Part shown: positions 1-64,000 of the stretch, piece after piece
How positions within the stretch are numbered: the stretch's first letter is position 1
Layout: every line of letters begins with the position of its first letter
Source: an archaeon
GTDB lineage: Archaea > Asgardarchaeota > Thorarchaeia > Thorarchaeales > Thorarchaeaceae
Reading direction: 5' to 3'
Assembly: GCA_024276825.1 (NCBI GenBank)
Contig: JAJRWI010000079.1
Span: 32,001 to 96,000 of the forward strand
DNA length: 64,000 nt
The notes under the pieces: generated by a model
What the model was told of the DNA's origin: nothing
What the model saw: only the letters and a program-made list of their open reading frames with translations
The model's database searches: none
Program-made: the position numbers and the translations under genes

Positions 1-698
1 ACAACTGTGTGTTTGCCGCCTTTTGGAATGGGAGCACTCAATAAATGAATTGCATGCTGAGCAACATGTTCTGCCATATCTGTGGGCGGTGACTTCTCGA
101 ACATCTCCCATCCACCAGTTATACCATAGGCCTGATAACTGGGAACAATCTTGCCAGCTTCAGCGGCAACCGCCCTTAGAATTATACTTGGCCTGCTGTC
201 AAAGATCTCTACATCGGTCCCGTCAGAGTTCATGATGATTCTGTGATTTCGCGGCTCTCGAATCCATGATGTTGACCCACTTATCCGTTTGTCATATTCA
301 TTGATGATCTTGTCTGCTTCTTTGACTATGCTGATGATCTCTTCAATATCGTGATTCTCGAAGGGATCCTTTCCTGTCGCTCTGAAAGTCCCCTTCACTG
401 GTTTTATCGGAGCCAGCTCGATCTTCTCCTTCTTGCTCTGGGCAAGACTCTTTGCAGCTGCAATCGCATTTGACAGGGTCTCATCAACAGATTCTGCATC
501 GAGCTTGCTGGTACTTGCATAGCCCCAAGCACCATCAACAAGGACACGGATACCAATGCCTGCAAAATCGTCCACAACAGCCTGCTTCAGCTGGCCCTTA
601 TCCATTCGTACTTGAGTGTACTTTCGTTGATGGTAGCGCGCTTCTACATGTGCATCCTCGGGACAGTTGTCAATAACTCTCTGAACTAGGTCTCTCAT
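1..698 (-). CDS. tldD: TldD/PmbA family metalloprotease (5' part; runs off the window)
   Basis: Not in the ORF track. Manual translation from ATG at 698 gives MRDLVQRVIDNCPEDAHVEARYHQRK...FAGIGIRVLVDGAWGYASTS, the TldD N-terminal GxGIRV...GxWGYAST motif. Confidence 0.85.
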   Translation of the reverse strand, partial: MRDLVQRVIDNCPEDAHVEARYHQRKYTQVRMDKGQLKQAVVDDFAGIGIRVLVDGAWGYASTSKLDAESVDETLSNAIAAAKSLAQSKKEKIELAPIKPVKGTFRATGKDPFENHDIEEIISIVKEADKIINEYDKRISGSTSWIREPRNHRIIMNSDGTDVEIFDSRPSIILRAVAAEAGKIVPSYQAYGITGGWEMFEKSPPTDMAEHVAQHAIHLLSAPIPKGGKHTV

Positions 699-1262
699 AT
701 GGAAGTCCCTCGCATTAAACATTTTATTAATTCGGAGGTTCTTAATAAGTGAGATTAATGAAGCAGAACAATGATTTTCAGATTAACAATGGAAAATTGT
801 TAATAATAGTAGGAATTCTTGAACATGTGTCACATGTATTTCGAATTCCGCCATTGTCAAATTATTCATGGAATGAAAATAATTGAAAGAGCTGATCATT
901 ACTGAAGTTTGCAGTCTTGCTGCTAGACTGAGAGCTATGTTTTCATTATCTATTTCAATAGCATTCAACATGCCACAATGGGATAAAAGAATGAATAATC
1001 ATGATGCATGTGCAGGATAATGCCATTTTTGGGGTGTCTACTGCATTTTTCGTTGTATCTCGCCTCATCTGACTGGTATTATTTGCAAATATTTCTCATT
1101 GACTTCTGGCGGCTTGTACACCAACATTCAGCTAATTGGAATATGCATGAAATCCATCATTAAGATGATAGAAGTAATAATGTTTGTCAATAATACACAA
1201 TATTCAACTAGGACCATGATAAGCCTTAAAATGAGAAAATAGCAAAAAAAAAATACAAGTAT

Positions 1263-1277
1263 TTAATGATTCATTAA
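1263..1277. promoter_or_regulatory. 7-1-7 palindrome TTAATGA-T-TCATTAA overlapping a TATA-like element; candidate operator of the peptide operon
   Basis: Perfect inverted repeat 26 bp upstream of ATG 1304, preceded by an A-run (about 1244-1253). Confidence 0.45.
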
Positions 1278-1303
1278 CTTGGCCAATGCTTAAGGGGATC
1301 AAT

Positions 1304-1669
1304 ATGTTGTCGAAAGACAGTAAGCAAGCATTTATAGCGCTATTTCCATTGGCTGCACTAGGAATAACTGCATTTTTCAATCTGGGAGAACTCCATGTTG
1401 TTCAAGGCAATATTATCGATGTTCTATATGTCTATGGATACATCAATATGAATGATACAGTTCCACTTTGGATCCTCACACTTCTTTTTGGAACGGGAGG
1501 ATATGCATTCTATTTCTTAGGAACAACTTGGGCCCAATTGAAAGCAATAGCTAATTTGTATTCAATTCCTTGGGCAGCTGCTGCGATTATTCTCGCAGCG
1601 TTTGGTGCCGAGCCAGCTGCGGCAGCTGCTGGTTTAATTGGTCTGGCATATGTCACCGTTGGGGCATAG
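1304..1669 (+). CDS. Putative circular (head-to-tail cyclised) bacteriocin/archaeocin precursor, 121 aa
   Basis: GGGGA SD before ATG 1304 (ORF track starts at 1286). Hydrophobic leader ends ...VVQGN|IIDVLY. The Ala/Gly-rich core ends ...AAAAAGLIGLAYVTVGA. First gene of a SpoIIM/Yip1/ABC operon. Confidence 0.6.
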   Translation: MLSKDSKQAFIALFPLAALGITAFFNLGELHVVQGNIIDVLYVYGYINMNDTVPLWILTLLFGTGGYAFYFLGTTWAQLKAIANLYSIPWAAAAIILAAFGAEPAAAAAGLIGLAYVTVGA

Positions 1670-1679
1670 CGAATTAGTA

Positions 1680-2255
1680 ATGGATTATGGGGGATTCAAC
1701 TCAATGATTTCAATGAAGTATTCCTCAACAATTCTAATATTGGGCATGCTGTTGGGGATTCTGGCTGGAACTACTGAGAATATTGATTCATCATCTCCAA
1801 AGAACATTGATTTTGCCTACCATCCCTCTTTTTTTTCCATCTTATGTAATAACATTGGAGTTGTATTAACCCTTATTCTAGGTGGAATTATCCTATTTTC
1901 CATCCCCACCATATTAGTGGTATTATTAAATGGTATTCGTACTGGTCTGACAATTATGATATGTATCAGAAGCTCAAATCTCATGCCCATATTGGCAGGC
2001 ATTCTTCCTCATGGAGTATTTGAGCTGTCTGGATATGTGTTTGCAGCCACCATAGGTCTTGAAAGTACGCGATTGATCATTGATGTGATGCTAGATGGCC
2101 CTTCAAGAAATCAAGGGCCAAGTTTGAAACAAGGCCTCAATTCTTATTTGACAAATGATTATATGAAATATATCATATTGTCAATAATTCTCATAACAAT
2201 GGGCGCATTAATTGAGAGCACATGTTCTTTATATCTGATGGAGATGTTTGCATGA
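1680..2255 (+). CDS. SpoIIM / DUF95 family membrane protein
   Basis: Motifs SILCNNIGV..LILGG, PTILVVLLNG, ILPHGVFEL and a C-terminal GALIE. Start probably ATG 1680 or slightly later. Confidence 0.88.
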   Translation: MDYGGFNSMISMKYSSTILILGMLLGILAGTTENIDSSSPKNIDFAYHPSFFSILCNNIGVVLTLILGGIILFSIPTILVVLLNGIRTGLTIMICIRSSNLMPILAGILPHGVFELSGYVFAATIGLESTRLIIDVMLDGPSRNQGPSLKQGLNSYLTNDYMKYIILSIILITMGALIESTCSLYLMEMFA

Positions 2256-2938
2256 ACGATGATCATTCTACTGATGGATCAGTGGTATCATTAGTGAACG
2301 GGTATTTAGGAGTCAAGAGCGGACTTAAGTTAATATTGCCTGCTCTTTTTAAGCCATGGAGCGCCTTTATAGAGGTTGCTGATAAGAAGTCCAGTCGAAG
2401 AATCGCATTATTTCCATTGATTGTAGTGGCATTAATGCAATTCTTGTTTATCATTCAGGTGATACTTTACATTTTTCATAAAAAGGTAATTGATGGTGAT
2501 ATAGTTCTTTTACCCGGAACAACAGAGGAAACATACTATTACTCGTTTTACACAGCGACATTGCTAAGCACAATTTCAGCAGTTGTCATCGTTTGGATGG
2601 GAGTTGCTGCAATAAGCTATTTTGTTTGCAGATTGATGAATTATCAATTGAACTTCGGGCAGCTTCTAACATTATCCTCATTTTCCTTACTTCCAACAGC
2701 GATAAGTATGTCAATTGGCACAACCATTTTGATATTCTTAGGTCCTGAAGTACTATTTGCTTGGGCTAACACTATTCAACTTTTTGCAATAATGAATGGG
2801 ACAATCATAATATGGGAGAGCATTATTTTGATGTATATACTAGTCAATCTTGCTGACATCAACACAAAAAGGGCTTTCATTGTAGGGATCATATCTTCAG
2901 TTATCCCCCATTTAATTGGACTACTGTCAATAGCCTGA
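2252..2938 (+). CDS. Yip1-family membrane protein
   Basis: LFKPWSAF N-terminal motif, about 5 TM helices, F.QLL.LSSFSLLP motif; ATGA overlap with the upstream stop. Confidence 0.75.
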   Translation: MNDDHSTDGSVVSLVNGYLGVKSGLKLILPALFKPWSAFIEVADKKSSRRIALFPLIVVALMQFLFIIQVILYIFHKKVIDGDIVLLPGTTEETYYYSFYTATLLSTISAVVIVWMGVAAISYFVCRLMNYQLNFGQLLTLSSFSLLPTAISMSIGTTILIFLGPEVLFAWANTIQLFAIMNGTIIIWESIILMYILVNLADINTKRAFIVGIISSVIPHLIGLLSIA

Positions 2939-2940
2939 AG

Positions 2941-4416
2941 GTGAATATGAAAACAGAAATGAGGAGTAATGCCTTGAATATTATTCTTGAAGCACTGAAA
3001 TCCAGATTTGGAAGCATTATTTTTGCTCTGCATTTCTTTTTTATTGGCAGTCTATTGATGCTAATATTCCCTCTTTTTGTCCCACCACCAAGGACAGAAA
3101 TACCAGCTAGCGACTTGTATAGAATAATCCTAAATGGCAGTATAACATCCATACTTTCATCACTTATTATTGCACCTGCATTCGGCTTCGGAATCGCTAA
3201 TTGGTTCTTTTCAAAACGTTATCCCTTGCAACAATGGGCAGATTTCCCAATTGATGGCAGGCAAATCAATGCCAATATGGTTTCAGTCGTTTTTGAATTA
3301 AGCATTTCATATTCTGCATTTAGTCTTCTAGAACCGATACTGAGAATTCATAATTTGCTGAATTTCACTCAAAGAGTTATTTTTGTTGCTTTGGTTCTTC
3401 TAGAAATATTTGGATTGACGCTAATAGCTGTAAGTGGCATAATCTTTTTGGTTTATTCAGCGTCTGTATCTAATCTTCATAGCACAAGAAGAATCTTGCC
3501 CTTCTTTTTCTTATCCATAGTTGGTGCAATTGGTTCCCAGTTTATTCTGATAGGAGGATTGGGAAACCCGTTGAGTGGAAATGCTGGGTCAGTTCAATTC
3601 GTATTCGAATCTCAGATATTAAACATAATTCAAAGACTCATAGCTGGAGATGTAGTATTGGATTATTTCATCATTCTGTCAGGATTACTCATTGCAGCAA
3701 TGACTGTCTTTGTGGTAACGGGGAAAATCATCAATCAGGGGTTAGAAAAGGCCAGACGAGGTGATTCACTCCACGAAGAATCGATGAGGGAGGAATTCAT
3801 TGAGCATCCATCGATAGAGATTCTACGAATAATGCTCACGGATCAATACACAGTGGGAAGACCGTTTTTAATTGCAATTATTCTGGGCATGATGTCATTT
3901 GGATTTTTGCAATTGATGCTAAACCAACCCGTTAATCTTGCCTTAATTCTTATGTTATTAATCCCAACAATTGGAACAATGGAGTCATTGTTTGTTGCAA
4001 CCATTGCTGGCAAGAACACTCTCAATTTTTATCGAGAGAGTCCAAATGGCATTCGCTTCTACTTTGGGATACAAGTATGCTTTTCATCTTTGATTACATT
4101 GATTGTATCAATAGTGAGCATATGCGTAATTGGATTCACGATTGGGTATTTGCCCTCTTTATCTGAGTTGAATTCATATTTGATATTTGTTCCGATATCG
4201 GTTATAATATCAGTCATGATGGCGACTATTCTTCATGCTCTACTCAAGCCGACATCAATTGATGACCCCGTTGTTATCTTAATCTGGCCAATTGTGATCA
4301 CTCTAAACGTGATTATAATGACATACTTAAGCATGGCCTCTTTGATCACAATATTTTCTTTTGTGATATTCATTGCGGCTATTTCATTTACATTAATGGA
4401 GGAGATCAATAGATGA
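2941..4416 (+). CDS. Large polytopic membrane protein (putative exporter/maturation protein)
   Basis: 491 aa, roughly a dozen hydrophobic segments, coupled to the downstream ABC ATPase. Confidence 0.7.
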   Translation: MNMKTEMRSNALNIILEALKSRFGSIIFALHFFFIGSLLMLIFPLFVPPPRTEIPASDLYRIILNGSITSILSSLIIAPAFGFGIANWFFSKRYPLQQWADFPIDGRQINANMVSVVFELSISYSAFSLLEPILRIHNLLNFTQRVIFVALVLLEIFGLTLIAVSGIIFLVYSASVSNLHSTRRILPFFFLSIVGAIGSQFILIGGLGNPLSGNAGSVQFVFESQILNIIQRLIAGDVVLDYFIILSGLLIAAMTVFVVTGKIINQGLEKARRGDSLHEESMREEFIEHPSIEILRIMLTDQYTVGRPFLIAIILGMMSFGFLQLMLNQPVNLALILMLLIPTIGTMESLFVATIAGKNTLNFYRESPNGIRFYFGIQVCFSSLITLIVSIVSICVIGFTIGYLPSLSELNSYLIFVPISVIISVMMATILHALLKPTSIDDPVVILIWPIVITLNVIIMTYLSMASLITIFSFVIFIAAISFTLMEEINR

Positions 4417-5159
4417 ATGCAGATTCAATATCAAGACCTGCAGTTGTTGTAAGAAATGTTACAAAGAAATATGGTAAACTCACAGTCCTTGATAACATTA
4501 GCTTCAATATTAGCCATGATGAGGTTGTAGGGCTTGTCGGGCCAAATGGATCAGGAAAGAGCACTTTACTAAGAATTCTGAAGGGAGGACTTTATCCTAC
4601 AACTGGTGAGGTTATTATTGGGAACTTCAGTATCAATAAGCAGCCTGACTCTATTCGAAGAATAACAGGAATCGCACATGATGAGCCTGTTCTTTTCGAA
4701 ATGATGACAGGGATGCAGTTCTTGCATTTCGTTGCAAGTATTTATCGGGTCAAACCACAAACAGCAAAAGAGTCTATTGGCTATTGGGTCAGGGCTCTTG
4801 GCCTAGACAATCAAATCAGAAACAGGATTGAAACATATTCCCATGGAATGAAAAAGAGACTTTCAATAGTCGCTTCATTGATTCATGATCCATTTCTATT
4901 ACTCCTTGATGAACCAACACAGGGACTAGATCCTGATACACGAACAATTTACATGCAAAGGATAATGAATAATGCATTTAAATCAGACAGAGTTGTAATA
5001 ATAAGCACGCACAGATTGGATATTATTGATGATTTGTGCTCGCGAGTATTAGTAATTCGAGGGGGCAGAATTATTGAAGATGGTTCGATTGAATTCATAA
5101 AAACAAAATACAATGCTGATGACATTGAAGAGGCGTATCTTCTCACTGATGATGAATAG
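4413..5159 (+). CDS. ABC transporter ATP-binding protein
   Basis: Walker A GPNGSGKS, signature YSHGMKKR, Walker B LLLLDEPT, H-loop STH. Confidence 0.95.
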   Translation: MNADSISRPAVVVRNVTKKYGKLTVLDNISFNISHDEVVGLVGPNGSGKSTLLRILKGGLYPTTGEVIIGNFSINKQPDSIRRITGIAHDEPVLFEMMTGMQFLHFVASIYRVKPQTAKESIGYWVRALGLDNQIRNRIETYSHGMKKRLSIVASLIHDPFLLLLDEPTQGLDPDTRTIYMQRIMNNAFKSDRVVIISTHRLDIIDDLCSRVLVIRGGRIIEDGSIEFIKTKYNADDIEEAYLLTDDE

Positions 5160-5174
5160 GGAGATCTCATTGGA

Positions 5175-6116
5175 ATGAAAATAGTTGTTAGGAATGTTTC
5201 ATATAAATATGGTCGCAAGAAGGCACTTGATAATATTTCATTAGATATAGGACCGGGAGTAACTGGACTCATCGGAGTAAATGGCTCAGGAAAAACAACC
5301 CTGTTGAAATTGATACTCGGAATCATTCCAATTCAAGAGGGCGAGATATTAATCAATGATTCCCCAGTGCCCATTAAAGATAAAGAGAAACTTGTTGAAA
5401 TTGGATATATCCCCGAAATACCTGCATTAGATAATGAATTGACCTTACATGAATACCTTGGCTTCTTTCTGAGTATTTTGGAAACTGCTGGGGGTAAAAC
5501 AACAGGACTTGATGAAATCATAGAAATTGTCGGACTGGGCGATGCCAAGAATAGAAGAATATCTGACTATTCACGTGGAATGAAACAGAGGGCCTGCATT
5601 AGTCAATCCATATTGTGCAAGAGAAGGATATTAATCCTTGATGAGCCCCTCTCACATTTGGACCCTCTTAGTAGAATCCAATTCAAGGAGCTATTCAGAG
5701 AATGTGCTGATGATGGGGCAATAGTATTAATCTCCTCACACATTCTAGGCGAGCTGGATGAAATATGCGACAATGTCGTTATTCTGAATGACGGAAAATT
5801 AATTGAATATGGAGCAATTGGTCAATTAAGAAACAAATATGAATCTAATGTGGTTCAATGGGTTATAGAAACAGATAGCCCGATAGAATTGGCAGATCTA
5901 ATTGAAAATGAGCTTAACCCTTCGGCGATCGAAGTCATAGGTAATGTAATCAGGGTGCTAGTCGGGTCTAATCCCAGAATGAAAAGCTTGTTTTTTGGAT
6001 TGCTGGCAAGGACATGTAATATTGAAATCTTCAGGTTCTATGATAGAAGTTTGAGCCTTGAGGGCATATTGAAAAGAAGCATGGGGGACAATAAGAATGA
6101 ATCGCAAATTCATTAA
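5175..6116 (+). CDS. ABC transporter ATP-binding protein (ABC-2/DrrA type, with C-terminal domain)
   Basis: GVNGSGKT, YSRGMKQR, ILILDEP, SSHIL. Confidence 0.95.
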   Translation: MKIVVRNVSYKYGRKKALDNISLDIGPGVTGLIGVNGSGKTTLLKLILGIIPIQEGEILINDSPVPIKDKEKLVEIGYIPEIPALDNELTLHEYLGFFLSILETAGGKTTGLDEIIEIVGLGDAKNRRISDYSRGMKQRACISQSILCKRRILILDEPLSHLDPLSRIQFKELFRECADDGAIVLISSHILGELDEICDNVVILNDGKLIEYGAIGQLRNKYESNVVQWVIETDSPIELADLIENELNPSAIEVIGNVIRVLVGSNPRMKSLFFGLLARTCNIEIFRFYDRSLSLEGILKRSMGDNKNESQIH

Positions 6117-6855
6117 GGAGATTATAAAGAGGGAATACCGAATATTTGCAAAAGGCCATCAATTCATTATTGTTCTGGCATTCTCTGTGGCAGTTGCAGT
6201 GCTCCTATTTACTTCAATAGTAACCTTATCAAAAGATGTTATAGATCTCTTGTTTTCTCAATTTGAGATCGGGTACTATTTCTTAACAAGCTATGCAATC
6301 ATCCTATTTGGAGTAATCACCATATTCAATTCAGCAACAGGATTTTCACGTGAACATGAACACAACATGCATCAGGTCTTATACATCCTTCCAATTGACA
6401 CTTCAAGTGTGATTATCGGAAAAGCGCTAGCCATATGGTCTTGCACCATTCTTACCACTTCGATACCATATTTCACAATCATCATAACACTGATTGCTTT
6501 TCTTGGTTTGCAGGTATCTATTTGGATTGTTATTGAGCTATATGCCATCTTTGCTTTTTCCATGATTCTATTGTCAAGCTATTCCATGATCGCATCTATT
6601 GTTTCAAAGTCCAATGGAGTTTCATTCTCGATTAGTCTAATGACTTTGATAGGCGCAATTATGCTTAAGGAAAATAGAGTCCTAAAATATCCATCCCCAT
6701 TTGGATTCTTTGATTATTTGACATATGGTGTTGTGATTCATGAGTTAGACCCAATAGCTGTGTTTATTTTCTTATTCGCCTGTGCCATGGGCATTATGAG
6801 TTCTCTTGCGATGTCATGGTTTCTTTTTGAGAGGAGAGCAGCATACATGTTTTAG
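6097..6855 (+). CDS. ABC-2 type exporter permease
   Basis: IIKREYR N-terminus, FSREHE...LYILPI....VIIGK motif, 6 TM segments. Confidence 0.88.
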   Translation: MNRKFIKEIIKREYRIFAKGHQFIIVLAFSVAVAVLLFTSIVTLSKDVIDLLFSQFEIGYYFLTSYAIILFGVITIFNSATGFSREHEHNMHQVLYILPIDTSSVIIGKALAIWSCTILTTSIPYFTIIITLIAFLGLQVSIWIVIELYAIFAFSMILLSSYSMIASIVSKSNGVSFSISLMTLIGAIMLKENRVLKYPSPFGFFDYLTYGVVIHELDPIAVFIFLFACAMGIMSSLAMSWFLFERRAAYMF

Positions 6856-6914
6856 TTCATTATGCTTTTCATAGATGCAATGAGTCGTGAACCGCCCACA
6901 ATCATTCAATTTTC

Positions 6915-7006
6915 GGGGTTGCATTTAGATGCATAGAGGTTAGACAGAGTTGGACACCAATCAAAGGATCATCTAAATGATACTCTGAAATTTTGGAGGG
7001 CTTAAA
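6915..7006 (+). repeat. Dispersed intergenic repeat, copy 1 (5' half only)
   Basis: GGGTTGC...AGATGC.TAGAGGT.AGACA.AGTTGGACACCAATCAAAG.ATCATCTAAATGATACTCT is nearly identical to 14612-14705. Confidence 0.85.
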
Positions 7007-7188
7007 GCAATTCCCCAGCCATCGGGGTTTTCAGAGCCATGTCTTTGAAAGACATCAAGGGAGATTGTGGCTTTAACAGGACCTGCAAAACAAAGACCAA
7101 GAAGATCACACATGATTAATCACTTGTTAGCCACATGATTTGCTTGTTATTATTTTTTGTATCTCATTTGGATGAAAGAGGCAAAGTA

Positions 7189-7825
7189 TTATGATTCATA
7201 GCGACACATCTTTACTTCGATATTCCTCGGAGATGAGTCATCGAGCATATTCTCCATCTTATCATCAACATAGAGTTTCAGATTCTTTCCTTGTATTGGT
7301 CTGACATCGATGGAACGGAATCTATTGGACATCAATGACAACTTAGTTAAGGATCTGCAATTGCTCAGTGGGGAGAGATCAATTGACTTGATTTTGTTGT
7401 GGTTTATTGTCAGATTAGAGAGTGTAGTGCATCCTGCCAAAGGTGAAAGATCAAGTGATCTTAGTGTGTTGTGACTTATTATTAGCGATTCTAGTGATTT
7501 GCACTCTTTCAAAGGCGACAGATCAAGTATTGTGAACTTGTCACAATAATAGATAGACAGGCTTTTGAGATTGATACATGACGATAATGGTGAGAGGTCA
7601 ATACTGAGCGCTCTTAGTTGTACTAGATCCATTTTCAATCAGATACTCATTTCCTTCAAGAGGCGAGAGGTCAGAGTCATTAGTGCTATACATTTCAAGT
7701 CGGAATGGTCTATCGTTTGGAATGTCATAGGTTGTAAGACCTTCATGATAGGAGATCTGAAAGACCCGCAACTTTGTTTTATTTTTATTATTATCTTGCA
7801 GAGTATAATCACCGCCGTATCTCAT
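7189..7825 (-). pseudogene. Leucine-rich repeat protein, frameshifted
   Basis: Repeats IDLSPLxxCxxLxxLxIxxN. The upstream frame (MRYGG...DLSPLEGNEYLIE) joins MDLVQLRALSIDLSPL if one base is removed from the run at 7632-7635. Confidence 0.7.
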
Positions 7826-7892
7826 CAAATGAACAATTGAAACACGCTCTACGATTCGATTTGTGGAGGCTATCAGTGGCAGAACAAAATGT

Positions 7893-9578
7893 CTAGAATA
7901 TCTTTGGTTCTTCCCATTCACCCCAGATTTCTCTCCAGACATCACATATCTCGCCGACGGACGCATAGGCCTTCACGGCCTCTACAATGTGAGGCATGAC
8001 ATTGTCGGTTCCTTCGGATGCCTTTCTCAGTGCGTCAAGGGTTTCCTGTACACGTTGGTTGTCGCGTTCCTTGCGGACCTTGTTCAAGCGAGCGACCTGT
8101 TTCTTCTCAACCTCAGGATCAATCTTGAGAACTGGGATGCTCAGGTCTTCGCCCTCAAGAACAAAATCATTAACTCCGACGATTATTCGCTTCTTGGTCT
8201 CAATCTCGCGTTGGTACCTATAGGCGGACTCTGCAATCTCCCTCTGGAAGAAGCCCTTCTCAATAGCAGCGATCACACCGCCCATTGCTTCAACTTTATC
8301 GAAGTACTTGTAGGTCTCTTCTTCCATCTGATTGGTCAGCCATTCGATGTAGTAAGAGCCGCCGAGAGGATCTATCGTGTTAGCAACCCCGCTTTCATAG
8401 GCAAGCACCTGTTGCGTTCTAAGTGCAATACGGACAGCATCCTCGGTTGGGAGACACCAGGCCTCATCCATGCTGTTTGTGTGCAGTGATTGAGTCCCTC
8501 CGAGAACTGCAGCCAGTGCTTGATATGCAGTCCTGACAATGTTGACTTCTGGCTGCTGTGCAGTAAGCGAGCATCCAGCAGTCTGTGTATGGAAGCGCAT
8601 CCAGAGTGAGCGTTTCTTCTTGGCTCCAAAGCGCTCTTTCATCTCACGAGCCCATATCCTTCGAGCAGCACGATATTTTGCAATCTCCTCGAATATGTCA
8701 TTGTGTGCATTGAAGAAGAATGAGAGGCGTGGTGCGAAAGCATCCACATTAAGACCATGATCAATACCAACCTGTACATAGGTCAGACCGTTGAGAAGTG
8801 TGAATGCCAGTTCCTGAACTGCAGTGGATCCAGCCTCACGAATGTGATAACCACTAATGGAGATAGTGTTCCATCTCGGGATGTTATTAGCACAGTACTC
8901 CATAATATCGCCAATTATTCGAAGAGACTGTTCAGGAGGATATATCCAGCTCTTCTGAGCCATGTATTCTTTTAAGATGTCATTCTGAATTGTGCCGCCA
9001 ATCTGAGTGGGTGCAACACCCTGCTTTTGAGCAGCAACCATGTACATTGAAAGAAGAATAGATGCAGGAGCATTGATAGTCATTGATGTTGTTACCTTGT
9101 CAAGTGGAATCCCATCAAACAGGATTTCCATGTCCTTGAGTGTGTCAACAGCCACACCGAGTTTACCAACCTCGCCAAGTGCAAATGGATGATCCGAATC
9201 TCTGCCGTAAATCGTAGGCAGGTGAAACGCCACGCTCAGCCCAGTCTGACCGTTGGCAAGGAGAAACTTGTACCGGGCATTCGACTCCTCGGCAGTGCCC
9301 ATACCTGCAAACTGTCGCATTGTCCAAATTCTGCCCCTGTACATAGTGGGCTGAACACCACGAGTATATGGATAATCGCTTGGAAATCCGAGGTCTCGGA
9401 GGTAATCTAAATCGGGAACATCAAGGGGCGTGTATAGTCGATTTATTGGACGGCTAGAGGTTGATATGAATTCTGTCAGTCTCTCGGGGTGCTTCTCAAG
9501 ATGTGGTCTTAGAGTTTCTGACTCCCACTTGTCTTTTGCTTCGCGAATCTTTTCAAGACGCTCATTTAAGCTTCCCAA
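7893..9578 (-). CDS. icmA: B12-dependent acyl-CoA mutase, substrate-binding subunit (isobutyryl-CoA mutase type)
   Basis: MCM-family motifs [43 protein letters not shown]. Phe and Gln occupy the Tyr89/Arg207-equivalent positions. Confidence 0.85.
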
Positions 9579-9712
9579 GGATATTCACTCCTGCATGCTG
9601 AGTTGTGATAACAACATTGTTAAAGTCTTATGGTTGCTGAGTGAGTTATTTGAAGACATGTTTGCGACAAGATTAAGTGCATTCATACAATCAACTCACA
9701 ATTGGTGATCTT

Positions 9713-10558
9713 ATGAGTGACAGACCAACATTTCTTACAGTGACCTATTCCGACTCTGGACTTACCACAATGGGTCATGAGAAGAAAATGATTCGCGAGA
9801 AGGATGTTAAGTTTGACAATGAAGACGGAATTCTCGAGTTGACAGATGTTCGTATTGTGTGGTATAAGAAGCCAAAGAAGAGTCGATTTGGCGGACTTGG
9901 AGGATTAGGCGCTGTTGCAGGAGCCATCGCAGGAGCTGTTGCTGCTGATGTTATCGGGTCAAGTATAGGAGGCATTGGAGGAAGAGCAATAAGGCGTGCA
10001 GGTCATGCTATGGCCAATGCCGCTATTGGCGCAGCTGTCTATTCATGGACTGCAGAACAATTCTACAACAAGGGACCAAACGGCGAAACTGAAAGTCTGG
10101 CAGTCCCACTGATTGCCATAAGTAATGCGCAGCAGAGCGGCAAGAACCTAGTGATTGAGCTTGCATCTGGTGGAACCATGATTTTCAGCTTCAAACAGCC
10201 AAAGGTCATTCCTGCATTGATTGCAAACATCAGGTCAGCTCAAGATGAGGGTAAGTGTCCATATTGTGGTGCCAGTGCAAAGAACGCTGCACAATGTCCA
10301 AATTGTGGGGCCCAGCTTGGTGGTTCAGGTGTCATTGATGCACCATCTGAAAGTCCAGTAGGGGACATGCCAACAGGCTCTGTTCATATCACTGTACATG
10401 AGGAAGGCGGCGTTAGAAAAGCCACAGTACGAAGTGCTGATGGTGAGATGCATGTTGAGGTCCATGAGGGCAGTGGGAGTTTCTACTGTCCAAATTGTGG
10501 ACAGCAATTAGCAGCTGGTTCTAGATTCTGCAATAAGTGTGGATACAAGGTCGCATAA
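9713..10558 (+). CDS. Zinc-ribbon protein with PH-like N-terminal region and Gly/Ala-rich insert
   Basis: Two CxxC...CxxC ribbons (CPYCG..CPNCG; CPNCG..CNKCG) and a GILELTDVRIVW PH-like strand motif; GGTGA SD before ATG 9713. Confidence 0.7.
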   Translation: MSDRPTFLTVTYSDSGLTTMGHEKKMIREKDVKFDNEDGILELTDVRIVWYKKPKKSRFGGLGGLGAVAGAIAGAVAADVIGSSIGGIGGRAIRRAGHAMANAAIGAAVYSWTAEQFYNKGPNGETESLAVPLIAISNAQQSGKNLVIELASGGTMIFSFKQPKVIPALIANIRSAQDEGKCPYCGASAKNAAQCPNCGAQLGGSGVIDAPSESPVGDMPTGSVHITVHEEGGVRKATVRSADGEMHVEVHEGSGSFYCPNCGQQLAAGSRFCNKCGYKVA

Positions 10559-10564
10559 GCAAGA

Positions 10565-10586
10565 GAGGTGGATGTAACTCCACCTC
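10565..10586. terminator. Hairpin between convergent genes
   Basis: GAGGTGGA-tgtaac-TCCACCTC. Confidence 0.55.
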
Positions 10587-10596
10587 ATTCTATTCT

Positions 10597-11160
10597 TTAG
10601 AACTCAATACCGCGTCGGGCAAGAATCTTTTTTGACCCAAAATAGTGTTTCACCTCACGCATCTCAGTTACAAGGTCAGCGGCATCAATCACTTCTTGAC
10701 GAGCATATCGTCCCGTCATTACTAGTTCCACATCGTCAGGTTTCATCTCTATCAGCCCTAGCTGGTCCTCCAAGGATATCAGGTTCCACTCAACTGCGAC
10801 ATTGATCTCATCAAGTATCAGCAGGTCGCATTCATGTTCCTTCAAGGCATCTTGGGCCATCCTCAGACCATTTTGGGCCATTTTGATGTCAACAGGGTCA
10901 GGGTTCTCTTTGTCAACAAAGGACTGGCGGCCAACAGGGATAATTGTGAAGTTCGAAATCTTATCGGCTGATGCAAACTCGCCATAGTTCACCTCAACCC
11001 CATCTCCGCGTTCAGCCACCTTTGCCTTCATGAAACAAATCATCAAGACTTTCAGTCCATGACCTGCTGCTCTGAATCCAAGGCCTAGAGCGCATGTCGT
11101 CTTGCCCTTCCCATTTCCAGTATAGATATGGACCTGTCCCTTGATCTCTGGCTTCTTCAT
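10597..11160 (-). CDS. cobO: cob(I)yrinic acid a,c-diamide / corrinoid adenosyltransferase (CobA/BtuR/CobO)
   Basis: HIYTGNGKGKTT, LILDEINVA, ELVMTGRYA, ADLVTEMREVKHY...ARRGIEF. Confidence 0.95.
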   Translation of the reverse strand: MKKPEIKGQVHIYTGNGKGKTTCALGLGFRAAGHGLKVLMICFMKAKVAERGDGVEVNYGEFASADKISNFTIIPVGRQSFVDKENPDPVDIKMAQNGLRMAQDALKEHECDLLILDEINVAVEWNLISLEDQLGLIEMKPDDVELVMTGRYARQEVIDAADLVTEMREVKHYFGSKKILARRGIEF

Positions 11161-11169
11161 TTGGATTCC

Positions 11170-11787
11170 TCATTCATGGAGTAGTCTTAGAACAAGTGCC
11201 ATGCGTTCTCCCAGCTTGCGGCTTCCTCGAATTGCAAGTTCATCCTTTTTGGCCGAACGCCAACCTCCCTCATCAGTCTGAAGACTACCAGAACCAAATG
11301 TTCCATCCTTAACAGGGTTTCCAAGAGAACCAATCACAATCATACCATGGGCTATTGCATAACGGTTGAGCAGATCAATCACAGGTTCTTGGCCACCATA
11401 CCTGAGCCCTGCATATGTTATGGCGCCGAAGACTTTGTTCTTCAGTTGATGATCTTGCATCTTCATTGGCCGCGAGCGGTCCATGAAGTTCTTAAGTACG
11501 CCTGGCACCGAGGTGAAATAGGAAGGTGCAGCAATGATTATCCCATCAGCCTTGCGGAGTTGCTCTTCAATATCAGGCATATCATCAGACTCGCTCTCGG
11601 GACAAGGATTGCTTCTTACGCAGGCATCACATCCAGTACAGGGGCGAATCTCATGGTCAGATATATTCAACAAGACTGTTGAGATGTTCTGGTCAAATGA
11701 TGAAGCTGCATCAAGAGCCTGCTCAAGAAGAAAGCGTGTGCTTGAACGTTCACTCTTAGGAGACCCACAAATTCCAACGATTAACAT
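11170..11787 (-). CDS. Iron-sulfur flavoprotein / multimeric flavodoxin (Isf-like)
   Basis: GICGSP, CTGCDAC-x5-C, ADGIIIAAPSYF, LKNFMDR. Confidence 0.9.
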   Translation of the reverse strand: MLIVGICGSPKSERSSTRFLLEQALDAASSFDQNISTVLLNISDHEIRPCTGCDACVRSNPCPESESDDMPDIEEQLRKADGIIIAAPSYFTSVPGVLKNFMDRSRPMKMQDHQLKNKVFGAITYAGLRYGGQEPVIDLLNRYAIAHGMIVIGSLGNPVKDGTFGSGSLQTDEGGWRSAKKDELAIRGSRKLGERMALVLRLLHE

Positions 11788-11818
11788 AATGACTCACAAT
11801 ACAATCGGAGTTAATATG

Positions 11819-12577
11819 TCATTTAGCACTTTTGTCCGACTCGTCAATTACCTTCAATAGCTTATGTGCAATGTCTCCAGCCATTGTAGCTGCCTTGATT
11901 GTGCTTCCTTCGGGGTAAGGAGTGACGATGACTGTTAGGGGGCCAGCACGAAAGATCTGATGACTGTATCTTCGAATCTTCAAGGTCTTAGGAATCATGT
12001 CAACATCGCTCCCAAAGATGCCTTTGTACAACTCACGAACTATCTCTTCAAGTAGTGTTTCGGGAAAGTTCCCGCTGACCATCTCATTTCTCATATCGAG
12101 AATTCCAACATATGCAATGTTTGGGTCTTCCAATGTCCTATTGACGAGTGATTCGGCAACTTGCAAGACCCTTTCAGAAGGGGGACTCAGGTCCATGGTC
12201 ACATGTTTGATGAATAATGTGTCCACACCAACAATCTCACCCAGATCACCATCCCATGAGCTGATAATCTTGCCAATCATCAGGGCAATGGAATGGCCCA
12301 ATGCAATCATTCGAGTTGTGAGCATTGCCTGATTCTCATCCTCTGTCACCAGAAAGACAATCACAAATGATTCAAAGAACATATAGGCCCAGACAGTGTC
12401 ATGATATGTGTGCGTGTAGACTTGCTCCAGTTTTGTACTCTTTGAAGAGCTCAATAATGCTATTGCAGCCTGAACATAGGGGGGCAGTGATGGAGAGTCA
12501 TCTCCGAGGGAGGGATCAAATGACTTTGAGAATAAGACATCCCCATTCCTCTTTGTGAGGTATGCTCTGAGAATCAC
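11819..12577 (-). CDS. Longin-like + roadblock/profilin-like domain protein
   Basis: Longin-type N-terminus ILRAYLTKRNGDVLFSKSF. The C-terminal alpha-beta-beta...alpha unit IAYVGILD....VSG resembles roadblock/profilin folds. Confidence 0.55.
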   Translation of the reverse strand: MILRAYLTKRNGDVLFSKSFDPSLGDDSPSLPPYVQAAIALLSSSKSTKLEQVYTHTYHDTVWAYMFFESFVIVFLVTEDENQAMLTTRMIALGHSIALMIGKIISSWDGDLGEIVGVDTLFIKHVTMDLSPPSERVLQVAESLVNRTLEDPNIAYVGILDMRNEMVSGNFPETLLEEIVRELYKGIFGSDVDMIPKTLKIRRYSHQIFRAGPLTVIVTPYPEGSTIKAATMAGDIAHKLLKVIDESDKSAK

Positions 12578-12703
12578 TTCTTGTCCCCACTTCCATTACT
12601 CAACAAGTCATGCTGACTTAAGCATTGCTTGCATGCATCGCTTTTTCATGGATATGATGCTTTTTTATAGTAACTATTCAAGAAAGGATTTGTGGACATT
12701 ATG

Positions 12704-13003
12704 CCCAGAAGAAAGGAACGCATTAACAGGAATCGATATGATATTTATGCGGAGATCATCAGAGTTGTTCATATATGGGGATACTGTCCATTGACTCGGG
12801 TGGCCAGATCCACGAACCTCCCCGTGGACAGGGCTAAAGACTCGATAGCACTTCTTGTAAAGAAAGGACTGTTAGATGAAGATGAGGAAGAGGGTAGACG
12901 AGTCTACAAGGTCACTGTCCTTGGACATCAATACTTTGAGCTATATAAGAGAATGGCATCACTAGTAGGCATGCCGATGCCCGACCCGATTATAGGAATG
13001 TGA
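12704..13003 (+). CDS. Archaeal winged-helix DNA-binding protein (HTH_45-like)
   Basis: RNRYDIYAEII...TRVARSTNL...LVKKGLL....YKVTVLG. Confidence 0.85.
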   Translation, partial: PRRKERINRNRYDIYAEIIRVVHIWGYCPLTRVARSTNLPVDRAKDSIALLVKKGLLDEDEEEGRRVYKVTVLGHQYFELYKRMASLVGMPMPDPIIGM

Positions 13004-13078
13004 GTAACAATTTGTGACTCCAATTTGTGCTTCTGCTTTATATTACGATAAATTAAAGGTAGTATAGAGGTATAGACA

Positions 13079-14314
13079 ATGACAAGAGTGTTTGAGAAAC
13101 AGGACAAAATAATAATCGGCGTCATTGAGGACGACATTCGAATAAGCAAGTGTGAGCATGTTATTCCCGAAGATGGGACAGATATCATAATTCATGGAAA
13201 CCTTGAGATCAAGGGTGATGTGATATTTGAAGGAACCTTACGAGTTCAGGGTATCACAGGGAAAGCAAAGCACGTGATTGTTGAGGGTGATCTATTTGTG
13301 GAGAATAGTTGCTCCATAGACAAATGTGCTTTGGAAGTTCATGGTCATGCAGAGGCTATCAAGTTCAAAATCGGCTCATCCCTTGTTGTAGACCGGGATC
13401 TAAAATGCTCAACAGCAAGGGCCGGTTCAAAAATAGTTATTGCAGGTAACGCTCAAGCAGACAGTCTGGCAGCTGGCGGTTCGATAGCAATTAAGGGATC
13501 AACAGATGTTGACAGAATGTCAGTAGGAGGGTCCGTTAGACTTCATGGCAAAGTAAACATGGAAAGGTTATCAGTCGGAGGATCTGGAGAAGTCAGAACG
13601 GGTAGGATTGGCAAGGTCTCCATCGGCGGCAGCTTCAAATCAATTGCCGCTGTTGAGGTTGAAGAGATAAGTGTGGGTGGTTCTGTGAGAGTTGGCGAGA
13701 ATTCCAAAATTGAGAGTATTGATGTTGGAGGTTCTTTCAAATCTGAGGGGGGTCTGACCTTTGGAACAATTGATGTTGGGGGTTCTGTCAAGGTCAGCGG
13801 AGATGCAACGGGTGAATCCATTGATGTTGGCGGGAAGCTTGTGGTTGATGGCAACCTTACAATGACTGGCAGCCTTGAAGTTGGTGGGAAAGTCGACGTG
13901 GGTGCAGACCTTAATGTTGATAGGAAGATCAGTGTGGGAGGAACATTGATTGTGGGTGGCACAATTAATGCAGCTAGAATGGCTGTGGGCGGTTCCATTG
14001 AAGCATCGTATATTAGGGTCTCTGACCTCTTTAGAATAGGCAAGAAGGGTTCAGTAGTTGGTTTTGTTGAAGCGGGTGATATTGTGATTCGCGAGAGAGC
14101 AGAAGCTGAATCACTATACGGTGTGAGGATACGCCTTGAAGAGAAATCACGAGTGAAAAATGTCTATGGCAAGAATATCTACATTGAACGAGATGCGCGA
14201 GTCATGGGTCAGATTATATATGCAGATGATATAGTAATTGAAGAGGGGGCAAGGATCAGCTCAGAACCGCTGAAGGTGGAGGAGCTGCCTCCACCTGATG
14301 AGTGTAAGAAGTAA
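13079..14314 (+). CDS. Bactofilin-like (polymer-forming cytoskeletal) beta-helix repeat protein
   Basis: Many tandem (S/D)VGGSxxxxG repeats and a C-terminal IYIERDARVMGQIIYADDIVIEEGARI typical of YhbE/F-like proteins. Confidence 0.75.
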   Translation: MTRVFEKQDKIIIGVIEDDIRISKCEHVIPEDGTDIIIHGNLEIKGDVIFEGTLRVQGITGKAKHVIVEGDLFVENSCSIDKCALEVHGHAEAIKFKIGSSLVVDRDLKCSTARAGSKIVIAGNAQADSLAAGGSIAIKGSTDVDRMSVGGSVRLHGKVNMERLSVGGSGEVRTGRIGKVSIGGSFKSIAAVEVEEISVGGSVRVGENSKIESIDVGGSFKSEGGLTFGTIDVGGSVKVSGDATGESIDVGGKLVVDGNLTMTGSLEVGGKVDVGADLNVDRKISVGGTLIVGGTINAARMAVGGSIEASYIRVSDLFRIGKKGSVVGFVEAGDIVIRERAEAESLYGVRIRLEEKSRVKNVYGKNIYIERDARVMGQIIYADDIVIEEGARISSEPLKVEELPPPDECKK

Positions 14315-14610
14315 GATTCAGAGTAGTCCATCTATCAAATTCATTAATTAATAGTGGTCCCATATGAGAATAGAGTGGATTCAGCAGTAGACTTCAGACT
14401 CACTGTTGAAACATCTAATTCTATTGACTCTTTAAAAAAAAAGTTATCTTCCAACACACTTCAACTGGTTCAGTCTTTTGATGTTGTGCAGAGCCACTAT
14501 AATCAAGAACTCTCTCCCAGGTTATCTATGCTCTCCTGAAGTCGGCCCGCCTCTAAGCCTCACCATTATTATCTCAGATTTGGTTTCCCCAAGACTTCAC
14601 GTCCATATTC

Positions 14611-14841
14611 GTGGGTTGCGCGTAGATGCGTAGAGGTCAGACAAAGTTGGACACCAATCAAAGAATCATCTAAATGATACTCTATGAAATTGTGGGGGGC
14701 CTAAATAGTATCGTGGGAAACAATGGTCTGAAATTTGTCCAATGCCGTTCCTGGAAGGACAGGACTTTAATGTCCAAGACTGTCCAATTTACAATGAACG
14801 GCAATAGAAGATAAGACAACGAAGCAATAATGAGAATCAAA
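14611..14841 (+). repeat. Dispersed intergenic repeat, copy 2 (full; structured 3' half)
   Basis: Shares its 5' half with 6915-7006 and both halves with 26019-26225; TGCCGTTC...GAACGGCA stem. Confidence 0.85.
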
Positions 14842-15019
14842 TTAAAATTATTAAATAAACATAGTTACTTTTCACCAATGTTATGCTGCATTTTGCAGTT
14901 TCTAAAGCATCACCTAATTCCTACACCTCTAATACTTGCAAACATTATTTTGAATTTCAGCCATATAATGAAATAAAGACATATATTCTTCATTATACTT
15001 TGCTTTCAACATTAGCCAG

Positions 15020-17350
15020 TTAATGTTTGATGTTCCGCCTTCTTAGATACACAACAGTGATCACAATAAAACCTCCCGAAAATATACCAATAGCCATAAT
15101 GAATGCTTCACTGTTGGAAGGAGTTGTTGTGCTGGGTAAAGTGTTTGTTTCACTAGTCGTTGGAGTTGCGGTGGGTGAGGGAGTCGTAATTGTTGGAAGA
15201 ATAGTGGTTGTGGCAGTAGTTTCATTAACTTCTGCAATTGTGGGTATATGAGGGAAGATATTAATTGAGTAGTTTGGTTGAGGAGGACTCTGAGATATCA
15301 GGAGAAGACGGGTGCCGTTGATGACCACATCTATTGGAAATGACAACACACCATTATCCGAGTGAAAGCTTCCCAATGATAAGTTGGCATCCAAAGAATG
15401 AACCCAGTATTCACCATCACTCAGGTTAAACTTTCTCAGGTCAACTGTATAATTAAGAAACCTTGATTCATTTCTTAGGTTGCATATTCCAGCTATCAAT
15501 GTACCATCATCTACAAGACCCTGAGTAATGATCATATTCTCTGTTGACTCTGTAGATATCGAATTTGTGATGTTGAGAAACTTAGCGAATCTTCGAACTA
15601 TGACCTGGCCCAGATCCCAAAGATCAGTCTCATTATACAGGTCGTAGTTTTCCCATTCAGTGTTGGGCACTGTTGATGAGTGCAAAGCGCCCCAATAAAG
15701 CATCCACCCGCTTGATGGTTCTGATTTGTTATGATAGAGGATCAATGGATATCCATCAACGAGATGACTTGTATTGTTCTCATCGATCCAATAGAAATCT
15801 CCAATTGGATAATAGTCATAAGTCAGATTGTCGAACTGCAGCATGTAGCTCTGATGAAACGGGGCATCATACTCTAGGGCAAGACCCAAGATATTTGAAC
15901 CATCAATTGAAATATTGAGATGTTTCGATATAAAAGACTGAGTCGCATTTACCTCAATGTCATATTTGGAAATGGCTCCATCAGGACTCGATCCTTCGCC
16001 GATGCCCTTTAGGAATAGAAGATTTCCCCCATTTGCTACATATTCATTCAGCTTGTTAATGGTTTCATTGTAGTACCAGCCATCAGTCACTAATACAAGG
16101 GAGTAGTTGGACATATCAATATCAGTCATAGCAAAACAACGTTGGTTGACTAGATCATACTCGGTGAATAAATCATACATGGCCACATTTGGCATTGGCT
16201 CGTCAGTATCAAATCCATTTCCAATTATTAACACTTCAGGTTTCGGAGTGAGTACTGGAAGTTTTGCCAATTGACCTGCAAGATCATTCACATATCTCCA
16301 GAGCCTCTTGCCCATGATGTCTTCTCTGACATGACCAAAAGCCCAATAATAGCTATCATTGTTGACAGGTGCCCAGTCAAAATAGCCCAGCACATCCACT
16401 CCAGACAGATATGAGACCCAAGTCTCCTGACGCATCTGCTCATAGCTGCCCTCATGGTATCGCAGTCCATCACCTGCATCATTGATAAAGTCCCAAATCG
16501 TGCCCCAAATGACCATTTGAAACTCTCTGTCAGGAAGAGTCGTTTTATATCTGCGAGTAGTTTCATACAACAACCAAGGATCATCCTTTGCATAATAGCA
16601 GTCCATGATTTGACCTTCGCCATTTAATTCATAGGGGGCACATAGTTCATCAGACATGCCCCAGACAGGGGGCATCATTGTATATTGGTATATACGTATA
16701 TTTGGAATAATAGATTTTAAATAATCATAAATGAAGTTGTAGGTCCACACGGTCTTCTCATTGAGCCATTCAGTAAAGGACCAGTATTCAGTGAGATTGC
16801 ATTCATATATGGGTTTGAGGTAGAACCCAGTTTCTGAATGATATGTGCTGTTATATTTAGCAATATCGTCTGACACATTTGAGTAGATGTCATTAATCCT
16901 AGTCCATGCAGGCTCTTCATCGCCAATTATGATCCCATAGAGTGAATCGGTGTTCACAGTTCCTGCAGGTTCACTGTCAGGAGGAAAGAAACTTGGAGGA
17001 GTTCCATAAATATTGTAATTAACAAGCTCTTTCAGCCAATTTTGAACAGTTTCATTGTAATAGACATCTAGTGGATTTGATACCTCATCACACCACCATA
17101 AGACTGTCTGAATAATCTTAACACCTGCATTGGCCATTAAGTCAATATATTCAGCATCCAATTCACTGACCTGTCCTGAAAAGCCCCAGTAGGTAAAATT
17201 GCCAATTATTAGATGATCCTGCCAAAACAGGCCACCATGACTCGTACTTATTGCTTGGGCCGGAGCAGGGTGATACGATAGAACAAGTAAAATGATGACC
17301 ATCATCGAAAACAACTGACGAAAGGCAAGATTGCATTGCATAAAATCCAC
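15020..17350 (-). CDS. Secreted, C-terminally anchored glycoside-hydrolase-like protein (GH-A barrel + GATase-like + beta domain)
   Basis: Signal peptide ending APAQA, IIGDEEP motif, YSLVLV...LNEYVANGGNLL GH42-like middle domain, Thr-rich linker, TM helix + RRR tail, many NxS/T sequons. Confidence 0.6.
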   Translation of the reverse strand: MDFMQCNLAFRQLFSMMVIILLVLSYHPAPAQAISTSHGGLFWQDHLIIGNFTYWGFSGQVSELDAEYIDLMANAGVKIIQTVLWWCDEVSNPLDVYYNETVQNWLKELVNYNIYGTPPSFFPPDSEPAGTVNTDSLYGIIIGDEEPAWTRINDIYSNVSDDIAKYNSTYHSETGFYLKPIYECNLTEYWSFTEWLNEKTVWTYNFIYDYLKSIIPNIRIYQYTMMPPVWGMSDELCAPYELNGEGQIMDCYYAKDDPWLLYETTRRYKTTLPDREFQMVIWGTIWDFINDAGDGLRYHEGSYEQMRQETWVSYLSGVDVLGYFDWAPVNNDSYYWAFGHVREDIMGKRLWRYVNDLAGQLAKLPVLTPKPEVLIIGNGFDTDEPMPNVAMYDLFTEYDLVNQRCFAMTDIDMSNYSLVLVTDGWYYNETINKLNEYVANGGNLLFLKGIGEGSSPDGAISKYDIEVNATQSFISKHLNISIDGSNILGLALEYDAPFHQSYMLQFDNLTYDYYPIGDFYWIDENNTSHLVDGYPLILYHNKSEPSSGWMLYWGALHSSTVPNTEWENYDLYNETDLWDLGQVIVRRFAKFLNITNSISTESTENMIITQGLVDDGTLIAGICNLRNESRFLNYTVDLRKFNLSDGEYWVHSLDANLSLGSFHSDNGVLSFPIDVVINGTRLLLISQSPPQPNYSINIFPHIPTIAEVNETTATTTILPTITTPSPTATPTTSETNTLPSTTTPSNSEAFIMAIGIFSGGFIVITVVYLRRRNIKH

Positions 17351-17374
17351 AAACTACATAGGAAAGAGAGAGAT

Positions 17375-17575
17375 TTACATTTTTTGGGAGGCAGTGGTAT
17401 CATAGGTAATGACCCAATAAGTGCCATTACAAAGACCAAATCCATTCAGACTAACAGAGTAGTTATGATGTTGTGATTTGTTTCTGAAATTGCAGACTCT
17501 CGCCATAAGAAGTTCATCACCAACAGTACCTTGAATATAATTTTGTATGACTCCACTTTGGACTACATTTGACAA
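17375..17575 (-). pseudogene. Fragment of a paralogue of the 15020-17350 gene
   Basis: IQGTVGDELLMARVCNFRNKSQHHNYSVSLNGFGLCNGTYWV aligns with TQGLVDDGTLIAGICNLRNESRFLNYTVDLRKFNLSDGEYWV. Confidence 0.75.
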
Positions 17576-17581
17576 TAAGGG

Positions 17582-18817
17582 TCAAAATCCGGGAATCTTC
17601 CACTGGCGAATACAATTAATGACCATATCAGGTGTGAAAGCTATTACATCGTCATAATCCTGGGCATTTTTACTTACAACCACTCGGGTCCTGATGTCGT
17701 CAGTCTTGGTCAAGAAGTTTGATATCTCGGTTTTATTAATCATGCCATGTTTCACTTCCACAGCAACAGCTGGTCGTCCTTTATGATCCACGAGAATACC
17801 ATCGATTTCAGGACTTGTTGAGTATATCACATATTTGTCAAGAATTCTTGCCAACAGACCGACTATGAAATCTTCATAACAGAGAGAATGAATTCTTGTC
17901 AAGTTTTTCTTTGCTGTTGCAAAAGATGGAGGGTTGTACTCGAGAGGATATTTATCAGATATGTAATAGAATACTGAAAAGATTGGCGATAACATTCGAT
18001 ATATGACCCCCTTGCGCTTGTAGAGTTTTAATTCCTTCAGAATTCCCATTCTTTGTAAATTACGAATATATGGTGCTATTGCCGAACTTGAGTTATGCTT
18101 GATAATCCCACGTGCATAAAGTAAAGATGCAATTTCTGGGGGTCTACCACGACCAGCTCCTATGCTTCTTGTAATTCCTTCATAAATAGCTGTGAGTTTT
18201 CGGTTCTCTTCAATAAAGACCTCTCCAACGAGTGATGGAATTGTCCAAGTAGCATGTGCAACAATGTTATACAAGTCACGAAGTATTGACTTACCACTCA
18301 TTAGTGGAATCAGCCATGGATCCCGAAGATAGACCATATAGTCAAGAAAAGATCCTGAACCTGCAAACTTGACCAAGTTGCGAGGGTGTATTAGTCCAAT
18401 TCGGACTTCCTTAACTAGACCCAGAAATGGAGAGCTTGTCCCTGTTATACTCTTAACCACTCCCATATTGGAGCCAGACAAGATTAATGTCCCAGAAGGA
18501 TGTGCAGTTGTTAGTTTTTCAATTGCTCCGTTTGGAAGCCGTTGAAATTCATCCAATATGACGGTTTTTCCGGTCCTCAGCGATTTTGAGATAAATTGGA
18601 CAAGTTCGTTAATATCTGGTAATCGATTGACCTCACCGCCATCAAGCCAAAAATTGCCATCTCTTGCTACTGTGATGTAATAGTCCCATTTACAGAAATT
18701 ACGGAGCATGAAAGTTTTGCCTATCTTGCGTCGTCCATAAACAAGAGTCCAGCTATTGCCAAGGCTGCTGGCTTCACTTCGATGAACTACAATATCAATT
18801 CCATAGAATTGACACAA
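17582..18817 (-). CDS. Archaeal ATPase (ATPase_2 type) with wHTH and DUF234/PD-(D/E)xK C-terminal domain
   Basis: Walker A VYGRRKIGKT, Walker B VILDEFQRL, LILSGS, and C-terminal EIDGIL...VAVEVK. Confidence 0.88.
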   Translation of the reverse strand: MCQFYGIDIVVHRSEASSLGNSWTLVYGRRKIGKTFMLRNFCKWDYYITVARDGNFWLDGGEVNRLPDINELVQFISKSLRTGKTVILDEFQRLPNGAIEKLTTAHPSGTLILSGSNMGVVKSITGTSSPFLGLVKEVRIGLIHPRNLVKFAGSGSFLDYMVYLRDPWLIPLMSGKSILRDLYNIVAHATWTIPSLVGEVFIEENRKLTAIYEGITRSIGAGRGRPPEIASLLYARGIIKHNSSSAIAPYIRNLQRMGILKELKLYKRKGVIYRMLSPIFSVFYYISDKYPLEYNPPSFATAKKNLTRIHSLCYEDFIVGLLARILDKYVIYSTSPEIDGILVDHKGRPAVAVEVKHGMINKTEISNFLTKTDDIRTRVVVSKNAQDYDDVIAFTPDMVINCIRQWKIPGF

Positions 18818-18830
18818 GCTGAAATAAACT

Positions 18831-18870
18831 TAACTGCAGTTAGTTAATCGCGGTTAGTTAATAGTGGTTA
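18831..18870. promoter_or_regulatory. Three tandem 12-bp imperfect palindromes, 14-bp period
   Basis: TAACTGCAGTTA-gt-TAATCGCGGTTA-gt-TAATAGTGGTTA immediately upstream of the ATPase start. Confidence 0.7.
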
Positions 18871-19179
18871 ATAATTCGACCAGAAGCATTGGTAGTAATT
18901 GCACTTCAAGAACGGGACGTTTCATTATGCCTCATTGAATTTATGGGATTAATATCCAATTTCAATTGAAAAATAGCTCATCAGCTCTTTTGAGTCTATG
19001 CTACTCTTCAATAGTGATGATTGATGTTTAAAACCAATCTTGAACTTGGACCACCAATGTTTCTAGAGAAACTTGTTCTCATTATTCAGAAATAAGTGAT
19101 GCAATGACTCCTTCGAAGCCTTTATCAAATACTATTCAGGGAGAGCCACAAGCTTGGTCAACGACAGGCGGCTATTATA

Positions 19180-20148
19180 ATGAATGCTGATAAGAAGACA
19201 TTAGTAGACCTCTATAAACGCACTCTGAAGGTGCGGCTGTTTGAAGAGAAAGTATGGGACTTGTTCGGTCAGAATCTGATTCCAGGAACTCTACACTTGT
19301 ATCTTGGTCAGGAAGCAGTTGCAGCTGGAGTGACTGCTGCCCTAAAGAAGACAGATTGGATCCAGAGCACGCATAGAGGCCATGGACATGTTGTTGCCAA
19401 AGGCGCCAACATGAATGCTGCAATGGCAGAGTTGCTTGGAAAGAAGACAGGTTCGTGCAAAGGAAAGGGAGGATCGATGCACATCACACAGTTTGATGTG
19501 GGAGTGCTTGGTGCAACCGGAGTGGTTGCTTCAGGAATACCCATTGCAGTAGGAGCGGCTCTATCAGCCAAAATGAGAAAGGCCAATGAGGTTGTTGCAT
19601 GCTTCTTTGGTGATGGTGCCTCAAACAACGGGACATTTGGTGAATCATTGAACATGGCTGCCATCTGGAAGCTTCCAGTGATCTTCATTGTTGAGAACAA
19701 CCTGTATGCCATGGGAACACCAATTAAATTGACGTGCCCAAGTCAAGACATTGCCGCACGTGCTGAGGGCTATTGCATTCCAAGTACTGTCGTTGATGGA
19801 AACAATGCTCTAGAAGTCTATGAGGCCACAGTTAAGGCTGTTGAACGTGCGAGAAAGGGAGAAGGTCCCTCATTGATTGAGTGCAAGACCTACAGAATGC
19901 GGGGGCATTCACGGTTTGATCCCGCAAAGTATAGACCACCTGAAGAGGTCGAGTTCTGGATGAGCAAGGATGCAGTTGAGATAATCAAAAAGATAGCAAT
20001 TGAGAATGGAGCATTGACCGAGAAAGAAACAGAAAAGATTAGGAACAAGTTGCAGAAGGAGGTCGACAAGGCCGCCGATTTTGCAATCAAGTCCGACTAT
20101 CCAGCACCAGAAGAGGCACTGGAGGACGTCTTTGCGGAGGTGAACTAG
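19180..20148 (+). CDS. TPP-dependent 2-oxoacid/acetoin dehydrogenase E1 alpha
   Basis: HLYLGQEA, STHRGHGH, GKGGSMH, FFGDGA...NN TPP motif, TYRMRGHS. Confidence 0.93.
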   Translation: MNADKKTLVDLYKRTLKVRLFEEKVWDLFGQNLIPGTLHLYLGQEAVAAGVTAALKKTDWIQSTHRGHGHVVAKGANMNAAMAELLGKKTGSCKGKGGSMHITQFDVGVLGATGVVASGIPIAVGAALSAKMRKANEVVACFFGDGASNNGTFGESLNMAAIWKLPVIFIVENNLYAMGTPIKLTCPSQDIAARAEGYCIPSTVVDGNNALEVYEATVKAVERARKGEGPSLIECKTYRMRGHSRFDPAKYRPPEEVEFWMSKDAVEIIKKIAIENGALTEKETEKIRNKLQKEVDKAADFAIKSDYPAPEEALEDVFAEVN

Positions 20149-20149
20149 A

Positions 20150-21124
20150 ATGCCAGAGATGACTTACAGAGAGGCCTTGAAGCAGGGACTGCGAGAGGAG
20201 ATGCAAAGAGATGAACGTGTATTCCTCATGGGTGAAGACATTGGTCTGAACTGGGGAGGAGCGTTTAAGGTCACCAAGGGTCTTGCGGAGGAGTTTGGGG
20301 TTGAACGCGTACGAGACACTCCAATCTCGGAGAACACTATTGTTGGAGCTGCTGTGGGTGCTGCAATCACAGGACTTCGTCCAGTGGCAGAGATCATGTT
20401 TGGAGACCTCATCACGTTAGCCATGGATCAAGTATGCAACCAAGCCGCAAAGATGCACTACATGTTTGGAGGACAGAGGTCAGTCCCAATGGTCATCAGG
20501 ACAGTATTTGGAGGAGGCAAGAATATTGCATCACATCACTCCCAGAGCCTTGAGGCGTGGTTCATGCACACACCCGGCTTGAAGATAGCGGTCCCAGCTT
20601 TTGCTTATGATGTGAAAGGACTGATCAAGACGGCAATCAGAGACCCAAATCCAGTGATGTTCTTTGAGCACAAACTCGTGTATGACAAGAAGGAAGAGGT
20701 CCCTGAAGAGGAGTATCTCATTCCATTTGGTGAGGCAAAGATTCGTAGAGAGGGGGCTGATGTCACAGTGTGGGGCACATTCATCATGGTGCACAAGTCC
20801 CTCGAGGTAGCAGAAGAACTCGCCAAAGAAGGGATCAGTGTAGAAGTGATTGATCCAAGAACTCTCGCACCACTTGATAAGAAGACATTAATCGAGTCTG
20901 TTAAAAAGACTGGACGGCTTGTGGTCGTTAGCGAAGAAACAAAAACAGGAGCAGTCACTGCAGAGATTGCTGCAATGGTCCAAGAGGAGGCTTTTGACTG
21001 GCTGGATGCCCCAGTCAAACGAGTGAACGCGCCCGACACACCTGTACCGTTCAGCCCACCGCTGGAGAACTTTTTCATTCCTGATAAGGAGCGAATTGCC
21101 AGGGCCATCAGAGAGATTGTATAG
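20150..21124 (+). CDS. 2-oxoacid/acetoin dehydrogenase E1 beta
   Basis: MGEDIG, RVRDTPISE, GLRPVAEIMF, HHSQSLEAWF, EVIDPRTL. Confidence 0.93.
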   Translation: MPEMTYREALKQGLREEMQRDERVFLMGEDIGLNWGGAFKVTKGLAEEFGVERVRDTPISENTIVGAAVGAAITGLRPVAEIMFGDLITLAMDQVCNQAAKMHYMFGGQRSVPMVIRTVFGGGKNIASHHSQSLEAWFMHTPGLKIAVPAFAYDVKGLIKTAIRDPNPVMFFEHKLVYDKKEEVPEEEYLIPFGEAKIRREGADVTVWGTFIMVHKSLEVAEELAKEGISVEVIDPRTLAPLDKKTLIESVKKTGRLVVVSEETKTGAVTAEIAAMVQEEAFDWLDAPVKRVNAPDTPVPFSPPLENFFIPDKERIARAIREIV

Positions 21125-21137
21125 GAGACCCATCACA

Positions 21138-22382
21138 ATGGTCACAATCATGATCATGCAACGGATGAGTGTTGCAATGGAGTATGGCGTCATCCTCAAA
21201 TGGCTCAAGAAAGAGGGTGACAAGGTAAAGAAGGGAGAGCCAGTAGTTGAGATATTTGGTGAGAAGAACGAGTTTGAACTCGAGGCCCCTGCAGATGGCA
21301 TCCTGCTCAAGATTCTGTGTGAGGTTGACGATGAGATTCCTATCAGTGAACCAATTGCCATCATTGGCGAGAAGGGAGAGGAGATTCCAGATATCAGACC
21401 AAAAGTGCTCAATGCTCCAAAACAGCAGACAACCACGGCACCAACAATAGCTCCCGCAGAAGTCGTTCAGAGAGAACCACCAAGGATTCGGACGCCTACA
21501 ACAAGAACAACAACATCGGTTCTTTCAACCGGTAGAATCAAGGCATCACCAAGGGCAAGGAAGAAGGCTCGTGAACTCGGCATCGATCTTTCCACTGTTG
21601 TCGGGACGGGACCAGATGGAAGAATAGTTGAACGTGATGTGATTGCAGCTCAGACTACCACTGCCACACCGATAAGTGTCAATCTTGATAGGAATGTGAG
21701 AGCGGTGGAAGCCCTTACACCACTGCGCAGGACAATTGCAAGAAGGATGACTCAGAGCTCTCATAATCCACATATTACAATGATCACCGAGATCGACATG
21801 ACCGAGGTTGTTGCGCTTAGGGAGGAGATAAATGAGCGTACCGAACGAGAGCTTGGGATCAGGGTTTCGTTTAATGATATCATAGTCAAGGCGGTTGCTG
21901 ATGTCCTTGAGAGGTTTCCCAGGTTTAATGCCACACTTGTCGGAAATGAGCTGCACATGTTTGAGGATATTAACATAGGTGTTGCTATGGCTACTGATAA
22001 CGGCCTTTTGGTGCCTGTGGTGAGAGATGCCAACAAGAAATCTATCACCGAGATCGCAAAGGAAACCAAGGAGCTTGGTCGTAGAGCAAGGAACAACAAG
22101 CTAAAGCCTGAAGAACTCTCAGGCAGCACTTTTACTGTGTCGAACCTAGGACCTTTCAAGGTTGACCTGTTTATCCCTGTGATCAATCCGCCAGAAACCG
22201 CAATACTCGCATTGGGCCAGATAAAGAAGAAGCCTGTTGTAATTAATGACATGATTGCGATAAGGAGTATGATGATGGCTAGTTGTGCGGTTGATCATAG
22301 AGTACTTGATGGCGCCCCTGCAGGACGGTTCCTTCAGGCCTTAAAGGAAACACTTGAAAACCCGTTCTTCATGAAAATCTAG
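21138..22382 (+). CDS. Dihydrolipoamide acyltransferase E2
   Basis: Lipoyl domain (EIFGEKN), PSBD ASPRARKKARELGIDL..V.GTGPDGRI, catalytic DHRVLDG. Start at ATG 21138 after GGAG. Confidence 0.92.
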   Translation: MVTIMIMQRMSVAMEYGVILKWLKKEGDKVKKGEPVVEIFGEKNEFELEAPADGILLKILCEVDDEIPISEPIAIIGEKGEEIPDIRPKVLNAPKQQTTTAPTIAPAEVVQREPPRIRTPTTRTTTSVLSTGRIKASPRARKKARELGIDLSTVVGTGPDGRIVERDVIAAQTTTATPISVNLDRNVRAVEALTPLRRTIARRMTQSSHNPHITMITEIDMTEVVALREEINERTERELGIRVSFNDIIVKAVADVLERFPRFNATLVGNELHMFEDINIGVAMATDNGLLVPVVRDANKKSITEIAKETKELGRRARNNKLKPEELSGSTFTVSNLGPFKVDLFIPVINPPETAILALGQIKKKPVVINDMIAIRSMMMASCAVDHRVLDGAPAGRFLQALKETLENPFFMKI

Positions 22383-22493
22383 GCTCTGCTGGAACGAAAA
22401 TGAGTGATGGGAATCATTCAAGGAGGTCGTTTAACCAGTAATATTGAGGTATATCACCTGATAATAGAGTAAAATAATATATAAGCAGAACTA

Positions 22494-23318
22494 GTGAAGT
22501 ATACAGTGGGACAACATATGACTTGGCGTGTGATTGAGACCTCTGAGATGGATATATTCAGAAATCTTGCCATCGAGGAGGCTCTTGCAAAAGTCAACGC
22601 CGAATCAGAAGAGAAAGAATGTACGCTGAGGTTCTGGCAGTCAAATCCTGCAGTTGTAATGGGCCGTTTTCAATGTACGCACCTTGAACTCAATATTGAT
22701 TATTGCAGAGAAAATGGAATACCTATCGCGCGAAGATTCACAGGAGGAGGTACGGTGTACCATGATAAGGGAAACCTCAACATTACACTCTGCATGGACC
22801 AGAGCAGGCCCTATGTGTCGCGTACTCTTACTGAACTATATTGGAACTTCTTTGGAGCCATAGCCAACGCCTTGAGAAAGATCAAAGTGCCGGCATACTA
22901 TGATTCGGACAGACAATGTTTGAGAATAAATGGAAGAAAGATCACAGGTACAGCAGGTTGGCTCAAAAGGGGAGTATCATTCATTCATGGAACTCTATTA
23001 ATAGACTCAGACTTGCAACTCCTCAACAATTGCTTGCATGTCCCACCAAATCAGAAGGAGTATTATCGCAGTCAATCAAGGATACGATGTAAGCCTAGTA
23101 AACGCGATGTGGTCACGGTCATCACAAAAGAGGTTGGGATAAGTCCTTCTTTGAGTGAGATAAAGCGGGCAATCAGTGAACAACTTGCCAAAATCACTGA
23201 AGAAAAATTTGAGATTGGTGAACTCACTCAGGAAGAGATTGATGTAGCAGAGGCCTTATATCAGACTCGCTATAGTCAAGAAGAGTGGAACATGGGTATT
23301 CCAGCCAATAGCGAATGA
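22494..23318 (+). CDS. lplA: Lipoate-protein ligase A family
   Basis: NLAIEEAL, RRFTGGGTVYHDKGNLN, RKITGTA, HGTLL. Confidence 0.9.
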   Translation: MKYTVGQHMTWRVIETSEMDIFRNLAIEEALAKVNAESEEKECTLRFWQSNPAVVMGRFQCTHLELNIDYCRENGIPIARRFTGGGTVYHDKGNLNITLCMDQSRPYVSRTLTELYWNFFGAIANALRKIKVPAYYDSDRQCLRINGRKITGTAGWLKRGVSFIHGTLLIDSDLQLLNNCLHVPPNQKEYYRSQSRIRCKPSKRDVVTVITKEVGISPSLSEIKRAISEQLAKITEEKFEIGELTQEEIDVAEALYQTRYSQEEWNMGIPANSE

Positions 23319-23333
23319 TGGAGACTGTGAGAA

Positions 23334-23687
23334 TTGGCAGATCATGAGGTTGAAAAGATTCTAAAGAGTTTCATGCGACATTATGGAGCGCTCAATCGTG
23401 ACATTCCTGAAACAAGGAATGCATTTTCAGACTTATTGAAGACTGTACATAAAGACGGAGCTCTCCCGGCCAAGTTTAAGGAGATCATCTGCATTGTGGC
23501 CTCTGTGCTTGCACCCTGTGACTCGTGTATTGTCTATCATGTCAAACAGGCATTGACAGCAGGAGCCACAAGGGAAGAGATTATGGAGGCATGTGGTGTG
23601 GCCATTGTTATGGGCGGAGGACCAGCAGCAGCTCACCTCGCCCTTGTTCAAGATGCCCTTGATGAGTGGGCACCAAGAAAGAAGTGA
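23334..23687 (+). CDS. Carboxymuconolactone decarboxylase / AhpD family protein
   Basis: GALPAKFKEII...CDSCIVYH..ALTAGATREEI.EA..VAIVMGGGPA. Confidence 0.9.
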   Translation: MADHEVEKILKSFMRHYGALNRDIPETRNAFSDLLKTVHKDGALPAKFKEIICIVASVLAPCDSCIVYHVKQALTAGATREEIMEACGVAIVMGGGPAAAHLALVQDALDEWAPRKK

Positions 23688-23688
23688 G

Positions 23689-23706
23689 GGAGAGAATAAT
23701 CTCTCC
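23689..23706. terminator. Hairpin between convergent genes
   Basis: GGAGAGA-ataa-TCTCTCC followed by a T-rich tract. Confidence 0.5.
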
Positions 23707-23741
23707 AATCCATTTTTCCATATGAATTGTTATTTTAGCGT

Positions 23742-24092
23742 TCATTCAAAAGTCCGAACACATAGGAATTTGGCGGGGGACGCGCCATCATTGATGAACT
23801 GATGAGGCTCATTACTAGCTATGTGAATGACATCTCCCCGTTTCAGAGTAATCATCTCGTTACCGACCTTTACACGAATACTGCCTGACATCATATAGAC
23901 GCCATGCTCATGTTCATGAGTGTCATAGGAAGTATGACCTCCAGGCTGAATAATGTAGCACCGCATAGCAAACTTCTGTGACGAGTTGTCGGGATTAAGC
24001 AGCCGATGCCATAGCACACCAGTTATACCTTCTGCCATATATAGTTCATATTCAGACGCAGGAACATCTCTTGTGAGATACATGATTACCAC
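23742..24092 (-). CDS. Cupin domain protein
   Basis: FAMRCYIIQPGG...HEHEH...GDVIHI...EPHQF. Confidence 0.9.
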   Translation of the reverse strand: MVIMYLTRDVPASEYELYMAEGITGVLWHRLLNPDNSSQKFAMRCYIIQPGGHTSYDTHEHEHGVYMMSGSIRVKVGNEMITLKRGDVIHIASNEPHQFINDGASPAKFLCVRTFE

Positions 24093-24097
24093 CAGGA

Positions 24098-25141
24098 TTA
24101 GCTAAGATCTGTGAATAGAACCTTGATTGCCTTCTGGGTTTCCATCAACTCGAAGCCATCATCCCACTCATCAAGAGAGAGTCTGTGAGTAATGAGTGGG
24201 TTCACATCAATCTGACCACTGGCCATCATCTGAAGCGTAATCACCCAAGACGAAGGTATTGTCCCCCAAGTGCCCCCCATGGTGAGCTCCTTCTCAATCA
24301 TTGTGTCTATATTAATATCTGTAGGGCTACCTTGAACTCCAAGTATCGATATATGTCCAGTAGTCTTCACAAATTCCATGGCCTGCCTTCGTGCCGCAGC
24401 AGATCCTGAGGCCTCTATGACAACATCAGCACCATCAGCAATAGAAACACCCTGTACAATCTCAACAGCATCAGGTGAGGTTTGTACATCAATCGTCAGG
24501 TCAGCCCCTGTCTTCTTGGCAATATCAAGGCGCCAACTGTCAGCACTTGTTCCTGTCACTATGACCTTTCCAGCACCCATTGCACGAGCGACTTGAGCTG
24601 CCAACAGGCCCATGGTACCAGGACCCTGAACTACAACGACATCACCAGGAAAAATGGGAGTAGACTCTACGACAGAATGAACAACACAGGCAGTTGGTTC
24701 TGCCAAAGCGGCCTCTTCAAGTGATAGTCTATCGGGAACTTTGTGAATAATGTACTCTGGAGCAACAAGATACTTTGCAAAAGCTCCATCGGCCAATGAA
24801 ACCCCGAGGATTCTCTTGTTCTTTGCAGTGCATCTGTTCACATGGCCCATCTTACACTGATAGCAACGACCGCAATATGCGGTGGCGGGGGAAACCACTC
24901 TATCACCCACTTCAATGTCTTGAACATTGCTCCCCACCTCAACAACAGTGCCTGCATACTCGTGACCAAGAACAACAGGAGGTGTGTAAAAGGAGTGATC
25001 ATGTTTTATGTGAATGTCAGTGCCGCAGATGCCTGCAGCAGCGACTTCAACTTTGACCTCATTTGGCCCCGGCGTCGGTTCATCAACATCCATGAGTTCG
25101 ATATTTCCAACACCACGGTTCTTCTTCACAAGACCTCTCAT
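24098..25141 (-). CDS. Zn-dependent alcohol dehydrogenase (MDR; polyol/butanediol dehydrogenase-like)
   Basis: GICGTD, LGHEYAG, structural Zn CGRCYQC-x7-C, GPGTMG. Confidence 0.92.
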   Translation of the reverse strand: MRGLVKKNRGVGNIELMDVDEPTPGPNEVKVEVAAAGICGTDIHIKHDHSFYTPPVVLGHEYAGTVVEVGSNVQDIEVGDRVVSPATAYCGRCYQCKMGHVNRCTAKNKRILGVSLADGAFAKYLVAPEYIIHKVPDRLSLEEAALAEPTACVVHSVVESTPIFPGDVVVVQGPGTMGLLAAQVARAMGAGKVIVTGTSADSWRLDIAKKTGADLTIDVQTSPDAVEIVQGVSIADGADVVIEASGSAAARRQAMEFVKTTGHISILGVQGSPTDINIDTMIEKELTMGGTWGTIPSSWVITLQMMASGQIDVNPLITHRLSLDEWDDGFELMETQKAIKVLFTDLS

Positions 25142-25199
25142 TTCTGATCCTCTTGATGACTGAAGAGGCAGGTTCTAAGAATCTTGCGGAAGTGAATTG

Positions 25200-25469
25200 T
25201 TACTTGATAATGTTGAGAAATGTCTGTGGTTCTTCACCCTCATCAAGAGGTCTGACCTTGAACTGAGGACCATATTGCCCTCTGAGTCTTGATGCAACTT
25301 GAGCGCCAACGAACTTCTCTCGAACGCCTGTCTTCTTGCCTTTCCAGAGGAATATTGATTGGGAACGTTCATCCACGATGCAATAGGCCTTGGTGGACTC
25401 TAGGACATTATATGAAACTTCAATCTCCTCGTGTGTGCCATCAGGATGGATTTCGAATCCAACTATCAT
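25200..25469 (-). CDS. Single-domain gelsolin-like protein (1DGel-like)
   Basis: L.STKAYCIVD...IFLWKGKKT..REKFVGAQVA.....DEGEEP..F matches the gelsolin-domain consensus. Confidence 0.85.
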   Translation of the reverse strand: MIVGFEIHPDGTHEEIEVSYNVLESTKAYCIVDERSQSIFLWKGKKTGVREKFVGAQVASRLRGQYGPQFKVRPLDEGEEPQTFLNIIK

Positions 25470-25551
25470 TAGAGAAGGGCTCCTGTGGTGAAACATGCTT
25501 TGGTTCATGGTTGTTGTATCATGTCATTTCTTAAGAACTCGTATAATACAA

Positions 25552-25902
25552 TCAGACCTCTTCAAAAGTCGCCCTGACGACAGCACCACAATATGAGCAT
25601 TTTGCCTCCAATGGCCCGACCCAGTCAATGGTCTCATGACTGAGAGCTGCACCGCATGAAGGGCATTTAGTGGGTATTCGTACGGTTCTAATCCCTGAAC
25701 CATCAGCGCGGGTTCGCGATCTGTAGGATTCAGGTATAGCAAATTCAGGTGCTTCAAGAGTCATTGTTCTTCCAGCAGCCTTGCAGATTTTCACAAAGAC
25801 TACTACAACAATGATGATCATTAGGATCGGCACAATCATGAATATGATTGTGATTGCCCCGAATATTGAGAATATCCCGAAGGGATCGAAACCAATTTGC
25901 AT
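25552..25902 (-). CDS. Membrane-anchored zinc-ribbon protein
   Basis: N-terminal TM helix, CPSCGA...CSYCG. Confidence 0.75.
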   Translation of the reverse strand: MQIGFDPFGIFSIFGAITIIFMIVPILMIIIVVVVFVKICKAAGRTMTLEAPEFAIPESYRSRTRADGSGIRTVRIPTKCPSCGAALSHETIDWVGPLEAKCSYCGAVVRATFEEV

Positions 25903-26018
25903 GCGTATTCCTCGTTGCTTGGTGTGTGTGTTTTCAAATTAATTTGCTTATTACTTTTAAGGATGGCGTGGTTCGCCAAGGTTCACTTTGTGATTAGATA
26001 CATGAAAATACAGCACAT

Positions 26019-26225
26019 GGGGTTGCGCACAGATGCTGAGAAATGGGACAAACTTGGACACTCTTCAAATAAATGTTTGATAGAACCCTTGAAAAATGTA
26101 GGAGCTTGAATTGTGTGACACATACAAGAGAAAAGCAGTCCTGTGCCGTTCCAGGAAGGACTGGACTCTGATGTCCAAGAATGCCCAACTTACAATGAAC
26201 GGTTTCAACCGACATGAGAATCAAA
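26019..26225 (+). repeat. Dispersed intergenic repeat, copy 3 (diverged)
   Basis: GGGGTTGCGC..AGATGC..GACAAA.TTGGACAC and TGCCGTTCC.GGAAGGAC.GGACT.T.ATGTCCAAGA.TG.CCAA.TTACAATGAACGG...ATGAGAATCAAA are shared with copy 2. Confidence 0.8.
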
Positions 26226-26359
26226 AATGCTGGATATCAAGTCATGCCATTTTTTTAGAAAAAATGTGGTGTCAATTAATGAATAACTCATAGGAGCATA
26301 TATTAAGTCATTATAAGTCGTATATAGTATAATGCGTCAGACTTTCGGGGTCTTTTGAA

Positions 26360-28608
26360 ATGAAACATGGGACCAAGAGGATTCTAATTCTTTTACCAAT
26401 AATGATTATTTACATTATACTTCTGTATATCAGCGGACCAGACTGGAACACATCTCACGGGGTCAGTGTGATATATTCAGTGTTAGCATTTCTTTGTCTG
26501 ATATTAGTGGTTTCACTCAACAATCTCATCCGTATCGAAAATACAATCGCCAACCAGCTTATTGCAGGAACCGCTAATTATGGGTTCCTCGTCTTTGCAG
26601 GATCGGCAATCTCAAACCTATGGAGAGTTGACAACGGTCCAATTCACCTGCAGCCTCATGGGATATTATTGAATCTGATTGGTCTCTTAATAGCAAGCAC
26701 TCTGTTCTTTGCTTTTGGGCATCAAGTTGGTAAGAATGGGTCTAAGAGCGATTCTGGAGTCTTGTCGCATCTCAGAATCATTGTGGCTGTGATTGGAGTA
26801 GGAATATCTATTATGTTTGCAATAATAATTCGAGCAGACACACCCGTTGACATCATATTGATAGCTGGTTATGCAATTGGATCTATTGCATTTATTCTGT
26901 TTTTTGCAGCTGGAGTACTGATATTTAAGAAGAGGGAGTCTGTGATTTCAATAGACCCATATCGCATTGCAATCGCCGCATGGCTCCTCTCAGCTGCTGC
27001 AATCACTCACATTTACATTCTGTCTAGCCCATCGGTGTTGTGGCTACTTTCGATTGGATTCATTATAATGGCGTTCATCTATGCAGTGATTGGAATCACG
27101 GTCCATTACTTGATTATGATTGAGGTTGATTCAAAACGAGCATATGTATTCTCACTTGGCATCAATCTAGTCATTCTCTTTCCAGTTCTTGGGATCTACC
27201 TAATTAACAGCCTCACTGCAGGTACTACCATAGTGAATGTTGGTGTGACTGTCATCATTCACCTCAGTGCATCGTTGATGGCGGGAGGAGCGGCATATAT
27301 GATGATCATGAGGAGCAGGCGAGCACCCGTTCCATGGCATACTCCAATCATCCTTCTGCTCTTGTTCTGGTGTGCTGCTGAGATAATTATCAGCATTTCC
27401 CCCATGCTGCCCATATATAATGGCACAGTTTCATTAATGCCGTACATCATAGGGTCAATCATCGCCTCGTTGGTGCTCTATATTGCATATAGGGCTGCAT
27501 TTTCTCCAAGATTGAGTGTGGTGCAGTTCAGACCAAAGTGGTTCTATATCATGGCAATTGCCATATTCATCTTGATTCTTGTGTTTGCTGAGTTTGTCCG
27601 TTTTCAACTGTTTCAGGCATTCCCAGATTTTGCTCATGATAGCTTTGTTCAATCAGCATTGGCACCGACTATAATGCTTGTATTCAGCTATTTCACTCTG
27701 TTTGGCATGCTTAGCCTGTTTTTTGTACTGATAAGTCTGCACGGGGGGAGGTTCACATTCGATACAAACCTTGCAAATATTTCAGTGGTCTGGGTCATTG
27801 TTGTGCTGTTGCGCGCAAACTTCAGTGTCTGGACAACTGGCTGGTGGATGACTGACTTCTTGCTTTACTTGACTGCTGTGGGATGCATTCTCTATTTAAT
27901 CAAGGTTCATGTTGACGAAGTAAGAATACGAGAGGACTATCAAGAGCGTATCCTTATCCAAAAGGAGGTCCTATTGAAAGACTTGCTATCTGAGATTCAA
28001 ATGGTTGAAGACCATATAGAAGCGTTAGGTAGAACCAATGAGATGGACTCTCGCCTTGATATTGTTTCAAGGGCCTTGAGCCAGTTATCACATGCAGAGA
28101 GCATAGCTCAAAGAATCAATGCAGTTTTAACAGAGAGCGTCATTGCCAGTTCGGACCTGGTCCCAATGGATTTTGCAGAAATCTGCAAGACTGAGCTGAC
28201 AACTGAAAGAGTGGGATGTACTCCGACATTCACAGGCAGCCTCAAGGAGTGTACTATACTTGCCAATGATTTACTTGTTGATGCAATTCACAAGGTCATG
28301 GAGTTCCTGGTCAATCGAATTGGACTCCTAAATGAGTTGGCTGTGGAGTTTTCACATAACCTAGACAGCGAAACTCCAATGTGCATCGCCGAAATGAGAA
28401 TGACTATTAGAACAGACTATGCTCATGAGAGCAGAACATGCTCCTTAGGTACATGAGTTCCACTTCAAGTGAGGCTGTTGAGATCGCATATATTAGAAGG
28501 CTGATTAGTCTTTTTAAAGGGTCCATTGCGATAATGCCCAATGCTGCCGAGGAGGGACTTCTTGAAATTATCATCGAAATAGCGCTTAGAAAGGTATGTG
28601 ATGATTGA
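26360..28608 (+). CDS. Polytopic membrane sensor with degenerate histidine-kinase-like C-terminus (frameshift near 28430)
   Basis: Many TM segments, then a coiled coil and ILANDLLVDAI (N-box-like). An alternative frame continues EIAYIRRLISLFKGSI...EIIIEIAL to TGA at 28608. Confidence 0.55.
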
Positions 28609-28711
28609 GAACAAGACCCAGCAGTCAGAACAATTCAGCCCACTCGTAATCTATAAAAGAAGTGGAAACAAATCATTGAATTGAAAACCTCAGAGGAGGA
28701 CTTGTAGAAAA

Positions 28712-29071
28712 TTGCAGATTCCAACATTTCTCTTAAGAAAACTATATGTCAAAGGTAGTCTTGAAAATGTTGATGATGGATTCCAATTTAAGATAAAGAA
28801 CTCATTATCACCAGGAACGGCTATTGGCATTGAGCCGATCAAAGTTGACGATAAGGAATACCCATTGGAGAACACAATAATTCGTTCGGATGAAACAGAG
28901 GTTCCTGCAGCAGAGGTCACACAGGACAATTCATTCCCAATCAAAGTAGGGGTTGAGATCATTATTCATATCAAGGGAGAGAAATTGTCAGAAGGGGAGC
29001 ATAAGATCGATATTTCGATACAGACCAAAGAGGCTGGAAAACTCGCTTTTGATGTGAAGGACAGTATATAA
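28712..29071 (+). CDS. Conserved archaeal beta-sandwich protein of unknown function
   Basis: GAGGAGG SD; LRKLYVKGSL.N...GFQFKIKN.L..GT motif; host-like codon usage. Confidence 0.7.
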   Translation: MQIPTFLLRKLYVKGSLENVDDGFQFKIKNSLSPGTAIGIEPIKVDDKEYPLENTIIRSDETEVPAAEVTQDNSFPIKVGVEIIIHIKGEKLSEGEHKIDISIQTKEAGKLAFDVKDSI

Positions 29072-29079
29072 AAAAATGT

Positions 29080-29105
29080 ATGCAGAGGAGAAGTTCCCTC
29101 TGCAT
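29080..29105. terminator. Hairpin between convergent genes
   Basis: ATGCAGAGG...CCTCTGCAT. Confidence 0.55.
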
Positions 29106-29112
29106 TCTAATT

Positions 29113-30657
29113 TCATCGACTTTTCATTTTAATTACTATAATCACTATGACAATTGCCATACCACCAATTATTGACAGGGCCAGTGGCAAGTCAAGGGCA
29201 GGTGCCGGTGATTCGGAGGTGGGACCTGTTGTGGTTGTGGACTCAATGGTTGGGGCATAGAGAACGAATCGGGCATAACTCCACACACCCTCATCATTTT
29301 TTGCATAGACTTCAAGAACATGCATTCCATTCTCAGGAAGACCAGTCAATACAGTGGTATTTGCCATTCCATCCCAACAGTAATAATACTCCGTTGGAAC
29401 CTCACTGAAATATATCTCAGGGAGAGATCCTGCGGCCCGTTTACTACCATTCATCAATGCACGCATGCTAATCTCGATAGGTCCACTGAGTGGTAGTGAA
29501 TAGGGCGAGAAAACATCACCGTTCTGGTTAATGGGGTTGAATTCTACCTTGTTATTTGTGACATTGATGACAAGATAGTGATATGCAGCAACGCCCCATG
29601 GATTATCATAAAGAGGCGCACCCCCACCGCCTGAGATTATGTTGACAACCCCATTGACTGTTAGTCTGTCGAACGAGTGATCATGCCCTGCAATGAAGGC
29701 GGTGACATTAGTACTCTCAAAGAGGGTTTGAAGCATTGCACGTTCTGTCTTATTCACATCCATAGCGCTTCCAAGATGCTTCACGGGATAGAGAGGTCTG
29801 TGTGCAAATACAAACTTGTATTGAGCAGTACAGGTTTCAAGGTCATTAACAAGCCAGTCATATTGAGTTCCAGTGATTCGTCCTTCGAAACCGAGTTCCT
29901 CCGAGTCAAGTAGAGTGAAGTGGATTCCACCATAATCGAATGACGAGTATGTCATTGGTTCGTCATATAGGACAAAGGAATCAAGGAAATACTTGTCAAC
30001 CCTCTTGTTATTAATCAGTTCCACATCGTGATTTCCAACGACACCGTATATTGGGGCATAATGACCAATACGGTCAGTGATATTTGTGAAGGCCCCCCAC
30101 GACTCTAGATTCCATGACTCTGATTCTAAAACATCATAGACATAGTCTCCAGTCATAAGAACGAGATGTGGCTCCTCTGCAATTATCATGTCTGCCAGAG
30201 TTGAGAAGACCTCAGGCTGCACAGTTCCAGAGGAGGGTCTGTTATCACCAATAACAATGATCTTCACAGAGTAAGGGTCATCGGGTGCGGTCTTGAAGTG
30301 ATATACCTCACTCTCAGTGCCATTACTCCTTACCTTATACCAGTATTTAGAGTCGGGATTTAAAGATGAGATTCTGATGTAATGGTCCGTATCAAGAGTG
30401 CTATTACTCACAGTTTCAAGTATACTCTGGTTCAGACCATAGAACACGGTTGCATTAGTGGGAAGTGGAGTTCTCCAGAATAAGACTGCTGATTCATTTG
30501 TCACAAGATTCACTGTGGGACCACGAATGAAATAGGATTAATTTTGGGCCATGAAATGATCAATTTGAGCGGCTGGAACGGAACTCCCAATTGCAACAGC
30601 GAAAAATGGAGAGAAAAGCAGACTGATAATTATGACCTTCTCAACACCTATTCTCAA
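29113..30657 (-). pseudogene. Secreted purple-acid-phosphatase-like metallophosphoesterase (Fn3 + MPP), interrupted by in-frame TAA at 30538-30540
   Basis: GDNR, TGDYV, GNHD, FAHRP, GHDH motifs and C-terminal TM. The upstream in-frame signal peptide starts at TTG 30657 after a GGTGA SD. Confidence 0.75.
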
Positions 30658-30763
30658 ATAATTCACCTTGCATACAACATGCGCGGGTCTTTTTAAGAGC
30701 TCTCGTTGAGCGACCAATATGGCTGCGATACAGTTTTCAGTAAAAGCCCTATTGTGAGCATGA

Positions 30764-31681
30764 TTGAATATGTATGTCAAGATTAGGAGAGATGGAGCAC
30801 TTGGAATTGGCAGAGGATCAGAGGGTGATCGGGAGATAGCCATTGGCTATGGCGAGGCCCATATGATAGCTGCTGCTCTTGAGAAGTTGGCACAGACCGC
30901 GCGAAGCTTCAAGCAGACTTACAAAAAGACCACAGATGTTGGTGCAGGGAACAAAATCGAGTTCGTCAGAACGGAGAGTGGGACCCTATCAATCTCTGGT
31001 GATGGGAATACATTCTTCTGCACTGACGAAGAAGTGAATGAGCTTGCAAATGTACTGAAGAATCTTCCGCCAATAGAGGTAGCACCAGCGTCAAACTATG
31101 TTCAAAAAGTCACACCAAAAGACGGGTTCTGTATTAAAGTCACGAATAACAACAAAAGTATCATCTTGACCCTTCCCGAAGCAGCTGTCTTGAGAACGGC
31201 TGTTAAGGCAAGCCTGAACAGTAGATTCTATCATGAGTTGATAAAGATTGAAGACAGGACTCTTGGAGTCGAACGTTCGAGTGATCTGAAATGGGAGATA
31301 ATAGCAAATAACGAGTCCGTGAGATTTACCGCCTATGAGATAGAGGCATTGATTGCAGGACTTCATAATTCTATATTGGAAGTATTGATTGGCACTGTGA
31401 AGGCGAAAGGTTCTGATGATATCGCAGAGATTCGGTTCAAGAGTCTAATTCAGAGAATCGAGCAAGAGGCAACTGCCATATTAAAAGAACACAAGAAGGG
31501 AAAAGGCATTGTGAAAGAGATTGTGAAGTATTCTAAAAAGATTCTCGGAATTAGAACAGACGCCGAGATGCGTGCGATAACATTCATCGATTTATGCAAG
31601 TATATTCATTCAAAACTGGAACCACAATATGTGGGACCTCTTTTCAATATACTCACAATGACCATGATTTCAGAACCATGA
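30764..31681 (+). CDS. Hypothetical protein with four internal beta-beta-alpha repeats
   Basis: 305-aa ORF with repeated hxhxxxE(A/V/I)xxhxxxL helices. Confidence 0.7.
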   Translation: MNMYVKIRRDGALGIGRGSEGDREIAIGYGEAHMIAAALEKLAQTARSFKQTYKKTTDVGAGNKIEFVRTESGTLSISGDGNTFFCTDEEVNELANVLKNLPPIEVAPASNYVQKVTPKDGFCIKVTNNNKSIILTLPEAAVLRTAVKASLNSRFYHELIKIEDRTLGVERSSDLKWEIIANNESVRFTAYEIEALIAGLHNSILEVLIGTVKAKGSDDIAEIRFKSLIQRIEQEATAILKEHKKGKGIVKEIVKYSKKILGIRTDAEMRAITFIDLCKYIHSKLEPQYVGPLFNILTMTMISEP

Positions 31682-31705
31682 GAGATTGATTCACAACTCT
31701 TATGA

Positions 31706-32614
31706 GTGCCATATCCTGCAGTCTTCATTGGTAGAGGTGTTGATGTGCCAATCCAGTATATAAGGCAGCTGCAGAAGAGATGGGGATCAAAATCATTGCT
31801 TCAGTTTGTAAGGATGCTTGTTTTGCACAGAACACCCTTTGAAGATCTCCTTCAAAACATCTTTGATGCACTCGACACTTACAAAGCCAGATTTGCATTT
31901 CCTATTGTCGCCTCGATTGCCAGAATGCGGCCCGATCTTGTGCATATGATAATGCAAGAAGGACATGAGGTTGCAAGCCATGGGTTCAATCATTTGAGAT
32001 ATCCACAGTTAAGCCCAAGCCAACGTAAACGTGACTTGAAACAGAGCATCCATACTTTTGCAAGGATGGGTGTGAGTGTGAAAGGGTTTCGGGCCCCCTA
32101 TGACAATTATTCAGATGACATGCCAGCAATGATAGATGAGTTCAATTTTGTCTGGGATGGCGGTTTTGGATACAGACCAGAACATCGCACAAGGACTGAT
32201 TTCTTTAGAATTCAGACAGACAAAGGAAAGTCCAGGACCACATTCATTCCACTGAACTATTGGAGCGATGACAGAATGATTGACAAAATGCGTATGTCAT
32301 CCGAGATGATCTCAAAGATATTAAAGGCAGAGATACAAAAGGTGGCTTTGAAAGGAGGAGTAGTCATGTTTGATCTGCATCCGATACGTATTGGACAGAG
32401 TGAGTACGTGGGTTGTCTGAGAGATATTGTTGAATATACACATACTTTGGGGGGATGGGTTCCGACTCCGAGTAAGGCTGTGAGTCACTGGAACAAGAAT
32501 GGCTCATGGAAGAGTGGTACAAAGTTCTGCCTGCTGCTCACAGGGGATATTGATAATTGGGTCTTCTCAGATTATCTACGAAGACAGATATTGAAGCTTT
32601 ATGACAGGGGTTGA
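31706..32614 (+). CDS. Polysaccharide deacetylase (NodB/CE4) family
   Basis: GHEVASHGFNH, GFRAPY, FDLHP; the motif-1-like LLTGDID lies at the C-terminus. Confidence 0.85.
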   Translation: MPYPAVFIGRGVDVPIQYIRQLQKRWGSKSLLQFVRMLVLHRTPFEDLLQNIFDALDTYKARFAFPIVASIARMRPDLVHMIMQEGHEVASHGFNHLRYPQLSPSQRKRDLKQSIHTFARMGVSVKGFRAPYDNYSDDMPAMIDEFNFVWDGGFGYRPEHRTRTDFFRIQTDKGKSRTTFIPLNYWSDDRMIDKMRMSSEMISKILKAEIQKVALKGGVVMFDLHPIRIGQSEYVGCLRDIVEYTHTLGGWVPTPSKAVSHWNKNGSWKSGTKFCLLLTGDIDNWVFSDYLRRQILKLYDRG

Positions 32615-33072
32615 CATTATTGGGAAAAGCACTTGGCAGAATCTGGCGAATAATCGCATGGCTTGCTCCTATGCATCAGCTGCGAGTTGCAGCTCATCGA
32701 AAATGTGGAGTGGAGATTGGAAAAGGCGTGTTTATTGGAGCCAATGTGATGATTGATAGCGAGCACCCCGAATATGTTGAGATAAGGGACTATGTGGCAA
32801 TAGGACCAGGCGCAATGATAATGGCTCATGGTGGGGCAAGTAAACTGCACCAGAGAATGGGGCTATTTTCCCAACCACCACAAAAGATCGTGATTGAGAA
32901 GGGGGCATGGATAGCAGCTGGTGCCATCATTCTTCCCGGGGTCACAGTTGGGAAAGGGGCTATTGTTGCAGCAGGTGCAGTAGTCAGCAGAGATGTTCCA
33001 CCCATGACTATGGTAGTGGGTAACCCAGCACGAGTGGTTCAAAAACTCGAAACTGCAGATATAGATGATTAG
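32611..33072 (+). CDS. Hexapeptide-repeat (LbH) acyltransferase
   Basis: GVEIGKGVFIG, IVIEKGAWIAAGAIILPGVTVG, VVSRDVPP..MVVGNPAR. Confidence 0.92.
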   Translation: MTLLGKALGRIWRIIAWLAPMHQLRVAAHRKCGVEIGKGVFIGANVMIDSEHPEYVEIRDYVAIGPGAMIMAHGGASKLHQRMGLFSQPPQKIVIEKGAWIAAGAIILPGVTVGKGAIVAAGAVVSRDVPPMTMVVGNPARVVQKLETADIDD

Positions 33073-33302
33073 ACCTTGCTTGCAAGTACTCTCTTGAGGT
33101 CTCCAACGGTCCAAATATCAACTACCTCTTCATCATCGAAAGTCACACCAAAGGCATTCTCAATCTCACTGATCAAAATTAGGTGGGCCATCGAGTCCCA
33201 AGGCTCGTAGTCCTTTCTTCGGAGCTCATCACTGATCTCATCCTTGTCAATAAGTAGCACGAGAGAGATTATTTCATTAACGCGTTCATCAATGTCGTTC
33301 AA
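33069..33302 (-). CDS. Acyl carrier protein
   Basis: Acidic 77 aa with the WDSMAHL phosphopantetheinylation site and IENAFGVTF. Confidence 0.92.
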   Translation of the reverse strand: MNDIDERVNEIISLVLLIDKDEISDELRRKDYEPWDSMAHLILISEIENAFGVTFDDEEVVDIWTVGDLKRVLASKV

Positions 33303-33305
33303 AGT

Positions 33306-35135
33306 TCATCCCTCGGTCAGTTCTATCCACTCGGGAACATCAACCATTTTCTCTTCAAGATCAAGGGTCCATTCAGTCGCCCCATCGGAGGTCTCCTTGG
33401 ACTTGACAAAGCCATGACGTTCATAAAAGTCTGAGGCGGGAGGATTCTTCTTAGTGGGAATATACTCACCGATGACTCTCTTTGCACCTGCTGAACGTGC
33501 ATCATTGATGATTTTCGCAAGAAATGCGGTCTCAACAGATCTGCCAATTACCCGACAGCTCATCAGGAAGGAGTCAATCCGCCAAGTGTCTGCATCCCTC
33601 TTTATAATCGCAACTCCCACAATACCCTCATCACCAAAGCGATCAGTCACAGACATGCTATAAACAACCCAGTCTTCCGAGTCCCTGAAACCCTGCACTT
33701 CTGCATGAGTATATCGCTTTGTTGTGAGGTTGAACTGGTTGGTCTTACCTATCATCTGCACCACACGAGGCATGTTAAAATCAGATACTTCCTGCACATG
33801 GACCTTGAGTTCAAGAGTGCGTAAGAAGTCCTCAAGAGAGGCCGCTTTTCGCTCCAACTCGGCACGCTTTCTACGACCAACATACATCTCTCCACGTGCG
33901 AGGTCTTCCTTGGTCAATGTGAGAACATCAAACACATTCAGTCTCTCAATGGTCGCCCGATAGAGCCGCGGATTCTCAGGCATCTCGACAACCAGCACCT
34001 CAGGAAGAGCCTGTCTGACCTGTGCCCGTTCAACAGGATTGTCATCAATGAACACCATGGAATCAAGACCTATATTGATCTCTTGTGCCAGCTCAATCAT
34101 GTTCTGTGCCTTGTTTTGCCAGTTGATTCTGAGAGCAGCAAAATGTTCCTCCCGTAATACCTGATAGGGATGCTCCCTGAGCACCTTGATGGCATCATCA
34201 AAGTTGTTCTTACTGTTAACAGCCAGAATAATTCCTCGATTGTACAGGCTCAGTAATGTCCTTTGGAACTCAAGATACTCGATACCTGGAGATGTTGTTC
34301 CAAGCTTGATTCCTTCCAATCCATCCTCACCAATTATGCCGCCCCAGAGGGTGTTGTCCAAATCTAAGACAATACATTTCTTCGAGAGACCTTTCAACGC
34401 ACGGACATAACGAACATATTCATCAGCAAGAAAAGGCATGAAGTCTGCGCTGAACGAAACTGAACCACGATAGAACGTGTTCCAGTCAACAAGTCGTGAC
34501 TTTCCAAAATCGGAGGCAATGGCATCAAGGTCCACAACATGGATTCTGTCAGTGGTCCTGAGAGCATCAATTAATCTGGCGTTGGCCTGTTGAAAGAACT
34601 CGCGAAGTCCAAGAACCTGCTTCGAGTCAACAATGCCAAGCGGGGTGAAAACAGGAATCAGAAAGTTGTTCACAAGCACCAGTGCAGAACTATTCTGTTC
34701 TAATGCTTGGGCGACATTTAGAACTTCATTCGTAATGTTGTCAACCAGAGTTTCACGGTCTTCAGTGTTCATTCTAGGAAATGATGACAGAAAGTCTTGA
34801 TCTAAAAGAGACCATGCATCAATAGCCAGTATTACAACATCTGGATTATGCGAATAGAGTGATGATGATGGATTTAGCGCTTCTTGGCGATAAGTGTTAA
34901 AGCCACCAACAAAGGTATCCACATGTAGACCTAATAGGCGAACCTTGATGTCTATACAGGCTGCAAGAGGTTCGAGAGTTGATGACCCAATCACCGCAAG
35001 ACGCACAATTCTGCTTGAATCTTCAGGAGGAGTGACCTCAAGGCGCTCTATCTTCTTATATGCACTCCACAGATTAAGATAGGTCTGCGTCTCACGGACT
35101 GAGTCGAGGATTTTTTTCAAGGCATCATCACTCAT
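33306..35135 (-). CDS. fkbH: FkbH-like HAD-IIIC glyceryl transferase/phosphatase
   Basis: KCIVLDLDNTLWGG, SKNN, FIDDNPVER, KTNQFNLT, DRFGDEG, FLMSCRVIGR. Confidence 0.93.
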   Translation of the reverse strand: MSDDALKKILDSVRETQTYLNLWSAYKKIERLEVTPPEDSSRIVRLAVIGSSTLEPLAACIDIKVRLLGLHVDTFVGGFNTYRQEALNPSSSLYSHNPDVVILAIDAWSLLDQDFLSSFPRMNTEDRETLVDNITNEVLNVAQALEQNSSALVLVNNFLIPVFTPLGIVDSKQVLGLREFFQQANARLIDALRTTDRIHVVDLDAIASDFGKSRLVDWNTFYRGSVSFSADFMPFLADEYVRYVRALKGLSKKCIVLDLDNTLWGGIIGEDGLEGIKLGTTSPGIEYLEFQRTLLSLYNRGIILAVNSKNNFDDAIKVLREHPYQVLREEHFAALRINWQNKAQNMIELAQEINIGLDSMVFIDDNPVERAQVRQALPEVLVVEMPENPRLYRATIERLNVFDVLTLTKEDLARGEMYVGRRKRAELERKAASLEDFLRTLELKVHVQEVSDFNMPRVVQMIGKTNQFNLTTKRYTHAEVQGFRDSEDWVVYSMSVTDRFGDEGIVGVAIIKRDADTWRIDSFLMSCRVIGRSVETAFLAKIINDARSAGAKRVIGEYIPTKKNPPASDFYERHGFVKSKETSDGATEWTLDLEEKMVDVPEWIELTEG

Positions 35136-35140
35136 TCAAA

Positions 35141-35584
35141 TCACTCCTTTTCATTCAGCTGACTCATAGCATCTATCAACATGCTTCCAATAGTTGCAGG
35201 TGGCAATTGAAGGTCTTTTGATAAGTTAATTGCAACTGCTATCGCATGCGTTTTTGAATGCGATAATGACACATGGATTCTGTCGGATTCTTCACCAAAC
35301 ATCTTAACATAGGGCTTCCCATTGGCCCTCCTAAGTATCTCTACAGACTTGTAAGGAATCACATCATTGGCACCAACTGTTTTTATCACAGCCTCCTTAC
35401 CTGCAAAGTTGGCAGCAAGGTGAGGGGCAGGTTCAGCGAAGCTGAAGATGTATAGCATCTCATCATTTGAGAATATTCGCTTGACGAAGGGCGATTCCGA
35501 ATGAAGGTCTTTGAAGCGTTCAATCTTTATAATATCAGCTCCCACGGAGACCTCTCTATTTGATGTGCCATCGAAATCTGCCAA
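35141..35584 (-). CDS. acpS: Holo-ACP synthase (4'-phosphopantetheinyl transferase)
   Basis: VGADIIKIERF, RIFS..E, LAANFAGKEAVIK, GKPY, VSLSHS. Confidence 0.92.
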   Translation of the reverse strand: MADFDGTSNREVSVGADIIKIERFKDLHSESPFVKRIFSNDEMLYIFSFAEPAPHLAANFAGKEAVIKTVGANDVIPYKSVEILRRANGKPYVKMFGEESDRIHVSLSHSKTHAIAVAINLSKDLQLPPATIGSMLIDAMSQLNEKE

Positions 35585-35643
35585 CTTGACTCGAAGTAAA
35601 CAGAGATGTTAGTCTTATAATAATATAGAAACAATATGGAAGG

Positions 35644-37077
35644 TCATTGCCCCCTTTGAATGATTGCTGTGGACCAAGGATATTTTTCAAGAATATCATT
35701 AATTAGTCGTGACACCTTATTCTCCTCAGAGGTTCCCAAATAGACCAGAATCACAACTTTTCCGCCACGAGTCCTTTTGAACTTCTGATACATGGTCTTT
35801 GTCGTGCTGATAACGTCACAGACCACCATTACTTCTGCCTGAGGTATGTCGAGGTCACGCTCGCCCACAGGTGACATGACAAGAGCGTTGATATTCTTGT
35901 TCTCCTTAAACTCGCGTAGAACCGAACCCTTGTCATTGGTTGACCCGGTGATTGTAAGGGTTTCAAGACCTTTTGATGTTAATAGATGTTTGATCTGGCG
36001 GACCATTGCAATGTATGAGGTGAGAACCAGAGTTTTTTTGTGTTTCATGGCAATCTCAAGTACCTTAACCGCCTTTGATGATACTCTTGGCAGAGTCTTT
36101 CTCAGACTCGCAATGTCAAAATAGTGGCTGAGAAAGTCGCCTCTAAACTGGCGCAGGAAGCTATGAGGAGGCATAGCAAAGACATATCGCCGTAGCATCA
36201 GAAGACCCGAATATCTTGCCTTGAGTTCTTCATCAATTGGCAGGCGATCAAGCATCAGATGCACTCTGCGAGGGTCATCATCAACAAGATGGACCTGACC
36301 AAAATCATCGAGCTCTTGTAATATCTCATCCCTTGTGGACTTGATCAATGTGTCAAGAGCAAGAACAATCCCTCGTATCTTGGAATCACTGACTAGTAAA
36401 ACAGTGAGGAATGTGGGCTCAAGATGTTCCAAAACATCCGTGTTTAATATCTCATCCATTGTGATCACTTGCGAGTTAGGAATGTGTTGCTGTAATGTCA
36501 ACAGCTCCTTGCGTATCTCCAGCTGCTCGCTAGTGAACACAGCATGCTCATCGCGAAGAGTGCCACTCATGCCAATGATCCACTTTTCTCTAAAGAAGTG
36601 TAGAATGACTGGCCAGGGAAAGACTATTGTGGTTCTACCGCCAGCTCGCCTTGCTAATGTGTCAACCTCGTTGATGAGAAGCATCTGAAACTGTTCAACA
36701 ATCTCAGGATATTGTTCTATCATCTTTGCGAGAATTTGAGGAGTTGATACAATAACGCGTTTCTCCTTGAGAACATAGGGTCTTATGGATGAGGGGACAT
36801 GAGACGATAGCTCTCCAATCTCATCATCAAGGCCAGTATATTCGTGCTTTAAATAATCAACAGTTTCAGCAAGTGAGGATGATGAATGAACGACGATGAT
36901 CACGCGAGTATTCGGAAATCTCTGAGAAACCAGCTGGTGAGTGATAAACCTCTTCCCAAGTCCGCAGTCTAACTCCACAAGGACATTAGTCCCCTGTAAT
37001 TTGACTAACCTGTCAAGAATGTGTCGCTGGTATCCCCGTGGAGTGTAATCGGTCGTGTTCCTCATCTCCAGACTCAA
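35644..37077 (-). CDS. SF2 helicase-like protein (Hef/Mph1/ERCC4-like) with degenerate motifs
   Basis: PRGYQ Q-motif, LDCGLGKR, VSTPQ, INEVD, IGMSGT, GERDLDIP. Confidence 0.75.
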   Translation of the reverse strand: MSLEMRNTTDYTPRGYQRHILDRLVKLQGTNVLVELDCGLGKRFITHQLVSQRFPNTRVIIVVHSSSSLAETVDYLKHEYTGLDDEIGELSSHVPSSIRPYVLKEKRVIVSTPQILAKMIEQYPEIVEQFQMLLINEVDTLARRAGGRTTIVFPWPVILHFFREKWIIGMSGTLRDEHAVFTSEQLEIRKELLTLQQHIPNSQVITMDEILNTDVLEHLEPTFLTVLLVSDSKIRGIVLALDTLIKSTRDEILQELDDFGQVHLVDDDPRRVHLMLDRLPIDEELKARYSGLLMLRRYVFAMPPHSFLRQFRGDFLSHYFDIASLRKTLPRVSSKAVKVLEIAMKHKKTLVLTSYIAMVRQIKHLLTSKGLETLTITGSTNDKGSVLREFKENKNINALVMSPVGERDLDIPQAEVMVVCDVISTTKTMYQKFKRTRGGKVVILVYLGTSEENKVSRLINDILEKYPWSTAIIQRGQ

Positions 37078-37120
37078 TTCTCATTATCCATGAATGACTC
37101 AGACTCACTGTTAAAGTCCA

Positions 37121-37519
37121 CTAGAAACTCTTGAAAACCTTTGCAATTGCAGGTCCCTTAACATGCATGCGAAACTCATTGAGACCTTCAGGGACTATAT
37201 GAACAGGAAACCCTCGCTCTACAAGACGTGATTTGACCTCAAAGATTATCTCATTTGCTAGTTCGGGTGGTGCCTTGCTCTCTGCAATATGAGCAAAGGA
37301 GTGAAGAACAATGTTCTCACAACCAGTCTTTTTTGACATCCATCTGATGTTCTTGACCATCTTTCTGAGGACGGCGATCTTGTCATCAACATCCTTTTCT
37401 TCTGCCTGAATCCAGACAAGGAGAGTTTCGCCAAAGGGCACGCCCTCGGATTCAGGAGCCGAATGCGGCCGATACCAGAACTCTTCAAGATGAAACATTA
37501 GGATCTTCAACTTAATCAC
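37121..37519 (-). CDS. Stand-alone archaeal ThrRS editing-domain-like protein
   Basis: KILMFH..EFWY, IQAEEKD, IVLHSFAHI..SKA.PE, VKG....KVFK. Confidence 0.8.
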   Translation of the reverse strand: MIKLKILMFHLEEFWYRPHSAPESEGVPFGETLLVWIQAEEKDVDDKIAVLRKMVKNIRWMSKKTGCENIVLHSFAHIAESKAPPELANEIIFEVKSRLVERGFPVHIVPEGLNEFRMHVKGPAIAKVFKSF

Positions 37520-37525
37520 TATCTC

Positions 37526-38410
37526 CTACAGGTGCTCGCCTTCTGTTGGCGTTTCGGACTCGTTGGCCTCATTCATGTGAACTCGCGATCCTTCAATCAC
37601 AGGACGCTTCAGGACACCACTGATGTCAATCTCCGCTTCAATGTCCTTTCGTGGAATCGCCTTGCCATGAACCCATATGTGATTATCAGGAATCTTCTTG
37701 TCCTTGGGCACTACAGTGTTCGCTCCAATGATGACATTGTTGCCAATATCAGCACCAGGGAGAATTACTGCATTTGCTCCGATAGTGACATTATTGCCAA
37801 GCTTGACTGTCTTCAGATAAAGGCGAGTGCCCTCATATACATGACCACTCAGAATTGCATCATAGCCAAAAAAGCAGTTGTTGCCAATAATTGTGCGCTC
37901 GGGGTTGAACAGCCGACCATTACCCACGATTGTGTTCTTTCCAATCTTGGCACCAAAGAGGGTGTGTCTTGGTTTGGTGTCAAAGAATATTGTAAAGAAG
38001 CCTGCAAAGTACGGAAACAGAATATAATATACTTCGAAAAATTCATACAACAACCACTTCTCGGTTTCTGCCTCATAATACCCATCTTCTAAGAAGGGGA
38101 TGCCTCGCCTTGAGAGCTTAAACATCATCACAAGAAAGCCAAGAAAGACCCCATAGCAGATCAAACCGATTGGGACAAAAAATACGATGAACCAAAAGTA
38201 GTCTGCAACAAATGGGGGAAGTAAGGGACCAAATGTGATCAGGAACCAGTCCTTTATTGCTGTGAACGGCCAGCCAAATGCAGTTATGAAGGCTTCAAAA
38301 TTCTGCAGGCAGAAAGCAAACAGGAAAATTGCAGGAAGAGCTGAAATGGTCAGACTCACCAGTATTGAGAGTACCATGTAGATACTATATGCGATTGTAC
38401 GAATCTTCAA
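37526..38410 (-). CDS. Membrane-bound hexapeptide-repeat acyltransferase
   Basis: N-terminal TM helices, LFGAKIGKN, LSGHVYEG..LYL..VKLGNNVTIGANAVILPG. Confidence 0.85.
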   Translation of the reverse strand: MKIRTIAYSIYMVLSILVSLTISALPAIFLFAFCLQNFEAFITAFGWPFTAIKDWFLITFGPLLPPFVADYFWFIVFFVPIGLICYGVFLGFLVMMFKLSRRGIPFLEDGYYEAETEKWLLYEFFEVYYILFPYFAGFFTIFFDTKPRHTLFGAKIGKNTIVGNGRLFNPERTIIGNNCFFGYDAILSGHVYEGTRLYLKTVKLGNNVTIGANAVILPGADIGNNVIIGANTVVPKDKKIPDNHIWVHGKAIPRKDIEAEIDISGVLKRPVIEGSRVHMNEANESETPTEGEHL

Positions 38411-38515
38411 AGGGGCATCTCCTTGAAATTCTTACAGAACATCCTCCAATTTGAAAGTTGCTCCTTGTTCAGAAATAATTATAGAGGCATCATTGTTGTG
38501 ATGGTCAGTGTCTAG

Positions 38516-39760
38516 ATGACGGTGATAATAATGAAATCAGATCTGATTGTTGTTGGAACAGGTCCCGCAGGTCTCATGACAGCTGAGCGCGCCTCGGAGC
38601 GAGGGTTGAGGACTCTGGTCTTGGAAAAGAGAGAAAGAGTCACAGACTCATTAATGGGAGAATTGGTGACCGATAAGGCGCTCAAATTCCTTCGAATAAA
38701 GCCAACTTCAGAATTTGTGGGAAACAAGTTCTCATCAATTGTGGGAGAGAGCCTTGATACTGGAAACAAGATCGTAGTGGACAAGACACAATTGGGCAAC
38801 TCCTACCTGCTGGATGAGGACCTGTGCCAGGAACTCATGCGCAACAGGGCTGAATCACATGGTGCTGAGTTCAGATACAAAGCCAGAGTCAACTCTGTGA
38901 TTAAAGATGGAAATGCTATTGTTGGAGTTCGATACAATCAGTCTGAGGAGGAATTTGCAGGACTCACTGTTGGAGCAGATGGATCATATAGCAGGGTCTC
39001 TGAAACCGCAGGTTTCACTCATCCAAAGTGGCTCCTGAGCTATGGATATCGATGGAAGTTGACAGGGTGTAAAGGCGTTGACCCAGAGGTTGCATACTTC
39101 TATGTTGGACGTGATGTTGGACTCGGCTATCTCTGGTTATATCCCAGAAGCGAAACCGAAGTGAATCTCGGAATAGGCCGTGTTCCCTCTTCTAGGACTA
39201 ACTGGTACAGACTTCCCCCAATGATGGAAGTATTGAAAAAGTACAAGAACCGATTCCCTGAAACCCGTGATGCAAAGATTGCTTCGGTAAATGGAGGCGT
39301 AGTGCCTTGTGCTGGGATTATCCCGCGCTTCACAGACGCAGGTGTTGCACTCTGCGGCAATTCAGCAGGGCAGGTTTCCTCAATTGTTGGTGGGGGAGTC
39401 ACAACTTGTTTTCATGCAGGAATTATGCTTGCAAAGCATGCCCAGAGAGCAGTGGAGGAGAATGACTTTAGTCGGAAGAGTATCTTTCAATATGAGAAGG
39501 AGTACCGAAAGACAAAGATTGCAAATAACATTATGCAGACAGGAAAGGGCATGTGGGCAATCTCAAAGTATTCTATGTTCAATGATCCAATTGATGCTGC
39601 TGAAATCGTGCTCGAGAATCTTGACGCAAGAACATTGAATGCTGCAATTCAGGGCCATTTGAGTTTCAATGACGTAATGAACCTCTTCACAAAATTCCTA
39701 CCCATGGTCATGACAATTGGCAAGGGATACATAAAGAGTCTGGCCGTGAGCGGGCCTTGA
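38516..39760 (+). CDS. Geranylgeranyl reductase family FAD oxidoreductase
   Basis: GTGPAG, GADG..S, GYLWLYP, NLGIG, G(N)SAGQVS..GGG. Confidence 0.88.
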   Translation: MTVIIMKSDLIVVGTGPAGLMTAERASERGLRTLVLEKRERVTDSLMGELVTDKALKFLRIKPTSEFVGNKFSSIVGESLDTGNKIVVDKTQLGNSYLLDEDLCQELMRNRAESHGAEFRYKARVNSVIKDGNAIVGVRYNQSEEEFAGLTVGADGSYSRVSETAGFTHPKWLLSYGYRWKLTGCKGVDPEVAYFYVGRDVGLGYLWLYPRSETEVNLGIGRVPSSRTNWYRLPPMMEVLKKYKNRFPETRDAKIASVNGGVVPCAGIIPRFTDAGVALCGNSAGQVSSIVGGGVTTCFHAGIMLAKHAQRAVEENDFSRKSIFQYEKEYRKTKIANNIMQTGKGMWAISKYSMFNDPIDAAEIVLENLDARTLNAAIQGHLSFNDVMNLFTKFLPMVMTIGKGYIKSLAVSGP

Positions 39761-39977
39761 TAAGAAATGTTTGATTCGGAAGGAGTTCAAAAGAATAATT
39801 AGGGGGGACATCCTTGGGGAGGGTCACCCCCTCTCCAGGTTTCATACATGCTTGACGAGGATTCACACAATCGCAGGAATTATAATCCGCAAATGTATTT
39901 AAAGAAGTGTCGTTTGTAAACAGAAATAAAGTTACAAATGATAATAATGAAATATACATTTTTAATATGCAGAAATC

Positions 39978-40976
39978 GTGAGAATTATGACCTCGAATCT
40001 AGAATCCATAATTCATAACCTGAAAAGGCTTGGATTGCAGATCGATAATGGACGTGAACCAAGGTCCTTTGCACTTCTTCGTGCAATTCTGAAAAGGAGT
40101 AGCAATGGAAGGACAATGTTAACATTCAATCAGATTTACAAGGCATTTTTAGCAGAAATACCAAGCAAGAAGTTTTCGAAACCCTGGGTCCATAAACTCC
40201 TTCAGGAGTTGATTGATCAGGGCTTTGTTACTATTGAGAATCCAAATGCATACAGAAAGAACTATCTGGTCAATGTCAATACAATAATGACTGCTCTTGG
40301 GGAGTTGAGAGAGAAGGCCATTGATAAGGTCGAGCAAGAGTTCAAAAGGCTTGAAGAGGAGTACAGGGCTCTAAAATCGATTGATGTGGAGCACACCGCG
40401 AAAGAACTTGTAAGGGCCCTTGGGGGCGGAGAACAGCAGTTAATTTCGGGTTCGATAAGGGGGGCTAAAGAGTTGCACAGGATAGTGGCAGCCACTATCT
40501 ATTCAAAGGCACGCAAGGGGGATGTGATTAGAGCATCCATGTTAAGAATGACACCATTTGGTTCTGGAGTTTATGAGAGAACAAATAGAATTTTTGAACT
40601 TGTGGAGTCAGGGGTTGTAGTCAAATACCTTCTGAATTTGAAAATTATCAGAGAGGACATGCTGCAGATTGATTCAATGCGAAAACAGTTGGATGACACA
40701 TTTGCCAAGACTCAAGAATATGTACGACATATGCCAAATTTTGATGTGAGATTCTTTTCAGAGGAGGAATTCAATTTTGAATTCATTAGTCTCAACATGT
40801 CGTTTATTGTGTTCGTACTCTCACAAAGCCCTGTTCTCGGTGCATGGATGATATATGATTTCAATGTGGACCTGATCAATAACGCGATCAGGTCATTTGA
40901 TGAAATATGGGAGAGTGCAATATCAATAACTGACATCGAACTGCAAGAAGTCCTAGCAGAGAAAGGAGCATCATGA
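39978..40976 (+). CDS. TrmB-like regulator (wHTH + coiled coil + PLD-like domain), copy 1
   Basis: VHKLLQELIDQGFV wHTH, A.KGDVIR motif, C-terminal NAIRSFDEIWESA. Confidence 0.7.
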   Translation: MRIMTSNLESIIHNLKRLGLQIDNGREPRSFALLRAILKRSSNGRTMLTFNQIYKAFLAEIPSKKFSKPWVHKLLQELIDQGFVTIENPNAYRKNYLVNVNTIMTALGELREKAIDKVEQEFKRLEEEYRALKSIDVEHTAKELVRALGGGEQQLISGSIRGAKELHRIVAATIYSKARKGDVIRASMLRMTPFGSGVYERTNRIFELVESGVVVKYLLNLKIIREDMLQIDSMRKQLDDTFAKTQEYVRHMPNFDVRFFSEEEFNFEFISLNMSFIVFVLSQSPVLGAWMIYDFNVDLINNAIRSFDEIWESAISITDIELQEVLAEKGAS

Positions 40977-41875
40977 GATTGACTGATGTGAAAGAGAAAA
41001 AGGCGCTTGAACTGATTGGAATAGCCAATGACCGTCGGACTCAGGTATTGAGAGCCATATCTAATAGAGTAATTGAATATGGTTCTCCAGTAGGAATCAA
41101 TGAGATCTCAGATGAGCTTCAGAGTACCATTGGTGAAAGGATAGCGAATCCATTAATCTATAGATATCTAAGATCTTTAGAGGAAGACAATCTCATTATT
41201 AAAACACAGATTAGGCCTGCAAAATACTGGATTAATCTTGAGGGACTGATCCTAGCGGTGGAACATCTATATCACAAGAAACTGAGAGAATTACAATCAA
41301 GAGTCGAAGAGATTAAAGAGTTGAAGGCTAAAATATCGAGAATTGATGTTTCAAGGATAGCCGATAAAATAATCTCAAAGACTATTAACAAGGCAATGGT
41401 AAGAAAGCCCATGTCAATTATAGGCGCCGAGAGAATTCTAAATCTAATATCTAGAGAAATCTACAGTTGTGCAAAAAAGGGCGACATTGTGAGAATATGT
41501 ATGGATTGGGTGGATGTGCCTATCGAGGTAGAGCTTCAGCATTACCAAATGGTGATAGAGGCGCTCAAACGAGGAGCTGAGGTGAGGGCATTAAGCACAA
41601 TAAAATGGCCAGCAAATGATGAACCAAATGAGATGAGGAAACAAGACTATCGCAGGCTCAAAAGAAGGTATAAAGTGAGTTATCGCTATTTATCAAAACA
41701 ACTTCACAGTTATCAGTTTGTTGCAAAGAATAACGAGAGCTTTGTGATCATATTAGCAAACAGACCACATTCTGCAGTATGGATACCAGAAGGACAACGA
41801 TTTCCAATTGTGAATGATGCCATTAATGTTTTTGATGAAGATTGGGAAAGAGCAATTGATATGCTAAGGGTCTAG
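40973..41875 (+). CDS. TrmB-like regulator, copy 2
   Basis: IYRYLRSLEEDNLI...RPAKY, AKKGDIVR, DAINVFDEDWERA. Confidence 0.72.
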   Translation: MRLTDVKEKKALELIGIANDRRTQVLRAISNRVIEYGSPVGINEISDELQSTIGERIANPLIYRYLRSLEEDNLIIKTQIRPAKYWINLEGLILAVEHLYHKKLRELQSRVEEIKELKAKISRIDVSRIADKIISKTINKAMVRKPMSIIGAERILNLISREIYSCAKKGDIVRICMDWVDVPIEVELQHYQMVIEALKRGAEVRALSTIKWPANDEPNEMRKQDYRRLKRRYKVSYRYLSKQLHSYQFVAKNNESFVIILANRPHSAVWIPEGQRFPIVNDAINVFDEDWERAIDMLRV

Positions 41876-41877
41876 GA

Positions 41878-42819
41878 GTGATAGTATTGAGTGATGTTGA
41901 GAATCAGATAGCCGATCTGGGACTTGATTTCAACTCAACCGACTTCTTATTGCTTGGGATAGTAATTCAGCTAAGTAGTGAGAGTGATGAAGTTATATTT
42001 AGAAACATCAAGCAGGCCGTTGAAAGACAACAGGGAATCAATATGTCTAGGGTCTGGATATACAAGGTCTTGAAGAAACTGGAGAGGGAGGGATTCATTG
42101 AGATAATTGAGTTTCCGTCACCCACAAAATATCGTAGTGACTATTATATTATCATTGATGCCCTGCAAGAGAGAAAGAAACGGATCATCGAGAAGCTGTC
42201 ACAGGAGGAGCAGGCTATTGAGAAGACCATTTCCCTTCTAAAGACCGTAACGCCAAGCATAATTGGATTTCATTTTTATGGCATGCTAGCAAGAAAGTCG
42301 ATTGAGGGGCATCCGACCATAGTCTTTGGCTATGACAACACAATGCATCTTATCAGAAACAGAATTATGACACAGGCAAAGCCTGGTGATGTGATTCGAA
42401 TATTCAAGCCTCTTGAAAAGAATCCCTCAGACAAATACAAGCACGACTTGATCAGGGATCATGCATACTATGCACTTGACAATGATGTCAGAATGAAGAT
42501 ACTGATTCATCTTCGCAGTGATCAAATCAAAGACTTGCTGAATAGCCAGTTATTTACCAACAAATCCAGATTGTCTCATAAGAGATATAGAAATGTTGAG
42601 TTCAGGTTTATAGTGGAGTGTCCCCCCACCTATATGATGGTATCACTAAATGATAGTCTGATGATCATGTTTCTTAATAGGTCAAGTCAACATAATTTTG
42701 CTGCATTGATATCAAGCGAAAAGAACAGATTTCTAGTGAATGACGCAATTAGGGTGTTTGATAATTATTGGGAACAGGCCCATAATGCAAAGACGTTTGT
42801 TGACATGTACTCAGGATAA
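41878..42819 (+). CDS. TrmB-like regulator, copy 3
   Basis: IYKVLKKLEREGFI...PTKY, AKPGDVIR, DAIRVFDNYWEQA. Confidence 0.72.
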   Translation: MIVLSDVENQIADLGLDFNSTDFLLLGIVIQLSSESDEVIFRNIKQAVERQQGINMSRVWIYKVLKKLEREGFIEIIEFPSPTKYRSDYYIIIDALQERKKRIIEKLSQEEQAIEKTISLLKTVTPSIIGFHFYGMLARKSIEGHPTIVFGYDNTMHLIRNRIMTQAKPGDVIRIFKPLEKNPSDKYKHDLIRDHAYYALDNDVRMKILIHLRSDQIKDLLNSQLFTNKSRLSHKRYRNVEFRFIVECPPTYMMVSLNDSLMIMFLNRSSQHNFAALISSEKNRFLVNDAIRVFDNYWEQAHNAKTFVDMYSG

Positions 42820-42830
42820 TCAGAGAATAA

Positions 42831-43907
42831 CTACTCGGCATCATTACAACTCGAAAGCCATTCGGTGGAGTTAGATAGTCTTAGAAAGATGTCATTACAG
42901 ACATCTTGAAATTCTGAATAGGAGCCATATTCACCACCAGCAGCATATGGGTGTCCACCACCATTAAACAGATGTGCAGCCTTGTTGCATAGTACTTTGT
43001 CAGAACCACGTCTAAACCCAAGCAGACCACCTTGACTAACTGTTATCAGTAAATCGGCAATCTTCATCGAGCGTCCGTCGCTATTCAGATTGTCAAGATT
43101 CGCCATAAAGTTGCCAAAGTCCGTTGTAGTCACTCCCTGAGGCAATTGAATGACCCTTACAAGACACCCATGAATCATCTGATCACAATATGTATCTAGG
43201 GCCTTCTTCATCTTACGCAGGCGCTCTTTACGATAGTTTTTAACTTGCATATTCAAGAGATTATCCTTGAATTGCTGGGTCTGCTCATCCCAGACATTTG
43301 CGGGACCCCCATCCGCTAGATCGGTGAGAATTTTCATCAAAGCTTCAGTCATATCCTGCTTTGAGCTGATTGCATTGAATCTTGTCACCGTCAGGGCGTC
43401 TGAAATAGCATTTGCTGACTCTATCTCACGCACATTAAAGTCGGTATCGTGAGCAATCTTAGCAATCTCTTCGCTGACTGAGTCTCGTGGCATCAATGTC
43501 TTGAATGCAATCTCTGCGGCACAATAATCGTGATTAACTCTGAGAATGGGCTTATTGGGCAGACTAAGAATTGATTGAATTGATTTCATTGACCACTGAT
43601 GATGATCAAGCCATACGACTTTACACCCCTGTGATATTGCTCTTCTTAGGGCCTCGGTGATAAGGTCCAAGAGGGATTCGTCCATTCCGAGATCTGTTAT
43701 AATAACAAGCGTATTTTTCCGCATTGATACCTTCTTGAAGACCTTCTCGAAGGAGCCATAATCTGTCAGAATTACATCGAACTTCAGACCCTTTGCCCTT
43801 GCATATCGCCAGACAATTGCGGCTGCGCCAAGACCATCAACATCCTTCTCATGAGAGATTGAGAGAAGGGAGTCAATCCGTGTGTGTTTTTTTGCGCCTG
43901 AGCTCAT
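42831..43907 (-). CDS. DHH/DHHA1 family phosphoesterase
   Basis: SHEKDVDG, ITDLG, WLDHH, GGGHPYAAG. Confidence 0.9.
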   Translation of the reverse strand: MSSGAKKHTRIDSLLSISHEKDVDGLGAAAIVWRYARAKGLKFDVILTDYGSFEKVFKKVSMRKNTLVIITDLGMDESLLDLITEALRRAISQGCKVVWLDHHQWSMKSIQSILSLPNKPILRVNHDYCAAEIAFKTLMPRDSVSEEIAKIAHDTDFNVREIESANAISDALTVTRFNAISSKQDMTEALMKILTDLADGGPANVWDEQTQQFKDNLLNMQVKNYRKERLRKMKKALDTYCDQMIHGCLVRVIQLPQGVTTTDFGNFMANLDNLNSDGRSMKIADLLITVSQGGLLGFRRGSDKVLCNKAAHLFNGGGHPYAAGGEYGSYSEFQDVCNDIFLRLSNSTEWLSSCNDAE

Positions 43908-44011
43908 CCGTTCCGCATCCTAAAGGTGCCCTGTCATTGAGATTGTTATAATTAATGATTGTGGAATGATATTCGAAAGTGTTTTGTGATAAATGACTAC
44001 ATTCAGAATCA

Positions 44012-45874
44012 ATGACAGACAGTGGGAAAGCCATTCAATTGATGAGTGGAAATGAGGCATTTGCAAGAGGAGCACTGGAAGCAGGAGTCAAATTCTGTGC
44101 ATCCTATCCTGGCACGCCATCCACTGAGATCACTGCTACACTCATGCGATGGGCAGAAGTCCATGGACTTCATGTTGAATGGAGCACAAACGAGAAAGTT
44201 GCACTCGAAGCATGTACTGGAGCTAGCTGGGCAGGAATACCAGCTTTGTGCCCGATGAAGTCGCTGGGCCTGAATGTCGCAGCAGACTTTCTATTGAATT
44301 TGAATCTCTCAGGAACAGGTGATGGAGGCCTGGTCATTGTTGTATGTGATGACCCAAGAGGACACAGTTCAAGTAATGAGCAAGACTCTAGGTTCTATGC
44401 AAAAGCTGCAAGTTTGCCACTCTTCGAGCCAGCCACAAGTCAACAGGCAAAGGACATGGTTGGACACGCCATTAAACTCTCCCAGAGATACAAGATCCCA
44501 GTAATCATCAGAAGCACCACTAGACTCAGTCATTCAAAGGCCCTCGTAAAACTGGGACCAATTAATCAAGGCAAGTGGAAGGCAAGGAGTATCCCCAGTG
44601 ATTTGTACAATGTCCCTGATCCGCATCTGCGACATCGGGACCTTCTCAACAAACTTGAGATGATCAGAGAAGAGTTTGAGTCGGACCCATTTAATTCAAT
44701 GGTTCGGAATGAAATCAATGATTTACTCATCATTTCCACAGGTATTGGACAGATGTATGTCCAAGAAGCACTGAGCATAGCTGGGCTTGAGGGAGTTGCC
44801 ACTCTTGGCCTTGGAACCACATATCCCTTGCCGAAGGAGCTTGTAATGAAAGCGCTTTCCAAGGTTGACCATGTGCTCTTTGTGGAAGAGGTGGACCCGT
44901 TTGTCGAGGAGCAGGTAAGGGCCATTCTGGAAGGAATAAACCTTCGGATATACGGAAAGTTTGATGGAACCATCCCAGCATACGGCGAGATAAACACCGA
45001 TACCATACTCAATGCACTGATGAAGATGGGGAGAATATGGGTTACTGATGAGGGTGATGAAATACGAGAGAGAGCGGCAAGACTCTTAATACCGCGGCCA
45101 CTCACTTTCTGCCCTGGCTGCAGCCACAGGAATGTATACTGGGCTATTAGAAAGGTGCGACAGAGACTGGGTGGAAGACTGTCTGTTATCGGGGATATAG
45201 GTTGTTACTCATTGGGAGTTTTCTACGATCACGCGATGGACACCATGCAAGCAATGGGCTCAGGGATAGGTATTGCAGGCGGACTTGGCCAACTCTCCGA
45301 GTTTGGGTTTGAGGACAAGATAATTGCAGTAGCTGGAGACTCCACATTCTTTCATGCTTGCATTCCAGGGCTGATCAATGCCAAACACAAAGGGTCAGAT
45401 GTCACTTTCATGATTCTGGACAATGGAACAACTGCAATGACTGGCTTTCAAGGGCATCCAGGTTCATGTTCTCAAAGCAACTTAATGACACAAGTTTCAA
45501 TAGAAGGGATTGTCAAGGCAATTCAGCCAGATGAGCTTGTTAGGGCTGATTCTCAGGACATTCCCAGACTTGTGGATCTGATACACACAAACGTCAAAAA
45601 GAGAGGACTAAAGGTCCTAATTCTCGAGGGCGTGTGTGCACTTGAACGCAGGAGGGCGGGCCATGTTATAGATTCACTACATCGTATCACAATTAATAGT
45701 GATAGTTGCATAGGAGAGAAGTGCAGGATATGCGCAAGTCAATTTGGGTGCCCGGCAATTGCATGGAACAATGACACAAAGAAACCCTACATCATCGATC
45801 ATCTCTGCACTCGATGTAGAGCATGCATTGGTGTTTGTCCCCAGTCTGCAATCATTGAGGAGAGATTAGAATGA
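44012..45874 (+). CDS. iorA: Indolepyruvate:ferredoxin oxidoreductase alpha
   Basis: GNEAFARGA, YPGTPSTEI, NEKVALE, SSSNEQD, FCPGCSHR, GDIGCY, GDSTFFH, C-terminal ferredoxin. Confidence 0.93.
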   Translation: MTDSGKAIQLMSGNEAFARGALEAGVKFCASYPGTPSTEITATLMRWAEVHGLHVEWSTNEKVALEACTGASWAGIPALCPMKSLGLNVAADFLLNLNLSGTGDGGLVIVVCDDPRGHSSSNEQDSRFYAKAASLPLFEPATSQQAKDMVGHAIKLSQRYKIPVIIRSTTRLSHSKALVKLGPINQGKWKARSIPSDLYNVPDPHLRHRDLLNKLEMIREEFESDPFNSMVRNEINDLLIISTGIGQMYVQEALSIAGLEGVATLGLGTTYPLPKELVMKALSKVDHVLFVEEVDPFVEEQVRAILEGINLRIYGKFDGTIPAYGEINTDTILNALMKMGRIWVTDEGDEIRERAARLLIPRPLTFCPGCSHRNVYWAIRKVRQRLGGRLSVIGDIGCYSLGVFYDHAMDTMQAMGSGIGIAGGLGQLSEFGFEDKIIAVAGDSTFFHACIPGLINAKHKGSDVTFMILDNGTTAMTGFQGHPGSCSQSNLMTQVSIEGIVKAIQPDELVRADSQDIPRLVDLIHTNVKKRGLKVLILEGVCALERRRAGHVIDSLHRITINSDSCIGEKCRICASQFGCPAIAWNNDTKKPYIIDHLCTRCRACIGVCPQSAIIEERLE

Positions 45875-46464
45875 ATCAGCCATTTAATATTCTGATTGCA
45901 GGAGTTGGAGGCCAAGGAAGTCTTGTAGCTGGAAATGTCTTAGCTCAGGCTGCAGCAATCAGTGGACACAGGGTCATAATCGGCCAGATATTCGGCGCGT
46001 CTAGACGTGGAGGCAGTGTTTTCACACATATCAGAATATGGAGGAAAGATGTGGGCCCATTAATTCCAAAGGAACAAGTTGACATAATTCTTGGACTTGA
46101 GCCACTAGAGACCTTACGTGCAGCCCATGAACTCGCAGGCAAGAAGACGCGGGTCATAATGAGCACTACAGAAGTCCCAACTCTAGATACCCTGGCTGGA
46201 ACACTTGAGTATCCCGCCACTAATGCCATTTTGGAAATCTTGGAGGAACTATGCGAATTGGTCATTGCTGTGAATCCAACTGATACTCTTAAGAAACTGA
46301 GTGCCTCACAGGATCTCAACATTTACATGATAGGCGTTCTGAGTGCAACTCAAGATGTGCCATTTGAGGAGGGCTCTCTAGAACAGGGAATTTGCAAGGT
46401 AGTAGGCCAGCCAGATCGCAGTTTAAAAGTGTTCAATAAGGCGTTTGACAGATACTCTCAATAA
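45871..46464 (+). CDS. iorB: Indolepyruvate:ferredoxin oxidoreductase beta
   Basis: AGVGGQG, GASRRGGSV.THIRI, GLEPLETLR. Confidence 0.9.
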   Translation: MNQPFNILIAGVGGQGSLVAGNVLAQAAAISGHRVIIGQIFGASRRGGSVFTHIRIWRKDVGPLIPKEQVDIILGLEPLETLRAAHELAGKKTRVIMSTTEVPTLDTLAGTLEYPATNAILEILEELCELVIAVNPTDTLKKLSASQDLNIYMIGVLSATQDVPFEEGSLEQGICKVVGQPDRSLKVFNKAFDRYSQ

Positions 46465-46474
46465 TTGACTGGCT

Positions 46475-48784
46475 TCAGCCTTGATTCTTCTTGGCCTCTC
46501 TCCACATGATCTCTGCCAATACAGTGAACATATCAGCAACACCCTCGCCAGTCTTGGCGCTGCTCTCCATGTAGAGGAAGCCCTGGTCTTCAGCCCATTT
46601 CTTTGCCTCTTCTGAAGATACTGCTCTGTCGGGCAGGTCAATCTTGTTTCCAATGCAGATCATAGGCACGCGGGTGCCAATGGACTCGTCAGCCTCTTTG
46701 ACCCATTTTGGTAATTCAGCAAAGGATCTACGTCGTGTGACATCAAAGACAAGTATCACTCCAGCAGCTCCACTATAGTACATCTTCCTAACAGCCTGAA
46801 ATCTGGCCTGACCTGCAACATCCCAGGCCTGAAGTTTGATTCCAATCGCATATTCAGACTCTGGAGGACTGATGTAAGTGAGCTTTACAGCAAACTGCGA
46901 GCCAATTGTTGTTTTATAGTCCTTCTCAAAGGAACCTGTGGTGTATCTAGTGACAAGCGCCGTTTTACCAACAGCACCTTCTCCTATAATCATGACCTTG
47001 AACAAATATGCATATGAATCAGGAGATGCCCCAGGAGGCATGGGCTTTGGCGGGCGTGAACGGATCTCAGCAACTAGAGCACTCTGGTTCTCAACGACTT
47101 CCGAAACTGGCGGAGTTGTAGTTTCAGGAGCAGGTTCTGTTGTTGTGCCCATAGCATTATCTACAATGTCCTGCACCTCAGCACCATCAACCTGCTCACC
47201 AAACAGTCTGTCAAGAAGTTCTTCTGCCTCTCTTAACTGGTCTAATTCACTCTGTACAGGTGTTGAGTCACTTGCACCAAATACTGTGGAAACCTCATCG
47301 GGAGAAGCAAAGGGTGAAATAGCAATCTCTTCACTCACCTTATCCACAACAGGTTCTATGTCTACAGGCGCCTCAGCTGCAGGAGCAGCTATAGCTGACC
47401 CTTTCTCGACGAGGATAGCAGTTTCTGGAGTTGTGACCTGTCGTACCTGGCCCTTTTCATCAGTCCACATCAGAACAATGGGCCTGACAATAACTGTGCC
47501 CTCAGTTGTGGGCATTAGTTGAACCTCAATTATCTTGGCCTCTTTTGGTCCAAGGTCAAAACGCAGTTGTTGAGGATTAACTGTTAGATTGTCCTTGGGG
47601 AACCAATAGATCTTACCTGTGATTCCTGATACAGGCTCATCGCTCACATTTACAACCTTGAGTTTCCCAATGAGTGCGGTCCCGGTTTGTGCACCATCAC
47701 TCACTTCGAATTTTGGAATTATATGATAGAGGCCTGAGATTACTTTTAGAGTGCTGTTTGACAGTCCAACAAGCACCTCTTTCATATCATCACTGTCAAC
47801 ATCCCCAACGTGAATTGATAGTATCTTCGAACTAACATCTACCTCAGAAAGCAGATTAAGTTCTGCCATGTAGAGGTTGTAGAACAAGACACGATAGTCA
47901 TTAGTTGCTACGACAATCTCATCCATATGATCAGCATTCAGTTCTGCGATTCTAACTGATTGGGCCTTGACACCCTCAAGTTTTGAGAACAGCTCGAGTT
48001 TGTTCTCCTCATTTCTGAATATCCTGATCGAACCGTCATGAGTGACCACTCCAAGCTCCATCTTTCTGTCGCCAAGTATATCACCAGCAGCGACTGAGAT
48101 TACAGGGCTTGGAAGCTCAATTGTGTCAATCTGTTTCATGATTCCATTTGAAACCTTGAATATTCTGAGTTTGCTATCACGTGTGCCCGCGACTATCTCT
48201 TCAATCTCATCACCAATAACATCGCAAGTGCCAATGGCCAATGGCATGTCATCTAGTTTAAAGGACACAAGCTCTTCAAGTTGATTATCAGGGGCCATCT
48301 TGTATACTCGAAGTGATGAGTCGCTTCCGCCTGCAATTATCTCATTCTTGCCATCTCCAGTGACATCCGTGACATAGACTGATGTCACAAACCTATCAAC
48401 GCCCTGCTCAGCAAGAAGTTCTAAAACGCCGCTGGGGGCAAAACGGAATACCCTAACGGTACCAGTGCTTCCTGGAGTGTCACCTATTCCAATGCTATTG
48501 CCAACAACAATCTCCATCTGGCCATCATTGTTAGCATCAGCAATCCTTAATGATAAGATACTGCCATTGATTGTGTGAGATGCAAGGAGTTTGATTTCAC
48601 CATTTACCACATCATACAAACGGAGTATTCCGTCTCTGCCACCAGTGCATAATTGCATTTCTTGAGAGTCAGTCACAGGACCCACTGCAATTGCACTCGT
48701 GTTTATCTCATCTGGAATATCAAACATGATTCGAGGTGATGTCAATGTATGGACCATCCAACACTCCACTTTATTATATATCAA
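46475..48784 (-). CDS. Beta-propeller (FG-GAP-like) + Ig-like domain + acidic linker + Rab-like small GTPase fusion
   Basis: DxxGDxxxEIVxG blades; G1 GEGAVGKT, G3 WDVAGQ, G4 NKID, G5 SAK; RabF-like motifs. Confidence 0.88.
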   Translation of the reverse strand: MIYNKVECWMVHTLTSPRIMFDIPDEINTSAIAVGPVTDSQEMQLCTGGRDGILRLYDVVNGEIKLLASHTINGSILSLRIADANNDGQMEIVVGNSIGIGDTPGSTGTVRVFRFAPSGVLELLAEQGVDRFVTSVYVTDVTGDGKNEIIAGGSDSSLRVYKMAPDNQLEELVSFKLDDMPLAIGTCDVIGDEIEEIVAGTRDSKLRIFKVSNGIMKQIDTIELPSPVISVAAGDILGDRKMELGVVTHDGSIRIFRNEENKLELFSKLEGVKAQSVRIAELNADHMDEIVVATNDYRVLFYNLYMAELNLLSEVDVSSKILSIHVGDVDSDDMKEVLVGLSNSTLKVISGLYHIIPKFEVSDGAQTGTALIGKLKVVNVSDEPVSGITGKIYWFPKDNLTVNPQQLRFDLGPKEAKIIEVQLMPTTEGTVIVRPIVLMWTDEKGQVRQVTTPETAILVEKGSAIAAPAAEAPVDIEPVVDKVSEEIAISPFASPDEVSTVFGASDSTPVQSELDQLREAEELLDRLFGEQVDGAEVQDIVDNAMGTTTEPAPETTTPPVSEVVENQSALVAEIRSRPPKPMPPGASPDSYAYLFKVMIIGEGAVGKTALVTRYTTGSFEKDYKTTIGSQFAVKLTYISPPESEYAIGIKLQAWDVAGQARFQAVRKMYYSGAAGVILVFDVTRRRSFAELPKWVKEADESIGTRVPMICIGNKIDLPDRAVSSEEAKKWAEDQGFLYMESSAKTGEGVADMFTVLAEIMWREAKKNQG

Positions 48785-48890
48785 GATTCTATTGTTGACT
48801 ATTTCTACTTTGCTAGGGCGTCTTATTTTGACTTTGACTCAAAGACACATTATTTAACCACTATTGATGAGGATTTCTCGTGTGGTTTAA

Positions 48891-49664
48891 TTGATTAAAC
48901 TTTCCGTTCAGAACATCCAAAAGTCGTACAAGAATGAAGACAATGATGAAACCCATGTCTTAGATGGCATCACATTCAAAGTGAAAAACGGAGAGTTTCT
49001 TAGTATTCTCGGGCCCTCGGGATGCGGCAAGACCACTCTTCTAAAGATCATAGCTGGACTGCTCGAGCCCGATGAAGGACGAATATTGATCGATGATGTG
49101 GAGGTTGGCTTAAACCATCACAGAGTGGGATACATCTTTCAAGAAGAGAGCCTCTTTCCATGGAGGACTGTTCGCCAGAACATAGAGTTCGGGCTTGAGA
49201 TTGCTGGGGTTCCCGAAGAGGAGAGAGAGAGGAGGGTCCGGAACATTATCTCTCTTGTTGGGCTCAAGGGAATCGAGGACAATCTACCACATGAGATCTC
49301 TGGGGGTCAGGCAAGAAGAGCAGAGATGGCCCGAAGTTTGGTCACTAACCCAGACATCCTCGTTTCTGATGAGGGGCTGTCAAACCTTGATGCTCAGACT
49401 CGAAACTTTTTACAGGAAGAGTTTCTCAGAGTTTGGGAGAAGACCAGGTCCACAGTACTCTTTGTTTCACATAATGTTGATGAGGCTGTATTCATGTCCG
49501 ATCGAATCCTCATCATGAGCAACATCCCTGCCAAGATAATCGCAGAGTATGAGATAGACATTTCTCGACCAAGAACCCGCGCCAGTCATGAGTGTCGGGA
49601 ATACCGTGCTCAAATCCTTGAAGTGTTAAGGATTGAGCAGGAAAAGGCCATGAGAAGATGGTAG
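48891..49664 (+). CDS. NitT/TauT family ABC ATP-binding protein
   Basis: GPSGCGKTT, FQEESLFPWRTV, ISGGQ, VSHNVDEAVFMSDRI. Confidence 0.93.
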   Translation: MIKLSVQNIQKSYKNEDNDETHVLDGITFKVKNGEFLSILGPSGCGKTTLLKIIAGLLEPDEGRILIDDVEVGLNHHRVGYIFQEESLFPWRTVRQNIEFGLEIAGVPEEERERRVRNIISLVGLKGIEDNLPHEISGGQARRAEMARSLVTNPDILVSDEGLSNLDAQTRNFLQEEFLRVWEKTRSTVLFVSHNVDEAVFMSDRILIMSNIPAKIIAEYEIDISRPRTRASHECREYRAQILEVLRIEQEKAMRRW

Positions 49665-49683
49665 TTTGCTTATTCTAGTAAAA

Positions 49684-50523
49684 CTAGACTGTCACTTCCT
49701 GACGCCATTGTAGAGTGTGCTTCTCAACATAGAGGAATGCATATGTTATTATGAAACCAATAAGCCCAATGACCAGCATTGCTGAGAGGGTCGACCCAGT
49801 CTGACCGAGTTGCTCAGTTATAATGACAAGATAGCCGAGACCCAGACCACCACCAATCATCTCAGCGGCCACAAGACACATCCATCCAATGCCAAAGCCA
49901 ATCCTGAATCCTGCGAATATCTCAGGCGCTGCTGAGGGAATAATAATCTTGCTTAATATTTGGGACTCTGATGCACCAAAAGTACGTGCAACATCGATAT
50001 GAACAGGGCTAGTGCGTTTCACACCTGCCACTGTATTTAGAAGAATGGGGAAGAATGCACCAATCCAGATGATGAAGACCTGGCTGGCCATCACATTTTG
50101 CCAGATAATGTTTGAAGACCCAAAAATAAGTATTGATAATGGAATCCATGCGATTGGGGGAATGGGTCTCATGGCCTCCACTACGGGACCAAGTATTGCA
50201 TCAACAATCCGATAGCGACCAATAGCAATCCCTAAGGGAACAGCCGTGACCATGGCAATGAGAAAGCCAATAGTGACTCTAATCATGCTAAGCTGTGTAT
50301 GCTCAAGCAGAGTTCTCCCATCAGTGTCGCCAATAGTCACTAGTTTGTAGAACGAGCCAGCCACATCGATAAGAGTGATTCCCCGCGACACCATTGCAAT
50401 AATCTGCCATAGAGAGAGGATGATGGCAAGGGGAATGATTATTCTGAACAAGACAAAATGCATCTTATTTGAGAGATACTTTGGGTGCTTATTCTCGGCA
50501 GATATTGCTTTCATCATGACCAT
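49684..50523 (-). CDS. NitT/TauT family ABC permease
   Basis: RPIPPIAWIPL, ARTFGAS (EAA loop), WMCLVAAEM. Confidence 0.93.
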   Translation of the reverse strand: MVMMKAISAENKHPKYLSNKMHFVLFRIIIPLAIILSLWQIIAMVSRGITLIDVAGSFYKLVTIGDTDGRTLLEHTQLSMIRVTIGFLIAMVTAVPLGIAIGRYRIVDAILGPVVEAMRPIPPIAWIPLSILIFGSSNIIWQNVMASQVFIIWIGAFFPILLNTVAGVKRTSPVHIDVARTFGASESQILSKIIIPSAAPEIFAGFRIGFGIGWMCLVAAEMIGGGLGLGYLVIITEQLGQTGSTLSAMLVIGLIGFIITYAFLYVEKHTLQWRQEVTV

Positions 50524-50568
50524 GAGTCCTGAAACTCAAACTCTTTTGTTTCTGTCGTTATGTGTGAG

Positions 50569-50600
50569 TGCCAGCTGGGATAGTCATATTCCCGCTGGCA
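50569..50600. other. Intercistronic stem-loop between binding-protein and permease genes
   Basis: TGCCAGC.GGGA...TCCC.GCTGGCA. Confidence 0.5.
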
Positions 50601-50610
50601 TCATCGAGTT

Positions 50611-51636
50611 CTATGGACTTGTGGCCACATCAAGAAATGTCTGATTGACAAAGCCATTTAGGAATGTGGGCATCTCTGAATAGTCCATCTCCACAACAGA
50701 CTCGTCTATCAGATATGACAGATACATCTCGAGGCCTGTCACATTGAGAGCATAGTCAAATATCACACGGTTGAACGCATTCTCCACGGCTTCAGGAGCG
50801 ACTTCAAGCCAATCGATGGCAATCTGTAATGCCTCTGCAGGATTGTCTTGAATCCACTTTTCAGCACGAACATGCACATTGATCACTTTCTGAACAATAT
50901 CAGGATGTGCCTCAATGAAACTATCAGAGGCTCCAACAACACAACAGGGATGTCTTGGCCAGATCTCCCCAGATAGTACAAGTGGGACAGTGATATTGTC
51001 ATATTCTGACAATGAGGGGAATGGTTCCCATGCGATATATGCGGGTGCGTCGGGCGTCAATGAGAGAGCCATGTCTTGCACCCTGGCAGTTTCAGCATTA
51101 ATGTCATTGATAGTCAACCCCGACTGATTGAGTGCAAGTCGGAGGAGAAAGTTTTGAACTGTGGCAGGACCTGGATGATAGACAGTCTTTCCAGCAAGGT
51201 CTGCAACAGATGTTATGCGTCCTTCATCATATTCAGACTTTAGAACAGATATTGCCGAACCTTCAAGGTTTACAGCGGCAAGAACTGTCACTGCAATCTC
51301 TTGATTTATGCTCTTGACAATAGCTGGTGCAGCACCAAGGTATCCCATGTCAATCTGTCCACCTTGGAACCCGTCCATCTCATAGGCTCCATTCTGGTAT
51401 TGATAGAGATCGACCTTAAGGCCTGCTTCTTCAAAGAAGCCATTGACAATAGCAACACGCAGCGCAAGTTGATGAATGTCTTGAGAGAGATATCCAATAC
51501 GCACATCGGGGGCTGCTGGTGTGTTGACAATGACAATCAAGGCAGCAGAAGTCACAATAACAAGAGCGACAACTAGGGCAATTCCCTGTTTTTGATTCAT
51601 CATATGCAGTCTCCTGAAACAATAAGACTCGTTCAA
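50611..51636 (-). CDS. NitT/TauT family ABC substrate-binding protein
   Basis: N-terminal TM anchor, VRIGYL, GQIDMGYLGAAPA, AWEPF, WPRHPCCV. Confidence 0.92.
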   Translation of the reverse strand: MNESYCFRRLHMMNQKQGIALVVALVIVTSAALIVIVNTPAAPDVRIGYLSQDIHQLALRVAIVNGFFEEAGLKVDLYQYQNGAYEMDGFQGGQIDMGYLGAAPAIVKSINQEIAVTVLAAVNLEGSAISVLKSEYDEGRITSVADLAGKTVYHPGPATVQNFLLRLALNQSGLTINDINAETARVQDMALSLTPDAPAYIAWEPFPSLSEYDNITVPLVLSGEIWPRHPCCVVGASDSFIEAHPDIVQKVINVHVRAEKWIQDNPAEALQIAIDWLEVAPEAVENAFNRVIFDYALNVTGLEMYLSYLIDESVVEMDYSEMPTFLNGFVNQTFLDVATSP

Positions 51637-51713
51637 TTATATATAGAGGTTAAGATATGGACTACTTCTGTATAAAGTGGATGACAAAAATGCAGTAGTT
51701 CCGAAACTATCCG

Positions 51714-52805
51714 TTAAATCTTGAAGTCTTTAACAGTCTGAATATATTTGGCTATAGGCAGCTCCCATCTCTTTGTTTCAGGGTTGAAATTGTCATAATG
51801 GAATTGTGCCTGAGACTGTTTGAACTTATACTGTATCTGAATAAAGTATGAGGACAGATAGGGGCGCATTAGATCAAATCCTTGCATAAAGGGGTCAAAT
51901 TCATTCGCACCTATTGCTATTCCCAGCCTGAGCTTCATTGGCGACTCGACAGCAAAGCCCATCTTGAAAGGTAGTTTATAAAAGCAAGTAATTATCTGAT
52001 CGGGTTTTCTGTCAACCTCAATGAATAATGAGATAAAGAGTTCATCATACAGAGACCTGACAACTGGCCGAATCCCTTTGATTAGTCCGCTCTTCTCAAG
52101 ACGTTTCATTCTCTTACTTACTTGTGTTTCAGACAGAGAGAGGTCAGAAGCAAGTTCTTTCATTGTGCCCTCAGGATTCTCAAGAAGAAATCTCATTATT
52201 TGAACATCTTTGATGTCAAAATCAATCATGTGCGGCTGAAGGTCCAGATTGAGTGGGCTCTTGACTTTACTCTTCATAGTCTTATTGATGTCCTTATACC
52301 ATTCTTTCCAGTCAAATTTCCAGCCCGAACTGAGGTCATAACGTGAAAAATCCATCTTCTTGACTTCATAGTCAACAAGGTCAAACATGTAGTATTTGTT
52401 GATGAGACCCTTCTTTTTAATCTCTTTCAGTATCTGCTCGCAAGAACTTGGCGCAGTTATTGGATATACTGCATGAATCATGAAACCATTATATTGTCCG
52501 ATTGTATGGCAATGCCAATAGAAACAGTCTATCTTATTGACAAGTTCTTCAAGTCTATTCTCAAGTCCAATTACTGCATCAAGAAGAATGATTGTTTCAC
52601 CAAGTCCTATCTTTCGTTCATGGGTCTGGACGCAGGCGGGATAGAGAATCTTTCGTTCTCGAAGTTTTTTCAGTCTGTATCGGATGGTGCGGTCATTCAT
52701 CCCCAGCTCCTTGGCCAGCTCACGGGTGGACACTTTGGCACCCATCTGGTCCAAGGCCTCAAGTATTCTGAGGTCCGTATCATCCAGTTCAAGTCTCTTT
52801 TTCAA
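51714..52805 (-). CDS. Tandem Lrp/AsnC-type HTH regulator
   Basis: Two HTHs: LDDTDLRIL...RELAKELG..RTIRYRLKKL and FDIKDVQIM...MKELASDLSLSETQVSKRMKRLEKSG. Confidence 0.85.
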   Translation of the reverse strand: MKKRLELDDTDLRILEALDQMGAKVSTRELAKELGMNDRTIRYRLKKLRERKILYPACVQTHERKIGLGETIILLDAVIGLENRLEELVNKIDCFYWHCHTIGQYNGFMIHAVYPITAPSSCEQILKEIKKKGLINKYYMFDLVDYEVKKMDFSRYDLSSGWKFDWKEWYKDINKTMKSKVKSPLNLDLQPHMIDFDIKDVQIMRFLLENPEGTMKELASDLSLSETQVSKRMKRLEKSGLIKGIRPVVRSLYDELFISLFIEVDRKPDQIITCFYKLPFKMGFAVESPMKLRLGIAIGANEFDPFMQGFDLMRPYLSSYFIQIQYKFKQSQAQFHYDNFNPETKRWELPIAKYIQTVKDFKI

Positions 52806-52979
52806 ACCGATCTATCCTCTGGGTTGGCTTGCATTAGTCATGTGGAGTGGCTTCTCGAAGGCAAGATGGGTTGCTTCAGGCGCAATAAATATATATCTTT
52901 ACCAGCAACATCATGAATGGTTGATTTGTGGTAATATTTTTAAGAAATCTTACCATAATCACCCCACAGCCTCAGCAGT

Positions 52980-53267
52980 GTGATGAATATGCTACGTTTA
53001 CCAAAAAGTGCCAAGTTTGTTTTGTTTACTCTTGCAAAAGAGGGGCCAATGACCCCACAGGACTTGAGCTCAAAATATGACATATCACCAAGAACAGTTT
53101 CTTTTGCACTTCGAAGACTTGTGGAGTATCAGATCTGCCAGAAGATCCCAAATCTTCAGGACATGCGTCAACCCCTCTATTGCATAGACAAGCAGCGAAT
53201 ACGTGAGCTGGAATTAAACATTGATCAGCTAAAGGTAAAGACACGAATGTCAATGCGTTCAATCTGA
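52980..53267 (+). CDS. Winged-helix transcriptional regulator
   Basis: LPKSAKFVL..L...GPMT..DL.....SPRTVSFALRRL...PNLQDMRQ.LY. Confidence 0.85.
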   Translation: MMNMLRLPKSAKFVLFTLAKEGPMTPQDLSSKYDISPRTVSFALRRLVEYQICQKIPNLQDMRQPLYCIDKQRIRELELNIDQLKVKTRMSMRSI

Positions 53268-53358
53268 CCCCCTTTTTTATCAGCTCATCTCCTATTTCTC
53301 ATGAAACAAAATAGTTTTAGAAGATACTGAATGTTAGATAAACAGATGACTTTGGTGA

Positions 53359-53742
53359 ATGCACATGAGCCTGCGTGAACGAATACCAGAACAACTTCGA
53401 TTAAGCGATGAGGTGGCAGTAATACCCACAGAGGAAGAGGTCGCGGTCTTTCCAACCAGCGAGTACATTCTTCTTGAGATATCGCATAAGATTGGGAAGG
53501 TCAATGTCGTAAAGATTGCTAATACCATCAGAAACCTTGTGAAGAATGATCAGCGAATGGTGGCAATCAGAGGCTATGGTTTCAAGGGGATAGGTCTATC
53601 TGTGAGGATTGCTCATGAACTCAAGAAACGGGAGAAGCGGTTTCTCTACCAGATGACCTTTGATACTTTTGACGCGGCTGAACCTGGCAGTAATCAGGTC
53701 TTTACGAGTGTACAGATTGTAGTTATGCCCCCCAAAGAATGA
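53359..53742 (+). CDS. Alba-like (Alba/Rpp20/Rpp25 fold) nucleic-acid-binding protein
   Basis: VAIRGYG..GIGLSVRIAHELK and TSVQIVV parallel Alba V.IKARG.AISKAVDVAE and STIEIVL. Confidence 0.6.
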   Translation: MHMSLRERIPEQLRLSDEVAVIPTEEEVAVFPTSEYILLEISHKIGKVNVVKIANTIRNLVKNDQRMVAIRGYGFKGIGLSVRIAHELKKREKRFLYQMTFDTFDAAEPGSNQVFTSVQIVVMPPKE

Positions 53743-53829
53743 TAATCTGTGATGATATGATAGCCAGTGATTATAGATAAACCATTACTTTTTGCAACAG
53801 ATTGAAAAGGCAATGATTCATTCACCAGA

Positions 53830-55035
53830 ATGGAGAGAGAGGTGTCTAGGAAGTCCTTCATTGCATCAGTCTTTCTGATTTGTTTGATTGTAGTTCAGTC
53901 AGTAGTCATATTAGTAACCGCCGTAAGTTCTCGTCAACTGGTCCCGCCTAGCTCAAAGAGTGAATACATTATCATTGACCCAATCACAATAAATCAAGAC
54001 TATGAGTTTAGAAACTCATACTTTACGGGTTCTGGAACCCCCAATGACCCATATGTACTGTCTGGGGTGAAGATCATTGGAAGTGATTATTGCATATCAA
54101 TTTCGAACACCAGTGTGTATATTATCATAAGGAGAAGCTTTTTCATTTCTGCAGGGGGAAACTGCATTAGTCTTTACAATGTCACAAATATTCGAATTGA
54201 AGATTCAATAATAGATCAGGGCAGTGTGGGTATCATCTCAAGAAACAGTTCAAGAGTCGTGTTTGATAATATCACGTGTACTAATCTCGTAACTGGAGCT
54301 ATTTTGCTACAGACTGATCATGTCATCGTGGAGGATTGCTCTATATATGCAAATCAGAGGGGTTTCATCCTGACCAACTCGTCAAGTACTGTCCTTAGGA
54401 ACAATAGGGTGTTTGCAAATCGGGAGTATGGCATATATCTGGATCAGTCGACAGTAAATTGTACTGTCTATGCAAACGAGATTGGATGGAACAGAGAAAA
54501 GGACAAGGAGGAGGTTCATAATGCATTTGATGATGGAGAGGGCAATTTGTGGTATAATCTGAGCATATCTCTCGGAAACAGATGGTCTGATTACAATACT
54601 ACTGGAGATTATCGGGTTGAAGGAGAAGCGGCATCACTGGATATCTACCCATTGACTCTTGAAGACTCAACATCTCCAATTATTGATTCACCTCAAGACA
54701 TCGTGATATCAGACACATCAGTATATTATCAGATAATCTGGCACCCAATTGAGGAATATCCCTACTACTACGCTATATATCGCGAAGGCAAAACGCTCTC
54801 TGATGGTTATTGGGATGGTAATCCAATACAAATTGAAATCCATGATAATCAAATTGGCTCATACAACTACACAATTATTGTGATCGACGCATCAGGGAAT
54901 ACAGCATTGGACACCGTATTTTCAGTAGTTGTATTCAGCTTGTTTAAGGGCGTTTCCATTGCACAGGTCATCATGGCATCGGTGCTCAGTGTGGCATTGG
55001 TCGGTCTCGTGATTATTTGTATTAAGAGATATTGA
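53830..55035 (+). CDS. NosD/CASH right-handed beta-helix surface protein with Ig-like domain
   Basis: GSGTPNDPYV, parallel beta-helix repeats, GNRWSDY, D.YPL, N- and C-terminal TM helices. Confidence 0.85.
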   Translation: MEREVSRKSFIASVFLICLIVVQSVVILVTAVSSRQLVPPSSKSEYIIIDPITINQDYEFRNSYFTGSGTPNDPYVLSGVKIIGSDYCISISNTSVYIIIRRSFFISAGGNCISLYNVTNIRIEDSIIDQGSVGIISRNSSRVVFDNITCTNLVTGAILLQTDHVIVEDCSIYANQRGFILTNSSSTVLRNNRVFANREYGIYLDQSTVNCTVYANEIGWNREKDKEEVHNAFDDGEGNLWYNLSISLGNRWSDYNTTGDYRVEGEAASLDIYPLTLEDSTSPIIDSPQDIVISDTSVYYQIIWHPIEEYPYYYAIYREGKTLSDGYWDGNPIQIEIHDNQIGSYNYTIIVIDASGNTALDTVFSVVVFSLFKGVSIAQVIMASVLSVALVGLVIICIKRY

Positions 55036-55118
55036 GAATGTGATGACCAAGTCACTAAATAAATAAGCATGCAGATTCGTGCCACACTTGTCTAGTCACC
55101 AATGAAGGTGAGAACACA

Positions 55119-55694
55119 ATGGCCCTTGATTTCGCAAAAGGCATAACTGAATTTCGTTGGCACGGTCGTGGCGGACAAGGTGTTGTCACGAGTAACCAGA
55201 TGCTGGGCAAGGCTGCCCTCAAAGAGGGAAACTACATTCAGGCCTTTCCAGAGTTTGGTCCCGAGCGCACTGGAGCGCCAGTCCGGGCTTTCTTGAGAAT
55301 TAGTAAAGACCCTATTCAAATCTATGCTCAAGTCTATGCTCCTGATGTGGTCATCTGTATTGATCCGACTCTTCTGGATGTTGTGAATCCAACCGAGGGA
55401 CTCAAAGCTGATGGTACCCTTGTAATTAACACAACAATGACTCCAGAGGAGGTCAGGGACAAGTATGACTTTAGGGGTGGAAAGGTTGTAACTGTTGACG
55501 CCAGCACGATTGCAATGGAAGTGCTTGGAAGACCATTCTATAATATGCCCACAATGGCAGCTGCTGTCGAGGCCACAAAAGTGGTCAAGATTGAAACGGT
55601 CATTGAGGCAGTACTTGAGAGGTATCCCGGAAAGGTGGGCGAGCTCAATAAAGTTGCAATCGAGAAGGCCGTGAAGGAGGCGAAGATAGGATGA
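55119..55694 (+). CDS. porG: Pyruvate/2-ketoisovalerate:ferredoxin oxidoreductase gamma
   Basis: RWHGRGGQG, FPEFGPERTGAPV. Confidence 0.93.
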   Translation: MALDFAKGITEFRWHGRGGQGVVTSNQMLGKAALKEGNYIQAFPEFGPERTGAPVRAFLRISKDPIQIYAQVYAPDVVICIDPTLLDVVNPTEGLKADGTLVINTTMTPEEVRDKYDFRGGKVVTVDASTIAMEVLGRPFYNMPTMAAAVEATKVVKIETVIEAVLERYPGKVGELNKVAIEKAVKEAKIG

Positions 55695-55984
55695 AGAAGT
55701 ATAATGAGATTCCTATGGCGGGAAACATAATCGAGCCTGGTAATTCCAAGGAGTATAAGACTGGTGGATGGAGAGCCAAACGCCCAGTTCATAATGATGA
55801 GACATGCTTATGGATCAGGAATGGTACTTGCGGGAAGTGTTGGATATACTGTCCTGATAATGCAGTCAGGCTGATTGAGAAGGATGGCAAGTACTTCTAT
55901 GAGTATGATTACGATTATTGCAAGGGTTGTGGGATCTGTGCAAACGAGTGCCCAACTCAGAGCATCAAAATGGAGAGTGAGTAA
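55691..55984 (+). CDS. porD: Pyruvate/2-ketoisovalerate:ferredoxin oxidoreductase delta
   Basis: KTGGWR..RP, CWIYCPD, DYDYCKGCGICANECP. Confidence 0.93.
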   Translation: MKKYNEIPMAGNIIEPGNSKEYKTGGWRAKRPVHNDETCLWIRNGTCGKCWIYCPDNAVRLIEKDGKYFYEYDYDYCKGCGICANECPTQSIKMESE

Positions 55985-57190
55985 ATGACATCAGTCGAGA
56001 AGATACCAAAAGACCAGATGGTTGTTGAGGGACTCACCGGTGATGCTGCAATCGCTCTTGCCTTGAAACAGTGTGATATTGATGTGCTTGCTGCATATCC
56101 TATCACTCCACAGACCATCATTGTTGAGGACTTTCAGAAGTTCGTTGCTAATGGTGAGGTGAAGACAAAGGTCATCCCTGTCGAGTCCGAACACAGTGCT
56201 ATGTCAGCATGTGTTGGCGCTTCAGCTGTTGGCGCAAGAGTTGCCACAGCAACTGCTTCTGCAGGACTCGCACTCATGTGGGAGATCCTCTACTGTGCAG
56301 CGTCAATGAGAATGCCCATAGTTCTGACTGTGGCAAATCGTGCACTTTCAGCACCCATCAACATACACAATGACTGGAGTGACACCTATGGTGCACGCGA
56401 CAGCGGTTTTATCCAGCTCTACTGTCAGAGTTCGCAGGAGGCCTATGATACAACAATAATGGCATTCAAGATAGCGGAGAACAAGGACATACTCCTTCCA
56501 ATAATGGTCTGCATTGATGGCTTCATTCTCAGTCATAATGTTGAGAGAGTAGAGATGCTGCCAGACCAGGCAATCAAGAAGTTCCTCGGTGTACGCCAGC
56601 CCTTCCAGAACCTCGATCCCGACAACCCAATCACCATGGGTCCGCTGGCACTGACAGACTACTACTTCGAGTTTAAGGAGCAGCAAGACGAGGCGATTAA
56701 GAGAGTGCCTGATGTGTTCAAGCAAGTCGAGGCCGAATTTGAGAGGATGACCGGTCGCTCCTATGGAATGCTTGAAACCTACAAGACAGAGGATGCGGAG
56801 ATAATCCTTCTTACTCACAGTACACCTGCTGGCACCGCAAAGGTAGTTGTTGATGTCTTGCGTGAAAGAGATGAGAAGGTGGGCGTTCTCAGACTGAAGA
56901 TGTTCAGACCCTTCCCATCCAAAGAAGTGGCAGAGGCCATCAAGCATGCCAAGGCTGTGGCAGTGTTTGAGAAGTGCCGCTCTTTCGGTTCAACATGCAA
57001 CCCTCTAGCACTGGAGGTCATGGCGTCACTCTATGATCTCAAGGAGAAGCCAATGGTGACAGACTTTGTCATTGGTCTTGGCGGAAGAGATGTACCACCA
57101 ACCACAATTGTTGAGGGCTACGAGAAGACAAAGGAGTACCTGAAACAGGGTAAAGCTCCACTATACGAAACCCTGGGGGTGCGAAAATAA
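55985..57190 (+). CDS. porA: Pyruvate/2-ketoisovalerate:ferredoxin oxidoreductase alpha
   Basis: AYPITPQT, VESEHSAMS, NRALSAPINIH. Confidence 0.93.
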   Translation: MTSVEKIPKDQMVVEGLTGDAAIALALKQCDIDVLAAYPITPQTIIVEDFQKFVANGEVKTKVIPVESEHSAMSACVGASAVGARVATATASAGLALMWEILYCAASMRMPIVLTVANRALSAPINIHNDWSDTYGARDSGFIQLYCQSSQEAYDTTIMAFKIAENKDILLPIMVCIDGFILSHNVERVEMLPDQAIKKFLGVRQPFQNLDPDNPITMGPLALTDYYFEFKEQQDEAIKRVPDVFKQVEAEFERMTGRSYGMLETYKTEDAEIILLTHSTPAGTAKVVVDVLRERDEKVGVLRLKMFRPFPSKEVAEAIKHAKAVAVFEKCRSFGSTCNPLALEVMASLYDLKEKPMVTDFVIGLGGRDVPPTTIVEGYEKTKEYLKQGKAPLYETLGVRK

Positions 57191-58149
57191 TGGTAGAAGT
57201 TGAGAAAGCAGCATTATCGATCAAGGATATGCTTCAAAAGAAACCGATTTTGTCATCAGGACATAGAATGTGCGCAGGCTGTGCTGCACCAACGGTTGTC
57301 AAACTGATGGGCATGGCACTACGTGGCCCGACAATTGTTTGTGAAGCCACGGGATGCCTTGAGGTAGCAACCACAATCTATCCTTACACAGCATGGAACA
57401 TCAACTGGATTCATGTGGCCTTTGAGAACGCTGCAGCCGTTGCTTCGGGAGTTGCTGAGGCAATAAATGCCCTTAGAGAAAAGGGACAATGGAAGCATGA
57501 AATCACAGATGTTATAGCAATCGGAGGAGATGGTGGGACATTCGACATTGGCTTCGGTTCATTGAGCGGTGCTCTTGAGAGAGGCCACAAGTTTGTCTAT
57601 ATGGTATATGACAACGGGGCATATCAGAACACCGGTATTCAGCGTTCTGGTGCCACACTCCCAGGACAGGAAACCACAACCTCATGGGCGGGCAAGGTCG
57701 AGCCTGGAAAGAGAGAGCGTAAAAAGCCCCTTCCAGAGATTGTTGCGGCGCACAGGATCCCCTATGTGGCCACAGTTTCACCATATTACACAAGAGACTT
57801 TGTCACTAAGTTCAGAAAGGCCCTTGAGGCTGACGGCCCTGCATTTATCCATGCATATTCTCCATGTCCCCGCGGATGGAGGTCTGATACTGCCAAGTCA
57901 ATTGAGTTGGCAAAGCTGGCGGTAGAAACAGGCATTCATCCTCTCTACGAAGTCATTGATGGCACAGAATACATCATGTCTGGTCCGAGTAAGAGGCTTA
58001 AAGAGCTAAAGCCTTTGGACGAGTATCTCAAAATGCAGGGTCAGTTCAAGCACCTCTTCAAACCACAATGGGAAGAATTCAAGAAGAAGATTCAGCAAGA
58101 CCTCATAGATGACTGGGAGCTTCTCAAGAAGAAGTGTGGAATTGAATAA
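57190..58149 (+). CDS. porB: Pyruvate/2-ketoisovalerate:ferredoxin oxidoreductase beta
   Basis: GHRMCAGC, ATGCLEV, GGDGGTFDIG, YQNTGIQRS, SPCPRGW. Confidence 0.93.
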   Translation: MVEVEKAALSIKDMLQKKPILSSGHRMCAGCAAPTVVKLMGMALRGPTIVCEATGCLEVATTIYPYTAWNINWIHVAFENAAAVASGVAEAINALREKGQWKHEITDVIAIGGDGGTFDIGFGSLSGALERGHKFVYMVYDNGAYQNTGIQRSGATLPGQETTTSWAGKVEPGKRERKKPLPEIVAAHRIPYVATVSPYYTRDFVTKFRKALEADGPAFIHAYSPCPRGWRSDTAKSIELAKLAVETGIHPLYEVIDGTEYIMSGPSKRLKELKPLDEYLKMQGQFKHLFKPQWEEFKKKIQQDLIDDWELLKKKCGIE

Positions 58150-58157
58150 ATGAAAAT

Positions 58158-58180
58158 GCTGGAGTGCTGAGTGCTCCAGC
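58158..58180 (+). terminator. Hairpin after the por operon
   Basis: GCTGGAG...CTCCAGC followed by T-rich sequence. Confidence 0.55.
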
Positions 58181-58480
58181 GTCCTTGCCCTATTTTTATT
58201 GGGTGCTGATTGAATGGAGATGACCTTATGAAACACTCGATCGATTACATGGTTATAATAACTAGTCAAAGAAGAACATAATGGCCAAGTGTTTAGAATC
58301 AATAGTGAGTGTATTTAGTTTTTTTCAAATTGCGTGTCATTCCTAATGTGATTATTTGGAGTCCTTAAGATAATGTGAAATATGAGTTCAAATGGAAGAA
58401 TGGCTCTTTTTATTCAATCGCCATAATTACTGTATTGAAACAATATCTATATTGTTGCAATAGAGAAGGGAGAAGGTGGA

Positions 58481-59171
58481 ATGATTAGAAAGTATCATCA
58501 TCTTTTATTAATGGCTTCTGTCATAGGTGGTTTTTTTGCTGTGATGATAGGTCCCGTTTTTGAAGGTCAGACAGGTACTTGATATGGATGCAAATTATCA
58601 ATTTACGGCAGATATTGAAGAAAACAGTAATGTTAATGGAGTTTTTCGATTATTTGGCGATAAAAAATGGAAGGAGGGTATGGTTGTTACCGTTGGAACA
58701 TGCAGCAATAATAGACTTGAAGGAGTTAAATCGCACAACAGTGGTGAATTGAAAGAATCACCCCAAGGATATCAGGAAGTGTATTATGTTACTGTAAGTG
58801 GAACTAGCAGATTGGACGAGGAAAAATCATCAACATATTATTACGACGAATCAACTGATTTACTTCTACAAATTCGAGGAAGTCCATGTGACTATTTTTT
58901 ACTTAATCTTGCAAATATTGATTGGATATGGGGAGGTGTCTATCTCACGGGTACAAATTATGACTTGGGTTCCCAACAATATTCGAATCAGAGTCAATTA
59001 GTAATAAATCCGTATTCGCTTGCAGTACCTATTATGATTATTTGTTTTGCGGGCATTGGAATGTATAGATTGTGATTAAATAGAAAGGCTCGTTTGCAGC
59101 GGAAAAGAAATCGAGGCCCACAAAAAGCAAGGGAAAAAAGAAATAGACAAGGAGAAATGATGGCTAATTGA
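58481..59171 (+). pseudogene. Disrupted secreted/membrane-anchored hypothetical protein
   Basis: Signal peptide from ATG 58481 is out of frame with ORF 58560-59075 at a T5 run (58557-58561). A TM helix is followed by TGA 59073-59075 and an in-frame basic tail. Confidence 0.5.
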
Positions 59172-59174
59172 GGG

Positions 59175-60416
59175 GTGACGATGGGTATTACCAGACTCCT
59201 GTTGCACTCATCTATGCGAAATATTAGAGTCCAATCTGGGTTTCTTCTTATTGTTTTCGTATCAAGTCTTATGTTATCAACTATGGGACTGTTTTCTAAT
59301 TCCACTGTGTATGCAATGATCCAAGATATTGAAGATAGTGCGCTTGTAGATATCACCATTGATTACATTGGACATAATGGCGGTTATAGCAGTAAAACAA
59401 TGGACATGGCAACTGTTCAATTACTGCAGATAAGGAACATTAGGTGGGGTCAAATCCTTGGTCGCATAGATTGCTACTCAACAACTAACATATTGCCAGA
59501 AATTCATTTTAAGACGAGACTTGTTTACACAACCATTTCTTCACCCCTACATGACGATATCAAATTAGTCGAGGGAAGACTTCCTTTAGCAAGTAATGAA
59601 ACCTTGGTTGATGCGTCATCCATGCTTGGGAAGAATGTGAGTTTAAATGATAACATAACAATTGATCTCGCACCATTCACTGATGAATTATTGAATATTT
59701 CGATGACTGTTGTCGGAAAAGCAATCATTGGTGACAAAACAAACAGAATTGTCAATGGTACTTATTCACCAGTTGAAATTACCACTTCACAGGAGATATC
59801 TCAATACAATGGGGCTAGCTTGATCTTCTGCGATTGGAGTTTGACAATGGGCATGATTCTAGACAATCTAATGAGTAGACAAATCTATATCCCAGAGCCA
59901 GCTCAGGTATTCATTTTATTGGATAGGAGTAATCTTGCAACAACTCAAGTAGAACTGATGATTGAGCAACTCAAGAGCATTCGAAGAGAGGTGGCAGATA
60001 GCGCAATAAAGGTCTTGGGCGAAGGTTTTTCATGGCATCATGTTTGTCCAATTCTTCAAGAGGCACTAGAGAATAGAAAAGGGGAAATATTGGATGTTAG
60101 CAATTACATTGCCAACACAACTATTTCAATGGTAATTGCATCATTGGTGATGATAATCATTGCAGATCGAATTTGTAGAATCTCTGATGGGTGAGTATTG
60201 GCAGTTCATAAGACTCATAGTATTCATGAAATGGATGCCACAGCATTTGCTTCTTTTCTAAGAAAACGACTTGATGAGATAGATGGTGAAATTCAATCAC
60301 TCACTCAACGCATGAATAGAGGAAAACTCAATGTTGAGAGATATATTCAGCAATATAATAGATTGATAACTAAAAGAGATGTGCTGAGTGAAGAATTGCA
60401 GATTTTGGGAGAATAG
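59175..60416 (+). CDS. FtsX/MacB-like permease N-terminal half; in-frame TGA at 60192-60194, then a coiled-coil ORF
   Basis: N-terminal TM, LVEGRLP..NETLV...NDNITI...MTVVG MacB-periplasmic-like motifs. ORF 60198-60416 is in the same frame. Confidence 0.55.
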
Positions 60417-60436
60417 CCATAGGAGGTATTGATTCT

Positions 60437-63022
60437 TTGGGTTTCCTGCGTTCTTATTGGATTCTTAAAGAAACCATGAAAAATAGAAGGTTAGTAATGG
60501 CAATCTGCATTTTGCCTTTCATTATTACGTCCACCCTAATTACAACAAATGCGATAATTGAAAATAGTTGGAGCGGTTTTGTTCATGAACAAGTTCAAAA
60601 AGTGCCATTTGAGTTTTCAGCAAGACTTGCAAGCTTTAGGCACAATGATATCCCATCATCTCAACAAATCAATGAAATAAAAAAGGATATGGAGTCATAT
60701 GAAGAGATAGAAGGGGCGGAGATTATAGCTGCTGAGGTTTTCGATTATGGCAGTATAAAGCAGGTTTTCATTGGAATACAAGATAATTCAAGTCTATGGA
60801 ATTCCATTGATCCTATTGATTATTCAGAACATCCAAGAAACAATGAATGTATTGTTATTAATAAAGCATCAACCGCTCTGCATGTACCCAATGAAAGTAA
60901 GATGTTTCTGCCATTTCCATCCACATTGGATGGGGCAGATATTATCATAAAGGAATTGATTGTGAAAGGTCATGCCACAACCAAATTCGATAGTCAGTTA
61001 TTATTGATTCCGTTTGATCAAGTTGTGGATGATTATGTGATTTTCATATCAAGCTATGACACATTATGGAAAGAAGTAATGGATTATTACAATATTCACC
61101 AGATAAATGGGAATTATCCGTTTTACCTTGAGTTTGCAATATACATTAATGACACACTGATTAATAATGTAATAGAGGAAGGGACACTTAATGAGTACAC
61201 TCAATCTTGGGAGAACAAAATAAGCTTAACATGGACATTTGATGCAGTCTTTCCTATCATTACAAGTACTGTTGGAGATGTTCAAGATTCATTAGCAAAT
61301 CTCAGAATTTGGTCGATATCTCAAATGATTCCAATTCTGGGTATAATCCTGCTTCTTATAGACATCCAAAGAAATCAAATTAGTGCAGCAAGAGCGAGAT
61401 CAATTGCAATATTGAAGAGTAAAGGCATCAATGATAGAATTATTATTCAAAACCTCTTGGTTGAGGCTGTTCTTTTAGGTGCAATTTCAGGGATAATCGG
61501 GGGAATTGCAGGAAGTATTTTGATAAATCTACTAGTTAGTCGAAATGTTATTCCAATTGATCCTTGGACAGCACTGATATCGATTCTGATCGGAGTGTTA
61601 ATCACAATCATTATTGAGTTGACTCTTTTCACCAGTCAAAAGAGGAATTTTGGAGTCACTCTCGATGAGCATATTCAAACGAGGAGTGGAGATATCAAAG
61701 CAACTAATACAACCATACTCATTTTAATTGGCATTGGGTTAGTGAATATCTGTTTTTGGACATTTGGGATATTAGTAAGTGATATTATGTCAGAGGGAGT
61801 TTATCCAATTCATTTGAGCATATTGCTCTTTCTTCTAAATGGATTTGATAATCTTGCAGGCTTTGTAGGACCCACTTTACTATTGATTGGTCTTGGCTTA
61901 TTGTTCTCCAAATTCAATATTACAAGTGTTTTTCGAAAAGTAAAACAAAGGGATAGCCTGTTAATATACAACAAAAGAATTGCTCTTACAATATTCATCA
62001 TAGTTGGACTTGCTGTCTGGTCATCACTTGTGTTAGAGTCAGAAATCAGTCTAGCAGATTGGCAAGTACTAGAATCAGTTGGATCCGACATACGGTTTCA
62101 AATCAATTCGGACAATCTCACCGATGCTATGGATTCCATAATTGATATTGAACATGTTGAAGGGGTTACATTTGTCACCGAGTTCGAGTGTAATATATTT
62201 TCAGCACGTGTGCCAATGATGACAGTAGAACCAGAAAAATGGGCAAATATAGCATATTTTGAGTCAAGTTGGTTTTCAGCACCAATTAACTATTTGATGT
62301 CATTACTAAATGACAACAACTCCATTATCCTAGAAAAGAGCATTGCGAAAGAATGGAGCATCAGCCCTAATGACACAATTTCAGTCCTTTTCTCTGGGCA
62401 AATCATTTCATTGCGGGTTATTGGTTTGTTTGGTCCTAATCGCGATGCCATTGAAAACACTGAGGAGATTCATTCTATAGTAAGCATCGAAACCATGAAT
62501 CAGTATGATTACGACCCACCAATTGCAAAAGTATTAGTAAGGACGGACCAGAGAGATAGAATTAATGAGGTGCGAAATAAAATCATCAATCTTGGCTACA
62601 CAATTTGGGGAATGGAGGATAGCACGCAACCAGATTATTCTACTCTTAATGCTGTACGTATCGAATTGGCATTTTCTAATATGTGTGCAATATTGATTTT
62701 CTCAGCAATCACAATTATTGCAAACACTCAGATTTTCTATTATTCGATGAAACAAGACATAGCAACCATGAAGATTAGAGGAATCCCCAAACAGGAGAGA
62801 GAGCATGTTGTTATGAGTCCAATGAATTATGGTTTTCAAATCATACCACTTGCAATTGCATCAGGAGCCATTTCCTTTTTGTCGAGTATATTGTGGTTTG
62901 ACAGAAATAACTCATTACTCTTTATGCCGAAGTTCAATAATCCATTAATTATCGCTATATTTCTAATAATAATTATTTCCATTCTATGGATAATTAGAAA
63001 AGTCTTTTCGTTGAGCACCTGA
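60437..63022 (+). CDS. FtsX-like (ABC3/MacB-type) permease
   Basis: Two FtsX cores (RSIAILKSKG...LLVEAVLLGAISGIIG; DIATMKIRG) and VGSDIR. No cognate ATPase in the window. Confidence 0.85.
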   Translation: MGFLRSYWILKETMKNRRLVMAICILPFIITSTLITTNAIIENSWSGFVHEQVQKVPFEFSARLASFRHNDIPSSQQINEIKKDMESYEEIEGAEIIAAEVFDYGSIKQVFIGIQDNSSLWNSIDPIDYSEHPRNNECIVINKASTALHVPNESKMFLPFPSTLDGADIIIKELIVKGHATTKFDSQLLLIPFDQVVDDYVIFISSYDTLWKEVMDYYNIHQINGNYPFYLEFAIYINDTLINNVIEEGTLNEYTQSWENKISLTWTFDAVFPIITSTVGDVQDSLANLRIWSISQMIPILGIILLLIDIQRNQISAARARSIAILKSKGINDRIIIQNLLVEAVLLGAISGIIGGIAGSILINLLVSRNVIPIDPWTALISILIGVLITIIIELTLFTSQKRNFGVTLDEHIQTRSGDIKATNTTILILIGIGLVNICFWTFGILVSDIMSEGVYPIHLSILLFLLNGFDNLAGFVGPTLLLIGLGLLFSKFNITSVFRKVKQRDSLLIYNKRIALTIFIIVGLAVWSSLVLESEISLADWQVLESVGSDIRFQINSDNLTDAMDSIIDIEHVEGVTFVTEFECNIFSARVPMMTVEPEKWANIAYFESSWFSAPINYLMSLLNDNNSIILEKSIAKEWSISPNDTISVLFSGQIISLRVIGLFGPNRDAIENTEEIHSIVSIETMNQYDYDPPIAKVLVRTDQRDRINEVRNKIINLGYTIWGMEDSTQPDYSTLNAVRIELAFSNMCAILIFSAITIIANTQIFYYSMKQDIATMKIRGIPKQEREHVVMSPMNYGFQIIPLAIASGAISFLSSILWFDRNNSLLFMPKFNNPLIIAIFLIIIISILWIIRKVFSLST

Positions 63023-63049
63023 TTCATATTGTATAGGGCATTTGGGTGA

Positions 63050-63340
63050 AGCCATGATATAGTCCTGTTTCATGCTGAGAATCTAGAACAGCTAAATGTT
63101 AACTCCCGTGGAGTTAATGAGTTAATTTTGAATGAATTGGGGGATGTTCGTCTTTGCGTTGAAGATGTGGATGATTGACATGTATTGCTGAAATCCAAGA
63201 TTCACGGCATTGCGGTGCGTGTCTGAACTATCAATGATAGGGAAGCTATGGAGAAACCGATAGATCTGGGAGTCGATGGAGTATTTACTGATAGACCTCA
63301 ACTATGGAGAGATGTTCTCGTTGGGAGGAGAATGCTGTAA
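63050..63340 (+). pseudogene. Glycerophosphodiester phosphodiesterase remnant
   Basis: One frame reads HDIVLFHAENL...VNEL.LNEL...*...GIAVRV*TIND...LGVDGVFTDRP: the GDPD C-terminal motif with Trp replaced by TGA and the middle deleted. Confidence 0.75.
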
Positions 63341-63859
63341 GAGCCGAGTGAAAATGATGAATTTGCCGGTCTTTCAACTCAACCACAATTACCTTAATAT
63401 GTTGTGAGAACAACATAGAATTCATCCCTTACATATCTTGCAAGGGAATAAATGTCCAACGATGAGGAAAAATAGATGACTTGTCCGGAATATAATACAG
63501 AGGAGAACAAATGTGGAGTTGATGGCTTCAAGTTCTATGAAGGAATGAACAAGCCCTGCGACACTCCTGGGATAACCAAGGAGAAATGTCCGCGATTCGC
63601 CATGCAGTAGAAAAAAGTTGATCCCCTTGTTCCATAATCTATGGGCTGAAGCAATGTTGGAATAATGGACATTGCTCGGCCCATAAATTGCAATTTTTTG
63701 GGAGTACCATATTGAATACAGAGCTTTATTATTCCAAATAGTTACGTTCAGCACTGAAGTTTACTAAAGTTTGCTATTAATCCCGGTATATTACTCAGTG
63801 TCGCGAAGAGTTTATCAATGACACAGTAAGAGGGCTAAAGCGCAATGGTGGTTTGAATC

Positions 63860-64000
63860 ATGGTAAAGGCCTACGTACTAATCAAGACCCAATGTGGTCT
63901 GGTCGATGAAGTCCTCAAAGAGATCCTTGAGATGACGATTGTGGAAGAAGCACACAAAGTGTTCGGTGCATTTGATATAGTTGCGGAGGTGCGCGCAAGA
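63860..64000 (+). CDS. Lrp/AsnC ligand-binding (RAM) domain protein, partial
   Basis: MVKAYVLIKTQCG..DEV...I...VEEAHKVFGAFDIVAEV. Confidence 0.85.
   Translation, partial: MVKAYVLIKTQCGLVDEVLKEILEMTIVEEAHKVFGAFDIVAEVRAR

Follow-up and report, generated by a model that had tools for sequence, protein, structure and literature searches.

The enterocin AS-48 cluster consists of as-48ABCC1DD1EFGH, and in Bacillus subtilis an ABC exporter with a Yip1-family protein, YknWXYZ, gives protection from the SdpC toxin. [quoted passage not shown] In bacteria, a small gene right before a stand-alone SpoIIM/DUF95 gene, accompanied by ABC ATPases, is treated as the class-defining signature (PMC13289728; PMC8534725). 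Such clusters often include Yip1 and accessory ABC sets as well (PMC8659200; the cerecyclin cluster, cycABCDI + YIP1 + cycEFG, in PMC8534725; altitudin S, bioRxiv 10.1101/2025.10.31.685828). In the literature searched, we found no archaeal circular bacteriocin, in agreement with the initial annotation, which knew of no characterised Asgard example, and no linear-peptide system using DUF95.

The initial annotation read a block of co-oriented, overlapping genes in an Asgard-type archaeon as a circular-bacteriocin cluster. In the window (the whole 64,000-nt stretch of DNA analysed), the + strand carries all seven genes at 1304-6855, in AT-rich DNA as described; they are tightly coupled, every junction being a stop/start overlap or a gap of at most 16 nt. 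The features are as follows:

750..7750, no strand: low-GC block, GC 0.36-0.40 against 0.45-0.50 in both flanks (composition profile)
1261..1268, +: TATA-like box TATTTAAT after an A-run, read from the sequence, 36-43 nt 5' of the ATG at 1304
1304..1669, +: small hydrophobic protein, 121 aa, candidate precursor (ORF with RBS; three homologues)
1680..2255, +: SpoIIM/DUF95 membrane protein, 191 aa (PF01944, E 3.4e-25, 89 bits against a cut-off of 26.9)
2252..2938, +: Yip1-domain membrane protein, 228 aa (PF04893, E 8.3e-10, 39 bits against a cut-off of 28.6)
2941..4416, +: polytopic membrane protein, 491 aa, ~12 hydrophobic segments
4413..5159, +: ABC ATPase 1, 248 aa, DrrA/ABC-2 exporter type (PF00005, E 1.1e-27)
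5175..6116, +: ABC ATPase 2, 313 aa, with a C-terminal extension, GldA/lantibiotic-protection type (PF00005, E 1.7e-27)
6097..6855, +: membrane protein, 252 aa, six or seven hydrophobic segments (hydropathy), kept in all four cassettes
6916..6986, +: copy of a dispersed 71-nt repeat, 61 nt 3' of the last gene

The low-GC block holds the cassette, an upstream spacer, and a leucine-rich-repeat gene fragment, and the cassette itself has a GC of 0.376 against 0.428 for the whole window. The ATG at 1304 is preceded by GGGGA, and the TATA-like box may be the archaeal promoter of the operon; the other three cassettes have similar AT-rich boxes 5' of their small genes. The SpoIIM gene has an alternative start, a TTG at 1638, that overlaps the small gene, while the Yip1 ATG overlaps the SpoIIM stop (ATGA) and has an alternative at 2222. 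The repeat copy, 90% identical to 14613-14683 and 61% to 26020-26090, marks the 3' edge of the cassette.

Three further assemblies, with flanks that differ at each locus, contain these seven genes in identical order. Only these seven genes are conserved among the four loci, so the arrangement is not due to chance. SpoIIM lies directly 3' of the small gene in all four cassettes, an arrangement also seen in the class IIc clusters of gassericin A, plantacyclin B21AG, and B. thuringiensis. Of 400 genomes of the phylum, 2 carry the cassette; both genomes of the same genus lack it. GC ranges from 0.38 to 0.51 across the four cassettes, each tracking its host locus. One homologous locus is named Candidatus Thorarchaeota at NCBI and classified in the Asgard kingdom Promethearchaeati, which supports the host assignment. 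A TldD/PmbA pair is close by in only two of the four loci, no small immunity gene is conserved among them, and the cassette lacks both a membrane-fusion protein and a peptidase.

The machinery previously named for this locus, which published work treats as diagnostic, was recovered, with SpoIIM and Yip1 above the Pfam cut-offs and two PF00005 ATPases. SpoIIM aligns with the DUF95 proteins of annotated circular-bacteriocin clusters (hhalign, probability 98.3%, E 1.8e-14) and has the NG, PHG-FE, and A-IE motifs in common with them. Its tblastn search of 72,556 plasmids gave five matches; all three inspected fall within annotated circular-bacteriocin clusters, one of them with Yip1 and an accessory ABC set as well. 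SpoIIM-family proteins are also found in housekeeping contexts in archaea and bacteria, so the family alone is no proof of peptide maturation. Elsewhere in the archaeal family's 86 genomes, the SpoIIM domain occurs almost only within a conserved ~900-aa ORF (64 genomes). The Yip1 protein has five or six hydrophobic segments by hydropathy and weakly matches the NCBIfam YknW family (NF052650, E 0.0017, 17.9 bits against a cut-off of 110).

The 491-aa protein has no Pfam or NCBIfam match, finds only 3 proteins among 1.84 billion representatives, and is, on sequence grounds, a new family. Bacterial clusters also have a large membrane protein, but no homology between the 491-aa protein and these bacterial 'B' proteins could be detected, and it could not be aligned to the cassette's own permease either. 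Because its stop overlaps the start of ATPase 1, it is probably the membrane partner of that ATPase. ATPase 1 (top NCBIfam match TIGR01188 drrA, under the cut-off) shares 45-46% identity with its counterparts in the other three cassettes. ATPase 2 has TIGR03522 and TIGR03740 as its top NCBIfam matches, both under their cut-offs, and shares 30% identity with the ATPase of the gassericin A cluster. The 252-aa protein, previously called an ABC-2 permease, has only a sub-threshold ABC-2 match (PF12730, E 0.0058, 17 bits against a cut-off of 27); it would be the ABC-2-type permease partner of ATPase 2.

The clusters of subgroup II (class IIc: gassericin A on pLgLA39, plantacyclin B21AG on pB21AG01, and B. 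thuringiensis and L. paracasei relatives) share with the cassette the order precursor, SpoIIM/DUF95, then ABC ATPase and ABC-2 permease. They also share a leader of ~30 residues that starts basic and includes a hydrophobic stretch, and a hydrophobic, Ala/Gly-rich, neutral or anionic core. That core is 58 aa in class IIc against 85-87 aa here, and the cassette adds Yip1, the 491-aa protein, a second ATPase, and an archaeal host. Subgroup I (enterocin AS-48, cerecyclin, B. cereus pFORC087.2, and a C. beijerinckii plasmid) resembles the cassette in its large polytopic membrane protein adjoining an ABC ATPase, a second ABC export set, a homologous DUF95, and, in the B. cereus clusters, a Yip1 gene. 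However, its B proteins are 525-581 aa and not alignable to the archaeal protein, its uberolysin/carnocyclin-family precursors are cationic while the window's is unrelated and anionic, and the cassette lacks a membrane-fusion protein and a small immunity gene. Altitudin S of Bacillus altitudinis (bioRxiv 10.1101/2025.10.31.685828) demonstrates that precursors of the window protein's size can be cyclised, but it is extremely cationic (+13), against an anionic, very hydrophobic core here, and its cluster includes an M48 peptidase where the cassette has none. YknWXYZ likewise encodes a Yip1-type membrane protein with an ABC exporter, yet has no SpoIIM, small first gene, or second ABC module.

The small protein begins with a predicted leader of 36 aa (1304-1411; basic N-terminus, then a hydrophobic stretch), followed by a predicted core of 85 aa (1412-1666; net charge -2, 32% Ala+Gly), the leader/core boundary being likewise predicted. 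Its three homologues are 32-42% identical, and the gene is always first in the cassette. Predicted leaders of the four proteins are 32-36 aa long, against 27-35 in class IIc, and the predicted cores lie near class IIc cores (net charge -2 to 0, GRAVY 1.1-1.5, 28-32% Ala+Gly). In the closest pair, dN/dS is 0.42 overall, and 0.15 in the leader against 0.60 in the core, which on small counts suggests a more constrained leader. The conserved FI(D/N)VL block is preceded by A-H-G in the homologues G014 and JBRC and by V-Q-G in the window. The four proteins end in Ala, Glu, Ala, and Glu, with indels in the C-terminal alignment; those of the window and L015 end in Ala, and the two ending in Glu have putative cores that begin with Phe. 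The GA-II junction predicted in the initial annotation is thus specific to the window's genome.

Sequence searches with the small protein returned no known family, with no match in Pfam even at E 10 and none to PF12173, PDB sequences, or, by tblastn, plasmids. Profile comparison found no similarity to uberolysin/carnocyclin-type precursors, and the comparison with class IIc was not significant (hhalign, probability 3%, P 0.014). No bacterial relatives of the large membrane protein or the small protein were found among 1.84 billion and 5.8 billion proteins. In ESM Atlas feature searches, a class IIc cyclic-bacteriocin cluster ranked first for the window's protein (score 0.83) and for the G014 homologue, 33% identical (score 0.89, 166 shared features); the lists also contain PF09221 and PF16942 clusters. 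The core modelled alone is predicted to be a compact five-helix bundle (pLDDT 74). Fold searches with the small protein returned generic helical bundles only (best Z 5.7) and no circular bacteriocin, and we regard its fold prediction as uninformative.

The genome G010, of the same archaeal family, carries a second cassette type, in which the same inventory is arranged differently: a SpoIIM gene, a Yip1 gene, an ATPase and ABC-2 permease, a further ATPase and a 544-aa membrane protein, and a different Ala-rich hydrophobic ORF of 106 aa. Its stand-alone SpoIIM resembles that of the window (hhalign 98.3%), but its small ORF is convergent, and neither its small protein nor its large membrane protein is alignable to the window's counterpart. 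This cassette (G010:C10, L052) is uncharacterised, as is the window's.

The explanation we favour, at about an even chance, is that the genes form a self-contained and horizontally mobile operon by which a cell makes, exports, and tolerates a small, hydrophobic, membrane-active peptide, following the logic of bacterial circular-bacteriocin clusters. The 121-aa product would insert into the membrane through its 32-36-residue leader (a basic N-terminus and ~20 hydrophobic residues), which would be cut off just before the conserved (I/F)-I-(D/N)-V-L motif. The neighbouring SpoIIM/DUF95 would then assist in maturing the Ala/Gly-rich, neutral-to-anionic core of ~85 residues, a step that by analogy could include head-to-tail ligation; given this explanation, cyclisation itself is probable, though well short of assured. 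The 491-aa protein and ATPase 1 would form a dedicated exporter, the role assigned to B and D of the AS-48 and circularin clusters, and Yip1, ATPase 2, and the 6-TM permease may act as an accessory self-protection pump, comparable to As-48EFGH, CycEFG, and GaaTE. The peptide might have antimicrobial or signalling activity. This explanation is partly supported by an inventory that corresponds to the published operational definition, together with the position of the small gene right before SpoIIM, the plasmid matches of SpoIIM, the leader/core profile, the language-model look-ups, the compact core model, the leader constraint, and the second cassette type. Rarity, same-genus absence, differing flanks, and low GC are consistent with an accessory, horizontally mobile cassette. 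Counted against it are the small protein's lack of a bacteriocin match, a 491-aa protein that is not a B homologue, the long core, the Glu ends, and the missing immunity gene.

It is possible, but rather unlikely, that the genes encode an envelope or membrane complex that releases no peptide. In such a complex, the small protein would serve as an integral membrane subunit or assembly factor of three to four helices, permanently associated with SpoIIM, Yip1, and two ABC-2-type exporters in, for example, lipid, glycan, or surface-layer handling or stress tolerance. Its hydrophobic segments span its full length by hydropathy, and it is conserved end to end, diverging at the same rate as the membrane machinery (32-42% identity against 24-30%); these properties fit a structural membrane subunit equally well. 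The absence of similarity to known bacteriocins, the non-bacteriocin roles of the SpoIIM family (its housekeeping contexts and the ~900-aa ORF), and an Atlas model of the G014 homologue that resembles polytopic membrane-protein fragments (pLDDT 0.47) point the same way. However, a housekeeping envelope role fits poorly with so rare a cassette, its absence from same-genus genomes, its differing flanks, and its low GC, and the prediction for the core by itself is a compact globular bundle rather than an extended transmembrane hairpin. The language-model look-ups twice place cyclic bacteriocins above generic small membrane proteins, and the second cassette type keeps the machinery while exchanging the small protein for an unrelated one.

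We consider it improbable that the product is a secreted or membrane-inserted linear peptide (an archaeocin, pheromone, or surface-active peptide) made without head-to-tail ligation, its N-terminal 32-36 residues being an ordinary Sec-type signal or anchor with a signal-peptidase cleavage site at VQG or AHG and the ABC systems exporting or restraining it. The N-terminus is laid out like a signal peptide (basic, hydrophobic, then small residues), and unconserved C-terminal residues with indels are unexpected at a ligation site; the circular bacteriocins compared here terminate in Ala, Trp, or Tyr. With putative core lengths of 85-87 aa, the cores also exceed the longest proven circular bacteriocin (76 aa). 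Against this, the gene arrangement is the one that in bacteria is taken to signify circular bacteriocins (PMC13289728; PMC8534725). More doubtful still is a cassette for protection only, directed against a foreign membrane-active peptide like YknWXYZ or As-48EFGH, with the small protein as the immunity protein. The distant YknW match, an ATPase 2 nearest to lantibiotic-protection and GldA-type ATPases, and the absence of a separate immunity gene would suit it, but circular-bacteriocin immunity proteins are ~50-60 aa and cationic (53-64-aa ORFs), against 117-121 aa and anionic here, a stand-alone SpoIIM right after a small gene is not normal in protection sets, and two full ABC modules with SpoIIM exceed the contents of the sets inspected. 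A Firmicutes fragment misjoined into an archaeal contig, a possibility raised by GC below that of the flanks and an architecture otherwise known from bacteria, is effectively refuted by a position 33 kb inside a 115-kb contig, by the seven genes recurring in four independent assemblies with GC that follows the host locus, one of them named Thorarchaeota, and by a large membrane protein and a small protein with no bacterial relatives among the 1.84 billion and 5.8 billion proteins searched and, for the small one, no tblastn match in plasmids.

If the circular-bacteriocin-like explanation is true, the operon would be the first archaeal example of such a system to be described.

ORF calling in the window recovered a cassette of seven co-oriented plus-strand ORFs (1304-6855) that overlap or are spaced by 16 nt or less. 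The contig is 115 kb long, with the window at bases 32001-96000, and comes from a 2.9 Mb genome that is 98% complete. The features are as follows:

1261-1268, plus strand: TATA-like TATTTAAT, upstream of the small gene
1304-1669, plus strand: small hydrophobic protein, 121 aa, with GGGGA 6 nt upstream of its ATG
1680-2255 (alternative start TTG 1638), plus strand: SpoIIM/DUF95 protein (PF01944, E 3.4e-25, 89 bits against a cut-off of 26.9)
2252-2938 (alternative start ATG 2222), plus strand: Yip1-domain protein (PF04893, E 8.3e-10, 39.2 bits against a cut-off of 28.6)
2941-4416, plus strand: 491-aa protein with ~12 hydrophobic segments and no family
4413-5159, plus strand: ABC ATPase 1 (PF00005, E about 1e-27)
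5175-6116, plus strand: ABC ATPase 2, with a C-terminal extension (PF00005, E about 1e-27)
6097-6855, plus strand: 252-aa protein with six or seven hydrophobic segments and a sub-threshold ABC-2 match

GC content is 0.36-0.40 over about 750-7750, compared with 0.45-0.50 outside. Together, the seven ORFs, their family assignments, the tight spacing, and the low GC confirm what the initial annotation had described, down to the coordinates and coupling of the genes. The two Pfam families it had named for checking, PF01944 and PF04893, both scored above their cut-offs.

Of the seven products, the 491-aa protein marks the cassette most specifically, and it is rare. It was found in one of 40 relatives (G014, a genome from a different genus of the same family), in neither of the two same-genus genomes searched, and in 2 of 400 genomes of the phylum. 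An exhaustive HMMER search with its profile returned three proteins among 1.84 billion representatives, all of them the cassette's own clusters. Word-seeded searches of 5.8 billion proteins, with the 491-aa profile and with the small protein, matched nothing except the queries themselves, and neither a contig pattern scan with the 491-aa alignment nor a tblastn search of plasmids with the small protein gave a match. The cassette is thus known from four loci: the window, G014 (L006), a metagenome contig (L015), and a MAG contig (L016). All four hold the seven genes in identical order. In an all-against-all comparison of ORFs of at least 20 aa, these seven were the only ones shared, and the flanks differ at each locus. 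Compared pairwise with its counterparts in the three further cassettes, the window's small protein is 32-42% identical, its four membrane proteins 24-30%, and its ATPases 41-46%. The G014 and L016 cassettes form a close pair (76-92%). The SpoIIM of G014 carries the NCBI name 'Candidatus Thorarchaeota archaeon', a phylum within the Asgard kingdom Promethearchaeati. With four loci and a copy so named, a misassembled bacterial fragment or other assembly artefact can be excluded. The cassette is conserved, rare, and mobile. Synteny with the two same-genus genomes gave no insertion borders; the flanking TldD matches there are just 28-30% identical.

Several features of the surroundings were also observed. 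Between the TATA-like box and the start of the small gene, three of the four cassettes carry ~ 2.3 tandem copies of a 25-26-nt unit (L006:1950-2009, L015:6255-6312, and L016:2700-2757), for example TAGGGATGGTCTAAAGGGAGGCCACC in L006 and GTGAGTTGGTATAAGAGGACCACTC in L015. Every full unit in L006 contains an ATG-GTC-TAA mini-ORF. The window is without the tandem repeat; the 14 nt immediately upstream of its ATG (GGGATnCAATATG) are in common with the repeat-bearing cassettes. This repeat may be a regulatory leader. A dispersed 71-nt repeat is present at window 6916-6986, 14613-14683, and 26020-26090. The later copies are 90% and 61% identical to the first, which starts 61 nt downstream of the last cassette gene. 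A further segment is common to 14737-14801 and 26138-26202. The repeat resembles a MITE-type element, in line with the initial annotation. Just downstream of the cassette, still inside the low-GC block, the minus strand encodes a 149-aa leucine-rich-repeat ORF (7189-7638; LRR_8, LRR_4, internalin-like repeats) without a conserved counterpart at the three further loci. The large subunit of a B12-dependent acyl-CoA mutase is encoded at 7893-9578 (minus strand) and is 59-81% identical to same-genus copies; the initial annotation had pointed to residues of the isobutyryl-CoA-mutase type in it.

Directly upstream of the cassette, and divergent from it, is a TldD/PmbA metallopeptidase gene pair (G000:C73:29962-32722 in the window's genome; L038:5962-8722, minus strand, its end at window 3-722). 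A similar pair lies ~ 3.8 kb upstream of the cassette in L015, and none was found within the fetched sequence of the G014 and L016 loci. In E. coli, TldD/TldE process the microcin B17 precursor, so a leader-peptidase role for the TldD/PmbA pair is conceivable. Each genome holds four or five genes of this type, and chance adjacency is therefore plausible.

We then compared the cassette with bacterial circular-bacteriocin clusters. The archaeal SpoIIMs align with the DUF95 proteins of annotated bacterial clusters at an hhalign probability of 98.3%, with PF01944 above its cut-off, and the ABC ATP-binding component is present as two PF00005 ATPases. When the window SpoIIM was searched by tblastn against 72,556 plasmids, there were five weak matches, and all three that were inspected fell inside annotated circular-bacteriocin clusters, one of which (B. 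cereus) also holds Yip1 and an accessory ABC set. Such clusters often include Yip1, especially those with accessory ABC sets (PMC8659200; cerecyclin cluster, PMC8534725), and altitudin S, a proven circular peptide with a 132-aa precursor, comes from a Yip1-SpoIIM-ABC cluster (bioRxiv 10.1101/2025.10.31.685828). Four clusters of class IIc (subgroup II circular bacteriocins) were collected with the gassericin A core, a query used solely to find records, which matched gaaA at 100%. In these, the precursor lies directly upstream of SpoIIM, followed by an ABC ATPase and an ABC-2 permease, the same order as in the cassette.

Other parts of the machinery gave no such correspondence. The four archaeal proteins of the 491-aa family and three bacterial B proteins (525-581 aa; the As-48B/CirB-type large membrane proteins of subgroup I clusters) aligned at an hhalign probability of 0.1%. 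We regard the 491-aa protein as a functional analogue of the B protein, on the basis of its ~ 12 TM segments and translational coupling to an ATPase. Comparison by hhalign gave no match between the 491-aa family and the cassette permease, or between the cassette Yip1 family and the Yip1 of the B. cereus cluster. The Yip1 match was unmarked in L015 and marked weak in L016, and the G014 copy was missed by the family search at E 0.001. The 252-aa protein scored 17.1 bits against the ABC-2 families (PF12730 / PF12679), where the cut-off is 27, and could not be related by hhalign to the ABC-2 permeases of the gassericin or plantacyclin clusters; an ABC-2 permease role fits its topology and its coupling to ATPase 2.

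The four small proteins share a layout: a basic N-terminus (MKKDT...), ~ 20 hydrophobic residues, small residues (AHG or VQG), the conserved blocks (I/F)I(D/N)VL..(F/Y)G(Y/I)I..N...PL and G.TW.Q..A, and an Ala/Gly-rich tail. We divided each into a putative leader and core immediately upstream of the (I/F)I(D/N)VL block, following the original proposal.

Predicted leader and core properties (small-protein family; class IIc)
Leader length: 32-36 aa; 27-35 aa
Core length: 85-87 aa; 58 aa
Core net charge: -2 to 0; -1 to +2
Core GRAVY: 1.1-1.5; 0.9-1.0
Core Ala+Gly: 28-32%; 31-43%

The predicted leader fits that of class IIc (PF12173; 22-35 aa), and the predicted core does not fit its ~ 58 aa. None of the four homologues matched a recognised precursor family (PF09221, PF12173, PF16942, or similar) in Pfam at E up to 10. 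Using hhalign, we found no similarity to uberolysin/carnocyclin precursors (probability 0.1%) and none of significance to class IIc precursors (probability 3%, P 0.014). Global aligners place the small-protein and class IIc families end to end with a ~ 24-residue insertion, without statistical support. A class IIc resemblance noticed by eye within the first ten residues of the core (Q-F-G at positions 7-9) is reproduced by the hhalign global alignment and not by MAFFT, also without statistical support, and was rejected. A class III (pilin-type) signal peptide was dropped because its K/R-G/A motif is not conserved across the four homologues. The small-protein profile gave chance-level matches only among PDB sequences.

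A feature look-up in the ESM Atlas ranked a class IIc cyclic-bacteriocin cluster first both for the window small protein (score 0.83) and for its 33% identical G014 homologue (score 0.89, 166 of 256 features shared), scores that the tool's own calibration treats as leads and not as proof. PF09221 and PF16942 clusters were also among the matches. Since two divergent sequences gave one answer, chance is a less likely explanation of the ranking; a common composition may play a part in it. AlphaFold2 modelled the full precursor poorly from two alignment rows (pLDDT 53), and its model of the core by itself, built from four rows, has five helices (pLDDT 74, pTM 0.55). The fold looked for, that of circular bacteriocins, is saposin-like and compact, with four or five helices and adjacent termini. 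Fold searches with the core model (PDB, Atlas) returned no circular bacteriocin, and its best structural neighbours were compact globular bundles of ~ 90 residues, with the top Z of 5.7 (not meaningful) to unrelated death-fold bundles. A complex prediction of SpoIIM with the small protein scored 0.00, which speaks neither for nor against an interaction. In the G014/L016 pair, the small gene is under purifying selection (dN/dS 0.42), with the leader more constrained (0.15) than the core (0.60), all from small counts. A 105-aa ORF in genome G083 (G083:C202:1246-1563; L041, minus strand) is a probable distant relative (hhalign 88.6%, E 2.6e-6), with the N..VPL and W.QL motifs in common and an ...LAA end. 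Neither of the two membrane proteins encoded after it matches SpoIIM or Yip1.

To place the machinery within the archaeal family, SpoIIM and Yip1 domains were scanned in 86 genomes. A Yip1 gene of ~ 275 aa is near-universal and so looks like a housekeeping gene. SpoIIM was found in 66 of the 86, and in 64 it forms the C-terminal part of a conserved ~ 900-aa ORF (profile positions about 70-163; for example, G014:C108:95895-96176 and G000:C80:69097-69411), a fused form, apparently housekeeping, that differs markedly from the stand-alone gene in the cassette. Among these genomes, stand-alone SpoIIM genes of ~ 200 aa occur only in the two cassettes and in genomes G010 and G349, where they adjoin a second type of Yip1. 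G010 carries a second cassette type (G010:C10:36566-42747; L052:6566-12747), comprising SpoIIM, Yip1, an ATPase, an ABC-2 permease, a 106-aa ORF (convergent, Ala-rich, and hydrophobic, with GGAA at its end), and an ATPase coupled to a 544-aa polytopic protein. Its inventory equals that of the window cassette, but the order differs; its ATPases pair up with ATPases 1 and 2 of the window, and neither its small nor its large protein could be aligned with the window counterpart. A likeness between the leader of the window family (D-x3-A-L-x2-L-x-P-L-F-A) and the N-terminus of the G010 small ORF, seen by eye, was unsupported by hhalign. The G349 copy (G349:C134:4629-7274; L051) is decayed: its permease is truncated, and both the small ORF and the second module are missing. 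Outside the cassettes, the nearest SpoIIM relatives are mixed: methanogen genes adjoining an AliA_AliB membrane protein, a Bacillales gene among sporulation genes, an archaeal gene in a housekeeping context, and one in a genuine PF09221 bacteriocin cluster. SpoIIM alone is therefore not diagnostic. The distinguishing feature is the recurring module of a small hydrophobic protein, stand-alone SpoIIM, Yip1, and two ABC sets.

The initial annotation had put this forward as a candidate circular-bacteriocin cluster. The DUF95 protein and the ATPases bear that out; a recognised precursor family and B-protein homology were looked for and not found. We therefore file the cassette as working like a circular-bacteriocin cluster, and not as a demonstrated member. 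The most likely reading, on which our confidence is evenly balanced, is a mobile operon for peptide production, export, and self-protection that works in this way. Within it, head-to-tail cyclisation is probable. Combining the two, it is only tentatively proposed that Thorarchaeota make a head-to-tail cyclised, anionic, hydrophobic peptide of ~ 85 residues via SpoIIM-dependent machinery, with DUF95, Yip1, and ABC-ATPase parts alone in common with bacteria, and with its own precursor family and 12-TM exporter subunit.

Five observations count against a cyclised precursor: two of the four small proteins end in Glu, their C-terminal alignment contains indels, the predicted core exceeds every proven circular example in length, the small protein is not more variable than the cassette machinery, and no conserved extra ORF of at least 20 aa that could be a small (~ 50-60 aa) immunity gene was found across the four loci. 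A lineage-specific small immunity ORF may exist at single loci. The main rival, which we judge somewhat improbable, is a membrane complex with the small protein as a permanent subunit. A linear secreted peptide is unlikely, and a cassette for protection only is very unlikely. As for the circular-bacteriocin-like reading, no published archaeal circular bacteriocin was found in the literature searched, in agreement with the earlier remark that no characterised Asgard example was known to its author. A survey of archaeal RiPPs reports YcaO, radical-SAM, lanthipeptide, and lasso classes only, and DUF95 (arCOG01996) and ABC ATPases are among the commonest families of archaeal 'dark matter islands', where they were left uninterpreted (Makarova et al. 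2014).

Were the membrane complex correct instead, there would still be two new protein families tied to SpoIIM, with a bearing on the role of this widespread, poorly understood family outside sporulation. If the cyclised-peptide reading is true, it would extend to archaea a peptide class whose predicted precursors a mining study reports only from three bacterial phyla, Firmicutes, Actinobacteria, and Thermotogae (PMC8534725), and at ~ 85 residues the peptide would surpass all others of its class in size and be the first of archaeal origin. Taken with the second cassette type, this would make SpoIIM-based cyclisation an ancient toolkit of both domains, not a Gram-positive speciality. Circular bacteriocins are prized for extreme stability; to our knowledge, the mechanism of their ring closure is still unknown, with the DUF95/SpoIIM protein as prime suspect. 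An archaeal version with SpoIIM, Yip1, and ABC ATPases, in which the precursor and large membrane protein are replaced, would narrow down the essential parts. Asgard archaea are hard to culture, and we know of no archaeocins of the circular-bacteriocin-like kind described from them. If true, this cassette would offer a first way into the study of peptide-based competition or signalling among these archaea.

Follow-up and report, generated by a model that had tools for sequence, protein, structure and literature searches.

A probable circular-bacteriocin-like peptide family encoded with SpoIIM/DUF95 machinery in Thorarchaeota-type archaea

The first gene of a compact operon in a Thorarchaeota-type Asgard archaeon encodes a small, very hydrophobic protein that we read, with modest confidence and a little above even, as the precursor of a secreted, membrane-active, circular-bacteriocin-like peptide made by circular-bacteriocin-type machinery. 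The gene occupies positions 1304 to 1669 on the forward strand of the window, by which we mean the whole 64,000-nucleotide stretch of DNA analyzed here, and its product belongs to what is probably a new, archaeal family of circular-bacteriocin-like peptides. Under this reading, the 121-aa precursor would be made with a leader of 32-36 residues, composed of a basic N-terminus and one hydrophobic helix, which would keep it at the membrane and offer it to a complex of the SpoIIM/DUF95 protein, a large membrane protein and an ATPase. The leader would be cut off at, or one to two residues from, an (N/H/S)-(I/F) junction, and the almost uncharged core of 85-87 residues would be exported, its ends most likely joined into a ring; a Yip1 protein and a second ATPase with an ABC-2 permease would shield the producer. 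Leader cleavage, its position, export, ring closure and the antimicrobial activity of the product are what we infer for this precursor. Two more specific claims are clearly less secure. Ring closure between Ile37 and Ala121 in particular is proposed only tentatively, and a head-to-tail cyclised Asgard peptide 85-87 residues long, from a precursor family with no sequence relationship to any bacterial one, is a possibility that we hold as doubtful. An adaptation of the core to ether-lipid membranes, raised in an initial sequence-only reading of this DNA, is speculation. The features on which the argument draws are as follows.

1260-1267, forward strand: possible archaeal TATA box (TATTTAAT), some 40 nt ahead of the start codon, as read from the sequence
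1292-1298, forward strand: SD-like motif GGGGATC, 5-6 nt ahead of ATG 1304, read from the sequence
1304-1669, forward strand: putative precursor gene, 121 aa plus stop, member of a four-protein family
1304-1411, forward strand: proposed leader, 36 codons, with a conserved N-terminal part and then a variable part carrying a 3-residue indel
1412-1666, forward strand: proposed core, 85 codons, Ile37 to Ala121
1638-2255, forward strand: SpoIIM/DUF95 membrane protein (PF01944, E 3.4e-25) with an LPHGVFE motif
2222-2938, forward strand: Yip1-domain membrane protein (PF04893, E 8.3e-10), with a weak YknW_fam match
2941-4416, forward strand: 491-aa polytopic membrane protein without a Pfam match, with an orthologue in genome G319
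4413-5159, forward strand: ABC ATPase 1 (PF00005, E 1.1e-27; E 1e-12 to the ATPase of a B. cereus cluster)
5175-6116, forward strand: ABC ATPase 2, lantibiotic-protection/GldA-like (PF00005, E 1.7e-27; TIGR03740, E 3.7e-44, which is under the TIGR03740 cut-off)
6097-6855, forward strand: ABC-2-type permease, partner of ATPase 2 (weak ABC2_membrane_4 match, E 0.006), with an orthologue in G319

The coding sequence runs from ATG 1304 to a TAG at 1667-1669. The longest ORF opens further upstream, at ATG 1286, and ATG 1304 appears to be the preferable start because the SD-like motif lies 5-6 nt ahead of it and a similar arrangement (GGGAT.nAATATG) precedes the orthologue in another Thorarchaeota-type genome, G319, where it reads GGGATG.AATATG. 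Residues 1-36 consist of a basic start (K4, K7) followed by a 17-residue hydrophobic stretch. Asn36 is encoded by AAT (1409-1411) and Ile37 by ATT (1412-1414), and the layout put forward in the sequence-only reading, 36 plus 85 residues with the Ile codon at 1412, can be read directly from the DNA. Its account of the core matches as well: residues 37-121 hold two Asp, one Glu and one Lys, lack Arg, His and Cys, and have Ala as the last residue. The core has a computed pI of 4.05, a net charge of -2, a GRAVY of 1.12 and a mass of 8933 Da in linear form or about 8915 Da as a ring; for the cores of its relatives, pI is computed at 4.6 to about 5.8 and GRAVY at 1.25-1.45. Its motifs are a starting block, (I/F)-I-(D/N)-V-L..G-Y-I, then G-x-T-W-(A/G)-Q and an Ala/Gly-rich tail.

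Database relatives, together with the match in G319 and its conserved gene order, indicate that this ORF is a true gene and no chance reading frame, one that is conserved, very rare and patchily spread. Of some 15 billion proteins, three proved to be relatives. HMMER, run exhaustively on 1.84 billion representatives, returned the precursor itself and two relatives, and a profile search of a 5.8-billion-cluster collection added one more, with E-values for the relatives of 2.8e-8 to 3.1e-7 (against the 1.84 billion representatives). The family thus defined has four proteins, each a singleton cluster from NCBI assemblies and so far all from Thorarchaeota-type MAGs. One of them, NWF94816.1, comes from a 'Candidatus Thorarchaeota archaeon' MAG and has the same sequence as the product of G319, which represents another genus of the same taxonomic family as the window's genome and was the sole genome with a relative among 400 of the phylum (E 2.6e-12). 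The gene is single-copy in its own genome and was not found in the two other genomes of the same genus, which are only 86-88% complete, and a word-index protein search returned nothing beyond the precursor itself. A weak match in genome G005 (E 9e-4), a 77-aa ORF in unrelated context, was taken as chance.

Conservation across the family suggests where a leader might end. Measured as mean pairwise BLOSUM62 per column of the four-sequence alignment, it averages 2.6 over the first 18 residues of the leader (a basic start, then A-L-(F/M)-P-L-(A/F)-A), falls to -0.1 over the next 18, which carry the 3-residue indel, and rises to 3.1 in the core, which opens with (I/F)-I-(D/N)-V-L..(F/Y)-G-(Y/I)-I. 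Because conservation restarts exactly at residue 37 after a variable stretch, the alignment supports a predicted leader-core junction at 36/37, within one or two residues. The cleavage mark that the sequence-only reading set between Asn36 and Ile37 was an inference of that reader, not an observation; as a boundary it is borne out by the start of the conserved block, but the Asn-Ile pair itself is not conserved, the junction residues in the four members being N-I, H-F, S-F and S-F, a variation that counts against this part of the proposal by the criteria which that reader had set. The leader motif is unique within the organism's own genome, so the leader does not look like a generic signal peptide.

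Known circular bacteriocins have hydrophobic residues at the two ends of the core and carry no C-terminal extension (PMC10028692, PMC6131525). In Ent53B and circularin A, the first core residue must be hydrophobic and helix-forming (PMC10028692), and the corresponding residue is hydrophobic in all four archaeal members (I, F, F, F). At the other end, a stop-anchored motif, Phi-(V/L)-(T/S)-(V/L)-(G/A)-(A/E), Phi being Y, F or C, occurs in four of four sequences, and the extreme C-terminus therefore appears to be under constraint in cores of 85, 87, 85 and 85 residues. The final positions hold A, A, E and E, so the terminal Ala of the window's protein is not shared by the whole family. Production of circularin A is lost when its C-terminal residue is charged (PMC10028692); the window's protein obeys this rule and its two Glu-ended relatives do not. 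Since half of the family ends in Glu, cyclisation, if it occurs, would have to follow a ligation rule unlike the bacterial one, for example with the last residue removed in transpeptidation.

By sequence, the precursor has no detectable homology to any known circular bacteriocin family. Pfam and NCBIfam gave no match for any of the four members at E up to 10, a PDB sequence profile search came back empty, hhalign of the precursor family against plantacyclin B21AG gave a probability of 0.7%, and no match to a pilin or a known membrane-protein fold or family was found. Circular bacteriocins fold as a compact, saposin-like bundle of 4-5 helices in which the ligation site lies inside a helix. With the four-sequence alignment, AF2 modeled the full precursor as all-helical (pLDDT 59, pTM 0.46) and the core alone at pLDDT 68 and pTM 0.54, with values of 76-87 for the first 40 residues and below 50 for the last 16. 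The core helices, at low confidence, span residues 2-7, 19-35, 40-47, 54-64 and 68-84. Both core ends are thus modeled as helical, which would be compatible with a ligation site inside a helix, in a model whose confidence is too low to rely on. Foldseek searches of the PDB with these low-confidence models gave no match. The best hit in an exhaustive VIA-align comparison (Z 5.1) was to death-domain/XRE-type helical bundles, under the noise level for helical models; saposin-like and circular bacteriocin structures were missing from that list, and their absence there does not exclude them. The nearest named clusters in the ESM-Atlas were three circular-bacteriocin families (PF12173, PF09221 and PF16942), which came out on top for the whole precursor and for the core alone, with scores of 0.78-0.84 that fall below the 0.9 threshold; we treat this likeness as a weak lead only.

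Seven co-directional genes, the precursor first, are tightly packed between 1304 and 6855, abutting or overlapping. The longest SpoIIM reading frame starts at TTG 1638, with ATG 1680 the likelier start; the Yip1 gene has an ATG at 2252 that forms an ATGA overlap with the SpoIIM stop codon, and the gene for the 491-aa membrane protein is ATGA-coupled to that for ABC ATPase 1. G319 carries the same seven genes, in the same order after the orthologous precursor, with different flanks. The 491-aa protein takes the position of the 'B' protein of circular-bacteriocin clusters (As-48B/CclB/CycB type), a kind of protein that has no family model. A profile search with it, in which 8000 candidates were scored, returned the protein itself alone, and an alignment of the large membrane protein scanned over the genome contigs gave no match. 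The ABC-2 permease and ATPase 2 are likely a self-protection or export pump. Between 1304 and 6855 the cluster holds no small immunity gene, nor any small ORF within the operon; that role may fall to Yip1 and the ABC-2 pump.

In base composition the cluster departs from its surroundings, with a G+C of 37-38% against 43-48% in the flanks; the corresponding values in G319 are 49-53% and 55-58%. This is compatible with an accessory island, and membrane-protein composition may account for part of the difference. Neither a tRNA gene nor flanking direct repeats marking an insertion were seen at the cluster. In a synteny comparison with same-genus genomes, PmbA was not found at E <= 1e-20, and the orthologous mutase sits at a contig end.

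[quoted passage not shown] The window has this combination, with the putative precursor at 1304-1669, SpoIIM and two ABC ATPases in a single co-directional operon, and so has G319. When the window's SpoIIM was compared with 72,556 plasmids by tblastn, five matches were obtained, all annotated as SpoIIM (Clostridium, Bacillus and Anoxybacillus), and the two that were inspected both lie within annotated circular-bacteriocin clusters. On the B. cereus plasmid pFORC087.2, a three-gene ABC pump and Yip1 accompany two uberolysin/carnocyclin-type bacteriocin genes, together with a 543-aa hypothetical membrane protein, SpoIIM, an ATPase and a 53-aa ORF; on a C. perfringens plasmid, SpoIIM, an ATPase and a 62-aa ORF accompany a circularin-type gene. 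The window's SpoIIM shares 30% identity over 115 aa with that of the B. cereus cluster (E 8e-12), including the motif (I)LPHG(V/I)xE, and matches the SpoIIM of the plantacyclin B21AG cluster at E 4e-5. The Yip1 proteins of the window and B. cereus have no pairwise similarity, and the 491-aa protein has none that is detectable to the B. cereus 543-aa protein or to the 12TM_1 protein of a related archaeal genome (G318). SpoIIM alone is not diagnostic, because the family was matched in 7 of 14 control genomes, three of them archaeal, and because the window's genome holds a second, unrelated SpoIIM-domain protein.

Three further genomes of the same taxonomic family have similar SpoIIM genes. G318 has SpoIIM, Yip1, an ATPase, a permease, a divergent 106-aa Ala-rich hydrophobic ORF (...AAGGAA), an ATPase and a 544-aa 12TM_1 membrane protein, a repertoire equal to the window's with an unrelated peptide. 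G336 holds a cluster remnant without a peptide gene, and G347 a 142-aa Ala-rich ORF, an M48 peptidase and an RDD-SpoIIM fusion. SpoIIM-type modules paired with differing small greasy ORFs are therefore recurrent in this archaeal family, as would be expected of a fast-evolving peptide with conserved machinery. Two further links were tried and dropped: a circular permutation relating the Ala-rich segment of G318 to the tail of the window's core (z = 1.3, with 35 of 300 shuffles reaching the score), and a leader motif common to the G318 and G347 peptides, which is apparent by eye and to which the leader HMM gives no score.

The case for a precursor of a circular-bacteriocin-like peptide is supported by the gene set and its order, the links to bacterial clusters, the synteny with G319, the conservation pattern, the properties of the core and the design of the leader. 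The lack of homology, the two Glu ends, the 85-87-aa core and the absence of a small immunity gene count against it, as do the low-confidence AF2 models without a structural match and ESM scores below 0.9. An alternative reading is an uncleaved, uncyclised membrane protein of three to four helices, its 'leader' being the first transmembrane helix, that serves as a structural or regulatory subunit of a SpoIIM/Yip1/ABC complex. A GRAVY of 1.1-1.45, a core with 0-4 charged residues and hydrophobic segments of membrane-spanning length are what such a plain helical protein would have. The all-helical full-length model, the N-terminal part of the 'leader', which is as conserved as the core, and the lack of homology to known bacteriocins agree with it too, and SpoIIM-family proteins are widespread in archaea without a known peptide product or bacteriocin link. 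We nevertheless consider a membrane subunit rather unlikely. A variable, indel-bearing linker right before a conserved block, together with the stop-anchored C-terminal motif, resembles a leader/core design; the full gene set and order mirror bacterial circular-bacteriocin loci (PMC8534725); a family so patchy (2 of 400 Asgard genomes) suits an accessory weapon better than a transporter subunit; and the ESM look-alikes, weak as they are, are bacteriocin families.

Cleavage and export could also yield a hydrophobic peptide that stays linear, either bacteriocin-like or surface-associated. The leader does resemble a signal peptide, with small residues near the junction (VQG-N, AHG-S) that would suit type I signal peptidase, and a C-terminal Glu in two members is hard to square with known ligation rules (PMC10028692). 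Against this, the possible signal-peptidase site shifts position in family member P0002, the leader motif is not common to other proteins of the genome, and the last six residues are conserved at a fixed distance from the stop codon, which suggests that the very end matters; the SpoIIM/DUF95 gene beside a small hydrophobic peptide gene is, moreover, the bacterial marker of cyclised products introduced above. We judge a linear product quite unlikely. A conjugative or DNA-uptake pilin of the TrbC/VirB2/CedA1 type, some of which are also cyclised, would be comparable in size and layout, its long leader being followed by two or three hydrophobic segments. Cyclic pilins such as TrbC of RP4 and the VirB2 T-pilin are small and hydrophobic; they too have a long leader, and their rings comprise 74-78 residues. 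Their genetic context is entirely unlike the window's, where the neighbours are SpoIIM, Yip1 and ABC genes with no VirB4-, VirB6- or CedB-type gene among them. With no match to pilin families in Pfam or NCBIfam at E up to 10, no other family match and no structural match, a pilin seems very improbable.

Nearly all reported circular bacteriocins are from Bacillota, a few having been described in Actinobacteria and Thermotogae (PMC8534725), and our literature search found no archaeal example. If an Asgard archaeon does make a cyclised peptide of 85-87 residues, no circular 'bacteriocin' would have been known from Archaea before it, and no ring of the class would be larger. Were the archaeal system to work, the peptide class would span two domains of life and a wider size range, and a very divergent SpoIIM/DUF95 machinery would become available for comparison that could help to solve how leaders are removed and rings closed. 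It would also hint at peptide-based antagonism among sediment archaea, the source of eukaryotes' relatives. Should the protein be a plain membrane subunit instead, the finding would be of minor interest. From the known class, the family differs in its archaeal host, its lack of homology, its 85-87-residue core, the absence of a small immunity gene and the Glu end of half its members.

In gene repertoire, the nearest counterparts are the cerecyclin-type clusters of the Bacillus cereus group (cycABCD-I, Yip1, cycEFG) and the pFORC087.2 cluster. [quoted passage not shown] Like the window's operon, these clusters combine one or more precursors, a large membrane protein, DUF95/SpoIIM, an ATPase, Yip1 and an accessory ABC transporter; unlike it, they have a different gene order and a small immunity gene, and their peptides are cationic, of the uberolysin/carnocyclin type and about 60-70 aa long, whereas the window's core is acidic and has 85 aa.

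Size sets the archaeal cores apart from most of the class. Mature circular bacteriocin rings have been given as 58-70 residues (PMC7132975), and the largest reported is that of altitudin S from Bacillus altitudinis, with a 132-aa precursor, a 56-aa leader and a 76-aa ring (bioRxiv 10.1101/2025.10.31.685828). The predicted archaeal cores of 85-87 residues exceed both. The sequence-only reading had likewise expected a ring larger than characterised members; that expectation stands, but the 58-70 range against which it was set has been outdated by altitudin S. With its unusually long precursor, long leader and large ring, altitudin S resembles what is proposed for the archaeal protein, and it shows that the class is not confined to 58-70 residues. 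It is strongly cationic (pI about 11, +13) and of low hydrophobicity (bioRxiv 10.1101/2025.10.31.685828), in contrast to the window's acidic, hydrophobic core, and its cluster carries an M48 peptidase that the window's cluster lacks. The M48 and SpoIIM cassette of G347 recalls these M48-bearing clusters (bioRxiv 10.1101/2025.10.31.685828).

The closest likeness in peptide design is to subgroup ii (gassericin A, acidocin B, plantaricyclin A/plantacyclin B21AG and butyrivibriocin AR10; PF12173), a likeness that appears to be one of design and not of detectable descent. Subgroup ii cores have 58 residues against 85-87 in the archaeal family, which has an archaeal host and in which the Asn-Ile junction and final Ala vary, two members being Glu-ended; the window's cluster also adds Yip1, the 491-aa membrane protein and a second ATPase, and lacks a small immunity gene. 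The peptides of this group have leaders of 22-33 residues and cores of 58 (PMC6131525), and in plantacyclin B21AG, gassericin A and acidocin B the cut falls after Asn and before Ile (PMC7452424). Such a cut in the gassericin A group had been stated in the sequence-only reading, and both this literature and the plantacyclin B21AG gene on pB21AG01 agree with it: the latter encodes a leader of 33 residues, basic at its start and then hydrophobic, which ends in ...TVN before IVWIA..., and a tail that ends in ...GGTAA. The window's protein is alike in leader design and in the Asn-Ile pair at its predicted junction, and likewise has an acidic/neutral, very hydrophobic core with an Ala/Gly-rich tail and an Ala end. 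Its core has the properties that define subgroup ii, a pI <7 or low net charge and high hydrophobicity (PMC6131525), and comes close in pI, charge and GRAVY to butyrivibriocin AR10 (pI 3.88, net charge -2, hydrophobicity 1.00; PMC6131525). The likeness extends to the operon: on pB21AG01 the plantacyclin B21AG gene is directly followed by SpoIIM, an ATPase and an ABC-2 permease, and in the window, as in subgroup ii, SpoIIM comes directly after the putative precursor, with an ABC ATPase and an ABC-2 permease in the same operon.

The seven-gene cluster lies in a region of lower G+C content than the flanks. G+C content is 37-40% across window positions 750-7640 and 43-48% in the flanks, and this low-G+C block takes in the cluster, the 580-bp spacer upstream of it and a leucine-rich-repeat gene. 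Neither a tRNA gene nor flanking direct repeats were found for the block. Two elements lie on the 3' side of the cluster:

6908-6993: inverted repeat directly 3' of the last cluster gene (24-nt arms, 79% complementary, 38 nt between them)
7189-7638, minus strand: the leucine-rich-repeat gene, inside the low-G+C block

Within the cluster, part of the leader coding region (1334-1367) is echoed in the Yip1 gene (2402-2435), with 71% identity across 34 nt. Both stretches encode I-A-L-F-P-L where a hydrophobic helix begins, and a comparable pair occurs in the related genome G319, whose precursor has V-A-L-M-P-L and whose Yip1 protein has V-A-L-P-P-L. This likeness could reflect either chance or a common docking motif. 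Directly 5' of the orthologous precursor gene, G319 also carries a tandem direct repeat with a unit of about 27 nt (GGGATGGTCTAAAGGGAGGCCACC...; locus L021 on contig C75, about 1950-2005), which may be regulatory; the window has no such repeat.

Similar SpoIIM genes in three other genomes of the family, G318, G336 and G347, have the following contexts:

G318 (L035, contig C10), 6566-12747: a second cluster type, with SpoIIM, Yip1, ATPase, permease, a divergent 106-aa ORF, ATPase and a 544-aa 12TM_1 protein
G318 (L035, contig C10), 9827-10144, minus strand: the divergent 106-aa ORF, Ala-rich and hydrophobic
G336 (L034, contig C134), 4629-7274: SpoIIM, Yip1, ATPase and a truncated permease
G347 (L036, contig C131), 4885-7586: three consecutive genes, namely a hydrophobic, Ala-rich ORF of 142 aa and those for an M48 peptidase and an RDD-SpoIIM fusion

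The G336 locus, which lacks a peptide gene and adjoins a gene for a 1322-aa surface protein, is apparently a remnant of the G318-type cluster. When the 142-aa ORF of G347 is compared with the precursor of the window, the similarity is marginal, at z = 3.0, a score reached by 4 of 300 shuffles. The source genome itself encodes a second SpoIIM-domain protein, in an unrelated gene context:

G000:C80:69097-69411 (L023, 1462-2841), minus strand: 459-aa polytopic membrane protein

Just upstream of the window cluster lies a gene of another kind:

3-722, minus strand: N-terminal part of a PmbA/TldD-family metallopeptidase

TldD/PmbA proteins are known to process some bacterial peptide antibiotics, but this gene belongs to the higher-GC flank, and it does not adjoin the cluster in G319.
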